This document shows positions 1-64,000 of a DNA stretch of 64,000 bases, piece after piece. This DNA is from a phage. A program made the position numbers and the translations under genes. The stretch lies in sequence record NC_100327.1. One strand, given 5' to 3'. The notes under the pieces were generated by a model. It ran no database searches, had not been told where the DNA came from, and saw only the letters and a list, made by a program, of their open reading frames with translations. Positions within the stretch are counted from its first letter, which is position 1. Each line of letters starts with the position of its first letter.

Positions 1-127
1 GGCGGACGAAATGGGAATACTTCTCATTCTTATAACAATTCTCAAATATCAAGGCAGTGAGGCAAATTAATAGGCTAGGCCGTTCACACAGTGGCACAAC
101 ATTTGCAACCTATCTTGTGGGAGTGAA

Positions 128-161
128 TGAGAATACCTATCATTGTGAGAATAGTTATCAT
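128..161. repeat. Two tandem copies of a 16-bp motif GAGAAY-N3-TATCATT
   Basis: gagaatacctatcatt at 128-143 and gagaatagttatcatt at 146-161; the same motif recurs at 11440-11455 and 11576-11591. Confidence 0.5.
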
Positions 162-494
162 TACGGGCAATTTAACATAATACCCATTATGCGCACCACT
201 GGCGATACATACAGGGATTGATAACATGGGTTACTGTTTACGCACATAACAATTATATTTCTTATTATTTGTGGGGGATATAGTTAGCAGCCAATAGATT
301 AGATATTGACCTGCAGACTTCTGACCGTCCAGACGTCTAAACGCCCACACAACAAGGATTATACATACAACACTGAATGTAAACAGGACCGCAAAAATGC
401 TACCATACAAGCTTGTAAATTTTTCATGCAGCACTTGACAAAGAGGAGAAAAACTTGTCTGACATAATGTGACCTAACTGACACAACATGACAC

Positions 495-590
495 TTTTAC
501 ACACCTATTAGTTTACACACTGGATTGTTTACATTCCTGATTGTTCACATGCTAACCATTTACATGATTGACTGTTTACACACCGATAAT
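495..590. repeat. Array of six direct repeats, core TTTACA(C/T)A, about 16-bp period (iteron-like; resembles DnaA-box 9-mer TTWTNCACA)
   Basis: Cores read at about 495, 512, 528, 544, 559 and 575; lies in a non-coding region. Confidence 0.5.
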
Positions 591-591
591 C

Positions 592-845
592 AGCCATGCC
601 ATTCGTTTGCATGACAATAATTATACATGACAATAATCGCACTGATTATAATTAGCATGACATAATATAAAAGCAGGGCAACTATTAGCAGATCTATAGT
701 TGCCTTGCTTGTTATGTCATAATTAACTAAATACAAGGCAACTATGATCTGATTAATAGTTTGCAGACAAACTATCACGGGGGTGATGGTTACTGCTTTT
801 ATATTATGTCGCGACTCCGTCGCGCCATGCCATTCGTTTGCATAG
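592..845. repeat. Pair of 20-bp direct repeats flanking a palindrome-rich segment
   Basis: gccatgccattcgtttgcat at 592-611 and 826-845; between them ggcaactat...atagttgcc palindromes and catgacaataat repeats. Confidence 0.5.
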
Positions 846-1449
846 TTGCCTTATTGTTACGAATAAAACAATTGCATTGTTAATGATTTCTTATCTTTCT
901 CTTAGTCATCTAATGATTCCAGTCAGTATAGTAATGTACAGTAAACATTAGACGACTAAAGATTTCTCTGTTTATTATAACTCACCGTTATAATTTCGAG
1001 CTGTTTACGAAAAATGTTGACATCCTAGCCGATTTATGTTATGCAGTTTACACGAATAATTATTTTATGCAGGTATTGACTATTCCGTTATTCTATGGTT
1101 GGAATAAATACTTAGCAGGCTATAGACTGGTGAGCGTACGTAAATTCTGAGATCTGGCGGCTATAGTTATACTCGATTTTTCACGTAGAACACGCTTTTG
1201 TGGTTATGTAAGTGCATGACTTATAAAGATTTTTAGTTGTTGACAAGATATTGGAGATGTGCATCAGGTTAAAATTTGTGCAATAGCGGCATTACGTGCA
1301 ATTTTGGAAGGTAAAACGGGTAAAAATGGCCTTGCTACCACACAATGAAAAATTATGCAATAGTTATTTTCCATGTATATTTGTACAGTGTGTGGGATTG
1401 ATGGCTCGTCAATTATTCCACTTGCCAGGTAGGGCCGTTTATGGTAGGA

Positions 1450-1486
1450 AAAGAGAAGACAAAAAGAAAGGGGCTTTAAGCCCCTG
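1450..1486 (-). terminator. Rho-independent terminator ending the early gene block
   Basis: Minus-strand hairpin aggggcttaaagcccct followed by TTTCTTTTTGTCTT, directly after the 1505-1768 stop. Confidence 0.6.
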
Positions 1487-1504
1487 ACCGTTCATCTTGT
1501 TGTA

Positions 1505-1768
1505 TTATTTGTTGCTCATCCAGTTTTCCCAAGCTGCCTGATAATCTGCCTCACTACGGCGGATCTCTTCTTGTTCTTCAAGTCGGATCTCTTCTTCCAG
1601 GTACCCCAAGATGTCAGCCTTTTTGGTCTGGCGTAGCATCCAGTCATCTTTTTTGCGGGTAAAGATCTTATAAGCTTTCTCGCAAACCTCTTTTTTGCTA
1701 CCTTTCTGGACTTCCAGAACACGATAAGCCATATATTGAACTAGTTTGAGCTGGTCAAGACGTTTCAT
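1505..1768 (-). CDS. hypothetical early protein (87 aa)
   Basis: ORF-track ORF; RBS AAGAGGAAAAACATC before the ATG; terminator downstream. Confidence 0.5.
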   Translation of the reverse strand: MKRLDQLKLVQYMAYRVLEVQKGSKKEVCEKAYKIFTRKKDDWMLRQTKKADILGYLEEEIRLEEQEEIRRSEADYQAAWENWMSNK

Positions 1769-1830
1769 GATGTTTTTCCTCTTTATGTGGTTTTTGTTTA
1801 GTGGGCCTTTTGGCCCGTGTCATTATCTTA

Positions 1831-2103
1831 TTACTTACGGCGGCAGAATTCAAGCGTTTTTAATTGATAATCTTCCTCAGCCTGGAGTACAACCGCCTCG
1901 ATCATTTCGTTGGCATTGTTGAAGCCATACCATTTAGCGAACTCATCCGCACCACCTTCGTGATCATGTTCTGCGTTCATCGCTTCCACGAAATGGAATT
2001 CAAGATTATTGAGATAAGGGCTTGATGTTCCGTCCTCTTTTTCGATGAGATCCCAAATAGCATTAAAACGTGATTCGACTTCTTGATTAATCCAGCTTGA
2101 CAT
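1831..2103 (-). CDS. hypothetical early protein (90 aa)
   Basis: ORF-track ORF; RBS AGAGAGGAAAACATT; promoter plus GC-rich leader element upstream. Confidence 0.5.
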   Translation of the reverse strand: MSSWINQEVESRFNAIWDLIEKEDGTSSPYLNNLEFHFVEAMNAEHDHEGGADEFAKWYGFNNANEMIEAVVLQAEEDYQLKTLEFCRRK

Positions 2104-2212
2104 AATGTTTTCCTCTCTTCTGGTTGTTGTGTGGGCACTTTTGCCCCTTCAAGATAAATGTTACCCCACCACCTGGCAGATGTCAACGGTTTTTATAGTT
2201 CTTATATGACAG

Positions 2213-2250
2213 GCAGGCCCGGTGATTGTCTCCCCCGTCGCCAGGTGCCT
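2213..2250 (-). promoter_or_regulatory. Conserved GC-rich promoter-proximal element, copy A (GGCAGGCACC..GACGGGGGAGACAATCACCGGGCCTGCC)
   Basis: Lies just downstream of the promoter at 2262-2289; near-identical copies at 11383-11420 and 11527-11568, each just downstream of a promoter. Confidence 0.5.
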
Positions 2251-2261
2251 GCCGTGTAATA

Positions 2262-2289
2262 AGTATAACAAAAAACAGGACCATTGCAA
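2262..2289 (-). promoter_or_regulatory. sigma70-type promoter (TTGCAA, 16 bp, TATACT)
   Basis: Hexamers read on the minus strand upstream of 1831-2103. Confidence 0.45.
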
Positions 2290-2313
2290 GCCCTGTTTTC
2301 TAGTTAATAAGGA

Positions 2314-2505
2314 TTATATTTTTTCGCCTATGTAGTCCGGTCGGTTTTTCTCTGTCATGCGCTTTAGCAATTCTTGCATGTTACTTATGGCTTGTAGTGT
2401 ATCCTCTTCCAGACTTGAATCAACATAATCAGGATCGTCTATGACCTTTCTATGATTATGATAACGCAGTACCGCCAATACCTTTCTAACTTGTTCAACA
2501 TTCAT
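2314..2505 (-). CDS. hypothetical protein (63 aa)
   Basis: ORF-track ORF tiling the minus-strand early block. Confidence 0.4.
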   Translation of the reverse strand: MNVEQVRKVLAVLRYHNHRKVIDDPDYVDSSLEEDTLQAISNMQELLKRMTEKNRPDYIGEKI

Positions 2506-2517
2506 TTTTATCGCTCT

Positions 2518-2652
2518 TTAAAACAAGGTGCCAACCGTTTCTAGTAGATCACTGACCACCAGGACAATACTGATCAGCACATATCTAACCATAAGGGGAA
2601 AGAGCGCCAGCGATCCCGCCACAATCCCCAAGGTAATGATTATCTTTTTCAC
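2518..2652 (-). CDS. small hydrophobic membrane peptide (44 aa, GTG start overlapping upstream stop as GTGA)
   Basis: Hand translation VKKIIITLGIVAGSLALFPLMVRYVLISIVLVVSDLLETVGTLF; two hydrophobic segments; fills the gap between 2505 and 2649; not in ORF track. Confidence 0.35.
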   Translation of the reverse strand: MKKIIITLGIVAGSLALFPLMVRYVLISIVLVVSDLLETVGTLF

Positions 2653-2939
2653 GGTTGACGGTTAACGTAAGCTTTACCGTTCACGGTTATGGGTAGATCC
2701 TCCAGGTCTGGATCTTCCTTAAGGTCGCGAGCAAGCTCACCGCACCGGATACCCTCGAATCCGTAGTACTCTGTTGTACCGTCATTAAAAGTTTTAGCGG
2801 CAAGGCATAAGCGATAAGTAACCCCGATTTGATTGACGGCATGGATATCCGTTAGATCAACCTCTTTTGCCAGCTCTTTAGCCATTACAGGCGCATTAAG
2901 TCCAACAACCAGGGCAACTACTGCGATCATCTTTTTCAT
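2649..2939 (-). CDS. small secreted/periplasmic protein with N-terminal signal peptide
   Basis: N-terminus MKKMIAVVALVVGLNAPVMA-KE is a typical Sec signal with an AxA cleavage site. Confidence 0.55.
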   Translation of the reverse strand: MKKMIAVVALVVGLNAPVMAKELAKEVDLTDIHAVNQIGVTYRLCLAAKTFNDGTTEYYGFEGIRCGELARDLKEDPDLEDLPITVNGKAYVNRQP

Positions 2940-3030
2940 TGTGTCTATCCTCTTTCTGCTACGTTTAAGGCGGCGGTAACCGCCTGTTTATGATTTATTG
3001 GTTAATTTTCAGGTATCGCTATAAATTAAA

Positions 3031-3255
3031 CTATGCTGTACGCTCAACTATAACAACGGTTTGAGGGATCTCACCTTCCACCACTATCAAGGCCTTTTTC
3101 TGCGTGATGGATATCTTTACCCGTTGCAGCGTGGCGGTGAAGTCTTTCATTTCGTCACGTGGTGTTTTAGTGCAATGCCAGATCTCAGGCTTACCTATTT
3201 GCAAGCCGCGTAAAAATTCTGTTTTACCTGTCTTATTCGTGATCATTTGATTCAC
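3031..3255 (-). CDS. hypothetical protein (74 aa)
   Basis: ORF-track ORF tiling the early block. Confidence 0.4.
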   Translation of the reverse strand: MNQMITNKTGKTEFLRGLQIGKPEIWHCTKTPRDEMKDFTATLQRVKISITQKKALIVVEGEIPQTVVIVERTA

Positions 3256-3256
3256 C

Positions 3257-3460
3257 TTAACCGATACCGTGGGAAGATAGGATCATGTTAGCCATAGTTG
3301 CAACCACTCCAACCGATAATGCCAGGCCAACTACTACAACCGTGAAAATTTTCTCTAACATGATTCTACCCTCATTAATGGGCGTTGCCTTATTGCCCCG
3401 CCCTACGAAATACAGTCTATCAAGTAATAAACTATTGTCAAGATTTATTTTACTTCCCAA
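3257..3460 (-). CDS. hypothetical small membrane protein; true start probably the internal ATG near 3361
   Basis: Track start is TTG; an ATG with RBS GAGGG (aatgagggtagaatcATG) would give a 34-aa hydrophobic peptide MLEKIFTVVVVGLALSVGVV... Confidence 0.35.
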   Translation of the reverse strand: MGSKINLDNSLLLDRLYFVGRGNKATPINEGRIMLEKIFTVVVVGLALSVGVVATMANMILSSHGIG

Positions 3461-3919
3461 ACGGAAAATTCACTACCTGGCGGAATCATCTTTTTAATCT
3501 TGTTTGCTGCTGCTACCAGATCCACGGCTTGTACTGTAATAATATAACCAATTGTCGAGGCTGTTGCGTTGAAAGTTTTCATTAAATTACCCTCATTAAT
3601 GGCGGGAAGTATTCCCGCGCTATGTAGTACACTTTACCAGATTGTTGACTGTTGTCAAACTATTTTAACGATAATCATCATATGCTTTATTGACCTGGCG
3701 AATATAACATTCAAAAGCTAGATCAATAGATTTATATTCACGGATATATTCACCATAGGAAACCACATACATTTCTATAGCTTCCTCATATGCGAGGAGA
3801 ATAGAATCTAAGCCTACGATCTCAGTCTTTGCAATAATAGCCATGATTTTTATCCTCTTTGTGGTTGGTGGGGCTTGTTGCCCCCTTTGATTTATATTCT
3901 ACAGTCTTATAAGGTCATG

Positions 3920-4153
3920 TCAACTATTTTCAAAAAATTTTTCTGCTGTAATATTTTTCCCGGTAGGGTTCGCTACTTTCAAAATTTTATCATGCACCGG
4001 ACGCCCGAAAGAATAAGATCCGTATACAGTAAACCAATAATTGCCGTCAGGCTGTACTATTACCGCCGCATGTGGTACGCCTTTTTCGTTTTTGCTGACA
4101 AAATAGATCACATTGCCATTAATAGCCTCGGCGCGTTTAATTTGTTCCATCAT
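3920..4153 (-). CDS. hypothetical protein (77 aa)
   Basis: ORF-track ORF; RBS TAGGTGA upstream; GC hairpin in 5' UTR. Confidence 0.45.
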   Translation of the reverse strand: MMEQIKRAEAINGNVIYFVSKNEKGVPHAAVIVQPDGNYWFTVYGSYSFGRPVHDKILKVANPTGKNITAEKFFENS

Positions 4154-4215
4154 GATGATTCACCTATCTTTATTTTTCATAGTTTCAGGAGGGGGCCTTT
4201 TCGGCCCCGCCAGGT

Positions 4216-4500
4216 TTATTTATTGATAGCGTGCAGCGGGAAAGGTACGCCAGGTTGATAGATAACCTTTACAACCTCATCAGGACAAAAGAAATTGCAG
4301 AACTCACCGCAATAGGCCTCATCCTCTTTCAACTCTTCATCAACATACTCAAAAAAGTAGTCGATGCTTGGATAATCTTGCCCTGGGTTATAGTCAACCA
4401 TTGTCAGGACTAGTTCAAGATCGTTGCGTAGGATATGCATACCCGCTTTTAAGTATTTTGCTTCCATTTTCACTACATCGCCAACGGTAACAATAGCCAT
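4216..4500 (-). CDS. hypothetical protein (94 aa)
   Basis: ORF-track ORF; RBS ATAGGAG before the ATG; promoter at 4561-4590. Confidence 0.5.
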   Translation of the reverse strand: MAIVTVGDVVKMEAKYLKAGMHILRNDLELVLTMVDYNPGQDYPSIDYFFEYVDEELKEDEAYCGEFCNFFCPDEVVKVIYQPGVPFPLHAINK

Positions 4501-4560
4501 GGTTTTAACTCCTATCTATCCGGTTAATGATTGGAGGCCTCGCCGCCCCCCCGACACCCT

Positions 4561-4590
4561 TTATTATCCATATTGTAGGACTTGATGCAA
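4561..4590 (-). promoter_or_regulatory. sigma70-type promoter (TTGCAT ... ATAATA) with AT-rich upstream region
   Basis: Read on the minus strand upstream of 4216-4500, downstream of the terminator at 4636-4673. Confidence 0.4.
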
Positions 4591-4635
4591 GTACTTCTTT
4601 AAAAATTTTTTAAGCGCCTTGGGGGCCGCTGTAAC

Positions 4636-4673
4636 GCCAAAATAATAAAGGCTATGCGGTTGCATAGCCTTTA
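4636..4673 (-). terminator. Rho-independent terminator
   Basis: Minus-strand hairpin aaaggctatgcaaccgcatagccttt followed by ATTATTTTGG, just after the 4708-5058 stop. Confidence 0.6.
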
Positions 4674-4707
4674 TGTGATTATATCGCTGCAGGCCCTGCC
4701 AGGGGCC

Positions 4708-5058
4708 TTATTTTGCATTCTTTCCTATATTGCCGCTACGGTACCAGCGTTTACGGTGAAAATGGTAATAATCACCATCGGCATTAAACATCAGATGATT
4801 TTCAATAACCAGCTTACGAAGGTGGGCCGGATCTTGTTCCATTCTTGCCAGATTCTGGCGGCTGTTACGTAAGCGGATAAATTCTATATTCAGGCCGTTG
4901 ATTGCAGCATGGATGTCAAAGTAACCACCTTTGAGACGTTCACGCATGGCGTTAAGCTCAACACAATATACAGATTTCTCACAAATCAAGGTATTAGCCA
5001 GGGCGCGGACCTGGGCAAGGGGGTTAAGCTCATTAAGGTAATATAGTTTTACTTTCAT
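4708..5058 (-). CDS. hypothetical protein (116 aa)
   Basis: ORF-track ORF; probably co-transcribed with 5076-5396. Confidence 0.5.
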   Translation of the reverse strand: MKVKLYYLNELNPLAQVRALANTLICEKSVYCVELNAMRERLKGGYFDIHAAINGLNIEFIRLRNSRQNLARMEQDPAHLRKLVIENHLMFNADGDYYHFHRKRWYRSGNIGKNAK

Positions 5059-5075
5059 AAAATCACCTGCTGAAA

Positions 5076-5396
5076 TTAGTTTGAGAAAACATCGTTCACA
5101 ATAGCGATCACAATGCCGCCCACCTTGTCACGGTCAACAATGCACAAATCACCATAGATCATGTGGTAGTCTGGATGATCTTTGACGGAATAGTCGATAA
5201 GTGTTTTCTTGTCATCCAGCTTACTAACTTCCATTCTCATAACGATATGAGAATCATCAAAGGCATTATTCCGAAAAGTCATAACCTGACCGCCAGGGCA
5301 CCCGGTGATTTCCACCTCCACGCCGTCTACGATCTGACCATCAAAGAAATAAAGATTATTAGCCTGGATAAACATGATCATTACTCCTTTTTGCAC
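5076..5396 (-). CDS. hypothetical protein; likely start is the ATG at 5375 (MFIQANN...)
   Basis: RBS AAGGAG lies 8 nt before the ATG at 5375; the track start is an upstream GTG. Confidence 0.5.
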   Translation of the reverse strand: MQKGVMIMFIQANNLYFFDGQIVDGVEVEITGCPGGQVMTFRNNAFDDSHIVMRMEVSKLDDKKTLIDYSVKDHPDYHMIYGDLCIVDRDKVGGIVIAIVNDVFSN

Positions 5397-5417
5397 TGAT
5401 TATTTTAACAGGGTTTA

Positions 5418-5447
5418 AATTTACTTTATTGATGGCCCTGGAGTCAA
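5418..5447 (-). promoter_or_regulatory. sigma70-type promoter (TTGACT ... TAAATT) inside a palindromic element
   Basis: -35 sits in the palindrome gatggccctggagtcaaggccatc; part of a repeated 45-bp element also at 9155-9200 and 9776-9820. Confidence 0.45.
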
Positions 5448-5466
5448 GGCCATCTAAAAATAAATT

Positions 5467-5667
5467 TTACAGGCCTACAATCTCTTTAATTCGTTTTACT
5501 GCTGCCTCAGCGCCTTGAGGGTAAAAATTATGGTAACCAATCACGCGAGTGATACTAATCGCCGTTTGATGATCTTCATAATCACCTTTAAAGATTTCTT
5601 GACCGTCAATCAGCACGGCAATTTTTTCTTCTTTTTTGAAGTTAATAACGCGGATATTGTTGCTCAT
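5467..5667 (-). CDS. hypothetical protein (66 aa)
   Basis: ORF-track ORF; RBS AAAGGAG; 5' hairpin ggggagacactcccc; promoter at 5727-5755. Confidence 0.45.
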   Translation of the reverse strand: MSNNIRVINFKKEEKIAVLIDGQEIFKGDYEDHQTAISITRVIGYHNFYPQGAEAAVKRIKEIVGL

Positions 5668-5726
5668 TTTGTTTCTCCTTTTGGAACTTTGTCTATGCGG
5701 TGGGGAGTGTCTCCCCGTTGATTGTT

Positions 5727-5755
5727 ATTATCCACATTCCGGGACCGGATTGCAA
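5727..5755 (-). promoter_or_regulatory. sigma70-type promoter (TTGCAA, 17 bp, GATAAT)
   Basis: Read on the minus strand; followed by a 5' hairpin and RBS of 5467-5667. Confidence 0.45.
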
Positions 5756-5954
5756 CACCCCGGAAGAATTTTTTTTTTTTTTAAAGATAGGCCCCCATGA
5801 TCGGGGGGCCGTTCTTAGTTACTTACAGCGATAAAGTACATCCCTACCCCTAACAATATTTCAAGGGCGATGATCTCAAGCCATACCATAACACGGCGCG
5901 CCTTATCGGTGCGGGGCTTATCCTTGGGTGTCATCGTCTCCCCCTTTCCCCCTG

Positions 5955-6194
5955 TTAGTAGTGACGTGGTTTACAATGGCCCCCAGGAGTACCATCACTA
6001 CGCACACCACAAGAAAAATTATCTCTGTCGTTGTTCGATCCATTGTTATAAAATTCCTCAAGATCAGGCTTGAAAATAAAGCGTTCGTTATTGAATCCAT
6101 CACGCCAGGCGGCTGGCTTCAAATCTTCACTAAAGGGATTAATTAACGTGGCATTATTTAAACGGTTGGCCCACATATTTTCTATTCCTCTCAA
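5955..6194 (-). CDS. hypothetical protein (79 aa)
   Basis: ORF-track ORF; same-strand tiling. Confidence 0.4.
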   Translation of the reverse strand: MRGIENMWANRLNNATLINPFSEDLKPAAWRDGFNNERFIFKPDLEEFYNNGSNNDRDNFSCGVRSDGTPGGHCKPRHY

Positions 6195-6525
6195 ATAGGC
6201 GATCCGCCTCAGTTAAACATATCTCATGGGCTTGATCTCTGGTTTTAGCCTCATCGAAAACTTGTTGTGCCAGGCTGCAGCGTAGGGAGACTGGAAGATC
6301 ACTATAATAGGCGTTGACAAACGTTTGAGCGTCGTACAGGTCTGAAAATACTTTACCCTTTCTATTATTCCCCTTGTCAACAATTGCAAGGATAACAAGT
6401 ACAATAGTTGCAACCACCCCCAGGAAAATAGATATAATAAACCATAAAAAGGCGGATCTACCCATCTTGCCAGCGATCCAGGCGTTGAACAAGGCAACTA
6501 CTACAGCCAAAATAATAAATTCCAT
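6154..6525 (-). CDS. membrane protein with two N-terminal transmembrane helices; start ATG at 6525 (MEFIILAVVV...)
   Basis: RBS AAAGAGG before the ATG at 6525; hydrophobic stretches EFIILAVVVALFNAWIA and FLWFIISIFLGVVATIVLVILAIV. Confidence 0.5.
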   Translation of the reverse strand: MEFIILAVVVALFNAWIAGKMGRSAFLWFIISIFLGVVATIVLVILAIVDKGNNRKGKVFSDLYDAQTFVNAYYSDLPVSLRCSLAQQVFDEAKTRDQAHEICLTEADRLFERNRKYVGQPFK

Positions 6526-6589
6526 TCTATGTACCTCTTTTGCAGTTCTGTTTAACAATAAGGCGGCAAATATGCCGCCTGTTACCTGA

Positions 6590-6970
6590 TTAAAAATTAT
6601 CGCCGTAAATCTTTCCGCTTTCTGCCCACACCACCACGCGGGGCATGTTATCCCATACGTCTTGTTTTAGATTGAGCGCGTGCAATTCTTCGGTGGTGCC
6701 CATACCGGGCACGGGCTGATTGTATACTGCAAAACGACCACCCGCATAGTCATAGGCCAGGGTTAAATCACACTGGATCATCTTTTTGATCATGGCGTTG
6801 AGCATAGCGTTAGCCGCATACTGGTCACGTTTTAGGGGCAACTCTTTGATTAGTTTGCGATAGTTTTCAATGTGATCGCACACTGTTTCACGTGGAAGAT
6901 CTTTCATATCTTCACGGAATGTAACCAGGTTAAACATAACGGTGTCAATAGCCTTGGTAGTGTTTTTCAT
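6590..6970 (-). CDS. hypothetical protein (126 aa)
   Basis: ORF-track ORF; promoter at 7024-7051 and 5' hairpin at 6995-7014. Confidence 0.5.
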   Translation of the reverse strand: MKNTTKAIDTVMFNLVTFREDMKDLPRETVCDHIENYRKLIKELPLKRDQYAANAMLNAMIKKMIQCDLTLAYDYAGGRFAVYNQPVPGMGTTEELHALNLKQDVWDNMPRVVVWAESGKIYGDNF

Positions 6971-7023
6971 AATGTTTTCCTCTTTGTTTTGTGTGGGGCA
7001 AACGTCTTGCCCCCTTGAGTTTT

Positions 7024-7051
7024 AATATAGCAGGTTTTTAGGTTATTGCAA
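7024..7051 (-). promoter_or_regulatory. sigma70-type promoter (TTGCAA, 16 bp, TATATT)
   Basis: Read on the minus strand; transcript would start just before the hairpin ggggcaaacgtcttgcccc. Confidence 0.4.
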
Positions 7052-7059
7052 CACTTTAT

Positions 7060-7683
7060 TTATGAAAAAGTCATCTCGCCATATTCATCCACATCAAACC
7101 GCCAATCATTGGCCTCAATAAGGCCGATCAGGTTTTCGGTAGTAAACTGTTCAAGATAGGCCTCCTCCAGGTCTACGTAAACCTTGCGGGATAGCTCCCG
7201 TACCGTCTCGGTGATCAGCTCTTCCAGGTCTTCCACTTTGTTTTCTTGTTTGGCGGTCAGATCTAGCCAGGCGGTATCAATGTATCCGCTTACAGTGTTT
7301 TCGTGACTATAGCGGCTATATGGATCACGCTCAACACTGGCTGATAACTCGCCATCGTGCATTGTGCCGAACAAGTGACGAATTGATCGGAACTTGGTCA
7401 GGGCCCTTACTTTACGCAAAAATTTTTCTAAATCCACGTTTTCAGCACTGATTGACGCGCCGTCACCCTGGCACCAAAAGCCTGACCAATGTACTTCGGT
7501 ATCTTCAAGGCCATACTCTGGAAAAACATATTCTTTATAGTATTCAATTACACTTTCTGCAAAAAAGTTATCCCCGCTGTGTTCTTCTCTTTCGCGGACC
7601 ATTTCAACGGCTTTTTCTTTTTGTTCGTCGGTCAGCACGTCGAAAGATAAATTGTAACCTGCGGTAATGTTAACGGTGGTCAT
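7060..7683 (-). CDS. hypothetical protein (207 aa)
   Basis: ORF-track ORF; RBS AGGAGAAAATATC before the ATG; promoter and 5' hairpin upstream. Confidence 0.55.
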   Translation of the reverse strand: MTTVNITAGYNLSFDVLTDEQKEKAVEMVREREEHSGDNFFAESVIEYYKEYVFPEYGLEDTEVHWSGFWCQGDGASISAENVDLEKFLRKVRALTKFRSIRHLFGTMHDGELSASVERDPYSRYSHENTVSGYIDTAWLDLTAKQENKVEDLEELITETVRELSRKVYVDLEEAYLEQFTTENLIGLIEANDWRFDVDEYGEMTFS

Positions 7684-7739
7684 GATATTTTCTCCTATTT
7701 TCTTTGTTAGTGGCGGGAAGTTTTCCCGCCTGTGTGTTT

Positions 7740-7767
7740 AAGTATACTTATTGAGGCTTACTTGTCA
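7740..7767 (-). promoter_or_regulatory. sigma70-type promoter (TTGACA, 16 bp, TATACT)
   Basis: Read on the minus strand; followed by 5' hairpin ggcgggaaaacttcccgcc (7712-7730) and RBS. Confidence 0.5.
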
Positions 7768-8018
7768 ACACTATTTTTTAAATTATTGTGGCGTAAAATG
7801 TTTAGAATCTCTTCAACGTCATCAACACGGCGGCAATTTTTAAACGCTACCAATTGCCCCCGGATCTTAATCACTGGGCGGCCTTGCCAGTGCCCCTGGA
7901 GAAAGCGCGCTTTAACTTTATCGGTGGAACTATCACGCCACCAAACGGCCTTATTATTGCAGTAGTAAAAATTATTCAGGACAACATCGACTTTATCAAA
8001 ATTTTTTAATTTACGCAT
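7758..8018 (-). CDS. hypothetical protein (86 aa)
   Basis: ORF-track ORF; RBS AAAGGGG; promoter at 8054-8082. Confidence 0.5.
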   Translation of the reverse strand: MRKLKNFDKVDVVLNNFYYCNNKAVWWRDSSTDKVKARFLQGHWQGRPVIKIRGQLVAFKNCRRVDDVEEILNILRHNNLKNSVDK

Positions 8019-8053
8019 GGCGTTTACCCCTTTCTTCTTGCTTTGATGTGGTT

Positions 8054-8082
8054 AGTATATCCAGGCGATTCCAAGGTGTCAA
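8054..8082 (-). promoter_or_regulatory. sigma70-type promoter (TTGACA, 17 bp, TATACT)
   Basis: Both hexamers read on the minus strand upstream of 7758-8018. Confidence 0.5.
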
Positions 8083-8252
8083 GCTTTAAATAAAAGATAT
8101 TTTTAACACCATAAAACGGTCCTGGGTGATGTTTTCAGGCTAAGAAAGGGGATTGCATAGGTAGGGGCTTTTGTGGCGTTTGTGGTGCCAACCAGGGGCG
8201 CTATTCGTAGGATAGAAATAAAAAGCCCCGCACAATGGCGGGGCGTTGGTTG

Positions 8253-8474
8253 TTATTTGCCTTTGTGGCGGTATCGTTCCGCCTGTCGTTCACGTTCCAA
8301 AAGCAGGCCCGGTAATTTGCGATCATAGTGATTCCTCCAGATCTTCCCGAACCTTTTCGGTTTATTCAGTTTATTGTTACGCTGGCGGCGTTCCGGCAGC
8401 TCTTCGGAATCGTGGGGGCGCTTTACAATTTTTTCGAAATTAATTTTCATAAATTTCCCCTTTACTAATTTCAA
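8253..8474 (-). CDS. hypothetical basic protein (73 aa)
   Basis: ORF-track ORF; Lys/Arg-rich. Confidence 0.4.
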   Translation of the reverse strand: MKLVKGKFMKINFEKIVKRPHDSEELPERRQRNNKLNKPKRFGKIWRNHYDRKLPGLLLERERQAERYRHKGK

Positions 8475-8793
8475 TATTTGCCTGAATCGCCCGGATACGA
8501 CGTTTTATGACCTCCTGATCCTTGCAATCATATCCCCAAAAGTCTACGATCTTTGCGCCTCCGGCCTTTAGGCGGTATAGTGTTTCCTGCATCTTGTAAG
8601 CTGGGATCGGTCGCGGTGTTACCTGGTCGCCTCTCTCATCTTTGTACTTGATTATGTAGTCTTCGTTGTCGTTGAATACCCAAAATGGGTATTCTGTGAG
8701 CGCGTTGCTATCTTTTTCGTTTTTAGATTGGATCTTGTTTACAATTAAAGCCGTAGCAATAGCGCCAATAATAAAACTAGCCCCGCTGATCAT
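8440..8793 (-). CDS. membrane-anchored protein; start ATG at 8793 (MISGASFIIGAIATALIV...)
   Basis: RBS AAAGGAGAAAG before the ATG at 8793; N-terminal transmembrane helix. Confidence 0.5.
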   Translation of the reverse strand: MISGASFIIGAIATALIVNKIQSKNEKDSNALTEYPFWVFNDNEDYIIKYKDERGDQVTPRPIPAYKMQETLYRLKAGGAKIVDFWGYDCKDQEVIKRRIRAIQANIEISKGEIYEN

Positions 8794-8867
8794 GTACTTT
8801 CTCCTTTCATGGTGTTGATAAATTATCTTTATAGATGGCCCTGCAGCCAGGACCACCGAAAAAATAA

Positions 8868-9113
8868 CTATTTCACAATGCCTACAAAACAGATCCCGCC
8901 TTCACCTATATAAGCAATATCGGTCACTTTATAACTTGTCAAGATCTGCTTATTTAGTTCATTAATAAAATCGGTCATTGCGTTGGTGTAGTTGTCTTCC
9001 GTGTCTAAGGCATAATCCCAGGTGTACACCTTTTTACGTCCGAAGCCTTTTACCATGATACGGGCGCTTTTGGTGTTGGTAGGGGCATAATATTTGGTGA
9101 TTAGTGCTGCCAT
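8868..9113 (-). CDS. hypothetical protein (81 aa)
   Basis: ORF-track ORF; RBS TAGGAG; promoter at 9155-9184. Confidence 0.45.
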   Translation of the reverse strand: MAALITKYYAPTNTKSARIMVKGFGRKKVYTWDYALDTEDNYTNAMTDFINELNKQILTSYKVTDIAYIGEGGICFVGIVK

Positions 9114-9154
9114 GGTTTTAACTCCTATGCATTAGTTCAGTGTTAACAGTATAA

Positions 9155-9184
9155 AGTTTACTTTATTGATGGCCCTGGTGTCAA
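9155..9184 (-). promoter_or_regulatory. sigma70-type promoter (TTGACA ... TAAACT) inside palindrome gatggccctggtgtcaaggccatc
   Basis: Second copy of the 45-bp palindromic promoter element. Confidence 0.45.
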
Positions 9185-9202
9185 GGCCATCTAAAAATAA
9201 GC

Positions 9203-9544
9203 TTACTCGTTTTCTTCCAGCTCCGCAAGCTCTTCTTTTGCTTCTTCTAACTCTGTCTGTAATTCCTGGTATTCTTCATCGTCCTCAATATCCAGGCTGT
9301 CGATGTAGTCGCTAAATCCGCAGCGGTAAGCGATAGGATCTAGCTCCTTGAGGATACGCGACGGAAGAAAAGAAATGTTTCCGATCATAATTTCGCCGTA
9401 GATCTCGTCTAACCATTCATCATAGTTTTCGTCGTACTTGTCCTCGTCGATTTCAAAGTTATCGATCTTATTCTCAAGGTCTGCGATCTGTTTTTTCAGT
9501 TCAGCGATCTGCATAGCTTTTTCTGAGGCGGTCATAGTAGTCAT
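9203..9544 (-). CDS. highly acidic coiled-coil protein (113 aa)
   Basis: ORF-track ORF; very Asp/Glu-rich; RBS AAAAGGAGAAAAAC; promoter at 9596-9623. Confidence 0.5.
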   Translation of the reverse strand: MTTMTASEKAMQIAELKKQIADLENKIDNFEIDEDKYDENYDEWLDEIYGEIMIGNISFLPSRILKELDPIAYRCGFSDYIDSLDIEDDEEYQELQTELEEAKEELAELEENE

Positions 9545-9595
9545 GGTGTTTTTCTCCTTTTGTGTGTTCTGGGAAGTTTTCCCGTTTATGTGCTT

Positions 9596-9623
9596 ATTAT
9601 ATCGATTTAAGTTAGCTTGTCAA
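9596..9623 (-). promoter_or_regulatory. sigma70-type promoter (TTGACA, 16 bp, TATAAT)
   Basis: Consensus hexamers on the minus strand; 5' hairpin then RBS of 9203-9544. Confidence 0.55.
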
Positions 9624-9626
9624 TTA

Positions 9627-9743
9627 AAAGTTTAAGAAAAATTTTGCGACACCGTTGGCGCTACCCATCAACATTTGCGCCAGGATGTACCCAATGATGC
9701 AAACGATGATGGTTACCTTTGTGTGCTGGCGTGTAGTGCTCAT
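9627..9743 (-). CDS. small hydrophobic membrane peptide (39 aa)
   Basis: Hand translation MSTTRQHTKVTIIVCIIGYILAQMLMGSANGVAKFFLNF; RBS GGAGG; own promoter at 9776-9805; not in ORF track. Confidence 0.35.
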
Positions 9744-9775
9744 CTTTAAGCCTCCTTTTCCGCTCAACTGTGGTT

Positions 9776-9805
9776 AGTTTACTTTATTGATGGCCCTGGT
9801 GTCAA
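9776..9805 (-). promoter_or_regulatory. sigma70-type promoter (TTGACA ... TAAACT) inside palindrome gatggccctggtgtcaaggccatc
   Basis: Third copy of the 45-bp palindromic promoter element. Confidence 0.45.
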
Positions 9806-9823
9806 GGCCATCTAAAAATAAAC

Positions 9824-10219
9824 TCAATAAGTTTTTAGTACTTTCCCGTCCAATCTGTCAAGCTGGATCTCGATAGCTGCAGAAAACCTATTGTAAACCA
9901 CATCGCCCAGGGAGTCCAGCCAATCTATGACGTTATATACCTGCTCTTTATTCTTGCAAGTCCGGATCCGTTTCATTACGTAAGACGGATCAATATTAGC
10001 GCTCTCGTTGTTGTGGTCCTGCGCCTGGCCTGCTGCGCTAGTTATAGATTTTACAACCACCTGAAAGGGCTTTAAGGTGCCTTTTGCGTTCATCTCACGC
10101 GCTTTTGCGGCGCGGTTGTTATATGTTACACAACGGCGGCAAATGTTGACCAAATGCATATCAATAATTTTTTCATCGTTTGCCAGTTCGTTCATGATGC
10201 GGCGTACGTTCTTATTCAT
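9824..10219 (-). CDS. hypothetical protein (131 aa)
   Basis: ORF-track ORF; promoter at 10268-10297 and 5' hairpin gcgggaaacattcccgcc. Confidence 0.5.
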   Translation of the reverse strand: MNKNVRRIMNELANDEKIIDMHLVNICRRCVTYNNRAAKAREMNAKGTLKPFQVVVKSITSAAGQAQDHNNESANIDPSYVMKRIRTCKNKEQVYNVIDWLDSLGDVVYNRFSAAIEIQLDRLDGKVLKTY

Positions 10220-10267
10220 GATCTTTTTCCTTTGTGCTGGCGGGAAACATTCCCGCCTTTTGTGTCT

Positions 10268-10297
10268 AGTTTACTTAAATTTTGCAGCGTGTCAATG
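10268..10297 (-). promoter_or_regulatory. sigma70-type promoter (TTGACA ... TAAACT)
   Basis: Read on the minus strand upstream of 9824-10219. Confidence 0.45.
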
Positions 10298-10301
10298 ATT
10301 T

Positions 10302-10700
10302 TTATTCGTGGGCGCATGTTACAATGTGTTTTTTATAGCCCAGGTGGTCAGCAAGTGCCGACAAAAACTTTTCTTCGTAGATCCAGCCGTCGGCAGTGAT
10401 CCCCATAGCATTTAATGCGCTCTCAAGTGCTGCGTTAGCTTTATCGTAACCGTGACCGCTCGCCTTGCCGCCAGTATAACCGTACTTATTGTTCTTGTTG
10501 TCGTGAATCCAAAACACGCAGTAGTGAGTGTTCCCGCTGGCGGCGGCATAATACCGGATCTCAGCTACTTCGTGCAAATTATTGTCATCGTCCAGGCCCA
10601 CCAGATTATAAGCCTTGTAAAATCCACGATCACGGCGGCAGTTCTTGACATCAGAAAAAGAAAAGTCCGCATTATCAAAATTAAAGGTAGTGGTTTTCAT
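10302..10700 (-). CDS. hypothetical protein (132 aa)
   Basis: ORF-track ORF; RBS AAGAGGATAAAATC; promoter at 10733-10761. Confidence 0.5.
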   Translation of the reverse strand: MKTTTFNFDNADFSFSDVKNCRRDRGFYKAYNLVGLDDDNNLHEVAEIRYYAAASGNTHYCVFWIHDNKNNKYGYTGGKASGHGYDKANAALESALNAMGITADGWIYEEKFLSALADHLGYKKHIVTCAHE

Positions 10701-10732
10701 GATTTTATCCTCTTAGTGTCTTTTGTGCTTTT

Positions 10733-10761
10733 AGTGTATTTGGTGTCGGACTATATGTCAA
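10733..10761 (-). promoter_or_regulatory. sigma70-type promoter (TTGACA, 17 bp, TACACT)
   Basis: Read on the minus strand upstream of 10302-10700. Confidence 0.45.
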
Positions 10762-10764
10762 TAC

Positions 10765-10962
10765 TTATTTTTTATTAAACCAGTGGTTGATCTGTCCTTT
10801 TGTCAGGGCGCAACGATTAAGCTGTTGCCGGGTATAGCTCTGACCGCGACGGAATTTATAAAGGCCTTGCCCGTTGTTGATGGTTACGTCCACCTGGCAA
10901 ACCATTTGATCGGTGACCACCTGGCGAGTGTTGCGACGTACTTTGATCCCGTATGCGTTCAT
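10765..10962 (-). CDS. hypothetical basic protein; start ATG at 10962 (MNAYGIKVRR...)
   Basis: RBS AAAGAGGA before the ATG; the track start lies inside promoter 11013-11040, so the true start is downstream. Confidence 0.45.
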   Translation of the reverse strand: MNAYGIKVRRNTRQVVTDQMVCQVDVTINNGQGLYKFRRGQSYTRQQLNRCALTKGQINHWFNKK

Positions 10963-11012
10963 AAATTTATCCTCTTTACTGGTTAGTGCGGTGTTGTTCA
11001 CCTTGTAGGGTA

Positions 11013-11040
11013 ATAATACCATGATTAACCTTGTTGTCAA
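11013..11040 (-). promoter_or_regulatory. sigma70-type promoter (TTGACA, 16 bp, TATTAT)
   Basis: Read on the minus strand upstream of 10765-10962. Confidence 0.5.
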
Positions 11041-11339
11041 CGATTATTTTAAATTATTTTTATGATAGAATCCACCTGCCGCCCCCGCCAGGTTAACCAC
11101 CATTTTTTCGTACTCTTCTTTATGTTCCCGCGCTTCTGTATCATTAATCACTACATTTCCAGGTGAGTAGCATTACCTTTCATTTTTGTACCTCCTCTTC
11201 AATTGTTTACCCTACAGCATGGGCCTACCAGGTTTGCAAGATTTCACCCTCTCCCACCTGGTCAGTTAGGTCCTGCCAGGCTGGCCCCGCCAGGTTGCAG
11301 CGGTTAGCGCATCAGGTTAGAAAAATTTTTTGAAAAGTG

Positions 11340-11368
11340 TTGACAGCGGCCCCGACAGGTGGCACAAT
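11340..11368 (+). promoter_or_regulatory. sigma70-type promoter (TTGACA, 17 bp, CACAAT) reading into the non-coding region
   Basis: Plus-strand hexamers; GC-rich element copy B begins about 15 nt downstream. Confidence 0.4.
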
Positions 11369-11382
11369 ATACCTATCGAAAG

Positions 11383-11420
11383 GACGGCAGGCACCGGTGA
11401 CGGGGGAGACAACCACCAGG
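11383..11420 (+). promoter_or_regulatory. Conserved GC-rich promoter-proximal element, copy B
   Basis: ggacggcaggcaccggtgacgggggagacaaccaccagg; followed at 11440-11455 by GAGAACGGTTATCATT. Confidence 0.5.
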
Positions 11421-11483
11421 GATGAGCGCTGCATAAAATGAGAACGGTTATCATTATCATTTAAAAATTTATGCAAAAAATCC

Positions 11484-11511
11484 TTGCTTTCTTTGTCCTG
11501 TGTGATACTAT
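11484..11511 (+). promoter_or_regulatory. candidate sigma70-type promoter (TTGCTT, 16 bp, TACTAT; overlapping TATAAT)
   Basis: Plus-strand hexamers just upstream of GC-rich element copy C. Confidence 0.35.
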
Positions 11512-11526
11512 AATAACAAGCCGGGG

Positions 11527-11568
11527 CAACAGGGGCCGGGAGACAATCACCGGGCCTGCCCGTTATTC
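11527..11568 (+). promoter_or_regulatory. Conserved GC-rich promoter-proximal element, copy C
   Basis: caacaggggccgggagacaatcaccgggcctgcc; followed at 11576-11591 by GAGAATGATTATCATT. Confidence 0.5.
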
Positions 11569-11707
11569 TGCAAACGAGAATGATTATCATTCAAGATTCT
11601 AAATGAGAACTCCTCGCATTTAATAAATTTAATTAGCACGCTAATTACCCTCCGTAACAATTTACTATAAAATAGTATCCACTAAAATATTCCCATATAG
11701 AAATTTT

Positions 11708-11884
11708 AAAAATCCATTTCTGAAAACGAAAAATCGATTTCGTCCCCAAAAATTTCAGGTTGAGAGCCGGAACGATTTCCAGAAAATCCGATTCAGAAAA
11801 CGAAAAACAGATCGAGTACTGAGAAATTTATCGAGAAAAATTTTCAGAAAATCCAAGCCCTGAAATGAAAAGTAGATCGAGTAC
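11708..11884. repeat. Iteron-like array of three about 40-bp direct repeats (core GAAAATCC..GAAAACGAAAAA..GATCGAGTAC)
   Basis: Units at about 11708-11742, 11781-11819 and 11845-11884; related partial copies near 12059-12100 and 12140-12160. Confidence 0.5.
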
Positions 11885-12196
11885 CTGGAAAGCTGCACCG
11901 CAACTTCAAGATAGCGGTTAGATTGTTACCATAGAAGGTCAAGGGTAAGTGGAGGAAGTTCTAGTAGAGGGAGGTTAGCATGTGTGGGAAATCTATAATG
12001 GTGGCCTGGAATATGGTGCAAACGATAGAATGAGTTATTCAGCTTGTCGCGCCTACTCTGAAAAATCCATTTTAGTTTTCGATCCATTTTCTGATTTTCT
12101 AAGAATTTTAAAATATCCAGCCCGGTGAAATATCAAAAGGAGGAAATCCATTTTAGAAATCCCCCTTATACTTGATATGCCAGGAATTTTCAAGTA

Positions 12197-12526
12197 TCAG
12201 TTGTCTTTGTTTTTAGGTTTGTACATGCGCAGAGGTATGGTCTTTGTAACATTCCATTTCCTCAACCCTTCCCAGCTCCAGTTGTGGGCGTGGTATCCGG
12301 TTATGCATGCACTACTGGAGTGATCGTAAGCATAAGAGAACGCTAAGCGCACCAGGTGGGGCCAGTCCTTCCATGGTTGTGGACCGTAAGCTTTTCTCCA
12401 ACACCGACACAAACTAAATGTCTCAAGGATAGGAAGGATAACAAATCCATACACCGCCACCAGAATAGCCAGCGCAATGATTGTCAGGAATACATACCCT
12501 GCAGTTGAAATGATGATCTCTGTCAT
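12197..12526 (-). CDS. membrane protein (109 aa)
   Basis: ORF-track ORF; hydrophobic N-terminal segment. Confidence 0.45.
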   Translation of the reverse strand: MTEIIISTAGYVFLTIIALAILVAVYGFVILPILETFSLCRCWRKAYGPQPWKDWPHLVRLAFSYAYDHSSSACITGYHAHNWSWEGLRKWNVTKTIPLRMYKPKNKDN

Positions 12527-12720
12527 TTGTCCTCCCCTTTCTTACGAATATAGATGTGAGAGCCTGCCTGTATATAAATTTCTCGACCATCTTCTGCAAA
12601 GATATGAAATACACGATCACCTTCGTACTCGATACGAGATATTTTCATAATGGTCTTTCCACCTGGGATACGGATCTCGTCCCCCACAGCGATGTTCCAT
12701 GCAGATTTAAGCTTAAACAT
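12523..12720 (-). CDS. hypothetical protein; likely start ATG at 12720 (MFKLKSAW...)
   Basis: RBS AAGGAAGG before the internal ATG; the track start would overlap the upstream gene by 74 nt. Confidence 0.4.
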   Translation of the reverse strand: MFKLKSAWNIAVGDEIRIPGGKTIMKISRIEYEGDRVFHIFAEDGREIYIQAGSHIYIRKKGEDK

Positions 12721-12958
12721 CTGCACCTTCCTTTGGGAGCTCGAACTCTGGCATAGCCATATACGCCACAACAGGGTTGTAATCAAAGTAGAAATGACCG
12801 TTAATTATCCCAGTTTTGTGAGCATAGTCACCAGATCCTGCAAGAACAACCTCGCAAACTCCGAAATCAACCTTGCCATTCTCATCTGCCATGGCTACAA
12901 TATACTTTCCTAGAGGCATGTTTTTAACGCCGTCTACAAATGTCCACCCTTTGTTCAT
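12713..12958 (-). CDS. hypothetical protein (81 aa)
   Basis: ORF-track ORF. Confidence 0.45.
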   Translation of the reverse strand: MNKGWTFVDGVKNMPLGKYIVAMADENGKVDFGVCEVVLAGSGDYAHKTGIINGHFYFDYNPVVAYMAMPEFELPKEGADV

Positions 12959-12979
12959 AACTTTATCTCCTGGACTTTC

Positions 12980-13312
12980 TTAAGGTAACCAGTAAACAAT
13001 TTCGCCTTTCAGTTCCATGTCGTTACCGACATAGATTTTCCAGCCATCCATTTTAGCCACTGCAGGAGTGAAGTCCGAAGAACCACTAACCTCTTTCCAA
13101 GTCCCGTAGTCAGGTTGCCAGATATAGAATCCACCTTCCTTGTCCCATGCTCCATATACCACATCGAGCAGGTTGCCCATTGCAACAATAGTAGGCCGTG
13201 GGAATAATACATCTACAGATGCACCACAATTTCGGGTAGATTTTAAATTACAATCCCAAAAGATGTCTGCCAGTGTGGCGGCAATAGCTTTACGTCTTTC
13301 CAATGTTACCAT
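12980..13312 (-). CDS. hypothetical protein (110 aa)
   Basis: ORF-track ORF. Confidence 0.45.
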   Translation of the reverse strand: MVTLERRKAIAATLADIFWDCNLKSTRNCGASVDVLFPRPTIVAMGNLLDVVYGAWDKEGGFYIWQPDYGTWKEVSGSSDFTPAVAKMDGWKIYVGNDMELKGEIVYWLP

Positions 13313-13322
13313 GGCACGATAC

Positions 13323-13514
13323 TCACTTGTTGTTAAGAAGTTCTAAAACTTTCTGTTTTACTTTGTCAAGGTCTGTGGATTCAAAAACTGTACGATATCC
13401 CCAACTTTGCCCATAGGAGTGACTGCAATCCCCGTAGCACCATTGCTCAATTTGATAGTATTCAAGGAACGGGTGCTGTCTAACTATGATACCATCCCGG
13501 TTAAAAATTACCAT
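13323..13514 (-). CDS. hypothetical protein (63 aa)
   Basis: ORF-track ORF. Confidence 0.4.
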   Translation of the reverse strand: MVIFNRDGIIVRQHPFLEYYQIEQWCYGDCSHSYGQSWGYRTVFESTDLDKVKQKVLELLNNK

Positions 13515-13577
13515 AATACATCACCCTCTGTTAGTTTATGCGTATATTATACACTGCAGTTTTCAGATGTCAACCTC

Positions 13578-13829
13578 TTACAGATTGCTCCAGTACAATC
13601 GGCATTTACATTTTGGGCAATGAGGTTCTTTTATGTAGTAACCGTCAGTCTTTGGAACACTTTTTGGTGCAGTTTTAAGATTGTACCTGGTAAAACATCG
13701 GAAGCAGGTTACCTCTCCCACCTGTTGATCGTTGATCCACTCACCGGAGTAAAGTTCTTTCTTGTTTCTCATAATTCTCTCCCAAATCCTCTGCAATCTT
13801 ATACCAAAATCTCCAGCCAGAAAGCACAA
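13578..13829 (-). CDS. small zinc-ribbon-like protein (CxxC ... CxxC)
   Basis: Two Cys pairs (CFRC and CPKC); true start may be the internal ATG (MRNKKELYSGEW...). Confidence 0.45.
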   Translation of the reverse strand: MCFLAGDFGIRLQRIWERIMRNKKELYSGEWINDQQVGEVTCFRCFTRYNLKTAPKSVPKTDGYYIKEPHCPKCKCRLYWSNL

Positions 13830-14023
13830 GGGAACACTTTGAGGATTGAATCTTTACTTGGCTCGGAAGTTCTTTTTCCGTATGGTAGGTAGAAATACCC
13901 TCCTGCAGATTCGAATATAGCTCCTTCGGTTGTATCTACCACAGCAAGAATTAAGATTTTAGTCTCCACAGTGCTCTCCTCTCTTAGTTGTCGTGGAAAC
14001 TATATCACCTCAGAAGATGGTCG

Positions 14024-14482
14024 TCAACACTTTTTGTACTCCACCACGACAATATCTATGTCGAAAGTGGCAAGGTTAATAACGTCCTCTACGTGTTCCC
14101 ACTTCAAACCGCCTATGCCGCACCCGATCTTAGGGATGTAGAATGGTAAAGTCGATCCGCTGAATACTTCATTGACTAGCTCAAAGCCTTTCAGGATTGA
14201 GAAATACTCAGCATTAGGTCCTGGGTAGAACTGGGTATATAGATTGATTCCGTAGACAATACCTATCGGAGATAAGTGCTCCCATCGGGAGAACGCACCC
14301 AGTTTACTTAGGCAACCGTATCTAGTCTCTTTGTCGGCTGACAGTGCTTGAGGAAACTCACGGGCAATCTGTTTTGCTATACCCTTGCCCATTGTGTGGA
14401 AGCAGTTACAACCGTGGATCAGGTGACCAGCACCGCTCTTAAAAAGGGAGATTAAATCTCCCTCTACAGTATCAATAATCAC
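14024..14482 (-). CDS. macro-domain protein (ADP-ribose binding/processing); probable GTG start at 14482
   Basis: N-terminal block GDLISLF...HLIHGCNCFHTMGKGIAKQI and C-terminal IPKIGCGIGGL match the macro-domain pattern; RBS GAGGAG lies 10 nt before the GTG; the track start at 14563 would overlap the upstream gene. Confidence 0.55.
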   Translation of the reverse strand: MIIDTVEGDLISLFKSGAGHLIHGCNCFHTMGKGIAKQIAREFPQALSADKETRYGCLSKLGAFSRWEHLSPIGIVYGINLYTQFYPGPNAEYFSILKGFELVNEVFSGSTLPFYIPKIGCGIGGLKWEHVEDVINLATFDIDIVVVEYKKC

Positions 14483-14897
14483 GGTAAGCCAGCTCCTCTT
14501 CCGCAATTTCAAAAAACTCAGTCCAGCACTGTGGCATATTGGAGTTACCGAAGTGGCTTTCATAGTAAAGGTTCTTACCGCTAGGAAGGTAGAAATCTGT
14601 TACCTCATAAAATCCACAATCGTCGCACTCACCTTCTTCAAACTTGGCCTTAACCTTAATACCGAGGAAGGTGAAAAGTTTATGGACATCTTCAGTTTCG
14701 AACTCCCAGGGAATGTTGTTTTCCGCATCGGTGTAGAACTGGATCAGCAGACCATTGTCCAGTTTACCAAAATACTCTGTGAAGTAACTTCCTTCCCAGA
14801 AATCTTTATGACAAATAATATCCATGCGTTTGCCCATAATAATGGTGTGAGCGTTTTGGGCATCGTCACGAATCAGTTTTGGCATTTCATAGATCAT
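14472..14897 (-). CDS. hypothetical protein (141 aa)
   Basis: ORF-track ORF. Confidence 0.5.
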   Translation of the reverse strand: MIYEMPKLIRDDAQNAHTIIMGKRMDIICHKDFWEGSYFTEYFGKLDNGLLIQFYTDAENNIPWEFETEDVHKLFTFLGIKVKAKFEEGECDDCGFYEVTDFYLPSGKNLYYESHFGNSNMPQCWTEFFEIAEEELAYRDY

Positions 14898-14965
14898 CTT
14901 AGTTCTCCTGGTTCAACAGGTGGTGGCGCTACAGGAAGATCATAAAACATAGCTATCACAGTCTC

Positions 14966-15163
14966 TTACACAGGAATTGCTTCAAACAGGCCGTTATCTA
15001 TACCGTCCTTCAGATAGAGATTATATTCTATGTCGGTATCTGTGTAAAGGGCAGCATCCAGCATTCTATCTGTGAGTCCATCCATTGGGTGGATAAACCA
15101 CCACCCACGCCAGTCAAAGTAACAGCCTGGTGCATCTTCTCTTACACGGATTCGATAAATCAT
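14966..15163 (-). CDS. hypothetical protein (65 aa)
   Basis: ORF-track ORF. Confidence 0.4.
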   Translation of the reverse strand: MIYRIRVREDAPGCYFDWRGWWFIHPMDGLTDRMLDAALYTDTDIEYNLYLKDGIDNGLFEAIPV

Positions 15164-15259
15164 GGGCAGTGGCCTCCTGTTAGTTATACATCCCAGTTTT
15201 CTTCGTTCATCACGTCCTCCCGTTCTATGAAGTTATAATTGCACACCTTTCAATCTGTG

Positions 15260-15676
15260 TCAACAGAAAACTTCAACAAACTCTTCCACAGTTTTAATGT
15301 CGTGGGAAAAAGGTTTACGGCTATAACGGGCAATAGCACTATCAACCACCGCCCGGTACTCTAAATCTTCAGAGTATTTCATGAAGCATTGTAGCGTCTC
15401 TGGACAGATAGCTAAATAGCTCCACCACCCTTCTTCAGATTGGTAGTCGAATCCCATACTCTCCAACCATGAAGCATATACTCCTGCACCCTCAAGCCAG
15501 TGAGTATTTTCATCCAGAAACTTGTTAATAGACATGTGAGCTTCTAAGCATTTATCTAGCTCTTTTCCGTTAACCAGCCACGCACTGACCGTGGCGCATC
15601 CAAGGTCTACAGATTGAGTTGACAGGTTGTATTGGTCATAGTTCTCAGGTTTAACAATGATATCTTCTAATGTCAT
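15260..15676 (-). CDS. hypothetical protein (138 aa)
   Basis: ORF-track ORF; RBS AAGGAG after the terminator at 15690-15725. Confidence 0.5.
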   Translation of the reverse strand: MTLEDIIVKPENYDQYNLSTQSVDLGCATVSAWLVNGKELDKCLEAHMSINKFLDENTHWLEGAGVYASWLESMGFDYQSEEGWWSYLAICPETLQCFMKYSEDLEYRAVVDSAIARYSRKPFSHDIKTVEEFVEVFC

Positions 15677-15689
15677 TTTTCAGATCTCC

Positions 15690-15725
15690 TTATACAAAAA
15701 TGCCCCACCCTTTCGGGCAGGGGCT
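15690..15725 (-). terminator. Rho-independent terminator after the SSB-like gene
   Basis: GC-rich hairpin (plus-strand tgccccaccctttcgggcagggg) followed by a U-run on the minus strand; near-identical copy at 26570-26602. Confidence 0.5.
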
Positions 15726-15739
15726 ATGTTAACTAATTG

Positions 15740-16966
15740 TTAAAAAGGGATGTCATCATCAAAGGAGTACTGTGCTGGATTCTGATCCATTGGGTCATCT
15801 TCCTCATCATTTACAGGAGGAGCGTCTACAGTGTTTTGCTGTGGAGCTGCTTCCTGTTTGGTAGCCTGAGGTTCTTGATGGTCAGTTGACCCAGCACCGT
15901 TCTTGATCCAATCGTACAACGGCTCAGCCAGATTAGTCAAGACATCTTTTGCTTCTGCAGTAATTGCCGCTGCAAAATCATCAACTTTCGTTTTCTTGTC
16001 AATACGGCGACAAGCGTTCAACACCGCATTACCGACACTGGCACCTACTTCATCTTCAGTTCGGTTGGTGGCCTGAGCATACTCTTTCTTAAGCTCAATG
16101 GTGACTACGTGCAGTGTTTTAGCCACGCCCAGTGGGTCGTCTACCTTAAACCCGCGATCCAGGATGATCTGCAACGCATTGATGCTATGCCCCGTTTCCA
16201 CACCGATAGGGTCGTAAGAGGATTTACGCTTGCCACCGGAGCCTTGAGTGCCGTTCTCTGCCTTAGGGGGGTAGGCTTTGAAACCACTGATAATGTTTCC
16301 GGTGTCTTTGTCAACAATGGCTGCAACACGACCACCTACCACCAGATCTTTAAGCTGCTCATCGGTGACAACCATAGCACCTTCGCCAATCTTGTGGTCA
16401 TTGACAGTAACCACGTTGCCAACAATCTGAGTCACATCGCCATAGATGCGTAAAACGTCCTGATTGGCATTCTGCTGAGGTTTCTGCTTCTGGCCTTGTG
16501 ATTGTGCACCTTGTTGCTGTTTTTGCTGCTGAGTCGCTGCTGGAGCCTCTCCTGCACCCAGCTTGACCATCTTAGCCAGTGAGCCTTTGTAATAGGTCTT
16601 ACCGTTATGCTCGTTTGCCTTCAAAGGGATATTTACGATCCATCCCGGCGTTACGGTTTCCCACTTGTCATCAATTTTAACAGAGACAGAGTCTTGATGA
16701 CCAGGTTTAAGCAGCTTATCACCCATGCTGATCCAAACTTCTTCACCACCTTGAAGCAGGTTATCAGAGGAATCCAGTTCAGAAATCAGTAAAGAGATGG
16801 TGTGGCTGGATTCAATTTTCTTACCTTGCCACACAGTGGTTTTAATACCTGTTGTAGGATCAGCACCTTTGATAGGCTTGATGCTGACACGTTTAATCAT
16901 GCCGTGAGCCAGTAAAACAGTTTCACGCGGATTCATCGGGTTAGCGAATTGTTGAATAACGCTCAT
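15740..16966 (-). CDS. putative ssDNA-binding/recombination protein with SSB-type acidic C-terminal tail
   Basis: Ends in DDDIPF, matching the E. coli SSB C-terminal tip; Gln-rich linker; sits next to the replication module. Confidence 0.5.
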   Translation of the reverse strand: MSVIQQFANPMNPRETVLLAHGMIKRVSIKPIKGADPTTGIKTTVWQGKKIESSHTISLLISELDSSDNLLQGGEEVWISMGDKLLKPGHQDSVSVKIDDKWETVTPGWIVNIPLKANEHNGKTYYKGSLAKMVKLGAGEAPAATQQQKQQQGAQSQGQKQKPQQNANQDVLRIYGDVTQIVGNVVTVNDHKIGEGAMVVTDEQLKDLVVGGRVAAIVDKDTGNIISGFKAYPPKAENGTQGSGGKRKSSYDPIGVETGHSINALQIILDRGFKVDDPLGVAKTLHVVTIELKKEYAQATNRTEDEVGASVGNAVLNACRRIDKKTKVDDFAAAITAEAKDVLTNLAEPLYDWIKNGAGSTDHQEPQATKQEAAPQQNTVDAPPVNDEEDDPMDQNPAQYSFDDDIPF

Positions 16967-17331
16967 TATTTGTCTCCTTGTTCTTCGTTAGTGTTTGCCG
17001 TGTGTGCAAACCCTGCTTGAATTAATTTGTCCTGAACTTGAGCCAACAGCCCCATTGCAAAACTTGTGGTCCCAGAGAGGGCCATCAGCATATCTCGTTG
17101 TTGAGCTACCCAACCTAAGGCATAGTCCAAACGACGATATTTTTCTTCTTCACGCAGAGCTTGAAATAATTGTTCAGCCTCTGGTTGTTGTGTTAGCTCC
17201 TGAAGTCTTCCCATGAAAGAAGAAAGCACTAGCAAAAGAGACACTTGATCTTTACTTAACCCTAAGAAAAATTCTTGAGGTTGTTCTTGCTCGTTCATCG
17301 CAACCGACTCTTGATCGTTCATTTGTTCCAT
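16966..17331 (-). CDS. hypothetical acidic protein (121 aa)
   Basis: ORF-track ORF; start overlaps the upstream stop. Confidence 0.45.
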   Translation of the reverse strand: MEQMNDQESVAMNEQEQPQEFFLGLSKDQVSLLLVLSSFMGRLQELTQQPEAEQLFQALREEEKYRRLDYALGWVAQQRDMLMALSGTTSFAMGLLAQVQDKLIQAGFAHTANTNEEQGDK

Positions 17332-17414
17332 TATGGAATCTCCGATTTTATTTGAACAACATAGAAGGAGACACTATTTTAGCATCCCCTTCTGTAAATT
17401 ACAATAGGTATTTG

Positions 17415-17660
17415 TTAGCCAATCACTTCGAAAGTTCCCCAATTCCCGTCCAGCAGGCAGGTGATCGGATCCCCATCGTCGTCAAAGATTTCAAAGTTTT
17501 CAGCATCCAGGATGTGGCCCTCGAACACAATACTTTCGTCGCCACCACCAGAGATAACAGCGTATTCCTTACCTTGAGTCAAGTTTTGACACCCTTTGCC
17601 ACCAAAACCTACTTCAACACAACGTACTTTCTGTCCTGCGCGAGCAACTACTTCAGTCAT
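17415..17660 (-). CDS. hypothetical protein (81 aa)
   Basis: ORF-track ORF. Confidence 0.45.
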   Translation of the reverse strand: MTEVVARAGQKVRCVEVGFGGKGCQNLTQGKEYAVISGGGDESIVFEGHILDAENFEIFDDDGDPITCLLDGNWGTFEVIG

Positions 17661-17677
17661 CTTAAGGTCTCCTGATA

Positions 17678-17998
17678 TTAATCGTCAAGTTCAAAATAGA
17701 TTTTAACAGCTTCATCGAAGATTGGAATCCCGATGTTGTTGATAAGCTGCCAAACTACCATATCTTTACCTGGATCTGGGAGAATGTCAACCTTTCTCCA
17801 TGCGCTGTATACCCAGTTCGGACCGCCTTCTGCACTAACTGGCAGATTTTCACCAGCCTCCTGTAGATACTTATACAGCAAAAGATATTCTGGATACTCC
17901 AGAACACTGTCCTCTGTAGTATATAGCAGTTCACGGTATACTTTTAAGAACCCTGCTGGGGTGATGTTTTCAGTCTTCATTTGCTGCTTCTCCTGCAT
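17678..17998 (-). CDS. hypothetical protein (106 aa)
   Basis: ORF-track ORF. Confidence 0.45.
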   Translation of the reverse strand: MQEKQQMKTENITPAGFLKVYRELLYTTEDSVLEYPEYLLLYKYLQEAGENLPVSAEGGPNWVYSAWRKVDILPDPGKDMVVWQLINNIGIPIFDEAVKIYFELDD

Positions 17999-18359
17999 TC
18001 ATCAGATCTGCCATAGCGTCACCCACGAAGAGAACAACCACATCGTTTACCGCGTCAGCATCATCTTTGTTGACGTTGCTGAATTTAGGACACACAGCAA
18101 TAATCATATAGACACCGTTACCCACCTGAACTGTCCGTGTGGTGCACATCATGGCGGTATTTGTGCCTTCTTTGAAGGCGAAGCCTTGAAGACGCTCCTC
18201 TAGAGTGTTACCGGTAGACTTCAGAAGCGCCAGCTCGTCCAAGGCATAGATGATATCTCCGGAAGTTAGTGTTGCCTTGCCATCAGACACCATAATCACT
18301 CCATCAGCACCGTCAAGCTTAGAGGCTTCAAAGATATCAATATCCCAAATATTTTTCAT
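17970..18359 (-). CDS. hypothetical protein (129 aa)
   Basis: ORF-track ORF. Confidence 0.45.
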   Translation of the reverse strand: MKNIWDIDIFEASKLDGADGVIMVSDGKATLTSGDIIYALDELALLKSTGNTLEERLQGFAFKEGTNTAMMCTTRTVQVGNGVYMIIAVCPKFSNVNKDDADAVNDVVVLFVGDAMADLMNAGEAANED

Positions 18360-18691
18360 TACGCTTCCTCGTCATCTAAGTAATCATCAAGAGAGGTGAA
18401 GATTTCACCGAAGTATTCTAAGATTTCTAGCTCCCGTGTGGTGCAGCAAACATAATCGCCTTGGTCGTCCTTAATAGTGGCCTCTTTACCAAGAATATCT
18501 ACTTCAAGTTCATCGTTCAGCAGGACGGCCCCTGTGTAAACTTTGTCAGCTGTGCAGTCCCGAAAAGCAGAGTCCTTCTCCAGATAGTCTGGCTTAACCT
18601 TGGCTTTAATTCGTTGGTATTGTTTGGTCATTGTTGTGGTCCCCTTTCGTTTTGATAGGACCATTGTATTAGGTCCTATCGCTGTTGTCAA
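18359..18691 (-). CDS. hypothetical protein, paralog of 18695-18949
   Basis: Shares DSAFRDCT...GD.V.CT..E pattern with the neighbouring gene. Confidence 0.5.
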   Translation of the reverse strand: MTTAIGPNTMVLSKRKGTTTMTKQYQRIKAKVKPDYLEKDSAFRDCTADKVYTGAVLLNDELEVDILGKEATIKDDQGDYVCCTTRELEILEYFGEIFTSLDDYLDDEEA

Positions 18692-18694
18692 GTA

Positions 18695-18949
18695 TTAATG
18701 TTCAGGTTTTACAAAAACGACTTCATTAACAGTGCACCAGACAGAGTCTCCTTCATCATCTTTAAAGGTAAGGCACTGTGCTGAGTTTTCCAGCTCATCG
18801 ATCTCTTCTTGTGATAAAGGGGCCCCTTCTTCCAGAAGGGCTTTTACCAGAGGGTTCTCACAAAACTCTGCTTCATAAATTGCACCGACTGTGCAATCTT
18901 TAAAAGCTCGGTCATTTGCAACGCATTCTGGCTTCAAAGTAATTTTCAT
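18695..18949 (-). CDS. hypothetical protein, paralog of 18359-18691
   Basis: DRAFKDCT ... EGDSVWCTVNE aligns with the neighbour. Confidence 0.5.
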   Translation of the reverse strand: MKITLKPECVANDRAFKDCTVGAIYEAEFCENPLVKALLEEGAPLSQEEIDELENSAQCLTFKDDEGDSVWCTVNEVVFVKPEH

Positions 18950-19025
18950 CTTGGCAGTCTCCTTAGTTATTTAAAAATCAACGCTCTGTTTGTGTGAAGC
19001 ATCTTATATCTAATCTTACTTCTTG

Positions 19026-19424
19026 TCAATGGCTATTTTCAATCAGCCACACAGGGTCGAGGTAAATTTGTTGGCGTGTTGCCCAATGACAAACTTCATT
19101 GTACATCTGAATCTCTTTGTCTGTCAATTCACGAATAGGCTCATCTATACCCTCATTTTTGTGGTAATCCCAGTCGGCATCGATTTCCCACAGCCATGAC
19201 TTGTTGTCACCACGCTTACGCACACAAAAGTCACCTGGACGGCCTGCCAATGCATTTAAGAACTCGTTCTCCGCTCGCTCTTGGAGAATACTAAGGAGCA
19301 AAACGTTAGAACATGACCGTAGAATATGCTTCAGCTCACAATCATCAATCTCAACTTCAATACGTTGTTTGACTGTGTGGGTACCTTTTACTAACATCCT
19401 ACCTCCTCTAAACGAACTCTGCAA
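19026..19424 (-). CDS. hypothetical protein (132 aa; start uncertain)
   Basis: ORF-track ORF. Confidence 0.45.
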   Translation of the reverse strand: MQSSFRGGRMLVKGTHTVKQRIEVEIDDCELKHILRSCSNVLLLSILQERAENEFLNALAGRPGDFCVRKRGDNKSWLWEIDADWDYHKNEGIDEPIRELTDKEIQMYNEVCHWATRQQIYLDPVWLIENSH

Positions 19425-19602
19425 GAGTTGTGTTGTTCACTGCACCGCAGTAAATGGAGTATCCCAGCCCATTAGAGTGCAGAAACCACGGCGTTCCGAA
19501 ATTATCTTTCACGTAGACATCGCCGTTGCTTGTAAAGGGCCAATATTCTTCGCCAAGGGTAAAATACCTACTCATACCTTCAGCAAGATACTTTACTTTC
19601 AT
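19408..19602 (-). CDS. small protein, member of a three-gene tandem paralog family
   Basis: Shares F..G..Y.V....D..G..WF pattern with 19599-19826 and 19823-20197. Confidence 0.45.
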   Translation of the reverse strand: MKVKYLAEGMSRYFTLGEEYWPFTSNGDVYVKDNFGTPWFLHSNGLGYSIYCGAVNNTTLAEFV

Positions 19603-19826
19603 AGGTCCTCTTCTACAGCTACAAACTTGGCAAGCAGGGTGGTTCCGTAGATATGATACTCACCGTTTGCCAGATGGGAGATAAACCAGGCAATCCCTTC
19701 CTCGTCTTTAATCATCTTGTTTGCACGATTTTTATCGTAATAAACCTCGTAGGTCTTTCCTTCTTTAAAGAATGACAGGTCTGTCATCTTTTCTTCTACA
19801 AAGGTAGCTTTAACCAAAGTCGTCAT
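19599..19826 (-). CDS. small protein, tandem paralog family member
   Basis: FFKEGKTYEVYYD...IKDEEGIAWF pattern; start/stop overlap with neighbours. Confidence 0.45.
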   Translation of the reverse strand: MTTLVKATFVEEKMTDLSFFKEGKTYEVYYDKNRANKMIKDEEGIAWFISHLANGEYHIYGTTLLAKFVAVEEDL

Positions 19827-20197
19827 TGATCGGTCTCCTTCTTGTTAAGTCTGAATACTGCAATAATAGCATTCCCAAGGTGCAGTGTCAAGTCATTTCC
19901 AAGATACCACAGCATCCCACGGTCATCTTTAATGAAAGGGTAACAATCTGGTGCCTTCCAGACATTGTACACTTTCCCAACCTGAAAGAAATCAGGCCCT
20001 GTTGGGATTTTGGTGCCAGGCCACACTTGAGATACCTGAACACACTCCACCTGCATAATAACAGGAATGGTCATGGATGTAAATGTTTTTGTTGGCTCTA
20101 CTACCATAAAAGTCTCCTCTTTGCTCAACAACACTTCCATGTGTTGATAGTTTACATTAGTGACAATCACCCCAATTACGACCACACAAGTATTCAC
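19823..20197 (-). CDS. small protein, tandem paralog family member (start probably downstream of the track start)
   Basis: FFQVGKVYNVWK...IKDDRGMLWY pattern; the track start overlaps the polymerase 3' end. Confidence 0.45.
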   Translation of the reverse strand: MNTCVVVIGVIVTNVNYQHMEVLLSKEETFMVVEPTKTFTSMTIPVIMQVECVQVSQVWPGTKIPTGPDFFQVGKVYNVWKAPDCYPFIKDDRGMLWYLGNDLTLHLGNAIIAVFRLNKKETDQ

Positions 20198-22934
20198 CTG
20201 TGATCTGGAACGGGACTCCCATCATTTTAGAAGCTTGCCAGAAGCAATGTACCACCATTTCGCCCACAGGACTCCAGATAAGTTCAAGCTTTCCGTCATC
20301 GTTCAAGATAGGATCGTACACCGTGTTTCCGTCTCTGTCAACCACTTCGTTTCCGTTTTCATCCTTGCGTGCCTTTTTGTACTTATGACCGTCGAACACA
20401 TGAAGTTTGGCCTCCTGCTCTGCCTTAAATGCTTCCAATTCTTCAATTGTGTCGAAGGTGTACACAGTCTTATACTTCGGTGTGTCAGGTACTTGAAGCT
20501 GATATTCGTCATGGTAATAGATAATACGACGAACACCTTCATCGTACCACCCACGCTTCACCATTTGGTGGTGCATAAGTATCCCAACCAAGTCACACAG
20601 CGATGCACCACCATTCTGTTGGTATGCATTAAGTAAAGAGTGTTTAGATCGGGTCCAGATGGCATGACCATCAAAAGAGTAGATAAACTTCTTACCCGTT
20701 GCTTCCCAGAATTTCTCCAGATCCTCTTTGCGCCCCTTAAGACCGGGGTTGGCATCCCAAAGTGCATCGATCACCCTTTGCCCCAACTCTGGGGAGATAT
20801 CCAGCATATCTGCAACTTTATCTTTTTGTGCCCCGTACATAACCCCATACGTGATAGGTTTACCGTCGTTACGAGACACCTCTCTGCCTGCTACTTTTGT
20901 ATATGCCTCAGCATTGTTTTGGTGTGCGTCCCCGTTACTTACAACATCATAGTACAAGCCGTTGTCGAACTCAAAGGCACCCCAAGCCCCGATAAGCTGC
21001 TCTAAGTTGGACCCGTCAATACCGATCTCAAAGTATCCAGGAGGAACACCCCACAAGCTACGCATCTCTTTACCCATAACCACTTTAGGAGATGGTTTAG
21101 GCATGTTTGCACAAATACTGTGTTTCTGTCGGGAAGTGTTTGTTAATCCAGAGCTTTTAGCAGGAAGCTTATGGTCAATCTTCAAACGTGGGTGATTAAG
21201 AAGACCAGTATCAACCTTATCCTCCTTGATTGGATCAAGGACCGATCTGCGGTTTCGCAATGATAACCACAAGACGATATCTTTAGCCATCTCTCCGTTC
21301 AATTTTTCAAGATTCGGACATAGGTGTCCAAACGTATCTTTCAGTTGCGGAGAAGTAATAAGTGCCCTGGCTTTTCTGCGTATTTTCCCGAACACTTCCT
21401 TTTTAATCCTTTCGGAGTTAGGAAAGCTTCGGAACTTGTGCACTGTTGTCTGAAACTTAGCATCAGTTTTGTTCCAGAAGTTGATAATTAGGTCACAATA
21501 CTCTGACTCTAAAAGCTCGTCCATGTATGCATATACTCGTGCATCAACATCTGCATCAGGTAGAGCTTTCTTCTTGCTGTCCTTAGTTACATCCTTAGTT
21601 CTCCACATTGTCGGAAGCCAACCAGCACTGATCAGGTATCGCTTAATGTCGTCCTGATTGCTGATTTTCATAGGTATCTTGCAATCAGGCATTCGCTTCT
21701 GCTGCAGATCACTTATTGCCTGATCCATCAGCTCTTTAGGTAAAGGTTGTGGTGTGGAGGTGCCCTTAATATAACCTCTCAAGAAATCAGCCATCTTGTC
21801 GGGGTCTTTGCAGCCCATCTCTTCGCACCATTTTATCCCCATCTTGCTGACATCTCCTGTGGAGGTAAATGCTCGCTTAGGCGGGGCTTTGAATTCTAAA
21901 GCGCTCATGTCTACAGGATAGCCAAGCTTATCTTTTAACCATTTCCAACCATTATTGGAGATTGTCCCATCTTGGTTAAACGGCTTTTCAGGGAACTTGG
22001 GCCGCTGAGACATTGACAACTCTTTTAAAGGAAGTTGTGGTTCAACACGATCAGCGATCTCTTTCATCCACGCATCGCAGCGGTCACGTAAAGCAATAGC
22101 CCCATCTATGTCGAAATACACACCCTGTCGAGCCTGCAGCTCCATCAGGAAATGCTGCAGCATGCCTCGGCGTAATGCATTCTTCCAGGTAATCTTCTTG
22201 AATCCTTTAGGCTTCTCTTTGGCAGGGTCATACATAAAGTTCTGCATGTCAGATTTGCCGTAGAATACACCTTTTGATTCCGCTACCAACTCTTTCCAGA
22301 GCAACTCCTGGATGATAACGTCCTCGAACACACGATCCACATATTTCCACAGCGGAAGATCGCGCCAGTCATCAATTTGAACTTTCTGGTTACCAAGGGC
22401 GTAGCCCCATGCCATAAGGCCGTGAGGACCAACAGGTTGCATTTTCTTAGTAACCGGGTTGAATACAGCGTCCGGACAACCTTTTGGTAAAGGGCGATCA
22501 GGCCACAAGATTCGGCTCATAGCCAACGTATCAAACAGGTTAACCTGGTGGTCGTTGATAGTCCCCATGCATTTAGGATCACGGAACATATCAAAATGAA
22601 TACCGGATAATCTTTCCATTAGCATAAAGTCATAACTGTAGCAGTTATGGCAGTTCAAAGCTGTTGGTGACCAGTCAGAATTGCCTGTAAGCCAACCTTC
22701 CAACTCCGAAAAATCTGCTATGCGAACTTCAAAATCTTTATAAAGAGTTTTCTTTGCCAGAATGAAGTTCTTAGCCTTTTCTATATCCTCCTCGGAGTAG
22801 TGTGTGCGGTCATTTAGAGGAAGGAACAGCATAAAACGGTTCTTATTCAGCTCTTTAAACAGACCGCAGTGATAATAAAGATCTGGGTCTTCCAAAAGCC
22901 CTGAGGCCTCCAGATCGAAGCACCAATTACTCAT
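20157..22934 (-). CDS. DNA polymerase, family A (T7-like), with N-terminal 3'-5' exonuclease
   Basis: Exo I motif FDLEASG at residues 6-12; motif A GIDGSNLEQL; motif B RNDGKPITYGVMYGA; motif C YYHDEYQLQV. Confidence 0.85.
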   Translation of the reverse strand: MSNWCFDLEASGLLEDPDLYYHCGLFKELNKNRFMLFLPLNDRTHYSEEDIEKAKNFILAKKTLYKDFEVRIADFSELEGWLTGNSDWSPTALNCHNCYSYDFMLMERLSGIHFDMFRDPKCMGTINDHQVNLFDTLAMSRILWPDRPLPKGCPDAVFNPVTKKMQPVGPHGLMAWGYALGNQKVQIDDWRDLPLWKYVDRVFEDVIIQELLWKELVAESKGVFYGKSDMQNFMYDPAKEKPKGFKKITWKNALRRGMLQHFLMELQARQGVYFDIDGAIALRDRCDAWMKEIADRVEPQLPLKELSMSQRPKFPEKPFNQDGTISNNGWKWLKDKLGYPVDMSALEFKAPPKRAFTSTGDVSKMGIKWCEEMGCKDPDKMADFLRGYIKGTSTPQPLPKELMDQAISDLQQKRMPDCKIPMKISNQDDIKRYLISAGWLPTMWRTKDVTKDSKKKALPDADVDARVYAYMDELLESEYCDLIINFWNKTDAKFQTTVHKFRSFPNSERIKKEVFGKIRRKARALITSPQLKDTFGHLCPNLEKLNGEMAKDIVLWLSLRNRRSVLDPIKEDKVDTGLLNHPRLKIDHKLPAKSSGLTNTSRQKHSICANMPKPSPKVVMGKEMRSLWGVPPGYFEIGIDGSNLEQLIGAWGAFEFDNGLYYDVVSNGDAHQNNAEAYTKVAGREVSRNDGKPITYGVMYGAQKDKVADMLDISPELGQRVIDALWDANPGLKGRKEDLEKFWEATGKKFIYSFDGHAIWTRSKHSLLNAYQQNGGASLCDLVGILMHHQMVKRGWYDEGVRRIIYYHDEYQLQVPDTPKYKTVYTFDTIEELEAFKAEQEAKLHVFDGHKYKKARKDENGNEVVDRDGNTVYDPILNDDGKLELIWSPVGEMVVHCFWQASKMMGVPFQITGEYLCGRNWGDCH

Positions 22935-23203
22935 ACTGTCTCCTCCTGTGTCTTCTCAGCATTCTTTCTTGCAGCTATTGCATCGTCCCTGTTCTTGAAG
23001 TATCCAAGGCATTTCCTTTTACCATCTACATAAATTCTGGCTACCCATCTTTCATGGGTTTTATCCCAATTCACCCCTGAGCAACCGCTGGTGTTATTAT
23101 ACTGCACGGCTCTTCCACTCTTGTGCGAAAAACCATTATCTTCGAAGAACTTTCTTGCCCACTCTGCCTCTTCAAAAGTTCTGTACTGGCCTAGCCAGAC
23201 CTT
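22931..23203 (-). pseudogene. Out-of-frame C-terminal AP2-domain extension of the HNH endonuclease gene
   Basis: The -1 frame after the HNH stop translates as KVWLGQYRTFEEAEWARKFFEDNGF ... GVNWDKTHERWVARIYVDGKRKCLGYFKNRDDAIAARKNAE, two AP2-type segments; its TGA overlaps the polymerase ATG as ATGA. Confidence 0.55.
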
Positions 23204-23664
23204 TCACCTACAGAGTCTGTGCCTTGAGCTACCCATGCCTCTCTTTCTTCAGAATAGTGCACCCCGACCCTGCCAGATTTGTTGTTGCTACGAGGTATCT
23301 TGCAACTTTTCTTTTTGTTATCTGTAGGTTCGAGTAGTTGCAAATTTTGAATACTGTTGTCAGCCACACCACCTGTTTCCCTTATCTCCTTGATGTGGTC
23401 AACCTCATACCCTTCCGGTACAGGACCGTTAAACATTTCCCAGATTATAACGTGGGCACCTTTAGTGCAATGCTTTCCTAGACTAACCACAGGCCTGCCA
23501 TCAGCATCTTGCCCCTTGTCAGCTCTGGAGCCTGCTGAAGTTTTAACATATCCTACACCGCTGCCTGCCAGAATGTCTATCTTCCAAAAAAGATTTTGAC
23601 CGTCATACTCCAATATTTCTGACCACAAGTGATTAGCTACACAGTGATCTCTGAACTCGTTCAT
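23191..23664 (-). CDS. HNH homing endonuclease with AP2-type DNA-binding domain start
   Basis: HNH-like block EVDHIKEIRETGGVADNSIQNLQLL; C-terminal SGRVGVHYSEEREAWVAQ begins an AP2 domain that continues out of frame. Confidence 0.7.
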   Translation of the reverse strand: MNEFRDHCVANHLWSEILEYDGQNLFWKIDILAGSGVGYVKTSAGSRADKGQDADGRPVVSLGKHCTKGAHVIIWEMFNGPVPEGYEVDHIKEIRETGGVADNSIQNLQLLEPTDNKKKSCKIPRSNNKSGRVGVHYSEEREAWVAQGTDSVGERSG

Positions 23665-23722
23665 AAAGTGTTCTCCTTAAAGGGGAGGCGGTTGTACTAC
23701 CCCTCCCACTCTTGGTTAAACA

Positions 23723-24838
23723 TTAAAAAGGCGTTTCATCATCCTCAAAACCAGGGACCTGGTCAGAGGATGGATCATCGTACTGGAGGTCTTCCTGCGT
23801 GTCAACAGGCTTAACAGTAGGAGTTACAACCTTATCAGCCACAACCTTGCCCATAGGTGTTTCTACAACTGCATGCTCCTGATCCTCAAACATAGCCTGA
23901 GGTCTCCAAACAACCTCCCCACCTTCTCCGTCTGTAAACATTTGCATTTCTTTGTCCCAGTACCAATTACTGGCATCATGGAACTTACCTGTGTGCGGGT
24001 CCATAACCAAAGTGTCAGCAATACCTAGAGTTTTTGCTGGACGGTTTTTAAGACCTACCAGACGGACACGTCCACGAGAACGATCCACCATTTCTTCGGC
24101 CTCGACACCTATGACTACCCAACTCAACTGTTCAAGCCCAGCCGATCCTCGCAAATTCTCTTTTCGCACAGGATACCAGAAAGGTAATGGGTTACCATCC
24201 TTGTCCTTAGGGGGCACAATCTCTGTACGTTTGAGGTGAGCGATCACCAAGATAAACACGTTAAACTGCTTACAAAACGCAGCCAGTTGGGTCATAGCCA
24301 TGTCCAGTTCTTTTCGCTCATCCTTAACATTAAGCCCTGAAATTACCATGGACAGGTGATCCAGCACAATATAACGACAATGGTACAGGCAAACCATTTG
24401 CTTAAGCTTGGTAATCAACTCGTCCACTGGAATAGACCCGAAATGTTTGAACACTTTGATTTTTCCAGCTTTTGCCCATGATTGGTGAATCTCTGCGTGT
24501 TCTTGATCAGTTAAAAACTGGCTAGGATCTTCAACAAACTCTTTAACATCAAACCCTAACTGGTTTGCATACAAGGAGTTAATTGCTTCCTCTGGGCCCT
24601 CCTCAAGATGAATCATGCATAGACGATCATCCTCTTCGTAATCATCAGCCTTTGGACATGTCGGGTCCATTAGGTATCTTGCAATACAGTGTTCCAGTTT
24701 TTTAGCTACAGTTGTTTTACCGCCTCCTGATGGACCTGTAAGCATTACGAGTGTCCCTTTGTGCAAGCCTTTTAGCATTTTTTGCAGTTTTGGGAACTCT
24801 GCGCTGATATCTACCCCGTTGGAAGTCTTTTTCCGCAA
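23723..24838 (-). CDS. replicative DNA helicase (DnaB/T7 gp4 helicase-domain type) with acidic C-terminal tail
   Basis: Walker A LTGPSGGGKTT; YIVLDHLSMV block; ends DDETPF. Confidence 0.8.
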   Translation of the reverse strand: MRKKTSNGVDISAEFPKLQKMLKGLHKGTLVMLTGPSGGGKTTVAKKLEHCIARYLMDPTCPKADDYEEDDRLCMIHLEEGPEEAINSLYANQLGFDVKEFVEDPSQFLTDQEHAEIHQSWAKAGKIKVFKHFGSIPVDELITKLKQMVCLYHCRYIVLDHLSMVISGLNVKDERKELDMAMTQLAAFCKQFNVFILVIAHLKRTEIVPPKDKDGNPLPFWYPVRKENLRGSAGLEQLSWVVIGVEAEEMVDRSRGRVRLVGLKNRPAKTLGIADTLVMDPHTGKFHDASNWYWDKEMQMFTDGEGGEVVWRPQAMFEDQEHAVVETPMGKVVADKVVTPTVKPVDTQEDLQYDDPSSDQVPGFEDDETPF

Positions 24839-24858
24839 AGATTCGATAGAGAAGTCTT

Positions 24859-25701
24859 CTAAATCCGATACAGCATCCGGTACATACTTACAGGATGCCG
24901 GAACATGTTTACAATATCTTCCAGCTTTTTAGCCTTCAGCATGTCACGGATATCTTTTACACCGTCAGGATCGTTTACTTCACCAGGGTACTCTACGTGG
25001 TAAACGTTATCAGCCATCAAAAATGCTGCGATATTGTGCGTAGCCTCAACACCTTTAATGACGTGTTTTTGCTTCTCTACCTCGTTAGCTGCATCGTTAT
25101 CCATTGCCAGCACAACTGTTCCATAGCTACGGATAAACTTCTCATTGTTTGCAAAAGTATCTACTGCGTTTGCACATCCGCAGTTAATTCCAACAAAAGG
25201 TAGGCAGGGTTTTCCTGCCAGATCACCACCGTTGATAACTGCATCGATCCCGTCCTGTACCTCTTTAGCCCACTGCTTCACCTTTGCCGGGGCTTTAGCG
25301 TTGGTGAGAATCCCTTTTACTTGTATCTGATATGCAGCCTGCCATGCTGCAATAACATCACCTTCTCCCTCGCAAACGTTAATCTGCTTACGGTTGTTGG
25401 AAGATGCACACAGCTTTTGACCAAACATCTGGGAGTTAGCCTTTACGATGCCAACAACGGAGAAATGGCCCCTTTGCTCTTTAGGAATCGTCCAGTCGCG
25501 CTTTTTGAAACCGGACAGATTTCCGTAGCGGTCGTAATATGGGAAATATGTTGCAGTGACTGTCACACCGTCTTCTTGGGACAATGCTGATCGCACACCA
25601 AAATATTGTGCAGCCATCAGACCGATATTTTGTTGTGGGACAGGGACAATTTTAGTATTTTCTAAAACAGTCTCTACAGTTTCAAACTTCTTTTTCATCA
25701 C
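24859..25701 (-). CDS. DNA primase (TOPRIM domain, T7 gp4 primase-like)
   Basis: TOPRIM motifs NVCEGEGD and VLAMDNDAAN; directly upstream of the helicase; no zinc-binding domain seen. Confidence 0.75.
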   Translation of the reverse strand: MMKKKFETVETVLENTKIVPVPQQNIGLMAAQYFGVRSALSQEDGVTVTATYFPYYDRYGNLSGFKKRDWTIPKEQRGHFSVVGIVKANSQMFGQKLCASSNNRKQINVCEGEGDVIAAWQAAYQIQVKGILTNAKAPAKVKQWAKEVQDGIDAVINGGDLAGKPCLPFVGINCGCANAVDTFANNEKFIRSYGTVVLAMDNDAANEVEKQKHVIKGVEATHNIAAFLMADNVYHVEYPGEVNDPDGVKDIRDMLKAKKLEDIVNMFRHPVSMYRMLYRI

Positions 25702-25790
25702 GATAGTCTCGTTTCACACTTCCCCCACTTTTATACTTAGTTGCTTTCGGGTTTGGCTCACCGAAACGGTTGTATGCAGATGCCATAAAT

Positions 25791-26585
25791 TTACTTCCCA
25801 TTAATTCTGCTCCTTACTACAGGCTCGTTTGCTAAGAATACAGCTTTTGCCCAGCCACGTGGTGTGAGGCTTCGGATCATCTTCGTTCTTGCACTCTTCC
25901 CACCCAGCTTGGCGTGTTGCATGGAATACCCGCTAACCGCGTCAACTATTTGCGGGACAGGTTTTGTGGCCGGGATTATAAATCCATTACCTATCCAGCC
26001 GCAAGTTATTTTTGGATAGGCATCACGTGGAGCTATAAATTCAGGAAACCAGGGGTTTACATCATCCTCCGGTAAATACCCGCCATAGTCAGAAGGATGA
26101 AAACGGTAATCAGGTTTGCGCCACAGTGTGGACATAACACCAACAGGATTCTCTACATGCCACGGGCAATCGTAAATCTCTCCCAGCTCTTCCGCAACCC
26201 GAGCATCCTTTACAGCATTAATTTGGATCAAAGGATCCTTAGCCAGCTTTTTCTTAAAATGTGCAGCACCTGATACCGCTAAATGCGTGCACGGAGGAAA
26301 TGCAAGAATAAAGTCTGGAGCTGGATACATGCAAAAAGTTTCCTGAGGGAACCATGGGTCAATCCAATAATCCACATAGTGAATGTTAGGATGATCGGTT
26401 ATCACCTCTGCATAACTGCCGTGGTCAGCACCTTCTGCATTAAAGCACAGGCACAGGTACCCAGCTTTTGCCCAGTCAATAACTGCACCACCAGACCCGT
26501 CAAATAGACTCCACACAACACCTTTGTGGTAGTGTTCTTTGTAGATGAATTTCAATTTGCTGTCTCCTAATGCAAAAAGCCCCAC
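25791..26585 (-). CDS. DNA cytosine-C5 methyltransferase-like protein (short, non-canonical; start uncertain)
   Basis: Motif I LFDGSGG, motif IV FPPCT (PCQ-like), motif VI HVENPVG; only about 264 aa; an RBS AGGAGA plus TTG at about 26557 is an alternative start. Confidence 0.55.
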   Translation of the reverse strand: MGLFALGDSKLKFIYKEHYHKGVVWSLFDGSGGAVIDWAKAGYLCLCFNAEGADHGSYAEVITDHPNIHYVDYWIDPWFPQETFCMYPAPDFILAFPPCTHLAVSGAAHFKKKLAKDPLIQINAVKDARVAEELGEIYDCPWHVENPVGVMSTLWRKPDYRFHPSDYGGYLPEDDVNPWFPEFIAPRDAYPKITCGWIGNGFIIPATKPVPQIVDAVSGYSMQHAKLGGKSARTKMIRSLTPRGWAKAVFLANEPVVRSRINGK

Positions 26586-27090
26586 CCTTTCGGGCAGGGC
26601 CTAGTGTTAAACCCGGATACCTATTGTTATACTCGGTGGATACCAATGTCAAATCTAAATTTAAAATTTCTTGCATCTCATAATATGCGTCCAGGGTTAG
26701 ATACATTTCCCCATCCTTTTCTACATACTTGTCCAAGTGCTTGAGGCATTTCGGATAACTATCAAGTGCAGCTTTCAGGCACTCAAACTCTGTGCTGTTG
26801 ATGAATCCTTCCATCTTGGCTACCCGTTCTGGGGTAATGATAGCACTGTAGTGAGATTTAGCTTCCTGAATGCAATGGGTCCAAGCATCAACCTTCTCTT
26901 CGAAAAGTCCAAAGAACTTCTTTTTGGTGAGCTTCAGATTCTTTAAGTGCTTAAGCACTCGGTTGCCGATTACAGCCACATCACGAAACTTAAGAATCAC
27001 TTTGTCGATATCCTCGCGACCTATTTTCACAAAACAGGCCTTACACATTTCAGGGGAGGAATAACCAACTTTCCACATAAAATCTGACAT
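26500..27090 (-). CDS. hypothetical protein (196 aa; 3' end overlaps the terminator hairpin)
   Basis: ORF-track ORF; the C-terminal tail looks low-quality, so the true stop may differ. Confidence 0.45.
   Translation of the reverse strand: MSDFMWKVGYSSPEMCKACFVKIGREDIDKVILKFRDVAVIGNRVLKHLKNLKLTKKKFFGLFEEKVDAWTHCIQEAKSHYSAIITPERVAKMEGFINSTEFECLKAALDSYPKCLKHLDKYVEKDGEMYLTLDAYYEMQEILNLDLTLVSTEYNNRYPGLTLGPARKGGAFCIRRQQIEIHLQRTLPQRCCVESI
26570..26602 (-). terminator. Terminator-like hairpin, near-identical copy of 15690-15725
   Basis: Plus-strand gccccaccctttcgggcaggg; U-run then RBS AGGAGA on the minus strand. Confidence 0.4.
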
Positions 27091-27102
27091 ACCACCTTCT
27101 CC

Positions 27103-27498
27103 TTATTCCTTAAAAGCTATGATATCATAGGAACTTGCAGATGATTCTGGTGAAGAATGACTCCAGTCCAGGTCATCAGAATAGTCAGCGTACTGTGCGC
27201 CACTACGCAGTTTGTATTTTACCCACTTACCTGGTGCAGGGTTTTCACCACCTTCCCATACTTCCCAGCCTTCTGGCAGGCCGTCCTGAGCGTAGTCATC
27301 CACCTCACTAATGATCTTAGGGTTTGGCACCAAGATCCCCGCAGGCTCTTCCTTCCGGATAAGTGTCCACACAGCGTATGTGTCTGAGCAGGCGCATGAT
27401 AGCAAAGTATATCCACTATTCAGAACTTCTGCAAGCTCTTTTTCAGCATCTTCCAATTTGGTTAAGTGGTATTGGATAATCTTCACACCTGTAATCAT
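27103..27498 (-). CDS. hypothetical protein (131 aa)
   Basis: ORF-track ORF. Confidence 0.45.
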   Translation of the reverse strand: MITGVKIIQYHLTKLEDAEKELAEVLNSGYTLLSCACSDTYAVWTLIRKEEPAGILVPNPKIISEVDDYAQDGLPEGWEVWEGGENPAPGKWVKYKLRSGAQYADYSDDLDWSHSSPESSASSYDIIAFKE

Positions 27499-27803
27499 CA
27501 GAAACCTCCCACTTCTTCAGCAAATGCAGCTGCTGTCGTCGCTGCATCCAGATAGGACTCTAGTTCACGGGCTGCACGTTTGTAAATTGAGTGGCGCATA
27601 TCGTTTGGCAGTTGGTGGGAGTCCACCTCTTCACCGTTGTGGTAAACATGCACATCGGTGATTTGTCTAAATCCGTAACAGTCAACATCAGAATCCCGGC
27701 ACTCCGGATCTGGCAACTGAACAACTGCCTGAGCTTCCACAGTAAACATATCGTCAAGTTCGAAATCGATTTCAAAAGTGTATGGTTTATAACGTTTCAT
27801 CAT
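27498..27803 (-). CDS. hypothetical protein (101 aa)
   Basis: ORF-track ORF. Confidence 0.45.
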   Translation of the reverse strand: MMKRYKPYTFEIDFELDDMFTVEAQAVVQLPDPECRDSDVDCYGFRQITDVHVYHNGEEVDSHQLPNDMRHSIYKRAARELESYLDAATTAAAFAEEVGGF

Positions 27804-27816
27804 TTGATTGTACTCT

Positions 27817-29142
27817 TTATTGATCAGAATTATCTTTCGTAATTAAGGTCTGGGTAAGTTTGTAATAGCGGAAGCCACCGCCACCTTGCCAGCTTGCAGA
27901 CTTAGAAATACCACCTTGATCTTCACCATCAATCACTTTTTGCAAGCGAGGGATAATATGGGTATGACAATGATCACCCAGTTCGATCAAGATCCAACGT
28001 CTTTTCATCTTGTGGGCTACAGCAGCAGTAGTTCCCGAACCGCCGAATGAATCCAATACCAAATCACCTTCTCGCGTACACATTTCGAGAATCCGCTTCA
28101 AAAGCGCTTCTGGTTTTTTTCCATTTTTGAAACTAACGCCGCCTTCATTTGCTATCCCATTCCAACTAATGTCTGTCCAAACATCAGTTATTAGTTCCGC
28201 AGGTTGCATCTCACCGTCAATTTCCAAAAGCCTGTTGGAGTAAAAGACCATTTGCCTACCATTTGCGATATAAAATCCTTCAACATCCTCATTCGGATGT
28301 ACATAAACCTTATCCCTATCTTTCTTTGACTTCTCGATAGTTTCTTTTCTCTTTATTTTAGCGCCACCACCAATTGCAACAGATTGAAATACACGTTCTG
28401 CATTATCAATTGCGAATTGTGCTAATTCATCATCGAATGTGTCAGGCAGTTTTTTCTTAGCTTCTTTTGCATCTTTATAGCCATTGGCCTTTGCAAACGC
28501 ATCGGCAATACCGCACCACGTCCAATTTTTATAATGGTCATCCGGGTTTAATAGGTATTTGTTATATCCTGTATCATACCCTTTAGTTATATAGATTTTG
28601 TTAAGCGGTTTCTGGTTGCGATCTTTTGCATATACAAGCAAAAAGTTTGCTGTGGAGAAAACTGTGGCTCCTGTTGCCTTAAATCCCGAAGGGGAATTTG
28701 TGGTCATCGATATGGTATTTAACTGATTTGCACGACCAAAAATCTCGTCCATCAAAACTTTTAAATACGCCATTTCGCAACCATCTAAGTGAACGAATAT
28801 TACCCCATCATCACTCAGAAGATTACGAATTATTTCTAACCTATCCCTCATTAAGCCCAGCCAAATGGAATGCTCCAGACTATCATCGTAGTGCTCAAAA
28901 GCCCTTCCGGTATTGAATGGTGGGTCTATGTAAACACACTTCACTTTGCCTGCATACTCTTGCTCTAGCGCCTTCAATGCTAATAAGTTATCTCCAAAAA
29001 TCAGCTTATTATCAAAAATATCGTTTTCGGTAACTTTCTGGCTGTGGTAAGACTTGCTCGAATCTTCTAACAAAGTGTGCGGCTCTAGCTTTTTGCGCTC
29101 GTTTTTACCTATCCAGGTGAGTTCTAATTTGGTTTTGCTCAT
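27817..29142 (-). CDS. DNA methyltransferase, beta-class amino-MTase (probably N6-adenine; type III Mod-like)
   Basis: Motif IV VYIDPPFNTG near the N-terminus and motif I VLDSFGGSGTT near the C-terminus; no restriction partner seen. Confidence 0.8.
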   Translation of the reverse strand: MSKTKLELTWIGKNERKKLEPHTLLEDSSKSYHSQKVTENDIFDNKLIFGDNLLALKALEQEYAGKVKCVYIDPPFNTGRAFEHYDDSLEHSIWLGLMRDRLEIIRNLLSDDGVIFVHLDGCEMAYLKVLMDEIFGRANQLNTISMTTNSPSGFKATGATVFSTANFLLVYAKDRNQKPLNKIYITKGYDTGYNKYLLNPDDHYKNWTWCGIADAFAKANGYKDAKEAKKKLPDTFDDELAQFAIDNAERVFQSVAIGGGAKIKRKETIEKSKKDRDKVYVHPNEDVEGFYIANGRQMVFYSNRLLEIDGEMQPAELITDVWTDISWNGIANEGGVSFKNGKKPEALLKRILEMCTREGDLVLDSFGGSGTTAAVAHKMKRRWILIELGDHCHTHIIPRLQKVIDGEDQGGISKSASWQGGGGFRYYKLTQTLITKDNSDQ

Positions 29143-29203
29143 AGTTTGGTGCTCTCCTTAGTTTTTGTGGGGAGGAGTGCCTCCCCTTTAGACTCACATC
29201 TTA

Positions 29204-29545
29204 CTACTGAAGGTCTTCACAGTCAAGCTCAAAAAGAATCAAACTGTGCATGCCTGCAGAGAGATCGACACACCCTGCAACAATAAGGGTCTGATAGTAA
29301 GGTTCAGCACCCTCGATGTCTTCGTTAAAATCCACAACAAGATAGTCACCTTTGTTAAAGGTGTATTTGTCCGATGTAAACGCAAAACCTGCCCAGTCCC
29401 CTACTGCAGGATCTTTATCAGTCACCTTTGTCAGCAGTAGATCTTTTTCACGAGATCTTTTAGTAAAATCGTGAATCACAACATCCTTCTCTTCAGGAGT
29501 TGGATTGCCACACACGTAGTTAACTATATTTCTCCACAAACTCAT
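29204..29545 (-). CDS. hypothetical protein (113 aa)
   Basis: ORF-track ORF. Confidence 0.45.
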   Translation of the reverse strand: MSLWRNIVNYVCGNPTPEEKDVVIHDFTKRSREKDLLLTKVTDKDPAVGDWAGFAFTSDKYTFNKGDYLVVDFNEDIEGAEPYYQTLIVAGCVDLSAGMHSLILFELDCEDLQ

Positions 29546-30912
29546 ACGTCCCCCTCTTCTGCTCTGGTTTCAAAATCTTTCCTGACAATTTTGTCTAAGT
29601 CAGGAAAGGTTGTATTGTAAAACTCTACTACTCGCGGGTCAACAATAATGTCAACTTCTCTTAGTGGACGCAACAAGTTTATTCCTTGTATTGTCTTAAC
29701 TCGACTCAAAGCAACATACGTCATCCCAGGAGAGAAAGCTCCGTTCTTTCCAAGGTCCAGGTTGTAACAATCTAGCGTAAGTCCTTGACTTTTATGAGAT
29801 GTTACGGCGTACCCAGATTTCAGAGGGAGTTGCTTGTATGATCCAATCACTACCCTCTCTATAAACTTCTCCATCTTCCTTTCTGCAATGTTGTATCTTT
29901 GAGATGGCTTATACTCGTTATTCTCCCACAACCTTTGTTCTATGTCAACCTGTGTTCCATCTTCAAGCTCCACCACCACCGCCTTGTTCTTAAATTTAAC
30001 AATTGTGGCACGTGTTCCGTTAACATAATAAGGTACTTTGTGCGTCGGGTCAACATCGTTGGCGGTTATCATAACTTTCATGCCAATTTTCAACTTCATC
30101 TCCTGCTCAACTGGCAAGGTGGAGGGAAACTTACCCTTCATTTCACCAGTGTATACCTTCTCTGGGGCGTTGATGGCATCATAGAACCTTCTGTTTACTT
30201 CCTCTGCTTGTTTGTTGGTGGCGCAAATTGTGAGAGCATCTGTTGGTACACCACCTTTGTAACAGCGAGCATTAAGTTCTGCTACAACCTCTTTTATGCG
30301 ACGACCCTCACGAACACAGTTGAGCATTGTGGCAAATCGAATAGACTCCTGTCGGAACTGATCTATTAGGGCTATGTTGTGGAGGTCAAGCTCTTTCCAA
30401 GATTCGGTGTAGCAACACAGGTCCGTATGGTAGAAGTTGAAGTAGGCTTCCTTCTCCATAGAAGAGACAACAGGAGGTGCCTGGTAAAAATCGCCAAACA
30501 ATATGACCTGTATGCCTCCGAAAGGTTTGTCATTTTTTCGAAGGAAGCGGAGTTTCCTATCCATCTCTATAAACTTATCAGCACGGATCATAGAGATTTC
30601 ATCGATAATTAGGATGGTAAATGCCTTGCTTTTCAAAGGCTTTGCTGTTTTTGCCCTTATTGCGGTCCAGTCCGACTCCATGCTCACACCTGCTGCAAGA
30701 TCGAATGTTCGGTGTGCTGTTGCTCCATTAACGTTTAAAGCGGCTACCCCTGTCGGGGCAACCGTTATGCAAGAGTCTCCATACATTGACTGGATCATGT
30801 TGATGAGATACGTCTTCCCACAACCTGCAGGTCCTGAAACGAAGACATTCTCACCACTCATGATTGCAATGAGGGCAGCATCTGTGCCTACGTCATACTG
30901 CCCTTTTTCCAT
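29542..30912 (-). CDS. SF1B DNA helicase (Dda/RecD/Pif1-like)
   Basis: Walker A VFVSGPAGCGKTY; Walker B ILIIDEISM; C-terminal YVALSRVK block. Confidence 0.75.
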   Translation of the reverse strand: MEKGQYDVGTDAALIAIMSGENVFVSGPAGCGKTYLINMIQSMYGDSCITVAPTGVAALNVNGATAHRTFDLAAGVSMESDWTAIRAKTAKPLKSKAFTILIIDEISMIRADKFIEMDRKLRFLRKNDKPFGGIQVILFGDFYQAPPVVSSMEKEAYFNFYHTDLCCYTESWKELDLHNIALIDQFRQESIRFATMLNCVREGRRIKEVVAELNARCYKGGVPTDALTICATNKQAEEVNRRFYDAINAPEKVYTGEMKGKFPSTLPVEQEMKLKIGMKVMITANDVDPTHKVPYYVNGTRATIVKFKNKAVVVELEDGTQVDIEQRLWENNEYKPSQRYNIAERKMEKFIERVVIGSYKQLPLKSGYAVTSHKSQGLTLDCYNLDLGKNGAFSPGMTYVALSRVKTIQGINLLRPLREVDIIVDPRVVEFYNTTFPDLDKIVRKDFETRAEEGDV

Positions 30913-32117
30913 TACGCCTCCTCGTAGATAATGTCGATGATGTTACCATCACGGTCAACTACGTATTCAATCGGATCGCCATCTTTGCGTGATTCCGGTG
31001 CTGCTACGATTTCGTAGCGGCATGCACGGCACTTAGCACTGTTGTGTTGGTATGGCACACTAACCACATCCGCAGGGTCAACCATAACCATCATTACAGT
31101 GCCATAGCCCGCTGCATACTCTTTGCTGGCGCAGTGCAGGCCATAAGAACACGCAGCTTCCGGATCATCTTCTACAAAGTTACGAGGCATGGACACAAAA
31201 GCACCCTGGTATTGTGGAACTTTACCGCTGTGCCAATCCACCCACCTGCTCCCGTTAAACTGAACCCCCTTATAGCAAATGATTCGACCATCTTCTGCAA
31301 CCTGGATGTCATTAGCCTGCATGAAATCGTAGAGCATGTTCACAGATTTTGCAGACGGGTTGCGTAGCAGACGGACAAGGAATTTAACATATCGGTCGTC
31401 CAGTGTTCCATCTACATAATCTTCCTCAATTTTCTTTGCAATGGTGGATCGCATCTCTACACCGTAGTAGTAGAGCTTACCATCTTTCATGATCAGGTTG
31501 TCTGCAAGTGTGGTGAACTCATTCTTGCGTTCCAGCCAGACAAGGATTTCACCAATTGCCTCATCATATTCCTGAACAGAAATATGGTCGAAGACTTTCT
31601 GGTAAACTTCCTCACTTTCGCTGCGGCGAATTTCAAAAATGCCTTCGTTGCAGGTGATCTGGAGGAGTTCCCCGCAAATAACTACCAAAGGCTCGATGCT
31701 TCGAGACTGTTGCTGAGACACACTGCTCACCACTTCCAGCACCGGATCTTTGACTTCTACTAAAGGTTCTTCTGACTTGATTGCTACCCCAGTGACCCCC
31801 ACACCGTGAACAACACACAGTGGGTATACCACGCCCCAACGTTTAACGGAACCTTCACCTGAATCTAAGATCATGGCGTACTTACCGTTGTCTTCCAGTC
31901 CGTAGCGGAATAAACGGGCCTCTTCGCGGGTTTCAAAATCCTCACGGGTATAGCAGACACTGTCTCGGTCAGGATCAAACAGCTCTGGGGCACCTACTGC
32001 CAGTGTCCATGTTGTAGTACCTTTCTCAATAGCACATGTGAAACCCTTCTTCTCAAGTTCTGCACGGCGGTCGCGTGCTTCTTTACGAGTTTTGAAATGT
32101 TCGTAGATGAAAATCAT
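30912..32117 (-). CDS. rIIB: rIIB-like protein (assigned by position after rIIA-like gene)
   Basis: 401-aa ORF immediately downstream of, and coupled to, the rIIA-like gene; no motif read independently. Confidence 0.4.
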   Translation of the reverse strand: MIFIYEHFKTRKEARDRRAELEKKGFTCAIEKGTTTWTLAVGAPELFDPDRDSVCYTREDFETREEARLFRYGLEDNGKYAMILDSGEGSVKRWGVVYPLCVVHGVGVTGVAIKSEEPLVEVKDPVLEVVSSVSQQQSRSIEPLVVICGELLQITCNEGIFEIRRSESEEVYQKVFDHISVQEYDEAIGEILVWLERKNEFTTLADNLIMKDGKLYYYGVEMRSTIAKKIEEDYVDGTLDDRYVKFLVRLLRNPSAKSVNMLYDFMQANDIQVAEDGRIICYKGVQFNGSRWVDWHSGKVPQYQGAFVSMPRNFVEDDPEAACSYGLHCASKEYAAGYGTVMMVMVDPADVVSVPYQHNSAKCRACRYEIVAAPESRKDGDPIEYVVDRDGNIIDIIYEEA

Positions 32118-32127
32118 AGCTGTCTCC

Positions 32128-34110
32128 TTATTTGGTGTTATTCTTTGCGTCGATCAGTTCACGGTATTCAATCATAGCAGGAGTGTCCCAATATTTCAAG
32201 CCCACATGCTTCAAAAGTGGATATTTCTTTTCCAATCTTGCAATATAGGCCTTCCCGCACTTGACTCGGTTGGCGATTAAGATTTTGGCACGATGATTTA
32301 GCTCACTGTGCTTCCACGCGGTGTTACCTTCCCACTTGTGGAAATGTGGCCGATAATTTCCAAAATCTTGCATGGGGATAATTTTCCCTAATTGTCTATA
32401 CAGGCTGTCATATGAAGTTTCATTTGCTGCGCGAGTCAGTAAGAATTTCCAGGCGTCCTCTTTCAACAAATGTTCCACATTTTTCTCTGTAACATACTGG
32501 CAATCAGGATCAGTCCAAAGCAGACGAGATTCTGATACCAGGTACAGATCTTCCCCTTCAGGAATCTGGAGTGCCGCACGCACACGGTCATAATTTTGCT
32601 GGTAGATGTTACTTAGCTGTCCCAGCCAACAACTTCCACGTTGGATATCACCCTCATAAGGAATGCAGTGCTTAATCTTCTTGAACTCTGCCTTAGTAAT
32701 ACGCTCACGACGGAAGTAACCATCTTTCTCAAGTTTTTTAACCCAATACCCTGGCTCATAGTGAGTTTTTGTTTCACCTTTCTTTACAGGACGGCGAGGG
32801 AGCTCTGATAACAATTTGACCGTATCTGCAAAGAACGGGTGGTGTGCCGCTTCTTTAAACTCTTCCATCAGATCCGTGTTACGGCAATAGAAAACGTTGC
32901 GTCCGGTGATCTCGCTTAAGTAGTTACACTTATTTCGGTTATATTTGCCGTCTCCGTCGTTAAATACAAGGTATACACCTCGTAAGAACTCCGACTTTCC
33001 GTAACGAGCATAGCCTATGCGGCCTTTATTTAAGCCGCCAGCGAAAATTTCACAATCGCCTAAGTCGCCAAGCCCTGTTTCTTCCCAACGGTTCCACATA
33101 AAGTTTTTGCCGAAGATGTGTCCGAACACTCCACTGTTCTTCATCATCTCACGTGCTTCTGAGGATGTTTTTGCTGTCTCCAATTCCGCAACAACTTCTG
33201 CCCCACGAAGACGTATACCTTCTTTGACAAAGGCCTCCAGGCGATCCTGGAATCCACCATCGTCGTGCCCCTCTATGGTCCATTCGCGCCCAGGGTTAAT
33301 ATTGCAATCCCCGATAGGGATCTCTACACAGATTGCAGGGTAGTCTGTCAATGTTTCCAGAAACTTAGAGCGGTAAGGTTGGTGTCCCATCACCACACGG
33401 CTCTCATCAGAGCTGGTATAACCTTTCAGGATAGTCATTTTCCAACCATCTTTCTCGTAGCGATACTGCGCCTCAACCTTGTCACCTTCCAGCATCTTAC
33501 TGGTCATAGGGTCGGTAACGGTAAACGGAAACTTTGCATAGCGTAGGCATGACGCAATAGCAGTGCGATATTTCAGAACATGCTCTTTCTTAACATGGAA
33601 CTGAACTTTTACCCCGTTGTGCTCTTCAGTCTTTCGCTCGCGGATCTTGGTAACGTTTGGGATACCCTGATCCAAGAACAATAGATATGTGCTTTCAACA
33701 CCATTGTGCACACTGATAACATCGAAAGTGTCCACCATACTGAACGGAGCCTTTGAACCAACACCTTTATTACCTACCAGAGCGTTGCTGTTGCGCTTGG
33801 TTGACTCCCCGAGATTCATGAAAGTGTTGCGGACCATCTCTTCTGACATGCCCAATCCAACGTCCTGCACAAAGAAGTATGGTTCAAGGTCTGTAGGAGA
33901 GTGAATGATGATCGGTACATCACCCCGTCCAGACTCAACATGGGAGTCCACAGCATTGAAGATTGGTTCACGGCAGCTTGCCAGCACCTTATCTTCGTAA
34001 ATCCCTTTAATGATTAGCCCAAAAGTCTCTTTGTTCAGAGAAATTGAGCCCCTGGTGACCTCCATATTTCCGGTTAGTACTGCTTTAGTTTCATTACTGT
34101 TTACAATCAT
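32128..34110 (-). CDS. rIIA: rIIA-like protein with N-terminal GHKL/HATPase domain
   Basis: N box FNAVDSH, G1 box VQDVGLGM, G2 box GNKGVGSKA; 660 aa. Confidence 0.65.
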   Translation of the reverse strand: MIVNSNETKAVLTGNMEVTRGSISLNKETFGLIIKGIYEDKVLASCREPIFNAVDSHVESGRGDVPIIIHSPTDLEPYFFVQDVGLGMSEEMVRNTFMNLGESTKRNSNALVGNKGVGSKAPFSMVDTFDVISVHNGVESTYLLFLDQGIPNVTKIRERKTEEHNGVKVQFHVKKEHVLKYRTAIASCLRYAKFPFTVTDPMTSKMLEGDKVEAQYRYEKDGWKMTILKGYTSSDESRVVMGHQPYRSKFLETLTDYPAICVEIPIGDCNINPGREWTIEGHDDGGFQDRLEAFVKEGIRLRGAEVVAELETAKTSSEAREMMKNSGVFGHIFGKNFMWNRWEETGLGDLGDCEIFAGGLNKGRIGYARYGKSEFLRGVYLVFNDGDGKYNRNKCNYLSEITGRNVFYCRNTDLMEEFKEAAHHPFFADTVKLLSELPRRPVKKGETKTHYEPGYWVKKLEKDGYFRRERITKAEFKKIKHCIPYEGDIQRGSCWLGQLSNIYQQNYDRVRAALQIPEGEDLYLVSESRLLWTDPDCQYVTEKNVEHLLKEDAWKFLLTRAANETSYDSLYRQLGKIIPMQDFGNYRPHFHKWEGNTAWKHSELNHRAKILIANRVKCGKAYIARLEKKYPLLKHVGLKYWDTPAMIEYRELIDAKNNTK

Positions 34111-34607
34111 TTATTGCGCTCCTTGTAGTAGATATGACTCCCGAATTGAGCTGTCCTCTGCATCTTTTTTGCCCATTTCGGTCGTACTTTGGTTGTATGG
34201 TAGTGTGTTGCTCCACCTGTTATGTCCATAGCCATGTATGCAACATGGTTGTTATTATAGACCTTTAGAAGCATCTTTGCAAGACTTTTAGCGTGATCCC
34301 ATGAATCTTTTTCTGTCACCTTAAAAGTTTTGCCGTGGTTTGTCCACGAAAACTGGTTAGGTTGGTAGACAATCTTTCTTATAGTGTCTGGGTATTTGGG
34401 GTGAGATTTCCTGTTTAGTGTGGCAAACCCTGATGCCAGCATACCCATCGTGCCATCCCCTCTAGCCTCCCTGTAGATATTGCATGCCAGAATGTTTTCC
34501 TTAGTATCTGAGGGCTTGCAAGTATGATATACTTTTTGTTTTGGTGCTGCAACAACAGGCAGCGATAAAAGTGCGCTCAAAATAATAGCAAAGATCTTAA
34601 TTTTCAC
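34107..34607 (-). CDS. cell wall hydrolase, SleB family, with N-terminal signal peptide
   Basis: Signal MKIKIFAIILSALLSLPVVAA; NIYREARGD, ATLNRK and VYQPNQFSW blocks; GTG start overlapping the rIIA start region. Confidence 0.7.
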   Translation of the reverse strand: MKIKIFAIILSALLSLPVVAAPKQKVYHTCKPSDTKENILACNIYREARGDGTMGMLASGFATLNRKSHPKYPDTIRKIVYQPNQFSWTNHGKTFKVTEKDSWDHAKSLAKMLLKVYNNNHVAYMAMDITGGATHYHTTKVRPKWAKKMQRTAQFGSHIYYKERNK

Positions 34608-34614
34608 AATGACT

Positions 34615-34645
34615 CCAAATAGAAAATCCCCGCCGAAGCGGGGGA
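34615..34645 (-). terminator. Rho-independent terminator
   Basis: Hairpin ccccgccgaagcggggg followed by ATTTTCTATTT on the minus strand; same hairpin core as 61045-61076. Confidence 0.5.
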
Positions 34646-34656
34646 GGTCTTAGAAA

Positions 34657-35037
34657 TTAATCGTAGTGTGCCAAAATCTCTCCATCGTTGCAAGTTCCCT
34701 CTACAAAGTTATGAAGATTCATGCACTCATCTTGATAGAAGAATTTACCGCTTTTCAGCCGTAGGCCAAACAACTCCGCATCTCCACGATGGCAAGCCTC
34801 TACAAGTTCATAGATTTCATACGGCAACTCTCCGTCGTCATGGAAGAATCCAGCCTTATCGTTGACATAAATGAAGAAATAATCACTGCTATCGCAAGCG
34901 TCCAATATTTTAAACCAGATTTCATCTACATCTTTTTCTCGGATATCGATCACGCAAGTGGAGCTGCATTCGTACTCCTTCTCCGGCTCCTCGGTCAATA
35001 CCACCAGGTAGTTTCCCCGCTTACCTACTTTAGCCAT
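34657..35037 (-). CDS. hypothetical protein; start ATG at 35037 (MAKVGKRGNYLVV...)
   Basis: RBS AAGGGGGG before the ATG; this start avoids overlap with the AAA ATPase gene. Confidence 0.5.
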   Translation of the reverse strand: MAKVGKRGNYLVVLTEEPEKEYECSSTCVIDIREKDVDEIWFKILDACDSSDYFFIYVNDKAGFFHDDGELPYEIYELVEACHRGDAELFGLRLKSGKFFYQDECMNLHNFVEGTCNDGEILAHYD

Positions 35038-35047
35038 ACAACCCCCC

Positions 35048-36232
35048 TTAAGCTTTAGCCAAAATGGCGCTAAACTCTTCACCAAACTCTTTTACAATCT
35101 TCATCAGGTTTGGGTATGCTTTGATCAGCTGAGCAACAATCTTGTCACGCCCTTTACCGATAAGCAAGGCATTTCCTAAGGCATTAGGTTTCATCATCGC
35201 CATAAAGACTGAGAATACAAAATCTCGGTTCTCGTCCTTGAAGTTTTCCCAAAGGAAATCGAGGAAGTTTGCCACACAGCTGACAAGATCTTCGTCTGAG
35301 ATACTTGCATTTTCCATCATATTACGAATAGCGATACAACCTTCAGATCCAAGAATCCACAAAATGTCTGGCTGCTTAGGACCTACGTATTCTTTGCAGC
35401 CACCTGCCATAATCCGACCGATTTCCGGTAAATTGCGTTTCTTGGTGTGGTATGTCCAGATCTCTACCGCTGCAGTGTGACCAATAGCACCTTGCAGAAG
35501 AACACGGGCCATAGCGTCAGAAATAATACCGCTGTCAAAATCGTGCAAGATGTCAGATGCAGCAACCCAAGATCGTGGTGTGGCAAAAGATGGACAATTA
35601 ATCTCAGCCATAGCCTCATAATTATCAATAGCTGATGGAACTCTTTTCAGATACCCAATTACAGAGGAGTGAACCCCGTTGAGGAATGCGTAGTCCTCAA
35701 TAAACACCTCTGCATTGCTTGTAACCTCTACAATGATAAAACGGTTAGCCAGAGGGGCTTCGAGCGCCGAAAGAACCGCACCATCTGTAGAACGGTTACC
35801 CGCAGCCACAAAAACAGAACCCTTAGGGAATGCATAGGTGCCGCACTTGTGGTCAAGCATAATTTGCATTGCAACCTTTTGCAGGTAGTTATCTGCATGA
35901 GTGAGCTCATCCAGAAAGATAATTCCGCTCCAGTCAGGATCCGCAGGCCAAAATTCTGGAATTGCAAACACTGTACGTGTAGTTCCATCCGCTTCTACAG
36001 GGATAGGTAGCCCAGATAAGTCGGCAGGATCTTTATCTGACAGTCGCACGTCAACAAGGTTGTCATCTCGCTCACCGAACATATTATCAGCGATCTGCTT
36101 CATCACCTGGCTTTTACCCACACCCATTGGTCCCAAAATTAGGACAGATCGGCTATGACGTTGGGCAAACTGAATAATAGCTGGCAACTCACGGACAGTG
36201 ATTTGACCACTTTCGAATACGTTTCTTGACAT
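35048..36232 (-). CDS. AAA+ ATPase, MoxR/CbbQ-like
   Basis: Walker A VLILGPMGVGKSQ; Walker B IIFLDELTHA. Confidence 0.7.
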   Translation of the reverse strand: MSRNVFESGQITVRELPAIIQFAQRHSRSVLILGPMGVGKSQVMKQIADNMFGERDDNLVDVRLSDKDPADLSGLPIPVEADGTTRTVFAIPEFWPADPDWSGIIFLDELTHADNYLQKVAMQIMLDHKCGTYAFPKGSVFVAAGNRSTDGAVLSALEAPLANRFIIVEVTSNAEVFIEDYAFLNGVHSSVIGYLKRVPSAIDNYEAMAEINCPSFATPRSWVAASDILHDFDSGIISDAMARVLLQGAIGHTAAVEIWTYHTKKRNLPEIGRIMAGGCKEYVGPKQPDILWILGSEGCIAIRNMMENASISDEDLVSCVANFLDFLWENFKDENRDFVFSVFMAMMKPNALGNALLIGKGRDKIVAQLIKAYPNLMKIVKEFGEEFSAILAKA

Positions 36233-36501
36233 TAGTAAAAGTCCTCTACTTGTGTGTAAGTGTTTTCAAAGTTTTCCAAAACAGATATCACATCGAATCT
36301 GTCAATATCATACGTGACTCTCCAGTTGTACGCAACCCTTTCTGCTGTTGCCTCTTCTGGCGCTAGTCGTCTGCTGGCATAAAAGAGTGTTGGAGTACAC
36401 TTTCTTGCTTGCCCTCTAACTTTCCCATAATAATATCTGTGAATATCTTTGTCAAAATTTAACTCTTTTTCTGCACGAAGTTCATATTGCTGGTATAACA
36501 T
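36232..36501 (-). CDS. hypothetical protein (89 aa)
   Basis: ORF-track ORF. Confidence 0.45.
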   Translation of the reverse strand: MLYQQYELRAEKELNFDKDIHRYYYGKVRGQARKCTPTLFYASRRLAPEEATAERVAYNWRVTYDIDRFDVISVLENFENTYTQVEDFY

Positions 36502-36545
36502 CTCTACTACTCCTTAAGCAGCATCCTTGCCGCCATTCCTGCCCA

Positions 36546-36926
36546 CTAAAATGCAGTCCGAATCCAGACAAGGTTCTTATCTGCCCAATCATAGAGGCAA
36601 GTCATTGCACTATTGAATTGCTCACACGGAGGATAATCTTCTTCCATCTGGCGCATAGCAGAGCCTTGTGGGTAAAGCTCCCGTGCTGCAAACCACGCGT
36701 CGTAGTCATCAACGGTGTCGAAGTAGTATACAACATCCTCTAACTCAGGATCGAACTTTGAACTATCAGGATCCAGTTGTTCAGGGAACTTGGAGCGTAA
36801 CTTGCCAGCCACAATACTTGCCAACTCGCTAACATGCTTATTGTCCCACTCCACTAGCTTCCCATCTTCAGTGATGCGTCCTAACCACTGATCATGAAGG
36901 TCAACTGTTGTCTTCCACTGAGCCAT
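36546..36926 (-). CDS. hypothetical protein (126 aa)
   Basis: ORF-track ORF. Confidence 0.45.
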   Translation of the reverse strand: MAQWKTTVDLHDQWLGRITEDGKLVEWDNKHVSELASIVAGKLRSKFPEQLDPDSSKFDPELEDVVYYFDTVDDYDAWFAARELYPQGSAMRQMEEDYPPCEQFNSAMTCLYDWADKNLVWIRTAF

Positions 36927-36928
36927 TA

Positions 36929-37186
36929 TCAGTCCACCTCTTCTTCTCGTTGTAGTTCAAGATACCCGTAGGTCTGGACATCTTGAAGGGTGTGGAACTC
37001 CCCCTCTGCCGCTAAGGCACGAACAACTTGGCACAAAACCTTATGAGGAACTTCATCCAAACCTAGATTCAGTGCAGGAAACACCTTATCTAAGTCAACA
37101 AAATAAACGAACTGTAGCTCACCAGCTTCAAAAGGTGTATCTTCAATAAACATCTTCTCGGCATTAGTCAAGATCTGCACTTTCAT
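36929..37186 (-). CDS. hypothetical protein (85 aa)
   Basis: ORF-track ORF. Confidence 0.45.
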   Translation of the reverse strand: MKVQILTNAEKMFIEDTPFEAGELQFVYFVDLDKVFPALNLGLDEVPHKVLCQVVRALAAEGEFHTLQDVQTYGYLELQREEEVD

Positions 37187-37542
37187 TATTCTACCTCCTC
37201 TTCTTTTTCTTCGGCATTAGTTTCATGGCTACCCCACTCGGGAGTTTCCACCTCGATAGTAAACTCACGCACTACACGGTAATTGCCCATGAAGCGCTCT
37301 ACTTCGTCAAGGCTTATGGAGAGGCCATTGGCAACCAGGTCTGCAGCACCCTCTTCTACCAGGTAGTCCAGATTGGCTTCCAGAGCCTCAGGTTCAAACC
37401 CTGTCAATGCAATCAGATAACCTTCCCCTTCATCAGGGAGGACAATACAGCCCAATTGATTTTCTTTAAAAAGGCAGTGACCATCATTATTGATTGGGTG
37501 TTCATTGCAGTAAATAGCTGCACGATAAGTAACTTTAGACAT
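37186..37542 (-). CDS. hypothetical acidic protein; start ATG at 37542 (MSKVTYRA...) inside a 29-bp inverted repeat
   Basis: RBS TAAGGAG lies 9 nt before the ATG; the first 8 codons sit within repeat 37519-37547. Confidence 0.45.
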   Translation of the reverse strand: MSKVTYRAAIYCNEHPINNDGHCLFKENQLGCIVLPDEGEGYLIALTGFEPEALEANLDYLVEEGAADLVANGLSISLDEVERFMGNYRVVREFTIEVETPEWGSHETNAEEKEEEVE

Positions 37543-37547
37543 CGGTA
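37519..37547. repeat. 29-bp perfect inverted repeat, left copy
   Basis: Reverse complement of 39381-39409 (taccgatgtctaaagttacttatcgtgca); flanking bases differ. Confidence 0.7.
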
Positions 37548-37555
37548 AGGTCTCC

Positions 37556-37834
37556 TTAGGCAATTGTCATTTTACATTCTTGAAATTTTAACACAAGACG
37601 GTGATTGTGTCTAGTGTCTAAAAAGATTTTTTCAACCATCAGGCACACGGTATAACCGTCCATCTTGTTGACAACAAAATCTCCAGGATGAGGGAGGATG
37701 TCTCCCGGATTGGGGAAACATAGTCCACTCAGAAAGGCATCGTCAGTGGTGGACTTAATAGATTTCCACACACTGTCTGCCTGAACATGTTCACCGACGT
37801 AATATACATTACCACATGCCTTCATCATAGTCAA
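37556..37834 (-). CDS. hypothetical protein (92 aa)
   Basis: ORF-track ORF. Confidence 0.4.
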   Translation of the reverse strand: MTMMKACGNVYYVGEHVQADSVWKSIKSTTDDAFLSGLCFPNPGDILPHPGDFVVNKMDGYTVCLMVEKIFLDTRHNHRLVLKFQECKMTIA

Positions 37835-38730
37835 ACCCTCGCATAAATTAAACTTGTATCAGTATACTTCTTTAATGGGTAAATATCCTGTCCATAGATG
37901 CAATCATTAAACACCTCATCTACCCAAAGGCTACACTTATATCCCATCATTTCTAAAACACCCATCTCTTCTTCGGTAAACTTATCACCGCTCTTGCAAG
38001 ATGTCAATACCTCATTCTGAACTCTTGCTACCTCGAAGCGGTTATTGGCAATATCGCTATTGGCGATCAAATACTCACCTAGAGGGTGTGCGGCATTAAA
38101 GATGCACAGTGGACGGCTGACGTAATAGTCTCCAGGTGTATAAAAATTGTTGAGGTCTTTCACTAGAACATTCTTATCAGTCACTTCATTTATAACATCA
38201 TGCATATCGCACATCTTTATATGTTTGAGGATTCCATCCCCCATCACAAAATAAAAACTTGCTGAAACACTTTCGGCATAGATCTTACTAGATCCGTTGT
38301 AGTTGTATTTTACTCGGATGCTAACGGGGGTTTTTCCTGTCGCGTTAGCCATCATCCAAAGAAATGGCAGCTCATACTTCTCCTCTGAGGAAACAAAAGG
38401 TGAGGTAGCCAGAGATCGAAAACCTCCAGAGAAGTTGAAAGTTACAGAACCGCTCCGGCGGTATGATACCGCGTATTCTACTTTTATATCGACATACCCA
38501 TTGGAATAGGTGTGTCCTTCATTATCTAAATATGTCCACTTATCAGACCCAGATACCAATCTACGCTCAATAACCTTCATCACTATAGGAATTAATGGGT
38601 TGGTACAAACCGCTTTTGAAGTAGCTTTATCATCTAAAGCCTCGTAAATTGCAGAAAGGATGTCCCCAGCTGAAAGATTGGTTGTTATGTCCTGTTTCCA
38701 CCGCGTACTAAAACTGTTAAGATTTGCCAT
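37831..38730 (-). CDS. hypothetical protein (299 aa) in an AT-rich segment
   Basis: ORF-track ORF; RBS AGGAG; own promoter at 38771-38799. Confidence 0.5.
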   Translation of the reverse strand: MANLNSFSTRWKQDITTNLSAGDILSAIYEALDDKATSKAVCTNPLIPIVMKVIERRLVSGSDKWTYLDNEGHTYSNGYVDIKVEYAVSYRRSGSVTFNFSGGFRSLATSPFVSSEEKYELPFLWMMANATGKTPVSIRVKYNYNGSSKIYAESVSASFYFVMGDGILKHIKMCDMHDVINEVTDKNVLVKDLNNFYTPGDYYVSRPLCIFNAAHPLGEYLIANSDIANNRFEVARVQNEVLTSCKSGDKFTEEEMGVLEMMGYKCSLWVDEVFNDCIYGQDIYPLKKYTDTSLIYARV

Positions 38731-38770
38731 AAGTAAGTGCTCCTATGTTAGTTTTCTTTCGAATGGGTGC

Positions 38771-38799
38771 ACTATATTGTGGAGTTAGAGTAAAGTCAA
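38771..38799 (-). promoter_or_regulatory. sigma70-type promoter (TTGACT, 17 bp, TATAGT), divergent partner
   Basis: Read on the minus strand upstream of 37831-38730. Confidence 0.5.
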
Positions 38800-38812
38800 C
38801 ACGTTTTTGATG

Positions 38813-38841
38813 TTGACATCTGTTGAGACAATTGATAAGAT
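38813..38841 (+). promoter_or_regulatory. sigma70-type promoter (TTGACA, 17 bp, TAAGAT) for the plus-strand accessory block
   Basis: Plus-strand hexamers back-to-back with the minus-strand promoter. Confidence 0.45.
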
Positions 38842-38872
38842 TTCTTCACTTACAGAGCACGAGAGACGACTC

Positions 38873-39850
38873 ATGAATCTTGAAAAATATTATACACCAG
38901 AAGAGTTAGAGCGCTTGCTCAAAAAATATAGACGCAAACAGAATAACGCACGGAAACGAGATATAGAGTTCGACCTGTCATGGGAAGAATACCTCCTATT
39001 TGGTAAAAAACTTTTAGGAGATGGAGTATGCGACTATACCCTTATACCTTTTGACATGCACACAGATGAAAACGGGCTGGGGAATCCTTTCTACCCATCC
39101 CTGGAGCGGATAGATGATGAAGGTCCTTATGCGGTTGATAACTGTTGTGTGGTGGGATTGAGATGCAACTCTCTAAAGGACTGTCTGGTAGATAAAAAGA
39201 CTGCAGTCTTGATTAAAGACGAAACTGATCGAAAAATTGTCCAGCAGATGATGCTCCACCTGAGCGAAGAGCGTATGGAGAAATTGAAAGGTGATTATAC
39301 TTTTGAAGATTTCATCTTGCAATATGGAACGGAAGAGGATAAACTAGCACTCTTTGACGAAGAAGAGGAGGAAGATATGCTACCGATGTCTAAAGTTACT
39401 TATCGTGCACCCAAGAAGCACATTTCCGACATTGTAAACGAGCCTATCACAGAAGAGATTGAAGAAATGACGCAACAGGTGCATGAAGAGGAAAAAGAGA
39501 CTCAGGAGGTCGAAGAGGAGCTTACAGAAGAGGTTCCTGCACTACCTGATGATGTTGAGATTGCCAAAGCTTACACTTTCTATTGTCAAACGTTCTACGA
39601 TGTAGGTATGAAAGTTGATCTGTCGTTCAGCCAATTTAAGAGTTCGTATATTCGCAAATGCTGTGCTTTAACTGGTGAACGTCTTGGAGCTGGACTTAAA
39701 CCCCTGTTGGTGACCGACTGGAATAAAGGTTTCACTAAAGGAAACTTTATGGTAGTATCTCCGATTATGGAGAAAGCTATGACAGATCTTATGAAGACCA
39801 CCCGCATGACAATGACCGAGTTGGCAGGTATTTTCAAACACGTTAAATAA
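38873..39850 (+). CDS. hypothetical protein; the track ORF starts at 38807 but the ATG at 38873 is more likely
   Basis: The track N-terminus overlaps promoter hexamers; Cys cluster C..CC..C in the N-terminal half; internal MSKVTYRA coincides with the inverted repeat. Confidence 0.45.
   Translation: MNLEKYYTPEELERLLKKYRRKQNNARKRDIEFDLSWEEYLLFGKKLLGDGVCDYTLIPFDMHTDENGLGNPFYPSLERIDDEGPYAVDNCCVVGLRCNSLKDCLVDKKTAVLIKDETDRKIVQQMMLHLSEERMEKLKGDYTFEDFILQYGTEEDKLALFDEEEEEDMLPMSKVTYRAPKKHISDIVNEPITEEIEEMTQQVHEEEKETQEVEEELTEEVPALPDDVEIAKAYTFYCQTFYDVGMKVDLSFSQFKSSYIRKCCALTGERLGAGLKPLLVTDWNKGFTKGNFMVVSPIMEKAMTDLMKTTRMTMTELAGIFKHVK
39381..39409. repeat. 29-bp perfect inverted repeat, right copy
   Basis: Exact reverse complement of 37519-37547. 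Confidence 0.7.
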
Positions 39851-39862
39851 TGACAGGGGCCA

Positions 39863-41344
39863 ATGGCCCCTTCTGGAGTTTTAATGGATAGCAGAAGTTC
39901 AGAAATCATTGCCTCGCAGAAAGATGATGCCCTGAGAATGTTGCAGGCTGCACGTATGTATCTCCTTGAAAAGCTGCCGTTTTATGGCACACTACTGTCA
40001 GGGTTGCAGTTCGTAGAAAACCACACATGGTGCTCCACCATGGCAACCGACCATAAACGCATCTATTACAGTCCTGAGTTCATTATGGGATTGGCTGATG
40101 AACGCAAGGCTATTCTTAAGGCTTCTCTAACTGACGAGCAGTTTGAGATGGCTGAAGTTTTCTATTCCCCAAAATCTGTGAAAGAGGTGGCCTTCCTTCT
40201 GTCACATGAGGTGGGGCATATTATCTGTGATCACCTAGTCCGTGGTAAAAGCTTTGAGCCGGAACTGTTCAATATTGCTTGTGATCACGTTATCAACACA
40301 GGCCTTGTGGTTGACTTTAGCAAACCTCCTTGTGTTTTCTTCCCGAAGGGGAAAAGCACTACGTTCCTGAAAGGTAAGCCTTTTGGCTTCTTAGCCAGCT
40401 GCTACTGCGACATGAAGTTTCATGGATGGATTGCTGAGAACGTTTATGCAGTTCTTGATAAGCAAAGAGATCAGAATAACGGTAAAAGTAAGAACGGTAA
40501 AGGTGAGAACTCTCAAAGTGATAAGCGACAAACCGATGATCGCATGAGTGGGAACGGTGGCACCAGTGATAATCTTGGAAAGGCTATGGGGTATGATCAG
40601 CCACAACCTGTAATCAGCCAATCTGATAAAGATCAGGCCATGCAGGACTCTGGTGATATGCTGGAGGCAGCAATGCAAGCGTCCGGAGGCCGTTGCCCTG
40701 AGGCGGTGCGTGAGTTTGTCAAGAACAGAGGTAAGCCTGTAATCAACTATATAGACATCATTAAGCAACGTATGTTGTCTAAAAGAAAGGCCGAACTGAC
40801 CTACAGAAAACCTGGTCGCCGATCTGGGTCTTTGACCAGCACAATGCGAAAAGTTGGGGCTATAAACAAGAACCAGCACGTTATTGTTCCTGGTCGTAAT
40901 CCGGAAAACACTATAGATATTGTGGTGGCTTTAGACGTTTCTGGCTCGATCTCTCAAAGAACTTTAAAGAAAATGTTCAATGAAATCACCGGATTGTGCA
41001 ATCTGTATAAAGAGTTTAAGGTTACAATGTTCTGTTGGTCAACTGAGGTTGGAGAGGTTAAAGTATACACTCGCGGCAACATAGACGAGATGGTCAACTA
41101 TGAGGTCCACTCAACATGGGGCACAACAGCTGCTTGCGTGTTCGAGTATCTGGATGCCAACATACCTAATGCAAAAGATGTCATCGTCCTGACCGACCTA
41201 TACTTTGAGCATAACTTTGAACAAAAGGTTGTTGACAACAAGTGGAAAAAGTACGATACTCTATGGGTCCTCACTGAGGGGTATAATAAAAATTATATCC
41301 CGAGCTTTGGGAAAACTGTGGAATTAATCGAGTACGCTAAGTAA
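39863..41344 (+). CDS. putative zinc metallopeptidase (HExxH) with C-terminal von Willebrand factor A domain
   Basis: HEVGH in the N-terminal half; MIDAS-like DVSGSIS in the C-terminal half. Confidence 0.6.
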   Translation: MAPSGVLMDSRSSEIIASQKDDALRMLQAARMYLLEKLPFYGTLLSGLQFVENHTWCSTMATDHKRIYYSPEFIMGLADERKAILKASLTDEQFEMAEVFYSPKSVKEVAFLLSHEVGHIICDHLVRGKSFEPELFNIACDHVINTGLVVDFSKPPCVFFPKGKSTTFLKGKPFGFLASCYCDMKFHGWIAENVYAVLDKQRDQNNGKSKNGKGENSQSDKRQTDDRMSGNGGTSDNLGKAMGYDQPQPVISQSDKDQAMQDSGDMLEAAMQASGGRCPEAVREFVKNRGKPVINYIDIIKQRMLSKRKAELTYRKPGRRSGSLTSTMRKVGAINKNQHVIVPGRNPENTIDIVVALDVSGSISQRTLKKMFNEITGLCNLYKEFKVTMFCWSTEVGEVKVYTRGNIDEMVNYEVHSTWGTTAACVFEYLDANIPNAKDVIVLTDLYFEHNFEQKVVDNKWKKYDTLWVLTEGYNKNYIPSFGKTVELIEYAK

Positions 41345-41359
41345 GAGAGGAGGTTATTT

Positions 41360-41623
41360 ATGGCAACAGAGTTAAAATTTGCATCAAACCGTAAAACTAA
41401 GAAGTATCTGTCCTCAGTAGCTCCAGGCACTGTGGTGATGTTTGTTGATGAACTTGGGGATGTGAATACAGCACTTGTTGTAAAATCACATCCTGCAAAC
41501 ATATATGTTGGGGTATTTGACCTGTTCAGAAAGGTGTTTGTAGAACTGCCTCACAGTTTGGTTGTTACAGAAATGGATGCCTGCATAGAAATTCTTGGCG
41601 AAGTTATGGTGGAGGAACAATAA
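41360..41623 (+). CDS. small protein (87 aa), tandem paralog 1 of 4
   Basis: Aligns with the next gene (MAT..F.S..K.KK....GTVV....FDL....VTE.D..I.ILGE); stop/start overlap TAATG. Confidence 0.5.
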   Translation: MATELKFASNRKTKKYLSSVAPGTVVMFVDELGDVNTALVVKSHPANIYVGVFDLFRKVFVELPHSLVVTEMDACIEILGEVMVEEQ

Positions 41624-41886
41624 TGGCTACCAGCATTGTATTCAATTCTAAGGTGAAGAACAAAAAGCGTGCAGACAGTTTTCCGTGTGGGACCGTGGTA
41701 AGTTGCGACGGAGACGGCATTCAAAACATAGTTATGATTGTCAAAACAGGAGAACATTGTGTGTGGGGGTTCGATTTAGAAAATAATGAGTTGTACGATC
41801 TGCCGCCAAACATGAAAGTTACAGAGCTTGACACCAAAATTACCATCCTTGGAGAGACAAGCTATTCAAAAGAAGGAGGAGAATAA
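41623..41886 (+). CDS. small protein (87 aa), tandem paralog 2 of 4
   Basis: Same length and conserved blocks as paralog 1; translationally coupled. Confidence 0.5.
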   Translation: MATSIVFNSKVKNKKRADSFPCGTVVSCDGDGIQNIVMIVKTGEHCVWGFDLENNELYDLPPNMKVTELDTKITILGETSYSKEGGE

Positions 41887-42149
41887 TGACCACAAAAATC
41901 ACTATCGCAGAACCGAAAGCTAACACTCAGCCTATCGAAAAGTTTAAGTGCGGTGAGGTGGTAACATTCACACCAGATAATGAAGATGCTAAGATTTTCG
42001 CAATGGTCACAGCTGAGTGGATGTGTGACAACACCACACAGGTTCTGCGTTTTGACACCTATCTTACCGATGAAATCAGGAACGACAAGATTGTGACTGG
42101 TGTGGATACTGAGATTGTTTTCTACAAGAGCTTTTTAGAGGGTTTCTGA
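41886..42149 (+). CDS. small protein (87 aa), tandem paralog 3 of 4 (more divergent)
   Basis: Same length; CGEVV block; coupled start. Confidence 0.45.
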   Translation: MTTKITIAEPKANTQPIEKFKCGEVVTFTPDNEDAKIFAMVTAEWMCDNTTQVLRFDTYLTDEIRNDKIVTGVDTEIVFYKSFLEGF

Positions 42150-42150
42150 T

Positions 42151-42384
42151 ATGGCAAAAATTAGAAAATTATCTAGCAATCAGGTTGTGAAAGACTTCGA
42201 ATCTGGAGAGATTCTTTATGTTCGTGATGCAGATGACGAAGGTGAAGATCTCGTTATGTTGGTGGGGCACGCTGAGGACGGATGCATCCAAGCTGTTTTT
42301 CTTGAAACAGCTATGGTGCACTGGATAGAGCTGGACCTGAAAGCACGAAAACCTAAAGCAGAAATCCTGATTTACGAAGATTAA
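42151..42384 (+). CDS. small acidic protein (77 aa), probable divergent paralog 4
   Basis: Similar size and GEIL/LVMLV blocks; adjacent. Confidence 0.4.
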   Translation: MAKIRKLSSNQVVKDFESGEILYVRDADDEGEDLVMLVGHAEDGCIQAVFLETAMVHWIELDLKARKPKAEILIYED

Positions 42385-42400
42385 CAAAAAGGAGATAGCC

Positions 42401-42850
42401 GTGTTGAGCAAACGTGAATGCGACAGCATTAGCCTGAATTCTTATAAGAAACAATGGTTTGGGGTGGAAGTTTGCCGACTGCGGCTAGGCTCCTACCTGA
42501 ACTTCGTTTATTATGAGAGTGACAGTCGTATCGTTTCTTATGAAGTGTTCTACACTAAGAACACATTCGAACTGCGCCGTAAAGTAGATGGCGGGAGAAC
42601 TACCACCCAGAATAATTGGGAAACTATTCTGCCTCCAGATGTTATAGGAAGTCCCCTGAATGTATCTGAAGATGAAAATCTTATGGTTCATGCTATGATG
42701 GGACTTGACAGCTTAGAGCTGGCAATCTATGATATGTCCATCGAAGCAGTTAAGCTGGACTACATCGAAAACACTTTAGAGGAAGGTATCAAGAAGTTTC
42801 TCAGTGAGAAATTAAAAGACCACTTTCATAAGGAGCTATATCTGTTATGA
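42401..42850 (+). CDS. hypothetical protein (149 aa)
   Basis: ORF-track ORF. Confidence 0.45.
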   Translation: MLSKRECDSISLNSYKKQWFGVEVCRLRLGSYLNFVYYESDSRIVSYEVFYTKNTFELRRKVDGGRTTTQNNWETILPPDVIGSPLNVSEDENLMVHAMMGLDSLELAIYDMSIEAVKLDYIENTLEEGIKKFLSEKLKDHFHKELYLL

Positions 42851-43092
42851 AGACCCGTAAAGAACGTAACAAAATTTTACCTGGAGCTCTCGAACACCTG
42901 ATGAAGTGCAGATCTATTTGGCACTCTGCCAAGGAAGGGCAGAAGGTGGTTGTGGTTAGTGACAATACCAACCCGTTTGGAGATTATACCACCATGATGG
43001 CCCCATATGTCCGTGATGGCGTTGTAGAAGTGGTCCCTTACAACGGTTTGCATGAACGGCACTTTGAAAGCGCTTTGCTAGTGGAGCTATAG
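42847..43092 (+). CDS. hypothetical protein (81 aa)
   Basis: ORF-track ORF. Confidence 0.45.
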   Translation: MKTRKERNKILPGALEHLMKCRSIWHSAKEGQKVVVVSDNTNPFGDYTTMMAPYVRDGVVEVVPYNGLHERHFESALLVEL

Positions 43093-43094
43093 TC

Positions 43095-43661
43095 ATGGCG
43101 GTCAATGTGGCTTACAACACAGGAAAGCTTGACAGAGACATTGGGTGTCTTGTCCTTTCAGATACAGAAGAGTATTGGGGTTATGGGTTGCTGTCAGACC
43201 CACACCCGAGCAACCTTGTATCAACAGTGCTATACCGCTACGACCCTGTGCCAACGGTACACGACAAAGACATTCACGACCTTCGGATCAAGTGTCTGGA
43301 AGATCTGCTGAACAATGGTTGCAACGATCTGCGGGTAGCCAAGGAGAAGCTTACAAACATTCACAAAGAGGAAGTGATGAGTACCCTCAGTAAAAGATCA
43401 GTGCACAAAAAGATGATGCTGAACTTTGCAATGGGTATCTACATGGATGGGTATAAGGGAGGGGATCCGATCCTCAAGCTTCGCTGCCCGACACTGTGGG
43501 AAAGAGTGGTTGACAGTAAGGACGGTACTGCCCTGCTCGAACTCCACACTGCAGGTTGGATTTGGCGGTATGTAGACGGATACCCTCTGTGGGCATGTGG
43601 ACCTGGGGAATTTGTTGACAGACCTAGCGCGGTGGTGGACTTACTATTGCAGTTTGAATAA
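43095..43661 (+). CDS. hypothetical protein (188 aa)
   Basis: ORF-track ORF. Confidence 0.45.
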   Translation: MAVNVAYNTGKLDRDIGCLVLSDTEEYWGYGLLSDPHPSNLVSTVLYRYDPVPTVHDKDIHDLRIKCLEDLLNNGCNDLRVAKEKLTNIHKEEVMSTLSKRSVHKKMMLNFAMGIYMDGYKGGDPILKLRCPTLWERVVDSKDGTALLELHTAGWIWRYVDGYPLWACGPGEFVDRPSAVVDLLLQFE

Positions 43662-43718
43662 AAAGGTGAGTTATAAGGTATTCATACACCTACCAACAAT
43701 ACAACAGGAGAGACTAAG

Positions 43719-43994
43719 ATGACGAAAGAAGAGGCCGACGTATTAGATTTTGCACTAGAGGCTACGCAGGAGGCTTTGGTGTTAGCTTGGAAAATGAACC
43801 AGCGTGCTGCAGAATGCAACCGCCGCATCAATGAGATCTTGGGCATGTCTATGTATGATTTCACCATGTATGCCGGAGAGATTCCTGAATTAACTGCCGA
43901 GATGAATGATCTTGACGATAAAATTAATATCATTCTGAAGACAGCAGAAACAACTCACCAAACCGCCCGTAAATTTATCAACGAGAAGGTGTGA
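43719..43994 (+). CDS. hypothetical coiled-coil protein (91 aa)
   Basis: ORF-track ORF; RBS AGGAGAGA. Confidence 0.45.
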   Translation: MTKEEADVLDFALEATQEALVLAWKMNQRAAECNRRINEILGMSMYDFTMYAGEIPELTAEMNDLDDKINIILKTAETTHQTARKFINEKV

Positions 43995-44461
43995 ATATGG
44001 ACTACAGCTACTGCGGGGAAGAAGTCCCTTTTAATTACAGCAATCTTACCACGAGCAATCCATATGAGACTCGCCACGGCACGCACATCATTGCCATCGA
44101 CTTTGATGGAACGTTTAATGCGAGCCCTTTCATCTTCTCCAGCCTGATCAGGGATCTGAAGAAGGAGGGGTGGACAGTCTACCTTGTGACTTTCCGATTC
44201 ATTACTCAAGACAATGTAGACATTGAGTATTGGCGCAAGGAGCTCGATGTTGGTGTGTTCTACACAGGTGGTGTTCAGAAGGCAGCCTACCTGGCGCAGT
44301 TTGATATCTACCCAGATATCTGGATTGATGATTCTCCGGCATGTATTCCGGCTAAGAATCAGTTAGAGTTTGCAATGAAGGAGATTGAGTATAAGTCTGA
44401 GGCTAAGCGGAACGGATGGCCCTTTATTATTGAAGATTACCCAGATCCTGAACCGGAGTAA
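43991..44461 (+). CDS. HAD-superfamily phosphatase (putative nucleotidase)
   Basis: Motif I IIAIDFDGTF; later DIWIDDSP block. Confidence 0.55.
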   Translation: MNMDYSYCGEEVPFNYSNLTTSNPYETRHGTHIIAIDFDGTFNASPFIFSSLIRDLKKEGWTVYLVTFRFITQDNVDIEYWRKELDVGVFYTGGVQKAAYLAQFDIYPDIWIDDSPACIPAKNQLEFAMKEIEYKSEAKRNGWPFIIEDYPDPEPE

Positions 44462-44687
44462 GAGCCATGAGGCGAAGATATCATTACCTGATGTGGAAGT
44501 TATATCAAAATGCTGCCAAAGCCTATCATATCATGTTTGGCAATGACGATCACTACATCATGTTACATCTCACCGCTATTGAGCATCACAATGAGTGGAT
44601 TCATGCAATCGTGGCAGGTGATAAAGACTTTAAGTAAAGTATACCTCAAAAACGTATAGTGCGGCTTTCTAGACGGAGACTGATTAA

Positions 44688-45068
44688 ATGTGCAAGTGTA
44701 AATCCTATAATTGGAAAGTGAAAGGTGCCAAGCATCCAAATGTTATCGTTGATGTGCCTAAAAATCTTCGTGACGGCAAAAAACGTGTGTGCCTTGATAA
44801 GTGTATGGCTAAGCCTATCATGAGTTTGTGGGCAGCAGGTTTGAAAACGCTAAACTGCTGCTGTGGTCATAACAAAGATATTCCAAGCATCATTATCCCA
44901 GAAGATGCAGATCCTAAAGCTTATGCCAAAATACTGACCCGCTATCCCAGCACCTTCCTGATCGGAAAATGGTGTCACGATGAACTCCAATGGTGGATAG
45001 CCTATGGTAGTATAGGCACTACTTTTGGCTTCCCAGCTTTGTCAGAGCGCTATGTCAAAGTGTCATAA
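44688..45068 (+). CDS. Cys-rich hypothetical protein (126 aa)
   Basis: ORF-track ORF; CKCK and NCCCGH clusters suggest metal binding. Confidence 0.45.
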   Translation: MCKCKSYNWKVKGAKHPNVIVDVPKNLRDGKKRVCLDKCMAKPIMSLWAAGLKTLNCCCGHNKDIPSIIIPEDADPKAYAKILTRYPSTFLIGKWCHDELQWWIAYGSIGTTFGFPALSERYVKVS

Positions 45069-45172
45069 TAGAATTTAAGGCCTCAAACGAGGCCTGTGCC
45101 TTCATAAATTTCTCCACCCTGTGCGATTGCCTTCCTGAATAAAATACCCTCTCAGATCTCTTAAAATTAAGC

Positions 45173-45637
45173 TTGACACCACCACCAGATCTATATATAA
45201 TTCTCACCAACCAAACAGAGGAGATCGTCATGGATAATCTTGCAGATGTAAATGTCGAAATTGTTAAACTAAAGTTCTTGGGCTTTCGAGACCCTTATTC
45301 TTTAACAGCCATACTAATGGATACTCACTTCACACCAGGTAAAGAGTACACTGCCTTCCGTTATATTTGCGGAGATCACGAATCAGCTTACAGTGTGAAT
45401 ACAAACCTCGGAGAGGGATATTTCATCAGAGATATCACAGATCACTTGTGGGGTATGTGGGAGTTGGTGGAGGAAGAGAATAAATCCCTTCCTAAAGAGA
45501 TTTGGGTGCACACCTTCCACACAGGTAAGTTTGGAGGTACGGAACATAAGTCTATCCACTATGATGAAGAAAGTGCCATCAAACAACAAGCTGTGCTTGG
45601 TGGATCTATAGAAAAATTTGTTAAATGCGAGGACTGA
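45173..45637 (+). CDS. hypothetical protein (154 aa; start possibly the ATG at 45231)
   Basis: ORF-track ORF. Confidence 0.45.
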   Translation: MTPPPDLYIILTNQTEEIVMDNLADVNVEIVKLKFLGFRDPYSLTAILMDTHFTPGKEYTAFRYICGDHESAYSVNTNLGEGYFIRDITDHLWGMWELVEEENKSLPKEIWVHTFHTGKFGGTEHKSIHYDEESAIKQQAVLGGSIEKFVKCED

Positions 45638-45640
45638 GAA

Positions 45641-45841
45641 ATGGCTGATTTTTGTAAAGATTGCTCTGAAGAGTTGTTTGGCTTTGACTGCAAAGATTTG
45701 GAAGGTCTGATCACTGAGGATCAGTGGAAGGAAGGCTATGCAGCACCTGTTATTTGTGAAGGTTGTGGCTATACCTATGTTGACCATAAAGGTAAGCGCG
45801 TCAAGCCGTCTGAAGATGGGGCATGTTGGGAGTATTACTAA
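45641..45841 (+). CDS. small zinc-ribbon protein (66 aa)
   Basis: CKDC ... CEGC Cys pairs. Confidence 0.45.
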   Translation: MADFCKDCSEELFGFDCKDLEGLITEDQWKEGYAAPVICEGCGYTYVDHKGKRVKPSEDGACWEYY

Positions 45842-45846
45842 CTATA

Positions 45847-45880
45847 AAAAGAAAGGGGCCGTTTGGCCCCTTTTTATTTA
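45847..45880. terminator. Bidirectional rho-independent terminator between convergent blocks
   Basis: Hairpin aaaggggccgtttggcccctttttattt with U-runs on both strands. Confidence 0.7.
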
Positions 45881-45888
45881 CCCCCTTG

Positions 45889-48800
45889 TTAACGAGAAAA
45901 GGTTGCGTAGGCTTCTAGACGATACTGCTGGTCACCAGGGAACATAACACCTATAGAGGCTGTCCCTAGAATCCTGCCTTCCTTTCCAGACTCCATTCTG
46001 AACCCTACCCATCCTGAACTCCTTGCAGCCTCGATGTTGTCGCTATACCCGAAAGTGGCAAGATCGTCAACACCAGCCCCAAACAGCAACTGAAGCTGAC
46101 TTCTCGGAAGCCCTATAATTTCAGGAATATACGCACCAAAGTACACCATCTGCCCTACCTTAGGACCGCTGCCGTACTCCATCGGTTTGCTTGTAGAGAA
46201 AGTCTTCATACCAGAAGTACCTGCCGGATTAGGGTATGCCCCATTTGTTGCTGTACCTATCCACATTCTCCACTGTGGTGCCATCTGTTTGACAGTAAAA
46301 GATGTTGAAGACGTTTTGCGCCCTGCATCATCAGTAACTACAAACTTTATGGTGACATTCCCAGTAGCTTTAAATGTTACCAGCCCTGTGGCAGCATCCA
46401 CTGTTGCAATGTTGGTATTACTACTTTCCCAAGTCTTTCTAATACCGGATACGTTGGAAGGGGTAATAGAAGGTTCCTGCATCTGCAGTTTACCACCCAC
46501 AATCCCTATGCCGTTACCTGGATTATACAGCACACCAACCTCGTCTACAATGTTCCCTGCTTTGAGACTATACTTCCTTGAGAAGTTGTAGGTTCCGTTA
46601 TAAGTGTGTGTCCCTGAGAAGGTGACATCTGCCTTCCCGTAAGAGATGCAAACCAAAGCATACTTCCTGTCAGGCAACGTTTCTCCAGTCTCTGGGTGAG
46701 TTTTACCCACCTGGAACACGCTCGGGTCAGTAGAGTCGTGACTATCGCTAATGGAGCTTGGACCTCCCATCAACTGTGACAAACAATTCCTTACCCATGT
46801 CCAGTTATTATCACTGGAGAAGTCCACAGTCAAATCAAACACAACCCACTCATTCGGCTTCCACACAGGTGTTGCAATGGACTTGCCTACACCACCTCCT
46901 TGGAGTGTTGCCGACTGTTCGGTGATCAGGGCCGCATAGGCCAGAGTCCCTAAACTCAGAGTCTGGCTTGCTGTCCTCACTACCTTAGAATCAGCATCTG
47001 TGAAGTTGTTGATGATTTGGAATGTGCCATAAGTGTTTTTACAGGTAATTCTGGCGTTCAGCGTGTCAATCTTCCTCACATCTGCCATAGCAGTGTTAGA
47101 CACAGAGAAGTCAGAAGCTTTAGCTGAGTTTGCCGCAACAGCAGGATCAACGTTAAGAGTTGCGTTGAACTGACAGGCAGGGGTAACCAGCAGCTTGTTA
47201 TCACCTATTTGCTTCCATGAAATACTTTGGACAGGTAGATTCCATTTAATACCTGAGAAAACTTTAGCAACCCTTGGCCCCAAAGCTCCAGTCCTGTTGT
47301 CTTTACAGCACATAGACATGGTGATCGTTGACGGAGTTGCCTGACCGAACAATTCCTGTGCTTTTGCAGAGGACATAGTGTAGAAATTGTCCTTAACAAA
47401 CTCATCAGCGGCTAAAGATCCGTCAGCCCTCCACCACTGCACCTGGTACCCGGTCTTATCCCAGCCACCGACCTGCTTCAGGTCTTCCCAGGAGATTTCC
47501 AGATCCCCAGTGGTAGGGTTGATTGCAGCAGCCCCTGGTGTTCCAGAGGACCATAATGGGATATCGAACCACGCTGGTTTAGCAGACTGCACTGCGCTGG
47601 GACCTATTGCGGCAGCAAGTTGCTGGCCCATCAATACGCGAGCATCTTTCACCAGACCCCACTCGATCATAGACCCAGAGTAACCTTCTTTCTTGTAGGC
47701 TGAGGATCCGTTCAAATGGATGAGTCGGCTTGTGCCAAAGTTATGTGCTCCACCACCGTTGTCGTCTGCAAAATTGGTTATGATTCTATCCCTGATATTT
47801 TTCCATGCCCTGCCCCCAATCTCATAGTCATGGTCATAACATCTTTGCAGTGTTGTCCAGCAAATGATCGCCATCCTTCTACCATCGCTGAATCCAAAGG
47901 CCTGATCGTTAAGCTCTCTCCACAAGTAGCAGTTAGTGGTCCACATGGCCCTATGAATGTTAAACCAGTTTATAGATTTGGCTGAGTTGTCCCACTGAGT
48001 CCCAGGTAATTCAGGCCATACTGCATTAACCAGCATGTCTTCTGTTCCTGCATCAACCAAGAACCCTCTTACCTTCTTACCCATGCCTACCCTATCTTTT
48101 GCAATCCAACTGCCAAACAATCTCAGTTTTGGACCATAGACAACATCTTCCGGATGCTCAAAAGAAATATATTTTAGGTATATTGTAGGGTCACCATAGG
48201 TGCCATCACAAACAGCTTTGTGCATGTTCTCGCCAAGGTCTAGACGAAGTCCTGTTACAACTTTAGATGTGTCGGTGAATTTGTCTGTTAAATCAAACTC
48301 ATACCACCACCAACCTGCACCCAACAATACTTTCTTACAACGCTGTGCATCTGTATCAGATATTCTCTTATCACCTGCAAAAGGCGAGTCAGCAAACTGA
48401 TAGTGCAGAGCAATCTCAAAAGGATGTGTGGATGTCCCGTTTTCTGCAAGAACTTGTTTACCTATTAAGTCGCACTTAATGATCATCACAACACGTTTGT
48501 ACCCGTTTGTTACCGGAATTTGCATAGACATGGATGTCCCGTCCATGTTTGATCTCAGTGCAGTCATGATGATATAAGGGTCAACGGCATTGCCCAGAGT
48601 CTCAGGACCGGGGATTATCTTATACTTCTTGACCTGCCCCATGATGTAGTCACTTGCGTAAGTTGCCGCATTCAAGCAAGATCCCCCACCAGGTAACTCA
48701 CCAGGTCCCCAGAAAAATGCGCCGTAACAGTTGTAGAACCACTTGTTAGGATCGTATTTATTCTTGAAGGTCTGAACCTCGTTGGCCTGTTTTGTCAAGA

Positions 48801-51525
48801 AAACCTGCGTGTCTGTGAAGATTGCAGGGTTTACTCTCGCCTGTCTTGGAGGGTAACCTGTAGTTTGGTTAAACCACAAATTACAAGAGTAATCCCTCAT
48901 ATAGTCATAATCAGAGTATTTGTTTACATCTTCGTTCCAACACATGTTTAGGTTGGTACCGCCCATGCATACAATATATTCTGCGACATACTTATCACTT
49001 CTGGTAGGAATACCTATGAACCATCTGTTAACAGGCTCATCCCAAGCTGTGCGCTCATCTTTAACGCAGATAGCAATCCAGTCATGTGTTCCTGTTTTCT
49101 TGCACACATCTCGCTTCATACCATAGTAGAACTCTTTAGTATCCGGCTCAGGTGCATTTATCAGGTAACTCCATGCCTGATTTGCATAAGTTCCATTGGT
49201 GCGTGGATCATGATCAAAGGCATACATGATGATCCTTTCCCCACCAAGATGTTCGCCAAGAGTAACTTTGACATTCACATCGCCGTAACCGTTGCGAACA
49301 ACATCCATATTATCAATAGAGATACCTCTGGGCGTGTAGGCAATTTTCAGCGAGTTATCTTCACTAGTGCCGCCAAGTGTAATCCCTATGTTGTTTGTTG
49401 TCCCGTCGACATATCTTACTGTAGCTTCCCAGCGTATTCCGAAATATCCTGCATCATGGCTGACAATTTTCAGTGTACGAGCCCCAGAGCTAGGTTTTCC
49501 AGGATCAGGCCAAGGATCTGGATGTTCATGGACAGTCAACGATGTTCCGTTTTGCTCGTTGACCTGCAACATTTTACCGCCTCTGCCGTTAGGGTTGAAC
49601 TCCCACAAGGCTTGTGTTTTCACAACATTGTCATACGTGGTACGTCTCTGATCGTAGATCTCTTGAGTCACATCGTAGGTTACAGACCCGGCATCCATTC
49701 TATGGAGTCGTACCATATACGATGTATCGCCTTCTACAACAGGTTGAGCTGCGTTAAGCCCGAAGTATACAGTATCGTTGACATGGAACTGTTTGTTTCT
49801 ACCGACAGTATGCCACTTGCCGTTGGACGGATACGCAGGAACTATGGTGTTCCAGTTCAAAGTTCTTGTCGTATGGGTTCTGCCTGTGCCATGCTTGTCA
49901 TGATAGGTTATTTTTACAGAGTACAGGCCACGTCTGTTAACATTTCTGTTATACTGGGTAACAACAACTTCGTTGGCCCCACCGTGGTTCCAGTTGGTGG
50001 AGAATTGGTAATTTGCATCTGTAACAACCGTACCTGCAGCATTTACCAACTCAATCTTGTCAATAATGAACGTAGCCCCCTCTGGCTGAGGCTTCAATTT
50101 CATCTTGACCGTGTCACCAATGTAGATATTGCTAACACTACTAACACCATTAACGTCGAAAATATCATCAACGCCCCAACTGTCTACTGGGACATTTTTA
50201 TACCAATTCTCAGGAACCTCTGTGAACCCCTGACTATTAAGTCTGCCGCCAAACAGGTTATTAGAGCCTGCAAAACTTCCCCTTGGGATGCCTGACCACC
50301 AAAGTTTGCCATTAACAACAGTAAAGGTCCCTAAGAAACCTTCTCTGTGGATACCCTGGAAATAAACACTTTCTGTCCAGCTTACTGGCATCCGTTGCTC
50401 GACGTATTTAGCCGTAGCCAGAGCCTGATAGTGAATAAAATTAGCCCTAGGACTGTTGTTTGCAGATTGTGCACCAATATCATTGCACAGATTGCGAGAG
50501 AAGCCACGATACTGTTTGGTGCCATTATTGAAGAAAATGCCACTTGTGCCGTATCCACGAGCCATTATCACCTCATGGGTGTAGGTGATATTTAAGGAAC
50601 GCCATGTGTCATCTCCCCAGACGTCTTGCCCGTAGAATACGTTAACAAGCTGTTGGTCATCAGGTTTGTGCATCCTTTCTGTGGCTATAATTGCACCATT
50701 AGGTCCACACATGAACCCTTTCCATGTCTCGCCCACCGGGATGCCTTTAAACTGGTCAAGAGTCACATGCTCGGCTGGATAAACTAGTGTGTTTTTGCTG
50801 TTATTTCTTAAGAAATCGTAACCTGCAATCCAGAATCCGTTAGGACCACCAAAAATAACCGAGTTGTCATGAACTTCACAATTAATTCTTGGATTTTTCC
50901 AAGGACCTGTCTCTGGACTTTCAGATGTTTCACCGATCTTAACTGGAGTAGCGTGTTGACTTTTGTCAACATGAAGAGAGCCGTAAGTATTATTGCCAGA
51001 GCCGTACAGGTGAAGCATACCATCAGCCTCTGGTGCAGCAATTACCCACACTGTATTGTTTACGCCACCCATTACTTCAACAAGTCTCTCAGGATGGGTG
51101 TCCAAATGCAACCCTGTTACGATCTGTTCCGGCAAAGGTGTCCACTCTCTGACACAAACATCGTTTCCACCTGCTGCCTCCGATCCGATAAGACCAGCTG
51201 TGCAACCAATATAGAAAAATTTATTATCGAATGTGCGGATTACAAATGCACGGTCAGCTCTCCAAACATGGTCTACGTTCCAAGCTGCCTCATTAGGATA
51301 GTTTATTGTATCAAGATCTCCAGTCCGACACTCTCCGAACCTATTATAGCCAGTAATATTAAGCTGACCATCATCAAAAAGTATAGCTAAGCTATTTACA
51401 TAGGATACTGTGTTGCTTGTACCATCACTGTTGTCTATTGGGTATGACAGAACAGCAAGTTCCTTAATTCCACCCCTCTTATCGAGGAAATGACGACCAA
51501 GTTTTAGCAAAGGGATTGGAAGCAT
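45889..51525 (-). CDS. very large virion protein (1878 aa), putative tail fibre/host-specificity protein with Ig-like domain
   Basis: Single long ORF; Big_2-like segment near the C-terminus (ATVDAATGLVTFKATGNVTIKFVVTDDAGR); in the structural block. Confidence 0.55.
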   Translation of the reverse strand: MLPIPLLKLGRHFLDKRGGIKELAVLSYPIDNSDGTSNTVSYVNSLAILFDDGQLNITGYNRFGECRTGDLDTINYPNEAAWNVDHVWRADRAFVIRTFDNKFFYIGCTAGLIGSEAAGGNDVCVREWTPLPEQIVTGLHLDTHPERLVEVMGGVNNTVWVIAAPEADGMLHLYGSGNNTYGSLHVDKSQHATPVKIGETSESPETGPWKNPRINCEVHDNSVIFGGPNGFWIAGYDFLRNNSKNTLVYPAEHVTLDQFKGIPVGETWKGFMCGPNGAIIATERMHKPDDQQLVNVFYGQDVWGDDTWRSLNITYTHEVIMARGYGTSGIFFNNGTKQYRGFSRNLCNDIGAQSANNSPRANFIHYQALATAKYVEQRMPVSWTESVYFQGIHREGFLGTFTVVNGKLWWSGIPRGSFAGSNNLFGGRLNSQGFTEVPENWYKNVPVDSWGVDDIFDVNGVSSVSNIYIGDTVKMKLKPQPEGATFIIDKIELVNAAGTVVTDANYQFSTNWNHGGANEVVVTQYNRNVNRRGLYSVKITYHDKHGTGRTHTTRTLNWNTIVPAYPSNGKWHTVGRNKQFHVNDTVYFGLNAAQPVVEGDTSYMVRLHRMDAGSVTYDVTQEIYDQRRTTYDNVVKTQALWEFNPNGRGGKMLQVNEQNGTSLTVHEHPDPWPDPGKPSSGARTLKIVSHDAGYFGIRWEATVRYVDGTTNNIGITLGGTSEDNSLKIAYTPRGISIDNMDVVRNGYGDVNVKVTLGEHLGGERIIMYAFDHDPRTNGTYANQAWSYLINAPEPDTKEFYYGMKRDVCKKTGTHDWIAICVKDERTAWDEPVNRWFIGIPTRSDKYVAEYIVCMGGTNLNMCWNEDVNKYSDYDYMRDYSCNLWFNQTTGYPPRQARVNPAIFTDTQVFLTKQANEVQTFKNKYDPNKWFYNCYGAFFWGPGELPGGGSCLNAATYASDYIMGQVKKYKIIPGPETLGNAVDPYIIMTALRSNMDGTSMSMQIPVTNGYKRVVMIIKCDLIGKQVLAENGTSTHPFEIALHYQFADSPFAGDKRISDTDAQRCKKVLLGAGWWWYEFDLTDKFTDTSKVVTGLRLDLGENMHKAVCDGTYGDPTIYLKYISFEHPEDVVYGPKLRLFGSWIAKDRVGMGKKVRGFLVDAGTEDMLVNAVWPELPGTQWDNSAKSINWFNIHRAMWTTNCYLWRELNDQAFGFSDGRRMAIICWTTLQRCYDHDYEIGGRAWKNIRDRIITNFADDNGGGAHNFGTSRLIHLNGSSAYKKEGYSGSMIEWGLVKDARVLMGQQLAAAIGPSAVQSAKPAWFDIPLWSSGTPGAAAINPTTGDLEISWEDLKQVGGWDKTGYQVQWWRADGSLAADEFVKDNFYTMSSAKAQELFGQATPSTITMSMCCKDNRTGALGPRVAKVFSGIKWNLPVQSISWKQIGDNKLLVTPACQFNATLNVDPAVAANSAKASDFSVSNTAMADVRKIDTLNARITCKNTYGTFQIINNFTDADSKVVRTASQTLSLGTLAYAALITEQSATLQGGGVGKSIATPVWKPNEWVVFDLTVDFSSDNNWTWVRNCLSQLMGGPSSISDSHDSTDPSVFQVGKTHPETGETLPDRKYALVCISYGKADVTFSGTHTYNGTYNFSRKYSLKAGNIVDEVGVLYNPGNGIGIVGGKLQMQEPSITPSNVSGIRKTWESSNTNIATVDAATGLVTFKATGNVTIKFVVTDDAGRKTSSTSFTVKQMAPQWRMWIGTATNGAYPNPAGTSGMKTFSTSKPMEYGSGPKVGQMVYFGAYIPEIIGLPRSQLQLLFGAGVDDLATFGYSDNIEAARSSGWVGFRMESGKEGRILGTASIGVMFPGDQQYRLEAYATFSR

Positions 51526-51537
51526 TGTGTTCTCCAG

Positions 51538-51566
51538 ATAAGAAAACCGCCCCGTCAGGAGCGGTT
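51538..51566 (-). terminator. Terminator-like hairpin
   Basis: Minus-strand hairpin ccgctcctgacggggcgg followed by TTTTCTTAT. Confidence 0.4.
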
Positions 51567-51573
51567 AGATATA

Positions 51574-53319
51574 TTAACGTTGTGCAATTACTACGTCTAC
51601 AATATCACCAACACCACAATACGTTAATTGCAGCAAGGTAACACTGTTAGCCTTGTTGTTAATAACAGGTGTTGCCGACAGGATAGCATACTTATCGTGC
51701 AAAGTCACGTTGTGACCTACAGCATCCTGAATGACATAGATAACTGCAGTGAATGGATAAGGTTTATCTTCCGCTGATGTCCCAGGCCACTGTCCTATTG
51801 TAAAATCCCCTTTCGCGTGGACAACATACATGCTGGCCTGCCCGTTAGGTGTCCATGTCCCACTGGACGCGTCAACCTCCTCTAAGTCAAAATCTACCTT
51901 TCCTGCGTGGAAAGTAGGGGCAGTAATGGTTTTACCCGCCTCAATTTCTTGAGAGGTGGTTATCTTACCACTGGAGTTAATGCCATTACAGACAAAGTTG
52001 ACATTAGAGAAGTCTGGCAGCCACCCGGTCACTGTGCCGGATATTTCAAGGTTGTGAAGGTAGGTGGTGCCAGTCCCTGCGGCGTTTAAACTAACATCTC
52101 CATTTACCTGCAAGTTTCTGGTAATGTTGCAGTTTTCAGAGTTTGCAGTTGTTGCAGTTAAAGTGGTGGTGGTTAGCTCGGTAATTGTACCTTTATTGGC
52201 TGTAAGCCCTTCTCCTTCAAAAGTTGCACGCTCATTGACTCTTAGAGTATTCAGAGCTATATTTTGGATAGAGGCTGTACCTCGAATAACTACAGACCCG
52301 CCAACCTCCAAATCGCCATTTATCAATGCATCACCCGTGCTTTCAATATAGCTAGGGTAGATCATGGTGCCATCGACAGAGTATGTTATCCCTGTAACGG
52401 TACCTGTCACCTCAAGGTTCTTAACCCTGGTGGTCCCATCGACCTGCAATGTCGGTTCGGTTGCTGCCTTCATGGCATTACCACGAATGTACACGTAGTC
52501 AAAAAAGTTATTACCCAGACCATCAAAATGCACATCGTTATTATTGGCCACTGGTTTCCCAGAAGTTATAGTGTCAGCTATAACCCTGTGGGTGGACACT
52601 TCATGAGGTTGCAGCTCTGTACTTCTCCAGTCTGCATGCTTAGGATCGCTCCACGCAAAAGTAAGTGTAGAAGTATTTGCCGTGAGGATTAGATTCCTAA
52701 AGCGTGCAGTAGAATCTGCCCCATTAACAGGTCCATGTAAGGTAAGGGTGCCACCAACTATAGTGTTAGCGAGTTCTGTAAGACCTTTTACCACCAAAGA
52801 CCCTACAGTAACTTTCATCCCCTCCATGGCTTTAAATATGCTATCAACATAGTCAACAACAAACTCTGTGTTTGCTATGGACTCTGACTTATCGTCCATT
52901 GGAGGTGTAGGTACTCGTGGGTCACCTTCGAACCTCGGGCTGTTAAGTTTTGCGTAGTATTTTGCCATTACTGCAGAGTCGGTATATAATCTCCAGTTTG
53001 GAGATTGTGAAGGATCTGCTGGCATTCTAACCGGGTTAGATTTTGATGCTGCGGGAGCGTACCACCACTGAGGGCCTGTGTCCCCTTTAAACTCGTACAG
53101 CTGGTTAAAAACTGTTGTGGATGCACCATACGCCCAAGGGATCGGTGGCGTTTTAAAATAAAGGTTGTCAAGCATGGCTTTTCGTACCGTAGGGATGGTG
53201 GTCCCATCCTCTACGACAACTTCATCCACAGCGTTACCGTTGACAACCAAGTGCAAACGTTCAGAATCAACAATTACTTGATCTACCGCCTGCTCAAAGC
53301 TTGTCATGTCTTGCGCCAT
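51574..53319 (-). CDS. putative tail fibre/tailspike protein (581 aa)
   Basis: Repetitive beta-rich segments (LEVTGTVTG, LQVNGDVSL, LEISGTVTG); structural-block context. Confidence 0.45.
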   Translation of the reverse strand: MAQDMTSFEQAVDQVIVDSERLHLVVNGNAVDEVVVEDGTTIPTVRKAMLDNLYFKTPPIPWAYGASTTVFNQLYEFKGDTGPQWWYAPAASKSNPVRMPADPSQSPNWRLYTDSAVMAKYYAKLNSPRFEGDPRVPTPPMDDKSESIANTEFVVDYVDSIFKAMEGMKVTVGSLVVKGLTELANTIVGGTLTLHGPVNGADSTARFRNLILTANTSTLTFAWSDPKHADWRSTELQPHEVSTHRVIADTITSGKPVANNNDVHFDGLGNNFFDYVYIRGNAMKAATEPTLQVDGTTRVKNLEVTGTVTGITYSVDGTMIYPSYIESTGDALINGDLEVGGSVVIRGTASIQNIALNTLRVNERATFEGEGLTANKGTITELTTTTLTATTANSENCNITRNLQVNGDVSLNAAGTGTTYLHNLEISGTVTGWLPDFSNVNFVCNGINSSGKITTSQEIEAGKTITAPTFHAGKVDFDLEEVDASSGTWTPNGQASMYVVHAKGDFTIGQWPGTSAEDKPYPFTAVIYVIQDAVGHNVTLHDKYAILSATPVINNKANSVTLLQLTYCGVGDIVDVVIAQR

Positions 53320-53328
53320 GATTTCTCC

Positions 53329-53595
53329 TTAAGCTTTTTGCTCTTCGTTTTTAACGTGGTCAGGGTGCTGGCAACCCCACCGGAGCGAGATGAATTTGCT
53401 AATAAGCTGGGGGCAAGCTACTGAAGGCGCGTATATCCACGCATACCATTCAGGAAGCGTATCATTATACCCCATATGAATAAACACCCCAGTCATCACC
53501 GCCATGCCTATGTTCGACCATAGCTTAGTTTGGGACACTTTCGTAGGGTCATCAGATGCCGCAACCAGTCCCCATAAAAACTGAGTTAGTTTCAT
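53329..53595 (-). CDS. small membrane protein (88 aa)
   Basis: Hydrophobic segment NIGMAVMTGVFIHMGY; follows the fibre paralog. Confidence 0.35.
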   Translation of the reverse strand: MKLTQFLWGLVAASDDPTKVSQTKLWSNIGMAVMTGVFIHMGYNDTLPEWYAWIYAPSVACPQLISKFISLRWGCQHPDHVKNEEQKA

Positions 53596-53606
53596 TTACC
53601 CTCTTT

Positions 53607-54650
53607 TTAAGCATAAGATATAGTGATCCATTGACCATTTACAAGTTTTTGGATAGCACCTGTCCAGTAGTCACCTTGATAAGGGTGTTTATAAGCGTAG
53701 TTACCAGAGCACATCACATGCCCAGGGTAGACTCTTGACTCTCTGTAGGTGGTTTTGAAACGGTTTGCTATCCTTACATCATCAACCCCTCTGCTAGGCA
53801 TAGGAATAGTAAGGTTACCACTACTGTCTGCGCCGTTACCATTTACCCTGCGGACCACGTTTCTTCCACCAACTGTTGCGTATTGGCCCCTGACGGTTTC
53901 ATCGTTACAATCAACTCTTCCACCTATTTGAGCGCTTCCGCAGGATTGTTGTCCATTAATAGTGGCTCTTGGTATCGTGACCGCATTGGCATTTGCAGAG
54001 GAACTTTTTGCATCGTTGCATTCAAGATTCCCTTGGATAGCCAGTCTTGCACGGTTGGCAGTTATAGCATTGAGCTTCATAGCCGAAAACACAGGCTGCC
54101 CACCAGAAGGTTGAAATCTCCAACGGAACCCGTCTATTTGGTGAGAAGGATCATCAAGGTCTGTGCCGTCAGCACCACCGATGTTGTCCATAATCCAGAA
54201 ATCCATCGTCGTCTTGTCTGGAGTTATGGTGGTATATATTGCCGCATTGTCTGTTGACGCAGATGCAAACTCGATTCTTTGAAGACCTAAAGTTTGAGTC
54301 TGAGTCATTATGTCTCCAGACTTGTCAATATATAGATCGTCCATTTCTTCAGGCGAGTATACATTGAGAACTTGACGTGCAGCAGCTTTGTCTGGAACGT
54401 CTGCTAGATTATTAGTGACCCTTAAGAATCTATTATCCCATCCTGGGACAACATCTTCTGTTAGATGCTTTAACCACGCAGAAAGCATGTGAAGTTCAAA
54501 GTTAACAACTTCACATGCCACTCTTTGTGTCATATCCCAACCTTTCAATCTCTCTTCTTTTTTTGGTTGAGACTTATTCAACTCTCCCGTATTTTCAAGC
54601 ACAACATCCTGATTGGCCCAAATATCAAGAGGGATAACTGGTTTAGTCAT
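53607..54650 (-). CDS. tail fibre protein, paralog of 55665-56705
   Basis: Shared N-terminus (IPLDIWA) and C-terminus (QKLVNGQWITISYA) with a divergent middle. Confidence 0.5.
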   Translation of the reverse strand: MTKPVIPLDIWANQDVVLENTGELNKSQPKKEERLKGWDMTQRVACEVVNFELHMLSAWLKHLTEDVVPGWDNRFLRVTNNLADVPDKAAARQVLNVYSPEEMDDLYIDKSGDIMTQTQTLGLQRIEFASASTDNAAIYTTITPDKTTMDFWIMDNIGGADGTDLDDPSHQIDGFRWRFQPSGGQPVFSAMKLNAITANRARLAIQGNLECNDAKSSSANANAVTIPRATINGQQSCGSAQIGGRVDCNDETVRGQYATVGGRNVVRRVNGNGADSSGNLTIPMPSRGVDDVRIANRFKTTYRESRVYPGHVMCSGNYAYKHPYQGDYWTGAIQKLVNGQWITISYA

Positions 54651-54739
54651 CGCGTTCTCCTGAGAAAATTCCTTAGGACTATTTTAACACTTTAGAGAAC
54701 AAAATGCAAGAACGGAGTCCTTTCCGTTCTGACCTTTGT

Positions 54740-55054
54740 TTACCTTTTACTATGCTCTACGAGCATGTGCAAAATCTTTTGTACATCAGCTCGGATACCG
54801 GAGACATCTGTCCTGACATCCTGCTTAAGGTCGTTAATATCGGCCTCTAGCTTGCTTAACCGGGTCTCGATAACGGAATCAAGTTTATCTTTTGTAACCA
54901 TACTGTTTTTCACTAAGATGAGGTCTTTCTCCAGTTCATCCAACCTCTTGGAAATGCCTTTCCATTTGGTGTGCCACTGGTTGAAAGCCCATACACAGAT
55001 CGGGACAACGGTACCCATGCAGATACCGTACAATGCCGCCAAATCCAACTCCAC
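54740..55054 (-). CDS. small membrane/coiled-coil protein (104 aa)
   Basis: N-terminal transmembrane segment ALYGICMGTVVPICVWAF, then a coiled-coil. Confidence 0.35.
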   Translation of the reverse strand: MELDLAALYGICMGTVVPICVWAFNQWHTKWKGISKRLDELEKDLILVKNSMVTKDKLDSVIETRLSKLEADINDLKQDVRTDVSGIRADVQKILHMLVEHSKR

Positions 55055-55065
55055 AACACCTCCTC

Positions 55066-55650
55066 TTAGAGGGTAGGTCGCTCCGGGAAGAAAATGTCAG
55101 GGGCTTTAGATGTATCTATTTCAAGAAGTTTTACCCTGTACATTTTCAAATCTCTGATGTTACGTTTCTGGTCATCAGTAAGATCATATTCAAGGTCAAT
55201 CATGTCTTGATAGGCACCAATTCTAGCAGTAGCCCAAGCAAGTTCTGTCTCTATGACACCCTCTGCCTGTTGAACAAAGAATTCATTGTCTGTGACAAAT
55301 TCATCACCAACTAAACGCAAAGCGTCGTGGTGAAGCATAATGTTTTCTGGTACCTCTTCTTTTTTGGCGATAACCACACGAAGACCTGGAGCAGGCCATA
55401 AGGCATCAGGTTCTTCTGTAGATGTCTTAAGAATTCCCTTTTCGTCAACAAGTAGGAAGATACAACCCGGATTTTCTTGTCGTAATGTTCTTGACTGCAC
55501 ATACCAATCGCCATCATCATTACGTAAAAAATACCCAGTGTATGCGGTGTAGTCCTCAACCTCTTGAGGGGTCAGCTCTTTGGTTTCCTTGTTGGCGTGG
55601 TATTCGCCAGATCCCGGTTGGTAAAGTTTAAACTCTTGGAGTATTTTCAT
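55066..55650 (-). CDS. tail fibre assembly protein (Tfa-type chaperone)
   Basis: C-terminus LKMYRVKLLEIDTSKAPDIFFPERP matches the Tfa family signature; directly downstream of a fibre gene. Confidence 0.7.
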   Translation of the reverse strand: MKILQEFKLYQPGSGEYHANKETKELTPQEVEDYTAYTGYFLRNDDGDWYVQSRTLRQENPGCIFLLVDEKGILKTSTEEPDALWPAPGLRVVIAKKEEVPENIMLHHDALRLVGDEFVTDNEFFVQQAEGVIETELAWATARIGAYQDMIDLEYDLTDDQKRNIRDLKMYRVKLLEIDTSKAPDIFFPERPTL

Positions 55651-55664
55651 GCTAGTCCTCCGAT

Positions 55665-56705
55665 CTATGCATAATTAACAGTGATCCATTGACCATTTAC
55701 AAGTTTTTGTAAAGGTCCTGCCCAGTAAGTTGAACCACGCATCTCTTTTTTGTCACCGAAATGCCAGCCTGTGACAACGTAGCCATTGCGGATTGGAGAC
55801 TCAGAAACGCCGTCCACAAGTCTTGCACCGATTCTGATGTCTTGCACACCTGTCTGCGGGATAGTGATCGTTACATCACCGTTACCGTTAGCCGTCACCC
55901 CGTTCACAGAGCGCACCACATTTCTGTTACCGACAACACAGTGCTGGCTTCTTACAACCATACTGTCACAACTTGCACCACCATTAACATATACTGACCC
56001 AGCCGTCAACTGACTAGCCACATTACAGTTGGTGAATGTTGCGGTATTGCTGATAGTAAGGTTATTGCACCTCATGTTATCGACAACTTCAACATTGCCT
56101 ACCACTTTCAACAGCGCACGGTTAGCCGTGATCGCGTTAAGGTACATCAAAGTGAACTCCGGATTAATATCCGGTTGAGTTGGCTGGAATCTCCAACGAA
56201 ACGCATCTATTGTAGATGTGCCACCATCATCAAACGCCCCAGTATTATCACTTAACCCAAAGTCGAGAGTTGTCTTATCTGGGCCAATAGTTGTCTCTAT
56301 CCAAGCCTTATCTGTCTCGGCAGCTTTAAAGTTGATACGTTGCAAACCCAATGGGCCTGTCATTGTATCACCTGTAACTTTTACATACCTGGCGTCTGCC
56401 TCTTCCTTAGTAATAATCCCAAGGTTTCTACGGGCAACAGGAATGTTCAAAAGATCACTCAAGTTATTATCACGTACCAGATAACGGCCTTCTTGAGCGG
56501 GGATCTGCTCGTCAGCAATGTATTTTGCCCAAGTTCCGAGCATATTGAAAATATAGTTAAGTTCTTCACATGAGGGCTTTTGACCAAGATCCCAACCTTT
56601 TCTCCACAAATCATCAATCGGGCGTAGCCTGTTCTGTCTGTGGGTGTTAGGCAGAACCTGATCCTCCTCTGCCCAAATCTCTAATGGAAAACTAGGTTTT
56701 GACAT
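55665..56705 (-). CDS. tail fibre protein (346 aa)
   Basis: N-terminus FPLEIWAEED, C-terminus QKLVNGQWITVNYA; followed by the Tfa gene. Confidence 0.55.
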   Translation of the reverse strand: MSKPSFPLEIWAEEDQVLPNTHRQNRLRPIDDLWRKGWDLGQKPSCEELNYIFNMLGTWAKYIADEQIPAQEGRYLVRDNNLSDLLNIPVARRNLGIITKEEADARYVKVTGDTMTGPLGLQRINFKAAETDKAWIETTIGPDKTTLDFGLSDNTGAFDDGGTSTIDAFRWRFQPTQPDINPEFTLMYLNAITANRALLKVVGNVEVVDNMRCNNLTISNTATFTNCNVASQLTAGSVYVNGGASCDSMVVRSQHCVVGNRNVVRSVNGVTANGNGDVTITIPQTGVQDIRIGARLVDGVSESPIRNGYVVTGWHFGDKKEMRGSTYWAGPLQKLVNGQWITVNYA

Positions 56706-56717
56706 TTTATCTCCTGA

Positions 56718-58790
56718 TTATGAGAAGTCTGGCGGGACAACATCTTCTACATACCCTTTCAGAGCAACCTGCCCCATATGAAGCACGGTAGAATCTCTAG
56801 CGGTAACAGTGATGCTGTCAGACATTACTTGCGGGTATGCCCACACATACTGTTTTACCTCAGGGTATCTATACTCTATAGTTGCCATGTTTCCGCAAAT
56901 ACATCTCCATAAAAATTCTTGGTAATTCCTAGTTGGGTCGTAACCATATACCGGAGCAAGCTCTTTACTAGGAACGAACCCTGTAAGGTATTGTATTTCA
57001 GACGGTTGCCAACCTAACTTAACGATAGGTATGTTTACAGACTCTTTTGCCTTTTCAATACCTCCCTGCATCACCCAATCGTAGCACTCGGTGCAGAAGA
57101 AATCAAGAGCACCTGCTTCCTTTTTATATTGGTCAGCAAGGTTAAGCTTTTGCGTAAGCTCGGTTTCCATAATGGTTGGGAAAAACAGCAGAGCTGTCAT
57201 CTGAGCTGATGCAGCGTGTGCCTTTATTGCCTTTGAAATAGCAGCAATACGAGCGCCAAGCTTACCACGACAAAATGCTACATACTTATCGTAAACACCG
57301 CCAGTTTTAGGATCGTCAATAGTCCCAATATCTAATGCATACTCGCCTGTCTCATCATAAAACGCCTGTTTTGTAGGGTAATCATAAATACAAGGTCTAC
57401 GAGTATCGGTATTGTACCACCACCACGGTTCACCAACCTGCATAATCACTGGCAGGTTGTTTCTCATAGCGGCTGATGCAAAATTCTTAAATACTGCAGT
57501 AAGGAAATTCATACCCTCTTCAATGGTTGGAGACAGGAGGTAGCTACAAGGTGTATACCCTGTTTTAGCGTAGTTATCGTTCCAGTCTCTTTGGGTCCAT
57601 TCCAACGGGCAGGCATCGCTGAAAAGCTCAAAACTTACAGATTGCATAACGTCGAAGTTATGTCGTTTGGCATTGTACATAAAATCATCATGCCATTTAT
57701 AAGCTGCAGCGTTTAGCGCTCCTGTTCTGTTTATAGACCATTGGGTTCCTGACCATGTGTAGTCATAATAATGACTCATACCAACATAATGGTTTATGGT
57801 TCCGGTATAGCCCAGACGCTTGATATTGTTCAACACCCTTAAAGGGGACACGTTCCACATATCGTCATATGCGGTGCAGATCCCAACGTCGTGCTCTCTC
57901 ACCTGGATATTATTAAGTTGCATCATTTTCCAGCCTGTGTCTGGCTGAAGCAGATCTAGGCGCAACTCACACTCTACATTTTCCGTTCTTGGATCTGTGC
58001 TATTACTTACCCAGTCTTTAGGCATAAGTGGTATTAAAATCCTTCTCACCTGCCGAGGATCAACACCCATCATGTTGTTGTTCTGGTCCATCCCGACGCA
58101 GTCCTCAAAATCAATATGAATTTCTGCAACATTTTTATCCTCTGAGATGCTGACAGCATATTGAGCTAAAGGAACATAGATGATTGTGCCATCAACAAGG
58201 TCTACAGTCATAATCATCTTTTCAGGAGTGGAGAAGTTGCTGGCGTTGGTTATTGACATTCTGAACCAAAGCTTGGTGTTTCTCATCTCATAGTGATCAT
58301 CAAACCCAATACCGAAATGGTCATACTTGTCAACTGTTTCCCAAATGCACCCAGCCATACCTCCATATGTTCTTGACACTAAACGGTTAATACAACAGTT
58401 GTTATCTGCAACAATACAGGTACTTTCAGTCTGCTGAGTGGTTGTAACCCAATATCTTGGGTGAAACATTCTCTCCTCAACAGTATCCCAAGATATCCTG
58501 TCAAGATTCTCATCTGAAACTATTGTACATTTCGCCCTTTGTGTTCCAATCATCACTCCTTGAGATTTTGATGAAAACTCCATAAAGAAGCTTCTTGGCA
58601 ACCTGTTGGGTAATTTGTCAACAATTTCCACTGGGATCTCAATACTGGTTGCCCCAACTGGGATAGTTACATCGCCCTCAACATGATCATAATCTCTACC
58701 AGGAACGGCAGTATCCTGAACTGTGCGGTAATGAAACTGTGCAGCCATTGTAGAGTAATCACGGTAAGGTTTAAAAACAGCTGTTGCCAT
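56718..58790 (-). CDS. putative tail/baseplate-associated structural protein (690 aa)
   Basis: Long ORF in the structural operon; aromatic-rich. Confidence 0.4.
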   Translation of the reverse strand: MATAVFKPYRDYSTMAAQFHYRTVQDTAVPGRDYDHVEGDVTIPVGATSIEIPVEIVDKLPNRLPRSFFMEFSSKSQGVMIGTQRAKCTIVSDENLDRISWDTVEERMFHPRYWVTTTQQTESTCIVADNNCCINRLVSRTYGGMAGCIWETVDKYDHFGIGFDDHYEMRNTKLWFRMSITNASNFSTPEKMIMTVDLVDGTIIYVPLAQYAVSISEDKNVAEIHIDFEDCVGMDQNNNMMGVDPRQVRRILIPLMPKDWVSNSTDPRTENVECELRLDLLQPDTGWKMMQLNNIQVREHDVGICTAYDDMWNVSPLRVLNNIKRLGYTGTINHYVGMSHYYDYTWSGTQWSINRTGALNAAAYKWHDDFMYNAKRHNFDVMQSVSFELFSDACPLEWTQRDWNDNYAKTGYTPCSYLLSPTIEEGMNFLTAVFKNFASAAMRNNLPVIMQVGEPWWWYNTDTRRPCIYDYPTKQAFYDETGEYALDIGTIDDPKTGGVYDKYVAFCRGKLGARIAAISKAIKAHAASAQMTALLFFPTIMETELTQKLNLADQYKKEAGALDFFCTECYDWVMQGGIEKAKESVNIPIVKLGWQPSEIQYLTGFVPSKELAPVYGYDPTRNYQEFLWRCICGNMATIEYRYPEVKQYVWAYPQVMSDSITVTARDSTVLHMGQVALKGYVEDVVPPDFS

Positions 58791-59476
58791 TAACCCTCCT
58801 GTCTAGTTGCGTTTACTGTAATACTTTCACAATAAATGGTTGTGGTGTCCCAATCAGGTCTTACGTCAGGAACATATAGCAAAGTAGCCAGCCCACCAAC
58901 TCCGAATTGGTTTTCTTCCCACACTGATCCGAAGCCCAGAGCTGTAGAGTCCCCTTCAAAACCAAAAGCTTGCCCTTGCGATTCTGTAAGACGCAAATGA
59001 CAAGGCAATGGTAGCATATCTAAGATCTGATCGATAGACTGCAATATGTCAAAGCAAGTTTTTCTAATATTTATGTCAAACCTGAAGTTGTCTCCTTTCC
59101 ACGTATCGAAATTGTCTCTTCCGAACAATTGTCGCAAGGTGGAGATGACATCTTCGCGAGTCCCGCCCCTTGATGCTGCGGCCTGCTGAATAATTAGTGT
59201 GGCACGAAAATCAGCATCTGAAAGTCCATTCCTAAGAATACCAAGTTGATTACCAACTTCGTCAAGGTATCTTCCGCTGGCATTGTTAAGCAATCTTCCT
59301 TCAGCCAAACCTACCAGCATCTTATCAACATCCTCCAACCTTTTAAGGTATACGGTTAAGAATGTGACTAAATTAACCTTCTCAGCCAGAAAATCTCCAG
59401 GTAGGTAGTCAAGACCTCCCTGAACAAAATCTGGCAGAGTGTGGATGTGGTTAACATCCGACTTAATCTCTGCCAT
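58790..59476 (-). CDS. putative baseplate protein (228 aa)
   Basis: Coupled to flanking structural genes. Confidence 0.4.
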   Translation of the reverse strand: MAEIKSDVNHIHTLPDFVQGGLDYLPGDFLAEKVNLVTFLTVYLKRLEDVDKMLVGLAEGRLLNNASGRYLDEVGNQLGILRNGLSDADFRATLIIQQAAASRGGTREDVISTLRQLFGRDNFDTWKGDNFRFDINIRKTCFDILQSIDQILDMLPLPCHLRLTESQGQAFGFEGDSTALGFGSVWEENQFGVGGLATLLYVPDVRPDWDTTTIYCESITVNATRQEG

Positions 59477-59487
59477 ATCTCGACGCC

Positions 59488-60978
59488 TTAAATAGTTTGT
59501 TGGAAAGTTATATTACTTTCGTCGAGGTCAAACACCTCGGTCATGTTCGCAACAATATCGTTTGTAGTGTAAGCTTCATCAGAAGCTCCTACGGATTTAA
59601 CTTGAATTACCAGTCTATTAAATCTGCCTATTGACACAGCAGCGGATGCAGCACCGACCAATTGGATATTGTATAACGTATCTGCAACATCCAGTCCGTT
59701 AACAACCTGCAAAAGAGCCTCTACAATGGCATCTTTTTCGGTTGTGGAAAGCGCAGCACCGGAGTAGGTAATTCTTACATCCAAGCGGTAGGTATTTGCC
59801 TTGGAGTAATAAATTCTTTCAGTTTGACCGTCAGATGTAGTGACATCGTAGAAAATATTACCATAAGTCCTGTTCGTACAGGCTATAGTTTGGTAAAGTG
59901 CTTGGCAAATGTCCTCCGTTGCACCACCAAACACAACCACTTGGAACTTGTAAGGAGGTATACCTTTAGCATCAGTTTTATCAGTGTTGTTGGAGAACAC
60001 TCTCACTTTCTCAACACCTTTCACCTCGCTTACAGCGCTAAGGATTGCAGGACGGGTAGCCTTCGATGTTAACTGTTTTGTGCTGGAAGCTCTTAAGCGA
60101 TACTCTGAGTCTTTCTCAACATCCCTGCCCTCATTGAATCTTTCTCTGTTGGTAAGCTTGATAAATCCACTGGGAGTAGGTGACATTGTTGTCACGGTTT
60201 CTGCCTCTCTTGACAGCTCACCAGCCTCGTTAGCGATAACATCTAGGGTGATAGTTCTTTCCCCTACAATCGGAGATACTCTGAAATCTACCCTACTATT
60301 AAGTCCAACTTGATCAAGATTCGAATTGTACCCTATCCACAACGTTCCTGTCAACATATCGATCTGAATCAAATCGTCGTTCAACAGGGTTGTATTATCG
60401 ACAATGAACTGCTTAATCTCTCCGTAAAAGCTTGGCAGATCAGAGGAGTCCAGAGACTTATCTGTTAAAACCAGACTTTTTGTTTTGATACTTCCATCTG
60501 TCTGGTTGGTGATTTGAAAGTTGTATTTACCAATCCTTAGGTCTGGAGCATTTATTCTGTGGGCAATAAGATTCCCTGCCACCTGCACATCATTGCTAAG
60601 AACAAAGTTGCCACTATCCAGCGTATAAGTTTTGGAATCATAAATCATATTGTACGGCACAGTTGTGTTGATTGTCAACTGGCAGGTACCTGATGATTTA
60701 GAACGGCCTCTTCGGTAAATACCCTGTCTTCCAAGAAGCTCATCCAGGTAAATACCTTCTGCCCCATACAGCGTCTGTGATGCGTATACAGATGCTGCCA
60801 TAAGAATAAGTTGATACTCTCGCTCGTTGAAGATAGTGGTCAGCTTATCTGCAACGGAGTTACTCTGTACGTTGAAGTTTTCGCCAAAAGCACGGATCAG
60901 GCTTTGCTTAGTTTCAACGATTAGGTCATTTAGGGTTGGTATAACGAAACCAGCCTCTGTCAATCCATACTTAGCCAC
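59488..60978 (-). CDS. putative baseplate protein (496 aa, J-like by position)
   Basis: Lies between the hub/central-fibre gene and the fibre genes. Confidence 0.4.
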   Translation of the reverse strand: MAKYGLTEAGFVIPTLNDLIVETKQSLIRAFGENFNVQSNSVADKLTTIFNEREYQLILMAASVYASQTLYGAEGIYLDELLGRQGIYRRGRSKSSGTCQLTINTTVPYNMIYDSKTYTLDSGNFVLSNDVQVAGNLIAHRINAPDLRIGKYNFQITNQTDGSIKTKSLVLTDKSLDSSDLPSFYGEIKQFIVDNTTLLNDDLIQIDMLTGTLWIGYNSNLDQVGLNSRVDFRVSPIVGERTITLDVIANEAGELSREAETVTTMSPTPSGFIKLTNRERFNEGRDVEKDSEYRLRASSTKQLTSKATRPAILSAVSEVKGVEKVRVFSNNTDKTDAKGIPPYKFQVVVFGGATEDICQALYQTIACTNRTYGNIFYDVTTSDGQTERIYYSKANTYRLDVRITYSGAALSTTEKDAIVEALLQVVNGLDVADTLYNIQLVGAASAAVSIGRFNRLVIQVKSVGASDEAYTTNDIVANMTEVFDLDESNITFQQTI

Positions 60979-61044
60979 GTCACTCCTCCGGTATGAAAAT
61001 CTCTACAAGGTATTTTACCAAATTTTGTAACAATAGTCAATCTG

Positions 61045-61076
61045 AGCATAAAAATAAACCCCGCCGAAGCGGGGCT
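61045..61076 (-). terminator. Rho-independent terminator-like hairpin
   Basis: Hairpin ccccgccgaagcgggg followed by TTTATTTTTATG on the minus strand. Confidence 0.45.
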
Positions 61077-61083
61077 TTAAAGG

Positions 61084-64000
61084 TTAGTCGTGAGACTCGT
61101 TCCAAGGTCCCTGGAAGCTAGAGTTTGAACGACTTACTATCACAGTAGGACAGGAAATTGTGACACCTGTCACGCTCGACGTTGACCACGGTGTGTAAAT
61201 CTCGATAACAATGTCTATAGTTTGTTCACCAAGACCTGTTATCCCTACCGCACACATGCCGTTGTTGTCGTTAAAATACTTCTTGCCAGCAAGGATCTGA
61301 TGACCAGCTATCCATGCATTCAGTTGGGAGCTGGCAAGAGTACCATTCAGTTTAAAGAAGAATGTTACGTTCTTACCCTGACCTGAAACGTTATCTACGT
61401 ATCTCCACCTCCAACGGCAAACCCTTTGCTGGGAGTTATATACTGGAGCACAATCCCCGTAAGTCCTGTGTGCAACAATTGCACCTTCGAACTGGTTAGC
61501 ACGGATAACAGAAGCTTCTACACGACCACGGAAGGTACCTCCGGTTGCATCTATGGTGCCCCTAAAGCTACCATTATTGGCATAAACATCCCCACGGAAG
61601 GTACCACTAGTGGCGTTAACTGCCCCTGTGAAGTTACCAGAACTAGCGTTGATGTTGCCTTTCACCCACACATCCATAAATTGGGCGTGCCCGTTCTTGT
61701 TAATATACCAACCGTATTTATGGTACCCGTTGCCATCGTAGTTGTTTGACGAAATTTCTTGTGCAATCTTAGCAGAGGAGATCGTGCCATTCTCTATAAA
61801 AGCGTCTTTCAAGAACGCTTGGTTGTTCTTGATTGCGAAAGCAAGGGTTGCTGTTCCATTGCCAGGGTTGTATACCGCAAAATTGTTTGCGCTAACCATG
61901 AAGTAGGATTGAACTTGGCCTCCAGACCCTTCCATCCCCAACTGAATACCTGCAACATATTTATTCCCTGCGGAGTCTACCTGTATTTTTGTGCCCCATT
62001 GAGCATTTACTTTACCCTCTAAGTCGGTTACAGCCTTAGATGTTGTAGCTACTGCAGCCCTGATCTCAGACACATCCCCAACATCATCAATGATCTCCTG
62101 CTTAGCAACAGCAAGTTCTTGACGAATAGCTGACGCTGTGCCGTTGATAAGGTCCACAGTGGCTTTATTGGTATCGGAAATTGTAGCATCCAGCGCTGTT
62201 TTTGTGGAGGTCAGTTTTCCATCCAAAGCATCAATCGCTTGCTTGTTGGTAGAAATCTCCCCACGTGCAGAAGTTATCTGCTCTGACAGTGCAGATGTTT
62301 TCTGATTCAACAAGTCAGTGGTGGCCTTGTTGGTATTGGCAATCAAGGTGTTGAGGTCAGTTTTTGCGGTAGTTATCTTGCCGTCAAGGGTGGTATAGTT
62401 TTTAGATACCGTCGCGTTTGTCTGACTAATCTTTTGATCCAGAGTTTCAGATGTCCTGTTCAAAAGATCCACAGTGGCCTGGTTAGTGCTCAAGATGCTT
62501 GCGTCAAGTTCTGTTCTCTGAGTATTGATCTTACCATCCAGAGTTTTATCTCCGGCTAAATACCCGCTCTCAACTCCCTCTATCTGCTCTACCAGCTCAC
62601 CTTTGGCGGCAACCAATTTCTCATCTAAAGCCTCTGTCTTTTTGTTCAGAAGATCAGTAGTTGCTTTATTGGTTGTCTCAATCAGGGATGCCAATCTTCC
62701 ACTTTCAGTGTTCAGATCGTTGGTGAACTTGTTCTGTGCAGCAACAAGTTTCCTATCCAGCGCTGTGATATTGCCATTGACATCCTCAAACTTCTGAGTT
62801 GTCTCTGTAACTACCGCACCTATTCTGTCTCCAAGTTGCTGGAATGCCTCATCTACCCTACCATCCATGTACCTGTTAAGTTCTGTGACACGATTTTCAA
62901 CCTCTTCAATAGAGGAATCCAAAGTGCTCATCAACTCTTTATAAGTTTCTGTCTTTTTGAATTCAGCATCTATCTGAGGCATCAAATCCTCAATAGAGGT
63001 GTAGCAGCGTGCAGCGCATTCTACAAACTGAGAACTACCAAAAGCGTTTGTGGTTCGAATATACCAATAATAAACCTTATCGTTCTGCAGACCTTCAGAT
63101 GTCCAAGTTGAACCAACACCCATACGGGTGGCGTTTGAAGTAACGGTTGCATCACTGGTGTCGGGCAACCTTGTCATACCGGATGTCCAAAAGTCATACT
63201 GGGTGCTAACACTTGCTAAATCCCTACTATGCGGAATCAAGGTGATAGCAAAGTATCCTTGCTTAACCTCTACAGAAACCGGAGCTTCAGGTGCCTGAAT
63301 GTTAAACTCACAATACGCTTCTGGAGATACACCACCTTTATAAGATGTTGCAACAACAGTGGCTGTGTAGGAACCTTTAGTCAGACCTTCAACACGGACA
63401 AACTGCTCAACTGTCTGTGCTGTCCAAACAATCTCTCCGTTCTTTCTTACCTGCACAATATTTTGAGCGTAAGTCCCAACGTTGTCCCAGGCCAAAACAC
63501 CGTGAGTTACTTCCCCAGCTTGGAGAACGGAGTATCTGAAGTTTTGCGGCTGAGCTACACCGGACGGGGATATCGGAATATCTACATCGCCGGAATCCGG
63601 AAGTTGCCCTGTGGCATCATTCCACTCTTTAGCATCTTGACGAAGTTTTACCTTGACACCGCCCTTTTTGGTGAACTCCCATTCAAGAACCCTCATTTCT
63701 TGGCCCACGATACCAATACTTGGGAGGTCCATTGTAACATAACGGCCAGGCTTAAATTTAAAACCTCGCATATTGCAGGTGACTTCAATAATCCTGCCAG
63801 CTCTAGCACGTCTTAGGAAGATTGCAGAAACACGCTGAGCTTGATAAGGACTGGTAACAAAGCGATAATCTATATCGATTATCTTTCTTTCTCCATCCTT
63901 CTCTACCCACTCTGGGACAAATACTGATGGAAAATCTGTTTCAGAATACCCTTTAGTCGGACTGGTGAATCTGCCAGTTATTGTGTTGGATCTTTTGTCA
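61084..64000 (-). CDS. central tail fibre/host-specificity (J-like) protein, 5' end beyond the window
   Basis: The frame stays open upstream of the track ATG at 63771 to the window edge; FN3-like segment (YYWYIRTTNAFGSSQF) then coiled-coil repeats with recurring TDLLN. Confidence 0.55.
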   Translation of the reverse strand, partial: DKRSNTITGRFTSPTKGYSETDFPSVFVPEWVEKDGERKIIDIDYRFVTSPYQAQRVSAIFLRRARAGRIIEVTCNMRGFKFKPGRYVTMDLPSIGIVGQEMRVLEWEFTKKGGVKVKLRQDAKEWNDATGQLPDSGDVDIPISPSGVAQPQNFRYSVLQAGEVTHGVLAWDNVGTYAQNIVQVRKNGEIVWTAQTVEQFVRVEGLTKGSYTATVVATSYKGGVSPEAYCEFNIQAPEAPVSVEVKQGYFAITLIPHSRDLASVSTQYDFWTSGMTRLPDTSDATVTSNATRMGVGSTWTSEGLQNDKVYYWYIRTTNAFGSSQFVECAARCYTSIEDLMPQIDAEFKKTETYKELMSTLDSSIEEVENRVTELNRYMDGRVDEAFQQLGDRIGAVVTETTQKFEDVNGNITALDRKLVAAQNKFTNDLNTESGRLASLIETTNKATTDLLNKKTEALDEKLVAAKGELVEQIEGVESGYLAGDKTLDGKINTQRTELDASILSTNQATVDLLNRTSETLDQKISQTNATVSKNYTTLDGKITTAKTDLNTLIANTNKATTDLLNQKTSALSEQITSARGEISTNKQAIDALDGKLTSTKTALDATISDTNKATVDLINGTASAIRQELAVAKQEIIDDVGDVSEIRAAVATTSKAVTDLEGKVNAQWGTKIQVDSAGNKYVAGIQLGMEGSGGQVQSYFMVSANNFAVYNPGNGTATLAFAIKNNQAFLKDAFIENGTISSAKIAQEISSNNYDGNGYHKYGWYINKNGHAQFMDVWVKGNINASSGNFTGAVNATSGTFRGDVYANNGSFRGTIDATGGTFRGRVEASVIRANQFEGAIVAHRTYGDCAPVYNSQQRVCRWRWRYVDNVSGQGKNVTFFFKLNGTLASSQLNAWIAGHQILAGKKYFNDNNGMCAVGITGLGEQTIDIVIEIYTPWSTSSVTGVTISCPTVIVSRSNSSFQGPWNESHD

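What the first reader, a model, noticed from the sequence alone, without database searches (positions are those of the whole stretch)
5418..9820. 45-bp palindromic promoter element present in three copies
tttactttattgatggccctgg(t/a)gtcaaggccatctaaaaataa occurs at about 5421-5460, 9161-9200 and 9779-9820, with a degenerate copy at about 8811-8850. Its palindrome GATGGCC-N10-GGCCATC is centred on the -35 hexamer of the minus-strand promoter. A dyad overlapping a -35 is the classic layout for a repressor or activator site, suggesting co-regulation of a subset of early genes.
Basis: partly seen in the sequence, partly recalled or inferred. Interest (0 to 1): 0.5.

Follow-up and report, generated by a model that had tools for sequence, protein, structure and literature searches.

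The report
Repeated hairpin-plus-promoter cassette in rV5-like phage
A 45-50 base sequence repeated between small early genes of an rV5-like E. coli phage encodes a conserved mRNA hairpin overlapping a probable host-type promoter, and its copies have served as crossover points for gaining, losing and swapping genes, much like the "PeSL" cassettes of T4-like phages.

Summary
Three near-identical 44-nt copies lie at 5420-5463, 9157-9200 and 9778-9821. A diverged fourth copy lies at 8821-8869, about 10 nt from the coordinates given. None is expected by chance.

The window is the early region of a Vequintavirus (rV5-like; 99.8% identical to phage CarlMeissner), with genes on the minus strand. Each copy starts at or 1-2 nt into the upstream stop codon and ends 32-45 nt before the next start codon.

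The promoter reading is plausible: TTGACN-18-TAAAYT is kept in 37 of 40 copies, and it sits where an ordinary promoter sits in a related phage.

The dyad is better explained as an RNA hairpin on the mRNA strand. It has two 10-bp helices, a small internal loop and a tetraloop. 98.5% of cells pair, four pairs show compensatory changes, and G·U pairs form only on the sense strand. The fourth copy keeps the hairpin but has lost the -35.

No evidence supports a repressor or activator site.

The copies are recombination substrates. At least five genomes lack exactly the 621 bp between copies 2 and 3. A phage of another subfamily carries a cassette whose breakpoint lies inside the element.

The closest known analogue is the T4-type PeSL. 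Modest interest.

The parts
5418..5466 (-). Copy 1. The 49-nt hairpin starts directly after the TAA stop (5469-5467) of the 66-aa gene. Putative -35 TTGACT at 5447-5442 and -10 TAAATT at 5423-5418. The downstream gene starts at 5375.
8821..8869 (-). Copy 4, diverged. It keeps the same two-helix hairpin: upper stem GGUGGUCCUG/CAGGGCCAUC, loop GCUG. The -35 position reads CTGGCT (3/6). GATAAT lies at the -10 position. It overlaps the TAG stop of the 81-aa gene and precedes the 117-aa gene.
9155..9203 (-). Copy 2. The hairpin overlaps the last base of the TAA stop of the 113-aa gene. Putative -35 TTGACA at 9184-9179 and -10 TAAACT at 9160-9155. The downstream 81-aa gene starts at 9113.
9776..9824 (-). 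Copy 3. The hairpin overlaps the last base of the TGA stop of the 131-aa gene. Putative -35 TTGACA at 9805-9800 and -10 TAAACT at 9781-9776. The downstream 39-aa membrane-like gene starts at 9743.
9204..9775 (-). Gene cassette between copies 2 and 3. It holds the 113-aa acidic coiled-coil gene (9203-9544), its own consensus promoter TTGACA-16-TATAAT (9623-9596) with a 5'-UTR hairpin, and the 39-aa gene (9624-9743). Together with one element copy (621 bp) it is missing from magaca, ECP26, ECP32, phiWec189 and one IMG/VR contig.
9151..9624 (-). Segment shared at 93% identity with Justusliebigvirus KKE7M: copy 2, the 113-aa gene and its promoter. Its ends lie in promoter sequence. One end lies inside the element, between the -35 and the -10.
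5076..5375 (-). 99-aa gene downstream of copy 1, function unknown (phrog_7366).
8868..9113 (-). 81-aa gene downstream of copy 2 and upstream of copy 4, function unknown (phrog_3199).
8440..8793 (-). 117-aa gene downstream of copy 4, found only in Vequintavirus. It is followed by a T7 gp1.1-like gene (8253-8450) and the first canonical terminator (8244-8225).

Best explanation
The element is a compact intergenic regulatory cassette that carries two overlapping codes. It has also become a hotspot for gene shuffling.

(1) RNA level, with strong comparative support. Transcripts of the upstream gene read into the element and fold a roughly 50-nt hairpin. The hairpin has a 10-bp AU-rich lower helix, a 2x3-nt internal loop, a 10-bp GC-rich upper helix and a tetraloop. 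It has no U-tract after the GC stem, so it is most likely not a classical terminator. Its likely role is as a 3' protective or processing structure in a polycistronic early mRNA. Its shape (two helical turns plus an internal loop) fits the general class of E. coli RNase III sites that leave a protective 3' hairpin. This step is inferred.

(2) DNA level, inferred from consensus, conservation and positional equivalence. The same bases form a sigma-70 promoter for the next gene. The -35 TTGACN spans the top of the upper stem and the loop. The -10 TAAAYT is the 3' strand of the lower helix. The T-rich 5' strand lies where an UP-like AT-rich region would be. Copy 4 has kept function 1 and has lost a consensus -35, so its promoter is probably lost or weakened.

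(3) Genome evolution, shown by comparison. The near-identical direct repeats recombine with each other, and with similar promoter sequences in other phages. This deletes, inserts or swaps the small genes between them, as PeSL cassettes do in T4-like phages.
For: Hairpin:
- Sense-strand folds give -23.5 to -26.5 kcal/mol, z -4.5 to -6.8, and no shuffle folds as well.
- Sense-strand folds are far more stable than antisense folds; for copy 4 the values are -22.4 and -8.1 kcal/mol.
- On 23 distinct copies, 98.5% of cells pair, against 37-59% when the partners are slid. Four lower-helix pairs change on both sides (U-A to C-G; A-U to G·U to G-C; a U-A/A-U swap). Five upper-helix pairs change only through G·U.
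- RNAalifold independently predicts the same structure.
- 64 of 460 cells are G·U, so the antisense strand would pair only about 85%.

Promoter:
- Scan hits score 10/12 and 9/12.
- 37 of 40 distinct-context copies keep TTGACN-18-TAAAYT. Across the 40 the fifth base changes in only one copy (TTGATA), while the sixth base takes all four values.
- HMD-6 copy 1 has a 1-nt loop deletion plus a 1-nt insertion that restores the 18-nt spacing.
- rV5 promoter P194 uses TTGACA-16-TAAACT.
- In KKE7M the element's TAAATT lies 11 nt before a 5'-UTR hairpin and Shine-Dalgarno sequence, the same place as TAAACT of the ordinary promoter in UAB_1. Consensus promoters there have 9-12 nt at this position.
- Nearly every small gene in this region has its own promoter.

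Recombination:
- magaca (flanks 99.9% identical to the window), ECP26 and ECP32 (89-90%), phiWec189 and an IMG/VR contig lack exactly the 621 bp between copies 2 and 3. Each has one chimeric element carrying the upstream flank of copy 3 and the downstream flank of copy 2.
- In the KKE7M versus UAB_1 cassette swap, one breakpoint lies in TTGACAAGATAACTAAAATC. The other lies in AATAAAGTAAAYT, inside the element.
- Loop variants are shared between paralogous copies within a genome, for example isim copies 1 and 2 and APECc02 copies 2 and 3. This suggests gene conversion.

Conservation:
- Element columns are less variable than the flanking coding sequence: 0.09 against 0.26 for copy 2, and 0.15 against 0.54 for copy 3, where the flank figure is inflated because the set includes deletion-junction copies whose downstream flank is not orthologous.
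Against: - No transcript data exist for any Vequintavirus that I could find. Promoter activity, readthrough and RNA processing are therefore all untested.
- The promoter is sub-optimal: an 18-nt spacer and a 4/6 -10. All copies descend from one ancestor, so the TTGAC match is a single evolutionary event and could be a by-product of the hairpin sequence.
- The rV5 paper's promoter and terminator tables do not list the element.
- Stems bracketing a -35 are not enriched in the window overall: 11 of 163 promoter-like sites against 6.3% of random positions. The overlap is therefore not a general design rule of this phage.
- The RNase III assignment rests on shape alone. The proximal-box and distal-box rules were not checked.
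- The compensatory changes are mostly in copy 4 and the lower helix. Copies 1-3 are too conserved to show covariation themselves.
Confidence: 0.55

Rival explanations
1. First reader's model. The DNA dyad GATGGCC-N10-GGCCATC is an operator for a phage or host DNA-binding regulator that overlaps the -35 and co-regulates three early genes.
For: A perfect 7-bp inverted repeat flanks the -35 in three copies. It is very highly conserved across about 120 genomes. A dyad over a -35 is a classical repressor layout (established knowledge).
Against: The conserved unit is a 20-bp interrupted hairpin, not a 7-bp dyad. It tolerates G·U pairs, which are mismatches at the DNA level, and shows compensatory pair swaps. 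Copy 4 keeps the fold although its DNA half-sites differ (GGTGGTCC against GGGCCATC) and its -35 is gone. The fold is strongly strand-asymmetric, which a double-stranded protein site would not require. The half-site centres are 17 bp apart, which is unusual for dimeric helix-turn-helix operators (inference from general knowledge). The downstream genes share no known function. No regulator was identified.
Confidence: 0.1
2. RNA element only. The hairpin is an intercistronic processing or stability signal (RNase III-type site or 3' exonuclease block), and the promoter resemblance is incidental.
For: There is covariation and strand asymmetry. Copy 4 functions without a -35. All four copies sit inside operons fed by upstream promoters, with no terminator between. 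Both hexamers are parts of the helices, so their conservation could be structural. The shape is that of RNase III substrates that yield protective 3' hairpins: two helical turns and an internal loop (PMC1540722).
Against: Across 40 copies, loop bases 1-2 (A and C of TTGAC) change in only one (TTGATA), while loop bases 3-4 vary freely. In copy 4 the loop varies at three of its four positions. Spacing-restoring indels occur in HMD-6. The -10 is positionally equivalent to a bona fide promoter position in UAB_1 and KKE7M.
Confidence: 0.22
3. Intrinsic (rho-independent) terminator, as two copies are annotated in the phage Murica GenBank record.
For: The Murica record marks the equivalents of copy 1 and copy 4 as 45-nt terminators. 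The stem is stable and GC-rich. The element lies immediately after stop codons.
Against: The GC stem is followed by AAUAAAGUAAAC, not a U-tract. The U-rich arm is on the 5' side on both strands. The terminator scan does not call it, although it calls the canonical ones nearby at 8244, 6580, 5810 and 4674. EdH4's annotators and the rV5 paper do not list it. Termination there would leave the gene after copy 4 without a consensus (-35-bearing) promoter; only GATAAT at the -10 position would remain.
Confidence: 0.08
4. Selfish miniature mobile element (MITE-like or REP-like), or a cruciform that makes the promoter sensitive to supercoiling.
For: It is short, palindromic, AT-flanked and multicopy. 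One copy appears in a different phage subfamily.
Against: The same three or four loci and the same orientation are found in all genomes examined. There are no target-site duplications. It is absent from E. coli genomes and from non-Vequintavirus metagenomic contexts. The KKE7M copy arrived with a gene by homologous exchange. The antisense hairpin is weak, so a symmetric cruciform is not conserved.
Confidence: 0.03

Closest known systems
PeSL (promoter-early stem-loop) cassettes of T4-like phages (Arbiol et al. 2010, PMC2839356; Comeau et al. 2014, PMC4122927)
   Same: Both are short conserved intergenic motifs between small genes of unknown function in a plastic early region. Both combine a stem-loop with a sigma-70-like early promoter and an AT-rich segment, followed by a Shine-Dalgarno sequence and a start codon. 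Recombination between neighbouring copies removes or adds the intervening ORFs. Degraded copies that keep only part of the motif exist in both systems. Both act as linker sequences for exchange between phages.
   Different: In PeSLs the stem-loop lies just upstream of the AT-rich region and promoter, and it was shown to terminate transcription. Here the promoter lies inside the hairpin (-35 in the loop, -10 in the lower helix) and there is no U-tract. There are only 3-4 copies per genome rather than dozens. The phage family is different (Vequintavirinae, not T4-like). Promoter activity, terminator activity and mini-circles have not been tested here.
RNase III processing sites between early genes of phage T7 (for example R1.1; Pertzev and Nicholson 2006, PMC1540722)
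   Same: Both are sequence-related hairpins repeated between cistrons of an early polycistronic mRNA. Both have about two helical turns interrupted by an internal loop. That geometry limits cleavage to one strand and leaves a protective 3' hairpin on the upstream mRNA.
   Different: No sequence similarity was tested or found, and Rfam gives no hit. The proximal-box and distal-box determinants were not evaluated. The T7 sites are not known to me to contain host promoters.
Morons and promoter/terminator-bounded gene cassettes of lambdoid phages (general knowledge)
   Same: In both, a small accessory gene with its own promoter is found inserted between two genes of an otherwise collinear genome, and it is variably present among relatives.
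   Different: Morons are bounded by a promoter and a true terminator, and they are not flanked by identical repeats. Here the flanks are two copies of the same 45-50-nt element.
Operator dyads overlapping a -35 (classical repressor sites)
   Same: An inverted repeat straddles the -35 of a sigma-70-type promoter.
   Different: Conservation follows RNA pairing rules (G·U pairs, compensatory swaps, strand asymmetry) rather than a fixed DNA half-site. No binding protein is known.

Membership tests
PeSL-type promoter/stem-loop cassette | Sigma-70-like early promoter (-35, about 17 nt, -10) followed by a Shine-Dalgarno sequence and the start of the next gene | tested here: met
   TTGACN-18-TAAAYT is found in 37 of 40 copies. 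A Shine-Dalgarno sequence and ATG lie 32-45 nt downstream. This rests on sequence only; activity was not tested.
PeSL-type promoter/stem-loop cassette | Stable stem-loop located just upstream of the promoter and acting as a transcription terminator | tested here: not met
   A stem-loop is present, but it overlaps the promoter rather than preceding it. It also lacks a 3' U-tract. Terminator activity cannot be tested with these tools.
PeSL-type promoter/stem-loop cassette | Intergenic location between small ORFs of unknown function in a variable region, in several conserved copies | tested here: met
   Four copies lie between 39-131-aa ORFs of unknown function. Gene content varies among relatives.
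PeSL-type promoter/stem-loop cassette | Indels and exchanges whose junctions fall in the motif (recombination between copies) | tested here: met
   A 621-bp indel with a chimeric junction copy is found in at least 5 genomes. The KKE7M versus UAB_1 cassette swap has a breakpoint inside the element.
PeSL-type promoter/stem-loop cassette | Formation of excised mini-circles during infection | not testable with these tools
   This needs inverse PCR on infected cells.
Intrinsic (rho-independent) terminator | GC-rich hairpin immediately followed by a U-rich tract on the transcribed strand | tested here: not met
   The stem is followed by AAUAAAGUAAAC. The terminator scan does not call it on either strand.
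E. coli RNase III processing site | About two helical turns of dsRNA, often with an internal loop that restricts cleavage to one strand | tested here: met
   There are 10 + 10 bp with a 2x3-nt internal loop, supported by covariation. The criterion is taken from PMC1540722.
E. coli RNase III processing site | Permissive proximal-box and distal-box base pairs, and actual cleavage by RNase III | not tested
   The box rules were not evaluated. Cleavage needs an rnc+/rnc- comparison or an in vitro assay.
Repressor or activator operator | Fixed double-stranded DNA half-sites recognised by a dimeric protein, with a cognate regulator | tested here: inconclusive
   The half-sites are identical in copies 1-3, but in copy 4 they diverge in a way that preserves RNA pairing. 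No regulator was identified. Binding cannot be tested here.
Known RNA family (Rfam 15) | Match to a curated covariance model | tested here: not met
   No Rfam hit falls on any copy at E<=1.

The most novel reading that the evidence does not exclude
The element is a truly dual-coded module. The same 50 bases act as a host-RNA-polymerase promoter in DNA. In RNA they act as an RNase III-type processing or stabilising hairpin for the upstream cistron. The module is also a portable recombination linker that lets unrelated myovirus subfamilies (Vequintavirinae and Stephanstirmvirinae) trade early genes. That would extend PeSL-like modular shuffling beyond T4-like phages, in a new overlapped architecture.
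Probability: 0.3. Interest if true: 0.5.

Novelty: new variant of a known kind. Interest (0 to 1): 0.35.

Why it matters
rV5-like phages are widely used in E. coli O157 biocontrol and belong to reference collections, yet their early transcription has never been mapped. This element is absent from the published promoter and terminator lists. It is annotated in only one of the records examined here (Murica), and there as a terminator.

Recognising it as a promoter-in-hairpin cassette has three consequences. First, it corrects that annotation. Second, it predicts internal transcription starts and mRNA processing points in the early operons. Third, it explains a recurrent gene-presence polymorphism (the 113-aa and 39-aa genes) and a cross-subfamily gene transfer by a simple mechanism.

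It also suggests that conserved regulatory linkers drive modular gene exchange in large virulent phages generally, not only in T4-like phages. That makes accessory early genes, which are often anti-defence candidates, easier to track.

Tried and rejected
1. General design rule. I tested whether -35 hexamers in this phage are generally bracketed by stems. 11 of 163 promoter-like sites are, against 6.3% of random positions, so there is no enrichment. Only 2302-2262 and 5770-5727 resemble the element, and the latter folds no better than shuffles.
2. Rfam. Nothing matched the copies.
3. AT-rich flank pattern in IMG/VR. It returned mostly chance hits in AT-rich viruses and only two Vequintavirus contigs.
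4. Stem-anchored pattern in IMG/VR and metagenomes. It found only Vequintavirus contexts plus chance coding hits.
5. E. coli genomes. No copy was found.
6. Following the element into other genera by synteny. The 207-aa neighbour has only remote relatives (25-31% identity), in loci I did not examine for the element. The 117-aa neighbour is genus-restricted.
7. A 'repeat_region' annotated in phage isim lies inside the 113-aa gene and is unrelated to the element.
8. The deletion in rV5_ev146 that removes copy 3 is not bounded by the element.
9. Literature search for Vequintavirinae transcription-start or RNA-seq data found nothing usable.
10. Pfam and PHROG annotation of flanking genes gave unknown functions, apart from a T7 gp1.1-like gene.

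Full report
**Identity of the window.** Window 5000-10500 is 99.8% identical to Escherichia phages CarlMeissner (Bas48), nomo and nimi. It is 90-99% identical to about 120 Vequintavirus (rV5-like) genomes. All genes here are on the minus strand, and they are small ORFs of unknown function. The only exception is a T7 gp1.1-like gene at 8253-8450. This is the early region. Almost every gene has its own TTGACA-16/17-TATAAT-type promoter, and there are a few canonical terminators at 8244, 6580, 5810 and 4674.

**Observation.** The 44-nt sequence occurs without mismatch at 5420-5463, 9157-9200 and 9778-9821, with 0 expected by chance. The palindrome GATGGCC-N10-GGCCATC occurs at those three sites, and at 8834-8857 with two mismatches. 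The repeat finder groups four copies: 5418-5466, 8821-8869, 9155-9203 and 9776-9824. A covariance model built from the family finds only these four in the 64 kb. Each copy starts at or 1-2 nt into the stop codon of the upstream gene and ends 32-45 nt before the next start codon. About 120 phage records hold the element, nearly all at three places.

**The dyad is part of a larger hairpin on the mRNA strand.**
- Folded as minus-strand RNA, every copy gives the same structure: a 10-bp AU-rich lower helix, a 2x3-nt internal loop, a 10-bp upper helix (GAUGGCCUUG/CAGGGCCAUC, including one U·G pair) and a tetraloop.
- Energies are -23.5 to -26.5 kcal/mol, z -4.5 to -6.8, and no shuffle folds as well.
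- The plus-strand versions are much weaker: -15.1, -17.5 and -16.8 against -23.3, -20.7 and -25.1 kcal/mol. For copy 4 the values are -8.1 against -22.4.
- I collected copies from about 20 genomes and aligned 23 distinct sequences.
- On the stated structure, 98.5% of cells pair, against 37-59% when partners are slid by 1-3 columns. Four lower-helix pairs change on both sides: U-A to C-G, A-U to G·U to G-C, and a U-A/A-U swap. Five upper-helix pairs vary on one side only, always through G·U.
- RNAalifold predicts the identical structure without being told it.
- 64 of 460 cells are G·U, which would be A·C mismatches on the other strand.
- Copy 4 is decisive. Its -35 position reads CTGGCT, CTGGTT or CTGGTA (3/6), its loop varies freely (GCUG, GUUG, GUAG, GUAA), and its DNA half-sites are no longer a palindrome. 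The hairpin is nevertheless intact in every genome.
- Selection therefore acts on an RNA structure (or at least a sense-strand structure), not on a double-stranded protein site.

**The hairpin is probably not a terminator.** The GC stem is followed by AAUAAAGUAAAC. The U-rich arm is on the 5' side whichever strand is read, and the terminator scan does not call it. The Murica GenBank record annotates the equivalents of copies 1 and 4 as 45-nt terminators. EdH4's annotators do not, and the rV5 genome paper lists it neither as promoter nor as terminator. All four copies are intercistronic within operons fed by upstream promoters. [quoted passage not shown] I take a processing or 3'-stabilising role as the most likely RNA function, but this rests on shape only.

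**The promoter reading is plausible.**
- The scan gives TTGACA-18-TAAACT (copies 2 and 3) and TTGACT-18-TAAATT (copy 1).
- Among 40 copies with distinct contexts, 37 keep TTGACN-18-TAAAYT.
- The first five bases change in only one of the 40 (TTGATA), while the sixth takes all four values. Loop positions 1-2 (the A and C of TTGAC) are nearly fixed while positions 3-4 vary, unlike the freely varying loop of copy 4.
- In HMD-6 copy 1, a 1-nt loop deletion is accompanied by a 1-nt insertion in the internal loop, which keeps the spacing at 18.
- The rV5 paper's promoter P194 uses TTGACA-16-TAAACT.
- The best contextual evidence comes from Justusliebigvirus KKE7M. There the element is followed, 11 nt after TAAATT, by the standard 5'-UTR hairpin, Shine-Dalgarno sequence and gene. 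Its 97%-identical relative UAB_1 has at the same place an ordinary promoter, TTGCAA-16-TAAACT, with the same 11-nt distance. Consensus promoters in these phages have 9-12 nt there.
- Against: the 18-nt spacer and the 4/6 -10 make a mediocre promoter. All copies share one origin. Both hexamers are structural parts of the hairpin. No transcript mapping exists.

**The copies recombine.**
- phiWec189 and ECP32 align with the window up to copy 2 and resume at copy 3.
- magaca, ECP26 and ECP32 cover 58% of window 8870-10220 in two pieces.
- In magaca the 81-aa gene is followed directly by the 131-aa gene.
- In all of them, and in an IMG/VR contig, the single remaining element has the upstream flank of copy 3 and the downstream flank of copy 2. 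This is the product expected from homologous exchange between the direct repeats, or from the reverse insertion.
- magaca's flanks are 99.9% identical to the window, while those of ECP26 and ECP32 are 89-90% identical. Their junction copies carry lineage-specific loop variants. The event has therefore probably happened, or been transferred, more than once.
- KKE7M belongs to a different subfamily (Stephanstirmvirinae) but carries window 9151-9624 at 93% identity.
- Comparison with UAB_1 shows a cassette replacement. Its left breakpoint lies in the shared promoter stretch TTGACAAGATAACTAAAATC. Its right breakpoint lies in AATAAAGTAAAYT, between the -35 and the -10 of the element.
- Some loop variants are shared by paralogous copies within a genome but differ between genomes, which suggests gene conversion.
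- Element columns vary less than the flanking coding sequence.

**Comparison with known systems.** The closest analogue is the PeSL of T4-like phages. PeSLs are conserved stem-loop plus sigma-70 early promoter cassettes between ORFans in hyperplastic regions. Their stem-loops terminate transcription, and recombination between them deletes, inserts and swaps ORFs (PMC2839356, PMC4122927). The present element behaves the same way in genome comparisons, and it has the same ingredients. It differs in three ways. The promoter is embedded in the hairpin rather than downstream of it. There is no U-tract. The phage family is different. I therefore class it as working like a PeSL but as a new variant, not a strict member.

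**Distribution and dead ends.**
- The element is absent from 5,426 E. coli genomes.
- In IMG/VR and metagenome scans it appears only in Vequintavirus contexts.
- Stems around -35 hexamers are not enriched in the window as a whole.
- Rfam has no match.
- The neighbouring genes could not carry the element into other genera: the 117-aa gene is genus-specific, and the 207-aa gene has only remote relatives whose loci I did not examine.

**Verdict.** The best explanation is a dual-coded hairpin/promoter cassette that doubles as a recombination linker. The finding is a tidy but modestly surprising extension of a known concept.

Noticed in passing
window 3592-3629, 5698-5720, 6995-7013, 7703-7740, 9559-9596, 10239-10257 (minus strand): A second repeated hairpin family (GGCGGGAAnnnTTCCCGCC-like) sits 9-12 nt downstream of the -10 of consensus early promoters, at the very 5' end of the predicted mRNAs. 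Justusliebigvirus KKE7M and UAB_1 use the same design. The EdH4 record annotates the 10239-10257 one as a terminator. These are probably 5' stabiliser hairpins.
   Followed up: partly
window 2302-2262 (minus strand): A canonical terminator (14-bp stem plus U-tract) has TTGCAA in its loop, and its U-tract forms the spacer to a TG-TATACT -10. This is an independent example of an overlapped terminator and promoter.
   Followed up: partly
window 5770-5727 (minus strand), with an A14 run at 5770-5783: A stem (TTCCGGGGT / GTCCCGGAA) brackets the TTGCAA -35 of the promoter for the 66-aa gene, just after a run of 14 A. The RNA fold is no better than shuffles.
   Followed up: partly
window 11591-11925: This stretch has no ORF of 50 aa or more. 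It holds three degenerate 57-nt direct repeats at 11696, 11770 and 11835. The rV5 paper mentions a 'non-coding' box in its genome map. It could be a replication or regulatory region.
   Followed up: no
window 8253-8450 (minus strand): A 65-aa protein matches Pfam PF08200, the bacteriophage T7 gene 1.1 protein family (E = 1.2e-10).
   Followed up: no
L003 (rV5_ev146) versus window 9732-10232: The laboratory-evolved rV5_ev146 lacks about 500 bp, including copy 3 and the 131-aa gene. The deletion ends are not in the element. The sequence left of window 8303 is also replaced.
   Followed up: partly
L135 (HMD-6) and L137 (WM) versus window 4719-5061: The 116-aa gene at 4708-5058 is absent from these two phages. 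This is another early-region indel that is not bounded by the element.
   Followed up: no
window 15697-15726 and 26574-26603: The terminator-like hairpin GCCCCACCCTTTCGGGCAGGGGC occurs as two 93%-identical (28 of 30 nt) copies about 10.9 kb apart. It matches terminators t213 and t232 of the rV5 paper.
   Followed up: no
L153 (UAB_1), sense strand just upstream of gp242: The intergenic sequence contains TGGTAAAATA, identical to the 'late promoter-like' motif TggTAaAAtA that the rV5 paper reports upstream of late genes. Here it lies in an early-region promoter spacer.
   Followed up: no

Follow-up and report, generated by a model that had tools for sequence, protein, structure and literature searches.

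The window analysed here, a stretch of 64,000 nucleotides (NC_100327.1) from an rV5-like E. coli phage, contains a non-coding control region without a conserved ORF at positions 11190-12196 (hereafter the hub), which lies between two gene blocks on the minus strand. The hub comprises three co-directional sigma-70-like promoters on the plus strand, two paralogous GC-rich elements that share the core GAGACAAYCACC and three 21-bp palindromic boxes, as well as a segment of 28% GC, three iteron-like repeats of ~70 bp and a second repeat module. Every item listed in a preliminary description of this DNA was recovered at or near its position. The absence of a convincing ORF, as claimed there, holds for 11190-12196, where codon-position variation is flat, starts are unstable and premature stops occur, but not for 11044-11183 on the minus strand, which lies outside the functional core and represents the remnant of a bas54_0103 homologue (58 aa in relatives). 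This remnant is the sole stretch within 11044-12196 that was ever coding; it carries internal stops and a frameshift and, compared with Bas54, Gotham and FV3, has lost 33 bp by deletion, whereas the 58-aa homologue is intact in Bas54 and Gotham. Furthermore, a promoter scan identified a strong minus-strand promoter at the left edge of the hub (11040-11013).

Small genes have been annotated in the hub of Bas54 (bas54_0100 to bas54_0102, with ORFs of 34, 48 and 92 aa) and in other records, and a transposon screen of Bas54 (bioRxiv 10.1101/2025.11.20.689424, Extended Data Table 8) classes bas54_0101 as essential and bas54_0102 as causing a strong fitness defect. In agreement with such annotations, a minus-strand frame of 92 codons (11312-11590) with an ATG start is intact in all nine relatives. 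It is nevertheless highly unlikely that the hub encodes small essential proteins, as the variable columns of its ORFs are distributed evenly over codon positions (5/8/7, 6/5/8 and 11/12/11) without a third-position excess, compared with 21/7/8 in a neighbouring real gene. The 34-aa ORF has a TTG start, lacks an obvious Shine-Dalgarno sequence and is truncated in three of nine relatives, the start codon of a 47-aa ORF is not conserved, and the C-terminus of the 92-aa frame is altered by frameshifts in a homopolymer run. In addition, ORF calls vary between annotated records of relatives, and other genera retain the DNA motifs despite indels whose lengths are not divisible by three. The minus-strand ORFs of 34, 47 and 92 aa were thus rejected as genes on the basis of their flat codon-position pattern, unstable starts and premature stops. 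A 17-aa micro-ORF on the plus strand (11980-12033) has a good Shine-Dalgarno sequence and was rejected because of stop codons in four of nine relatives, as was a leaderless ORF at ACATGG of the corresponding PVP-SE1 element, whose ATG is replaced by ATA in Certrevirus and which is disrupted by non-triplet indels. A Klebsiella phage record lists the homologue of one GC-rich element (unit B, see below) as tRNA-Met; a tRNA or tRNA relic was dismissed as a misannotation, since ARAGORN detected no tRNA in the window or in the Klebsiella phage locus and Rfam was likewise negative.

The first of the three plus-strand promoters (PA, TTGACA-17-CACAAT, 11340-11368) was predicted by the scan with a 10/12 match and a TG ahead of the -10 hexamer. 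PA occupies the position of the first hub promoter in other genera, reads antisense to the flanking genes, and its spacer is a copy of the GC-rich element GGCCCCGCCAGGTTGCA. The second (PB, TTGCTT-19-TATAAT, 11484-11514) was missed by the scan due to its 19-nt spacer and is predicted from its position and sequence; it has a perfect -10 hexamer, and in every genus examined the same element is preceded by a promoter at the homologous position. PA and PB thereby account for the two antisense promoters noted previously. P3 (TTTACT-16-TAAAAT, 11661-11688) is a promoter-like site inside the AT-rich segment, and a promoter-like site is also found at this position in PVP-SE1 and a Mydovirus-like phage. 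As the plus strand lacks a terminator-like site throughout 10700-12600, and hence after PA, PB or P3, these promoters would read into the repeats instead of producing discrete short RNAs.

The GC-rich element GGCCCCGCCAGGTTGCA (11281-11299) includes a small dyad (CTGGC-CCC-GCCAG), and positions 11275-11300 are 99% conserved in the genus. Matches to GGCCCCGCCAGGTTGCA are located at 11283 and 11348, with a weaker copy at 11078 and a further one at 4203 (0.08 expected). The copies of a conserved GC-rich element reported previously are therefore present, but those at 11078, 11283 and 4203 do not form one functional class, because the copy at 11078 lies in the dead gene and that at 4203 is read as a terminator stem. 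Downstream of PA and PB, nhmmer and covariance-model searches matched two GC-rich promoter-proximal units on the plus strand, unit A (11376-11436, core GAGACAACCACC at 11406-11417), which is 96-100% conserved in the genus, and unit B (11519-11572, core GAGACAATCACC at 11540-11551), which is the part of the hub kept at 70-88% identity in other genera. Both are paralogous to a third copy of the GAGACAAYCACC element on the minus strand (copy C, 2200-2256), which has its own promoter (TTGCAA-16-TATACT, 2289-2262) with the -35 hexamer situated within the loop of a terminator hairpin (2302-2269). P3, copy C, a third palindromic box at 11601 and the conservation of the layout outside the genus extend the preliminary description.

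Several of these features would also fit a cluster of non-coding RNA genes acting in trans, in which PA and PB would yield short RNAs (units A and B) and P3 a longer repeat-containing RNA, and these RNAs would carry the essential function, for instance in early-gene regulation or in the interaction with a host factor. We consider this possible, yet rather unlikely. The three promoter-like sites are co-oriented against the flanking genes, the plus strand is A-rich over 11300-11950 like sense strands elsewhere in the genome, and the GAGACAAYCACC element is always placed ~8-10 nt downstream of a -10 hexamer, which applies to the three paralogues in this window and to a second copy in Mydovirus-like loci. 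The outer helix of the element is paired to 76% and shows some double changes; its AU/GC/GU variation includes G-U pairs workable on the plus strand only, with weak covariation (0.170 versus 0.138 in shuffled alignments). Furthermore, other genera contain a different, well-conserved element of ~95 nt with some compensatory changes at the position of unit A, and units A and B show a strong fitness effect in the Bas54 screen table. However, RNAalifold returned no consensus structure for the GAGACAAYCACC element, its single-sequence folds mostly resemble those of shuffled sequences, and the inner helix is paired in 53% of cells. At E-values up to 1, no Rfam family matched within the window, and six related loci yielded one chance-level match only. 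Trans-acting RNAs are also difficult to reconcile with the lack of terminators after the three promoters and with the dispensability of copy C, the Bas54 homologue of which overlaps bas54_0130 and has insertions at four of eight sites in the screen table. A structured long RNA over the repeats was rejected, since folding of the repeat region is no better than that of shuffled sequences on either strand (z = +0.65 and -1.07). The position of a conserved element immediately 3' of early promoters and in several copies per genome is reminiscent of the put RNA of HK022, but structural support in the hub elements is weak; we know of no sequence similarity between the GAGACAAYCACC element and HK022 put or like elements, and the likeness to antitermination is an analogy.

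Interspersed with the promoters are three 21-bp palindromes, box A (AAATGAGAACGGTTATCATTA, 11436-11456) and boxes B1 (11572-11592) and B2 (11601-11621), the latter two spaced 29 bp apart, so that the hub of this window has three boxes only, split one plus two. Their consensus is TGAGAAT-N-ATTCTCA with half-sites GAGAAT or GATAAT. The motif GAGAAY-N3-TATCATT highlighted in the preliminary description is half of the 21-bp palindrome; it has two copies in the hub (11440 and 11576) and two near the window start (129 and 147), compared with 0.24 expected. When viral contigs were scanned for the exact box pattern, most matches were due to chance, and filtering by BLAST left about 15 true loci. Across 13 loci, 40 boxes mostly follow a spacing of 29 bp, and their deviations from the consensus affect one half-site 66 times and both half-sites 10 times. 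As half-site deviations are not compensated on the other half, the boxes appear to be DNA sites bound by a putative dimeric protein, and RNA hairpins or terminators were ruled out.

The boxes resemble the binding site of the host regulator Fur, with 16 of 19 positions of the Enterobacterales consensus (GATAATGATAATCATTATC) matched at 11440-11458 and 15 of 19 at 11576 (~0.23 such matches expected per window by chance). All named hosts are Enterobacterales sharing this consensus, with the exception of one record labelled Acinetobacter. Compared with the Fur box, the consensus of the hub box has a symmetrical T-to-G change, and whereas Fur sites consist of overlapping hexamers, the hub boxes form arrays, mostly at 29-bp spacing. 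Fur operators normally overlap the -35 and -10 hexamers; by contrast, the hub boxes show no such overlap, with PA and PB ~60-80 nt upstream of them and the next promoter ~30-50 nt further on. Additional boxes are found at the start of the window (9-29, 125-145 and 147-165), which corresponds to the beginning of a 2.5-kb intergenic stretch of Bas54 described as free of insertions by the authors of the screen. The two regions, ~11 kb apart, thus share both the palindromic box and the motif AAATATCA.

These observations could indicate that the hub is a transcription-control array without a role in replication, in which operators for host Fur or a phage repressor and antisense promoters insulate or time the two minus-strand gene blocks. 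The palindromic nature, regular spacing and one-half-site degeneration of the boxes are operator-like, and the Fur match, the same box in a second intergenic region and the strong minus-strand promoter at the left edge are consistent with this possibility; moreover, head-on promoters could stop read-through from the upstream block. We nevertheless judge such an array improbable. The genes neighbouring the hub are dispensable in Bas54 according to the screen table, so their misregulation should not kill, and the boxes are placed away from the hexamers where Fur operators usually lie. Moreover, no part of the hub is better conserved or tolerates fewer insertions than the three ~70-bp repeats and the second module, and these would be left unexplained by an array of this kind.

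The most AT-rich segment of the hub (11600-11749, 28% GC, the regional minimum) holds P3 and the start of the first of three iteron-like direct repeats (11696-11752, 11770-11826 and 11835-11891). As reported previously, three copies are present; each spans 57 nt, at spacings of 74 and 65 bp. They are 63-74% identical over these 57 nt, within a unit of ~70 bp and with a conserved core of ~40 bp of the form GAAAATCCrwTyCwGAAAAyGAAAAAnAGATCGAGTAC. Tandem Repeats Finder did not report the ~70-bp array, and its sole row is a 12-bp repeat at 11824-11851. The repeats are followed by a less conserved spacer (11900-12050) with a G-rich plus strand (GC skew +0.52 to +0.55) and by the second repeat module (12059-12160), which contains AAATCCATTTTAG at 12063 and 12144, GATCCATTTTCTG, and AAATATC at 12111 and 12128, and is 93-100% conserved in the genus. 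The partial repeat copies mentioned earlier correspond to the recurrence of AAATCCATTTYWGAAA at 12062 and 12143, in addition to 11709 and 11783; the window has seven matches to this motif where 1.6 would be expected, and the hub contains the four best. DnaA boxes (TTWTNCACA with at most one mismatch) are not enriched, with four in 1.16 kb compared with 2.7 per kb window-wide, and none is conserved in position across genera. Clustering of GATC was discarded as a defining feature, as the hub contains only three GATC sites and the iterons of Hena1 lack GATC.

Among nine Vequintaviruses, conservation is 94-100% over most of 11275-11850 and 12050-12175, dropping to 82-89% in a few 25-bp bins, and 73-92% in the flanks. 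Because conservation within Vequintavirus is higher in the core than in the flanking genes, selection appears to act on the DNA sequence itself. Bas54 is 88% identical over the hub and its flanks, with a nearly identical core and strongly divergent flanks. The order of promoter, GC-rich element, one to four boxes, promoter-like site, AT tracts, three ~70-bp repeats and second module is retained in six Vequintavirinae lineages; Phapecoctavirus has the same layout with different repeats. The architecture of the hub is therefore conserved across two subfamilies. In line with the preliminary suggestion to align related phages, the three-unit repeat design is kept in five further Vequintavirinae lineages, as three tandem units spaced 63-78 bp apart are present in PVP-SE1, Mydovirus-like, Certrevirus and Henunavirus phages and ABPH49. 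The Certrevirus and Phapecoctavirus relatives have four boxes, and a comparable module of AAAyCATTTC and AAATATC repeats is found in the other Vequintavirinae phages examined. In a plasmid collection, the only match was a complete Vequintavirus genome that had been entered as a plasmid.

The transposon data for the close relative Bas54 show that the core of the hub is needed for growth. According to the screen table, the homologue of 11645-11749 has insertions at none of 11 TA sites, that of 11755-11901 at one of three (mean of 5 reads) and that of 11317-11590 at five of 15, whereas 86-100% of sites are inserted in the genes adjoining the hub, including 12 of 14 TA sites in the intact bas54_0103. 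All genes from the hub to ~2.5 kb downstream are listed as dispensable, as is the upstream neighbour, and a polar effect is excluded because insertions are tolerated in every gene downstream of the hub as far as the next essential one. The insertion-free segment coincides with the AT-richest 150 bp, and thus with AT-rich DNA and repeats rather than with the GC-rich elements, which further argues against trans-acting RNAs. These data refer to Bas54 and report alike on a cis-acting site and an RNA acting in trans, and on replication and other functions; weak expression of the selectable anti-CRISPR marker in the head-on transcribed hub could also mimic essentiality. Taken together, the non-coding status, the conservation above that of neighbouring genes in the genus, the architecture common to two subfamilies and the insertion-intolerant core in Bas54 strengthen the family of explanations named in the preliminary description, namely a replication origin, a regulator-binding array or non-coding RNAs, and the choice among them is one that we infer.

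Our preferred reading, held tentatively, is that the hub is a cis-acting, transcription-activated, iteron-type origin of lytic replication, or one essential part of it. Host RNA polymerase would start at PA, PB and P3 on the plus strand, pointing against the surrounding genes, and transcription would cross the box array, then the 28%-GC region, where unwinding may occur, and finally the three ~70-bp iterons. A putative initiator protein may bind the iterons, the regularly spaced boxes or both, and the boxes probably gate transcription or help the complex to assemble. Transcription could open the AT-rich DNA in a lambda-like manner or leave an RNA-DNA hybrid as a primer, similar to T7 and to T4 oriF/oriG, for which the plus-strand G-rich 11900-12050 is a candidate site. 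Consistent with an iteron origin, the locus has at least three regularly spaced tandem repeats and an adjacent AT-rich region. On the other hand, the repeats are only three in number, long and divergent in this window for classic iterons, and the non-coding stretch of 2.5 kb that begins at the window start is likewise reported as insertion-free in Bas54 and has the same box; on position alone, it is an equally good origin candidate. The neighbouring proteins include no initiator candidate and none with a known function, and the nearest essential protein (8440-8793, minus strand) has a hydrophobic N-terminal start, read as a possible membrane segment. In the rV5 paper, skew analysis could not place the origin, and our literature search found no described origin, iterons or transcriptomes for these phages.

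Well-characterized origins share parts of this design. Ori-lambda, which is located inside the initiator gene O, contains four iterons with dyad symmetry and an adjacent AT-rich region and is activated by transcription. The hub is similar in its spaced dyad-symmetric sites beside AT-rich DNA, of which Certrevirus and Phapecoctavirus also have four, with promoters reading in or nearby, but differs in being non-coding, without an assigned initiator, and in having three boxes, the extra ~70-bp repeats and the second module. In the primary origin of T7 and in T4 oriF/oriG (uvsY), an AT-rich unwinding element directly follows one or more promoters, whose transcript probably primes or opens the DNA. 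The three tandem promoter-like sites ahead of the 28%-GC segment are comparable, although the T7 and T4 origins use phage-specific promoters (for T7 RNA polymerase and MotA-dependent middle promoters, respectively) and lack iterons, whereas the hub has host sigma-70-like promoters followed by repeats. Like pSC101, R6K gamma, RK2 oriV, F oriS and P1 oriR, the hub combines tandem repeats with neighbouring AT-rich DNA in a region needed for propagation; in contrast to its three ~70-bp units and unenriched DnaA boxes, classic iterons are units of 17-22 bp, repeated 3-7 times or more at intervals of ~22 bp and accompanied by DnaA boxes.

The requirement for the core would also be compatible with a pac site for headful packaging, in which the repeats and A/T tracts are recognized by the small terminase. 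The pac sites of P1 and SPP1 are essential cis elements with repeated motifs and bent AT-rich DNA, and neither a small terminase gene nor a pac site is marked where the terminase operon begins in the available Bas54 annotation. We regard a pac site as very doubtful, however, since the terminase operon lies ~55 kb away on the circular map while known pac sites are in or beside the small terminase gene, and it is not obvious what three promoters directed into the repeats would contribute to packaging. Also against a pac site, Vequintaviruses are reported as circularly permuted (PMC8407724), and a table entry gives no fixed termini (PMC13211470).

With regard to the preferred reading as an origin, the shared box and AAATATCA motif of the hub and the second insertion-free region invite a comparison with satellite phage P4. 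Two separate cis regions with common protein-binding repeats, ori and crr, are required by P4. The comparison is purely an analogy; the motif shared here is a palindrome and not the P4 octamer. By this analogy, the hub and the window-start region could speculatively form a two-part origin in the manner of ori and crr, in which the G-rich promoter-proximal transcripts of units A and B would act as R-loop primers and Fur bound to the 29-bp-phased boxes would gate read-through into the iterons, a combination that we consider a long shot.

Phages of the rV5 type (Vequintavirinae) and their relatives have been isolated widely and find use in biocontrol and therapy, and the hub provides a concrete candidate for the origin of this group, which has so far not been located. 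The 21-bp box, the three-unit iteron and the GAGACAAYCACC element are reusable signatures for the whole group, and the hub includes two conserved promoter-proximal elements that are unnamed and outside all Rfam families. For the first genome-wide phage transposon screen, our analysis argues that bas54_0101 and bas54_0102 are parts of a non-coding element and not proteins. A defined origin would aid phage engineering and the construction of phage-dependent replicons. Furthermore, the boxes suggest a possible link between these phages and the host iron regulator Fur, and if a Fur-gated two-part origin were true, replication of the phage DNA would be coupled to the iron status of the host.

The window comes from the genome of an rV5-like E. 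coli myophage of the genus Vequintavirus, and phages nomine and CarlMeissner are 99.8% identical to it over the hub region (11041-12196), which is flanked on both sides by minus-strand genes. Database entries labelled 'Campylobacter phage', sixteen in all, show ~90-98% identity to this region of the E. coli phage, and their host labels look doubtful. Furthermore, CP057073.1, a 137.6-kb 'plasmid' in a plasmid collection that comes from a cattle-faecal E. coli isolate, shares 93% identity over 97% of the hub query; its size, that of a Vequintavirus genome, suggests a phage genome misfiled among plasmids.

Bas54 (phage MaxBurger, MZ501093), a Vequintavirus with 88% identity to the window over the hub and its flanks and a nearly identical core, has been saturated with Himar1 transposon insertions (2025 preprint, bioRxiv 10.1101/2025.11.20.689424), and its gene-level insertion table was placed on window coordinates by alignment. 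In this table, none of the 11 TA sites of bas54_0101 (11645-11749; classified as Essential by the authors), one of three in bas54_0100 (11755-11901; mean of 5 reads), 5/15 in bas54_0102 (11317-11590; Strong fitness defect) and 12/14 in bas54_0103 (11044-11183; Intermediate) were hit, and the flanking bas54_0099 (ending at 12196; 18/21) and bas54_0104 (left of 10999; 13/13) were Non-essential, these values being those of a relative of the window phage, from a screen that cannot separate action in cis from action in trans and in which weak expression of the selectable gene at the hub could mimic essentiality (bioRxiv 10.1101/2025.11.20.689424). A polar effect cannot explain the gap, because all genes from the hub to the next essential gene, ~2.5 kb downstream, tolerate insertions. 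The hub locus is not discussed by the preprint's authors (bioRxiv 10.1101/2025.11.20.689424). The window also encodes (8440-8793, minus strand) a homologue of bas54_0110, a gene of unknown function essential in Bas54, whose 117-aa product has an N-terminal hydrophobic stretch, possibly a transmembrane segment, and no Pfam match.

Coding capacity and conservation were assessed in a hub alignment of nine Vequintaviruses. The preliminary description's view that the region holds no convincing ORF holds for the hub ORFs tested but not for 11044-11183 (minus strand), a broken remnant of a 58-aa gene (MKGN...EEYEKM...) that Bas54, Gotham and FV3 carry in intact form and that is disrupted in JEP1 and ECP2309 as well. 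A 34-aa minus-strand ORF (11645-11749) has a TTG start and is truncated in three relatives, the start codon of a 47-aa ORF is not conserved among the nine phages, a 92-aa frame (11312-11590) is uninterrupted, though frameshifts alter its C-terminus, and a 17-aa plus-strand micro-ORF has a good ribosome-binding site but stop codons in four relatives. The tested hub ORFs lack a third-position excess, with 5/8/7, 6/5/8 and 11/12/11 variable columns per codon position, compared with 21/7/8 in a real neighbouring gene. It is therefore extremely unlikely that the hub encodes the small proteins suggested by its ORF annotation, which differs widely between records.

The hub contains three direct repeats (11696-11752, 11770-11826 and 11835-11891; spacing 74 and 65 bp) and partial copies sharing AAATCCATTTYWGAAA (11709, 11783, 12062 and 12143), a motif with seven matches in the window versus 1.6 expected. 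Both previously noticed plus-strand promoters are present as promoter-like sites: PA (11340-11368; TTGACA-17-CACAAT) was found by promoter scan, and PB (11484-11514; TTGCTT-19-TATAAT), which the scan missed because of its 19-nt spacer, was read from the sequence. A third predicted plus-strand promoter, P3 (11661-11688; TTTACT-16-TAAAAT), had escaped the first reading. Two copies of the GC-rich element are located at 11283 and 11348, with an additional weaker copy at 11078. The GC-rich stretches downstream of PA and PB are paralogues with the common core GAGACAAYCACC; a third paralogue (copy C; 2200-2256, minus strand) likewise directly follows a promoter. On the same strand, 2262-2302 forms a compact terminator-promoter module, a hairpin (ACAGGGC-TTGCAAT-GGTCCTGT) followed by TTTTTT, in which the promoter that follows has its -35 hexamer, TTGCAA, in the hairpin loop and the T-run as its spacer; related phages contain similar GC-rich dyads within or beside promoter spacers. 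The motif GAGAAY-N3-TATCATT, confirmed at 11440 and 11576 and also found at 129 and 147, is one half of a previously unnoticed 21-bp palindrome, AAATGAGAATnATTCTCATTT, with three hub copies (11436, 11572 and 11601).

Conservation within the genus is mostly 94-100% over 11275-11850 and 12050-12175 (a few 25-bp bins 82-89%), above that of the flanking genes (73-92%). In BLAST searches, the segment following PB matched Phapecoctavirus, Mydovirus, Seunavirus (PVP-SE1), Certrevirus, Henunavirus and unclassified Serratia- and Acinetobacter-labelled phages at 70-88% identity. Matches outside the genus lie almost always in unannotated DNA, and all of these genomes have the segment within a 0.8-1.4-kb gap amid oppositely oriented genes. 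The loci compared side by side share one architecture, comprising, in order, a first promoter with a ~95-nt conserved element, RNA1 (replaced in Vequintavirus by the unit following PA), a second promoter with a GAGACAAWCACC element, one to four palindromic boxes spaced mostly by 29 bp, a third promoter-like site, AAAAAATTTTTT tracts, exactly three ~70-bp repeats (core AAATACGwTyTnGAAAnyGAAAAACCGATCGAGwACC), a variable spacer with a G-rich plus strand, and a second module, built from AAAyCATTTC and AAATATC repeats. Phapecoctavirus retains this layout with repeats of its own, which would fit sites co-evolving with a binding protein encoded by the phage. At the hub, Salmonella phage R7 (PQ002170) has the same sequence as PVP-SE1, yet it is filed under Demerecviridae, a doubtful label; its linear record begins within the hub, with an 'attL' repeat.

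No consensus structure was obtained with RNAalifold for the GAGACAAYCACC elements, and their single-sequence folds were mostly no better than shuffles. A two-helix covariance model recovered 43 copies, with 76% of cells paired in the outer helix, where one pair varies between AU, GC and GU, and 53% in the inner helix, so that support is limited to the outer one; G-U pairs favour the plus strand. The repeat region showed no excess folding energy on either strand, no plus-strand terminator was found after PA, PB or P3, and, apart from one chance-level Rfam hit in a related locus, neither the window nor the related loci matched an Rfam family or tRNA. The tRNA-Lys, tRNA-Ile and tRNA-Met annotated opposite the hub-element strand in Klebsiella phage K45PH128C2 (OY978796; locus positions 878-1573) look like annotation artefacts, as ARAGORN finds no tRNA in the whole locus. 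RNA1 (ACGCCACCCCACGGCGAAAAGGCGGGGCTAAC...GGAAGGTGGATCGCCGGTAG), absent from the window, is highly conserved downstream of the first hub promoter in non-Vequintavirus genera (positions 1340-1462 of the PVP-SE1 locus L111; homologues in loci L003, L004, L109 and L112-L116). It has no Rfam match, may form a pseudoknot and shows some compensatory changes (GC to AU in 7/14 sequences), because of which real RNAs at the hub promoters are conceivable; that the hub acts through trans-acting non-coding RNAs is nevertheless somewhat unlikely.

Boxes deviate from consensus in one half-site 66 times and in both 10 times, the one-sided pattern expected of protein-binding DNA sites. Five of the six best box matches in 64 kb lie in two insertion-free non-coding regions (~0.6 matches expected by chance). 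The second region (Bas54 92785-95298, ~2.5 kb), in which no transposon insertions were seen (bioRxiv 10.1101/2025.11.20.689424), sits where convergent gene blocks meet, and window 1-1505 forms part of it, with boxes at 9, 125 and 147, the motif AAATATCAAGG at 44 and, over 421-600, a series of repeats resembling GTTTACAC. Its Bas54 copy contains many more direct and inverted repeats and matched no tRNA or Rfam family. The common box suggests that a single protein may bind both regions. Compared with the Fur consensus GATAATGATAATCATTATC, which the literature confirms, the 19-mers at 11440 and 11576 agree at 16/19 and 15/19 positions, and a third match (2632-2650; GGTAATGATTATCTTTTTC; 16/19) lies ~350 nt upstream of copy C, with ~0.23 matches of such quality expected per window. 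Few hub sequences are conserved as well as the box across these phage genera, for which almost all named hosts are Enterobacterales, and this would fit a host factor; the position of the boxes relative to promoters and their mostly 29-bp phasing are, however, atypical of Fur operators, and these are candidate sites.

The preliminary description had offered an origin or a regulator-binding array, possibly also encoding non-coding RNAs; the region is non-coding, constrained and needed for growth in Bas54, but the choice among these is still inferential. Tentatively, and with slightly less than even confidence, we read the hub as a transcription-activated, iteron-type origin. Its pieces would be promoters that all point the same way, an array of phased palindromes, an AT-rich segment (the lowest GC content of the region, 28%, coincides with the segment lacking insertions in Bas54), the three conserved iterons and the second repeat module; along with the non-coding status, the strong constraint on the sequence and the growth requirement, they point to this reading. 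As models, ori-lambda, the T7 primary origin, T4 oriF/oriG and plasmid iteron origins come closest. The hub shows no enrichment of DnaA boxes, a look at the neighbouring genes yielded no initiator candidate, and, judged by position alone, the second insertion-free region is just as plausible an origin. A transcription-control array, which the promoters and boxes could also form, is quite unlikely, since every nearby gene is dispensable; a pac site is very unlikely, as phages of this group are reported to be circularly permuted and the terminase operon is ~55 kb distant around the circular map. We found no origin, iterons or non-coding RNAs described for these phages in the literature; in the rV5 paper, skew analysis gave no result and a non-coding box is drawn on the map. 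This kind of element is known; its particular design and wide conservation are new, as is the proposal that ORFs recorded as essential or as causing a strong fitness defect are non-coding DNA.

What the first reader, a model, noticed from the sequence alone, without database searches (positions are those of the whole stretch)
14024..14482. Phage-encoded macro-domain protein in the early/middle block
The sequence shows the macro-domain hallmarks (HGCNCFHTMGKGIAKQI and IGCGIGGL blocks). Macro domains bind or hydrolyse ADP-ribose adducts, so in a lytic phage this is a candidate counter-measure against host ADP-ribosylating defence or toxin systems. The specific target is an inference.
Basis: partly seen in the sequence, partly recalled or inferred. 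Interest (0 to 1): 0.55.

Follow-up and report, generated by a model that had tools for sequence, protein, structure and literature searches.

The report
Phage macrodomain, T4 Tk.4/AdfM relative
This rV5-like coliphage gene encodes a genuine macrodomain enzyme related to phage T4 Tk.4 (AdfM), which protects T4 from the DarTG2 defence, so it most likely strips ADP-ribose off phage DNA; this is a known kind of counter-defence, not a new one.

Summary
A 152-aa gene lies on the minus strand at 14024..14482, with a GTG start and an AGGAG ribosome-binding site. It carries both quoted motifs.

- **Fold:** it passes the Pfam Macro threshold. AlphaFold2 gives a very confident macro fold (pLDDT 96.9). 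The nearest solved structures are TARG1, Poa1p, DarG, BT1257 and SCO6735, all ALC1-like macrodomains.
- **Source:** the window is a Vequintavirus, 99.9% identical to phages nimi and CarlMeissner/Bas48. Several GenBank records already call this gene "macro domain protein" or "phosphatase".
- **Closest characterised relative:** the protein is 39% identical over its full length to T4 Tk.4. It is 69% identical to the gene at the tk.4 position of a Krischvirus. A 2025 preprint showed that T4 needs tk.4 (renamed adfM) to resist DarTG2.
- **Active site:** it is not DarG-like. Gln84 replaces the DarG/TARG1 catalytic lysine, as in SCO6735. SCO6735 cleaves thymidine-linked ADP-ribose from DNA and needs that Gln.
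- **Not a DarG antitoxin:** there is no DarT-binding domain, and the DarG equivalog score is 47 bits against a cutoff of 250.

That target is inferred by homology, not tested. It is a new member of a known kind, of low to moderate interest.

The parts
14024..14482 (-). Coding sequence of the 152-aa stand-alone macrodomain protein (GTG start at 14480-14482, TGA stop at 14024-14026). It is a relative of T4 Tk.4/AdfM.
   Evidence: ORF and translation. Pfam Macro above its cutoff. PHROG 335 at 2e-59. 39% identity and E=3e-41 to T4 Tk.4. AF2 pLDDT 96.9. The same CDS is called in APECc02 RefSeq.
14493..14500 (-). Shine-Dalgarno-like AAGAGGAG, 10 nt upstream of the GTG start. It lies inside the 3' end of the upstream gene, so translational coupling is possible.
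   Evidence: Read directly from the sequence.
14366..14416 (-). N-terminal ADP-ribose-binding block HGCNCFHTMGKGIAKQI (residues 23-39). Asn26 (nt 14405-14407) aligns with SCO6735 Asn27 and PhiKZ AdfM Asn23. Lys33 aligns with SCO6735 Lys34.
   Evidence: H23, G24, N26, C27, M31, G32, G34 and A36 are invariant or nearly invariant in 70 homologues. SCO6735 N27S nearly abolishes activity (PMC9411070). PhiKZ N23A reduces activity (PMC13309987).
14231..14245 (-). NLYTQ block (residues 80-84). Gln84 occupies the position of the catalytic Lys of DarG (K80) and TARG1 (K84), and equals Gln85 of SCO6735.
   Evidence: Alignments. N80 and Q84 are invariant in 70 homologues. SCO6735 Q85A is inactive on DNA and protein substrates (PMC9411070).
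14105..14128 (-). Glycine-rich block IGCGIGGL (residues 119-126), by analogy the diphosphate-binding loop. The position of TARG1 Asp125 is Gly here, as in DarG.
   Evidence: P117, I119, G120, G122 and G125 are invariant or nearly so. The loop assignment follows SCO6735 Gly126, which contacts the diphosphate in that paper's simulations.
15235..15263 (-). Candidate sigma-70-like promoter (TTGACA, 17-nt spacer, AATTAT with an extended -10 TG). It could drive the 65-aa, 141-aa and macrodomain genes as one unit. It is a consensus match only.
   Evidence: A terminator-like hairpin at 15722..15703 lies just upstream, after the 408-aa gene. Function is not shown.

Best explanation
The gene encodes a stand-alone, catalytically competent ADP-ribosyl hydrolase of the ALC1-like (TARG1/DarG/SCO6735) macrodomain class. 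It belongs to the phage Tk.4/AdfM family.

Proposed mechanism:
1. The protein is made during infection, probably early, from host-type promoters.
2. It binds the ADP-ribose that a host DarT2-type toxin has attached to thymidine in single-stranded phage DNA (TNTC motifs).
3. It hydrolyses the base-ribose bond. This releases ADP-ribose, restores the thymine, and lets replication and packaging proceed despite DarTG2.
4. Catalysis most likely follows the SCO6735 scheme. Gln84, held in place by Asn26, positions the distal ribose for attack by an activated water. It does not use the lysine of DarG/TARG1.

Shown here: the gene, the fold, family membership and the active-site residues. Inferred by homology: hydrolase activity, the DNA-thymidine substrate and the anti-DarTG2 role.
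For: - **Fold:** Pfam Macro above the gathering score. The AF2 model has pLDDT 96.9. The top Foldseek matches are TARG1 (TM 0.78/0.85), Poa1p, T. aquaticus and M. tuberculosis DarG, BT1257 and SCO6735. A family profile matches the same PDB sequences at 5e-17 to 1e-13.
- **Family:** 39% identity over the full length to T4 Tk.4. The gene sitting between vs and tk in Krischvirus W115 is 69% identical. PHROG 335 matches at 2e-59.
- **Function of the family:** tk.4 was the single significant hit on a DarTG2 host, and its knockout sensitises T4.
- **Active site:** Gln84 and Asn26 are invariant in 70 homologues. They align with SCO6735 Gln85 and Asn27. SCO6735 cleaves DarT-made thymidine-ADP-ribose on DNA and rescues cells from DarT. 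Q85A is dead and N27S nearly dead (PMC9411070).
- **Accessory character:** the syntenic 459-nt gene bas54_0092 in Vequintavirus Bas54 took insertions at 31 of 31 TA sites and was scored non-essential on E. coli K-12.
- **Exposure to the toxin:** the window carries 2351 TNTC motifs over both strands.
Against: - No experiment exists for any Vequintavirus protein. I found no DarTG2 plaque data for this phage group.
- Identity to the one genetically tested homologue is only 39%. That evidence is a preprint, is genetic only, and includes no biochemistry for Tk.4.
- The biochemically tested phage AdfM (PhiKZ gp104) is a different, Lys-type clade. It is 20% identical to this protein and scores 133 bits on the PADLOC DarG model, against 48 bits for this protein.
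- SCO6735 also acts on protein substrates, so the natural substrate may be broader or different.
- A comparative survey argued that most phage macrodomains target small ADP-ribose derivatives (PMC9503650).
Confidence: 0.65

Rival explanations
1. The protein processes small soluble ADP-ribose derivatives and not DNA adducts. Candidates are ADP-ribose-1''-phosphate (the origin of the 'phosphatase' label), O-acetyl-ADP-ribose, or ADP-ribose-based immune signals or toxic metabolites made by TIR, Sir2 or RES-type defences.
For: Database names are 'phosphatase' and 'A1pp phosphatase motif'. Yeast Poa1p, an ADP-ribose-1''-phosphate phosphatase, is among the best sequence and structure matches. Iyer et al. 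argue on contextual grounds that phage macrodomains mainly target low-molecular-weight ADP-ribose derivatives (PMC9503650).
Against: The 'phosphatase' label is an inherited domain name, not a test. The only functional data in this family point to DarTG2. The Gln/Asn active-site pair matches SCO6735, a DNA-ADP-ribose hydrolase. The two activities are not mutually exclusive.
Confidence: 0.15
2. The protein reverses ADP-ribosylation of proteins or RNA. The modifier could be another host ADP-ribosyltransferase defence or toxin (for example the mRNA-modifying CmdT) or the phage's own transferases.
For: TARG1 is the best structural match. SCO6735, which has the same Gln-type site, removes ADP-ribose from automodified PARP1 as well as from DNA. 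T4, which carries Tk.4, also carries three ADP-ribosyltransferases (own knowledge, also noted).
Against: No ADP-ribosyltransferase was identified near the gene. The ten nearby ORFs tested have no Pfam domain, and a DarT2 query finds nothing in the window. The rest of the window was not screened for transferases. SCO6735 was inactive on 2'-OH RNA ADP-ribosylation and, in one section of PMC11833690, on phosphate-linked adducts. The T4 screen gave tk.4 specifically for DarTG2.
Confidence: 0.15
3. The protein is a non-catalytic ADP-ribose binder, or a direct stoichiometric inhibitor of a DarT-like toxin.
For: Catalytically dead SCO6735 Q85A still inhibits DarT in vitro by interaction. The canonical catalytic Lys is absent here.
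Against: Every residue needed for SCO6735 catalysis that can be aligned is conserved and invariant in the family. The protein lacks the C-terminal DarT-binding domain of DarG.
Confidence: 0.05

Closest known systems
Phage T4 Tk.4 = AdfM (anti-DarT factor Macrodomain; bioRxiv 10.1101/2025.11.20.689424)
   Same: Same family: 39% identity over the full length, E=3e-41. Same size, stand-alone architecture, and the same HGCNCFHTMG, NLYTQ and IG.GIG blocks. Both match PHROG 335 or carry its 'phosphatase' label. The tk.4-position gene of Krischvirus W115 is 69% identical.
   Different: Different phage family (Vequintavirinae, not Straboviridae) and different neighbours: genes of unknown function here, vs and tk in T4. 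T4 DNA is hypermodified, which is not known for rV5-like phages (own knowledge). No phenotype has been measured for this protein.
Streptomyces coelicolor SCO6735 (PDB 5E3B) and Bacteroides BT1257 (PDB 2FG1/2AFC)
   Same: ALC1-like macrodomain with Gln in place of the catalytic Lys (Gln84 here, Gln85 there) and the supporting Asn in an H-x-C-N motif. These are the best profile matches in the PDB, at about 5e-17 to 8e-17. SCO6735 hydrolyses thymidine-linked ADP-ribose on DNA.
   Different: Only 24-26% identity. The phage protein lacks the 5-6-residue longer 'mobile loop' carrying Lys89/Lys94, which the SCO6735 authors link to DNA clamping. Gly24 replaces Val25, whose proposed role is through its backbone. 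SCO6735 is a cellular housekeeping or repair protein.
DarG antitoxin macrodomain of DarTG2 (PDB 5M3I, 5M31/5M3E, 7OMU)
   Same: Same fold and class. It is the best single-sequence PDB match, 5m3i at 1e-6. The DarG macro half aligns over residues 5-148. Both have GGL rather than the TARG1 Asp in the C-terminal loop. The substrate is presumably the same.
   Different: Gln replaces the catalytic Lys80. There is no C-terminal DarT-binding domain. The NCBIfam DarG equivalog scores 46.8 bits against a cutoff of 250. No DarT gene is adjacent.
PhiKZ gp104 AdfM (chimallivirus DarG2-like macrodomain; PMC13309987)
   Same: A stand-alone phage macrodomain that removes DarT2-made ADP-ribose from DNA and neutralises DarT2. 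The conserved Asn in the first loop aligns with Asn26.
   Different: A separate clade: 20% identity. It is Lys-type (FPTK) and scores 133 bits on the PADLOC DarG model, against 48 bits here. It is imported into a phage nucleus, which Vequintaviruses are not known to have (own knowledge).
Human TARG1/OARD1 (PDB 4J5R/4J5S)
   Same: Best structural match (TM 0.78/0.85). TARG1 also reverses thymidine ADP-ribosylation.
   Different: Neither member of the Lys84/Asp125 dyad is present. Those positions are Gln84 and Gly here.

Membership tests
Macro domain superfamily (Pfam PF01661) | Profile match above the curated gathering score | tested here: met
   28 bits against a cutoff of 22, E=2.2e-6.
Macro domain superfamily (Pfam PF01661) | Three-layer alpha/beta macro fold | tested here: met
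   AF2 pLDDT 96.9, pTM 0.91. 167 PDB matches at E<=0.001; all 50 listed are macrodomains or serine hydrolases designed on a related scaffold.
Macro domain superfamily (Pfam PF01661) | ADP-ribose binding or hydrolysis | not testable with these tools
   Needs purified protein.
ALC1-like (TARG1/DarG/Poa1p/SCO6735) macrodomain class | Closest sequence and structure neighbours are members of this class, not MacroD, PARG or viral Mac1 types | tested here: met
   The top 23 Foldseek hits are TARG1, Poa1p, DarG, BT1257 and SCO6735, apart from two designed hydrolases; coronavirus and alphavirus macrodomains rank lower. PDB profile hits are the same set.
Phage Tk.4/AdfM family (PHROG 335) | Full-length homology to T4 Tk.4 with the same conserved blocks | tested here: met
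   E=3e-41 and 39% identity over 150 residues. PHROG 335 at 2e-59. 69% identity to the tk.4-locus gene of Krischvirus W115.
Phage Tk.4/AdfM family (PHROG 335) | Protects the phage against DarTG2 | not testable with these tools
   Shown only for T4. No Vequintavirus data were found.
DarG antitoxin (NCBIfam NF048014 equivalog) | Score above the equivalog cutoff | tested here: not met
   46.8 bits against a cutoff of 250; only profile positions 3-141 of 338 are matched.
DarG antitoxin (NCBIfam NF048014 equivalog) | C-terminal DarT-binding domain | tested here: not met
   The protein is 152 aa and ends with the macro fold.
DarG antitoxin (NCBIfam NF048014 equivalog) | Catalytic lysine (K80 in T. 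aquaticus DarG) | tested here: not met
   Gln84 occupies this column.
DarG antitoxin (NCBIfam NF048014 equivalog) | Operon partner DarT | tested here: not met
   tblastn with a P. aeruginosa DarT2 finds nothing below E=0.4 in the window. The ten nearby ORFs tested have no Pfam domain. This was a single-query test, so it is weak.
SCO6735/BT1257 subclass | Gln at the catalytic-Lys position, plus the supporting Asn (Gln85/Asn27) | tested here: met
   Gln84 and Asn26 align and are invariant in the family.
SCO6735/BT1257 subclass | Extended mobile loop (about 5 residues longer, with Lys89/Lys94) | tested here: not met
   The loop has the DarG/TARG1 length: a 6-column gap relative to SCO6735 and BT1257.
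TARG1 | Lys84/Asp125 catalytic dyad | tested here: not met
   Those positions are Gln84 and Gly (GCGIGGL against GCGLDRL).

The most novel reading that the evidence does not exclude
The Tk.4/AdfM clade, including this Vequintavirus protein, may not be a captured DarG antitoxin. It may be a separate Gln-type lineage of ALC1-like macrodomains shared with free-living bacteria: Rhodobacterales, Hyphomicrobiaceae and Nitrospirales carry HGCNCFHTM/NAYTQ homologues without a nearby DarT. On this reading the enzymes use lysine-independent, water-mediated chemistry like SCO6735, on a compact scaffold that lacks SCO6735's DNA-clamping loop. The phage enzyme would then be a general eraser, acting on DNA and on protein or other adducts, and would defeat several ADP-ribosylating defences and not DarT2 alone.
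Probability: 0.3. Interest if true: 0.45.

Novelty: new member of a known kind. Interest (0 to 1): 0.28.

Why it matters
The result predicts that rV5-like coliphages, which are used as biocontrol and therapy candidates, are intrinsically protected from DarTG2-type defence. It names one gene whose loss should expose them, and that gene is dispensable in the laboratory.

It also adds a small mechanistic point. The T4 Tk.4/AdfM family carries the SCO6735-type Gln active site, not the DarG/TARG1 lysine. The two phage proteins both named "AdfM" (T4 Tk.4 and PhiKZ gp104) are therefore chemically different solutions to the same problem. Beyond that the finding is ordinary: the domain is already annotated in GenBank and its likely role is already published for a homologue.

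Tried and rejected
- **Longer ORF from ATG 14563 (179 aa).** Rejected. The extra 27 codons overlap the upstream gene, no RBS was noted there, and database records call the 459-nt CDS.
- **The 56-aa ORF 13799..13969 as part of a macro gene.** Phage Alma labels it "Putative macro domain protein". Rejected: it has no Pfam hit and no hit to the family HMM, and it belongs to a separate PHROG of unknown function.
- **A second macrodomain in the window.** None found. The family HMM run against all six-frame ORFs hits only this gene.
- **The overlapping upstream 141-aa gene (PHROG 8157) as a functional partner, possibly replacing the DarG C-terminal domain.** Not supported. In Krischvirus W115 its homologue lies about 9 kb from the macro gene, and it has no Pfam domain.
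- **A DarT or other transferase nearby.** None found.
- **The homing-endonuclease insertion seen in related phages as a disruption of the macro gene.** Rejected. It sits between the 408-aa and 138-aa genes.
- **Placing the clade inside one ALC1-like subgroup by profile scores.** Not resolved. BT1257, SCO6735, DarG and TARG1 all score within 5e-17 to 1e-14.
- **The search for related loci with the 70-sequence alignment.** It failed because no stretch was conserved enough. The 17-sequence alignment worked.
- **Literature search for Vequintavirus behaviour on DarTG2 hosts.** Nothing found.

Full report
**1. What is in the sequence**

On the minus strand, 14482..14024 encodes a 152-aa protein. The purely mechanical ORF reaches an ATG at 14563, but those extra codons lie inside the upstream gene 14472..14897. 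The GTG at 14480-14482 is the likely start. It sits 10 nt downstream of AAGAGGAG and overlaps the upstream stop by 11 nt. The same 459-nt CDS is called in APECc02 RefSeq, I29, Bas48 and Bas50.

**2. Where the window comes from**

The 3 kb around the gene is 99.9% identical to Escherichia phages nimi and CarlMeissner (Bas48). It is at least 90% identical in 118 of the 119 matching records, nearly all of them rV5-like phages of the genus Vequintavirus. Several of those records already name the gene "macro domain protein", "phosphatase", "Poa1p-like family protein" or "T4-like protein with Macro domain". The presence of the domain is therefore already on record.

**3. It is a real macrodomain**

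- Pfam Macro scores above its gathering cutoff (28 bits against 22).
- PHROG 335 matches at 2e-59.
- AlphaFold2, run on a 70-sequence alignment, gives pLDDT 96.9 and pTM 0.91.
- Foldseek against the PDB returns TARG1 first (TM 0.78/0.85). Poa1p, T. aquaticus and M. tuberculosis DarG, Thermosipho DarTG, BT1257 and SCO6735 follow. Coronavirus and alphavirus macrodomains rank lower.
- A family profile hits the same PDB sequences at 5e-17 to 1e-13.

These neighbours place the protein in the ALC1-like class. The class name follows the usage in PMC9411070.

**4. Closest characterised relatives**

tblastn finds homologues in 2717 phage records, mostly large myoviruses of enterobacteria. In T-even phages the homologue is tk.4, which lies between vs and tk. 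T4 Tk.4 is 39% identical over the whole length, with E=3e-41. In Krischvirus W115 the gene at that same position is 69% identical to the window protein. This family has therefore moved between T4-like and rV5-like phages.

A November 2025 preprint (10.1101/2025.11.20.689424) screened a T4 transposon library on a DarTG2 host. It found tk.4 as the single significant hit and showed that a clean knockout sensitises T4. The authors renamed the gene adfM and proposed that it removes ADP-ribose from DNA. No biochemistry was reported for Tk.4.

In the same study, the Vequintavirus Bas54 has a 459-nt gene (bas54_0092) in the same order and with the same 11-nt overlap as here. It took insertions at 31 of 31 TA sites and was scored non-essential on K-12. 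I assign orthology by synteny and size, not by sequence. A dispensable gene fits an accessory counter-defence role.

**5. Active site**

DarG and TARG1 use a lysine (K80 and K84), and TARG1 adds Asp125. In every alignment I made, the window protein and T4 Tk.4 have Gln at that position, in the block NLYTQ. The TARG1 Asp position is Gly. Gln84 and Asn26 are invariant across 70 homologues.

The same Gln, and the Asn in an H-x-C-N motif, occur in SCO6735 and BT1257. For SCO6735 the following has been shown (PMC9411070):
- The enzyme removes DarT-made thymidine-ADP-ribose from DNA.
- It rescues E. coli and S. coelicolor from DarT.
- It loses all activity with Q85A and almost all with N27S.
- The authors propose a water-mediated, lysine-independent mechanism.

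The phage proteins differ from SCO6735 in lacking its 5-6-residue longer "mobile loop".

A second phage protein also named AdfM, PhiKZ gp104, removes DarT2 marks in vitro (PMC13309987). It belongs to a different clade. It is Lys-type (FPTK), 20% identical to the window protein, and scores 133 bits on the PADLOC DarG model, against 48 bits here.

**6. Not a DarG antitoxin**

The NCBIfam DarG equivalog model matches only its macro half, at 46.8 bits against a cutoff of 250. There is no C-terminal DarT-binding domain. I found no DarT gene in the window, though this was a single-query tblastn and so a weak test.

A scan of one genome per species found 33 cellular homologues, mainly in Rhodobacterales, Hyphomicrobiaceae and Nitrospirales. 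They are 28-56% identical over the best-matching segment, mostly 34-43%. All carry the searched HGCNC motif and 29 of 33 also show NAYTQ. Several sit on contigs of megabase size. Conserved neighbours in several Hyphomicrobiaceae loci look like housekeeping genes, including an isoleucyl-tRNA-synthetase-like protein; I identified that one by eye. None has a DarT2 homologue within 4 kb by the same weak test. This hints that the clade is a free-standing lineage and not a recently captured antitoxin. I did not build a phylogeny.

**7. Context in the window**

The ten nearby ORFs tested have no Pfam domain, and the eight adjacent genes checked fall in PHROGs of unknown function. The overlapping upstream gene is not linked to the macro gene in Krischvirus, so there is no case for a partnership.

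The region 11000..20500 has twice the expected number of sigma-70-like promoter matches, most of them on the minus strand. One 10/12 match at 15263..15235 could serve the 65-aa, 141-aa and macro genes. A terminator-like hairpin at 15722..15703 lies upstream of it. Early expression is therefore plausible but unproven.

**8. Verdict**

The protein most likely erases DarT2-type thymidine ADP-ribosylation from phage ssDNA, using SCO6735-like Gln chemistry (confidence about 0.65).

Three rivals remain open because nothing has been measured for this protein:
- hydrolysis of small ADP-ribose derivatives;
- reversal of protein or RNA ADP-ribosylation;
- stoichiometric binding without catalysis.

It is a new member of a known kind. 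The only mildly new point is that the Tk.4/AdfM family is Gln-type and distinct from both DarG and PhiKZ AdfM.

Noticed in passing
window 15740..16966 (-): A 408-aa protein with a Gln/Pro-rich middle ends in ...YSFDDDIPF. That is the same C-terminal tip as E. coli SSB (own knowledge). It has no Pfam hit and falls in PHROG 4477, of unknown function. Its syntenic counterpart bas54_0087 was scored Essential in the HIDEN-SEQ supplement. It may be a phage ssDNA-binding protein or a mimic of the SSB tail.
   Followed up: partly
window 13799..13969 (-); L001 6800..6970: Phage Alma (OV101294) labels this 56-aa ORF 'Putative macro domain protein'. It calls the real macro gene 'Phi92_gp185' and gives it a shorter start. 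The 56-aa product has no macro signal (Pfam, family HMM), so that annotation looks misplaced.
   Followed up: yes
window ~15700 (between 15676 and 15740); L005 3235..3858, L007 2840..3463: Several Vequintaviruses (I29, DrSchubert/Bas50, Bas54, rV5_ev168, CM1) carry a ~620-nt homing endonuclease (endonuclease VII-like) gene here, overlapping the end of the 408-aa gene. This window lacks it.
   Followed up: partly
window 14472..14897 (-): The 141-aa gene overlapping the macro gene start by 11 nt (PHROG 8157, unknown function) has 38-39% identical homologues in Krischvirus T4-like phages. There it lies about 9 kb from their macro gene.
   Followed up: partly
window 11000..20500, e.g. 13573..13546 (-): Sigma-70-like promoter matches are enriched (34 against 17.6 +/- 4.1 expected), mostly on the minus strand. 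They include a perfect TTGACA-16-TATAAT at 13573..13546. This is consistent with a host-RNA-polymerase-transcribed early region.
   Followed up: no
L040 3263..4522 (+) (uncultured Cellvibrionaceae MAG): One cellular homologue is a 419-aa fusion. An N-terminal domain with a GSR...GGADGAD motif, which by eye resembles DprA/SLOG-type domains, is joined to the HGCNCFHTM/NAYTQ macrodomain.
   Followed up: no
phage database hits to window 13000..16000: Sixteen records named 'Campylobacter phage' (host C. jejuni) match this E. coli rV5-like region. The one listed, C12 (137.6 kb), is 96.5% identical. This suggests mislabelled or contaminating Vequintavirus genomes in that dataset.
   Followed up: no
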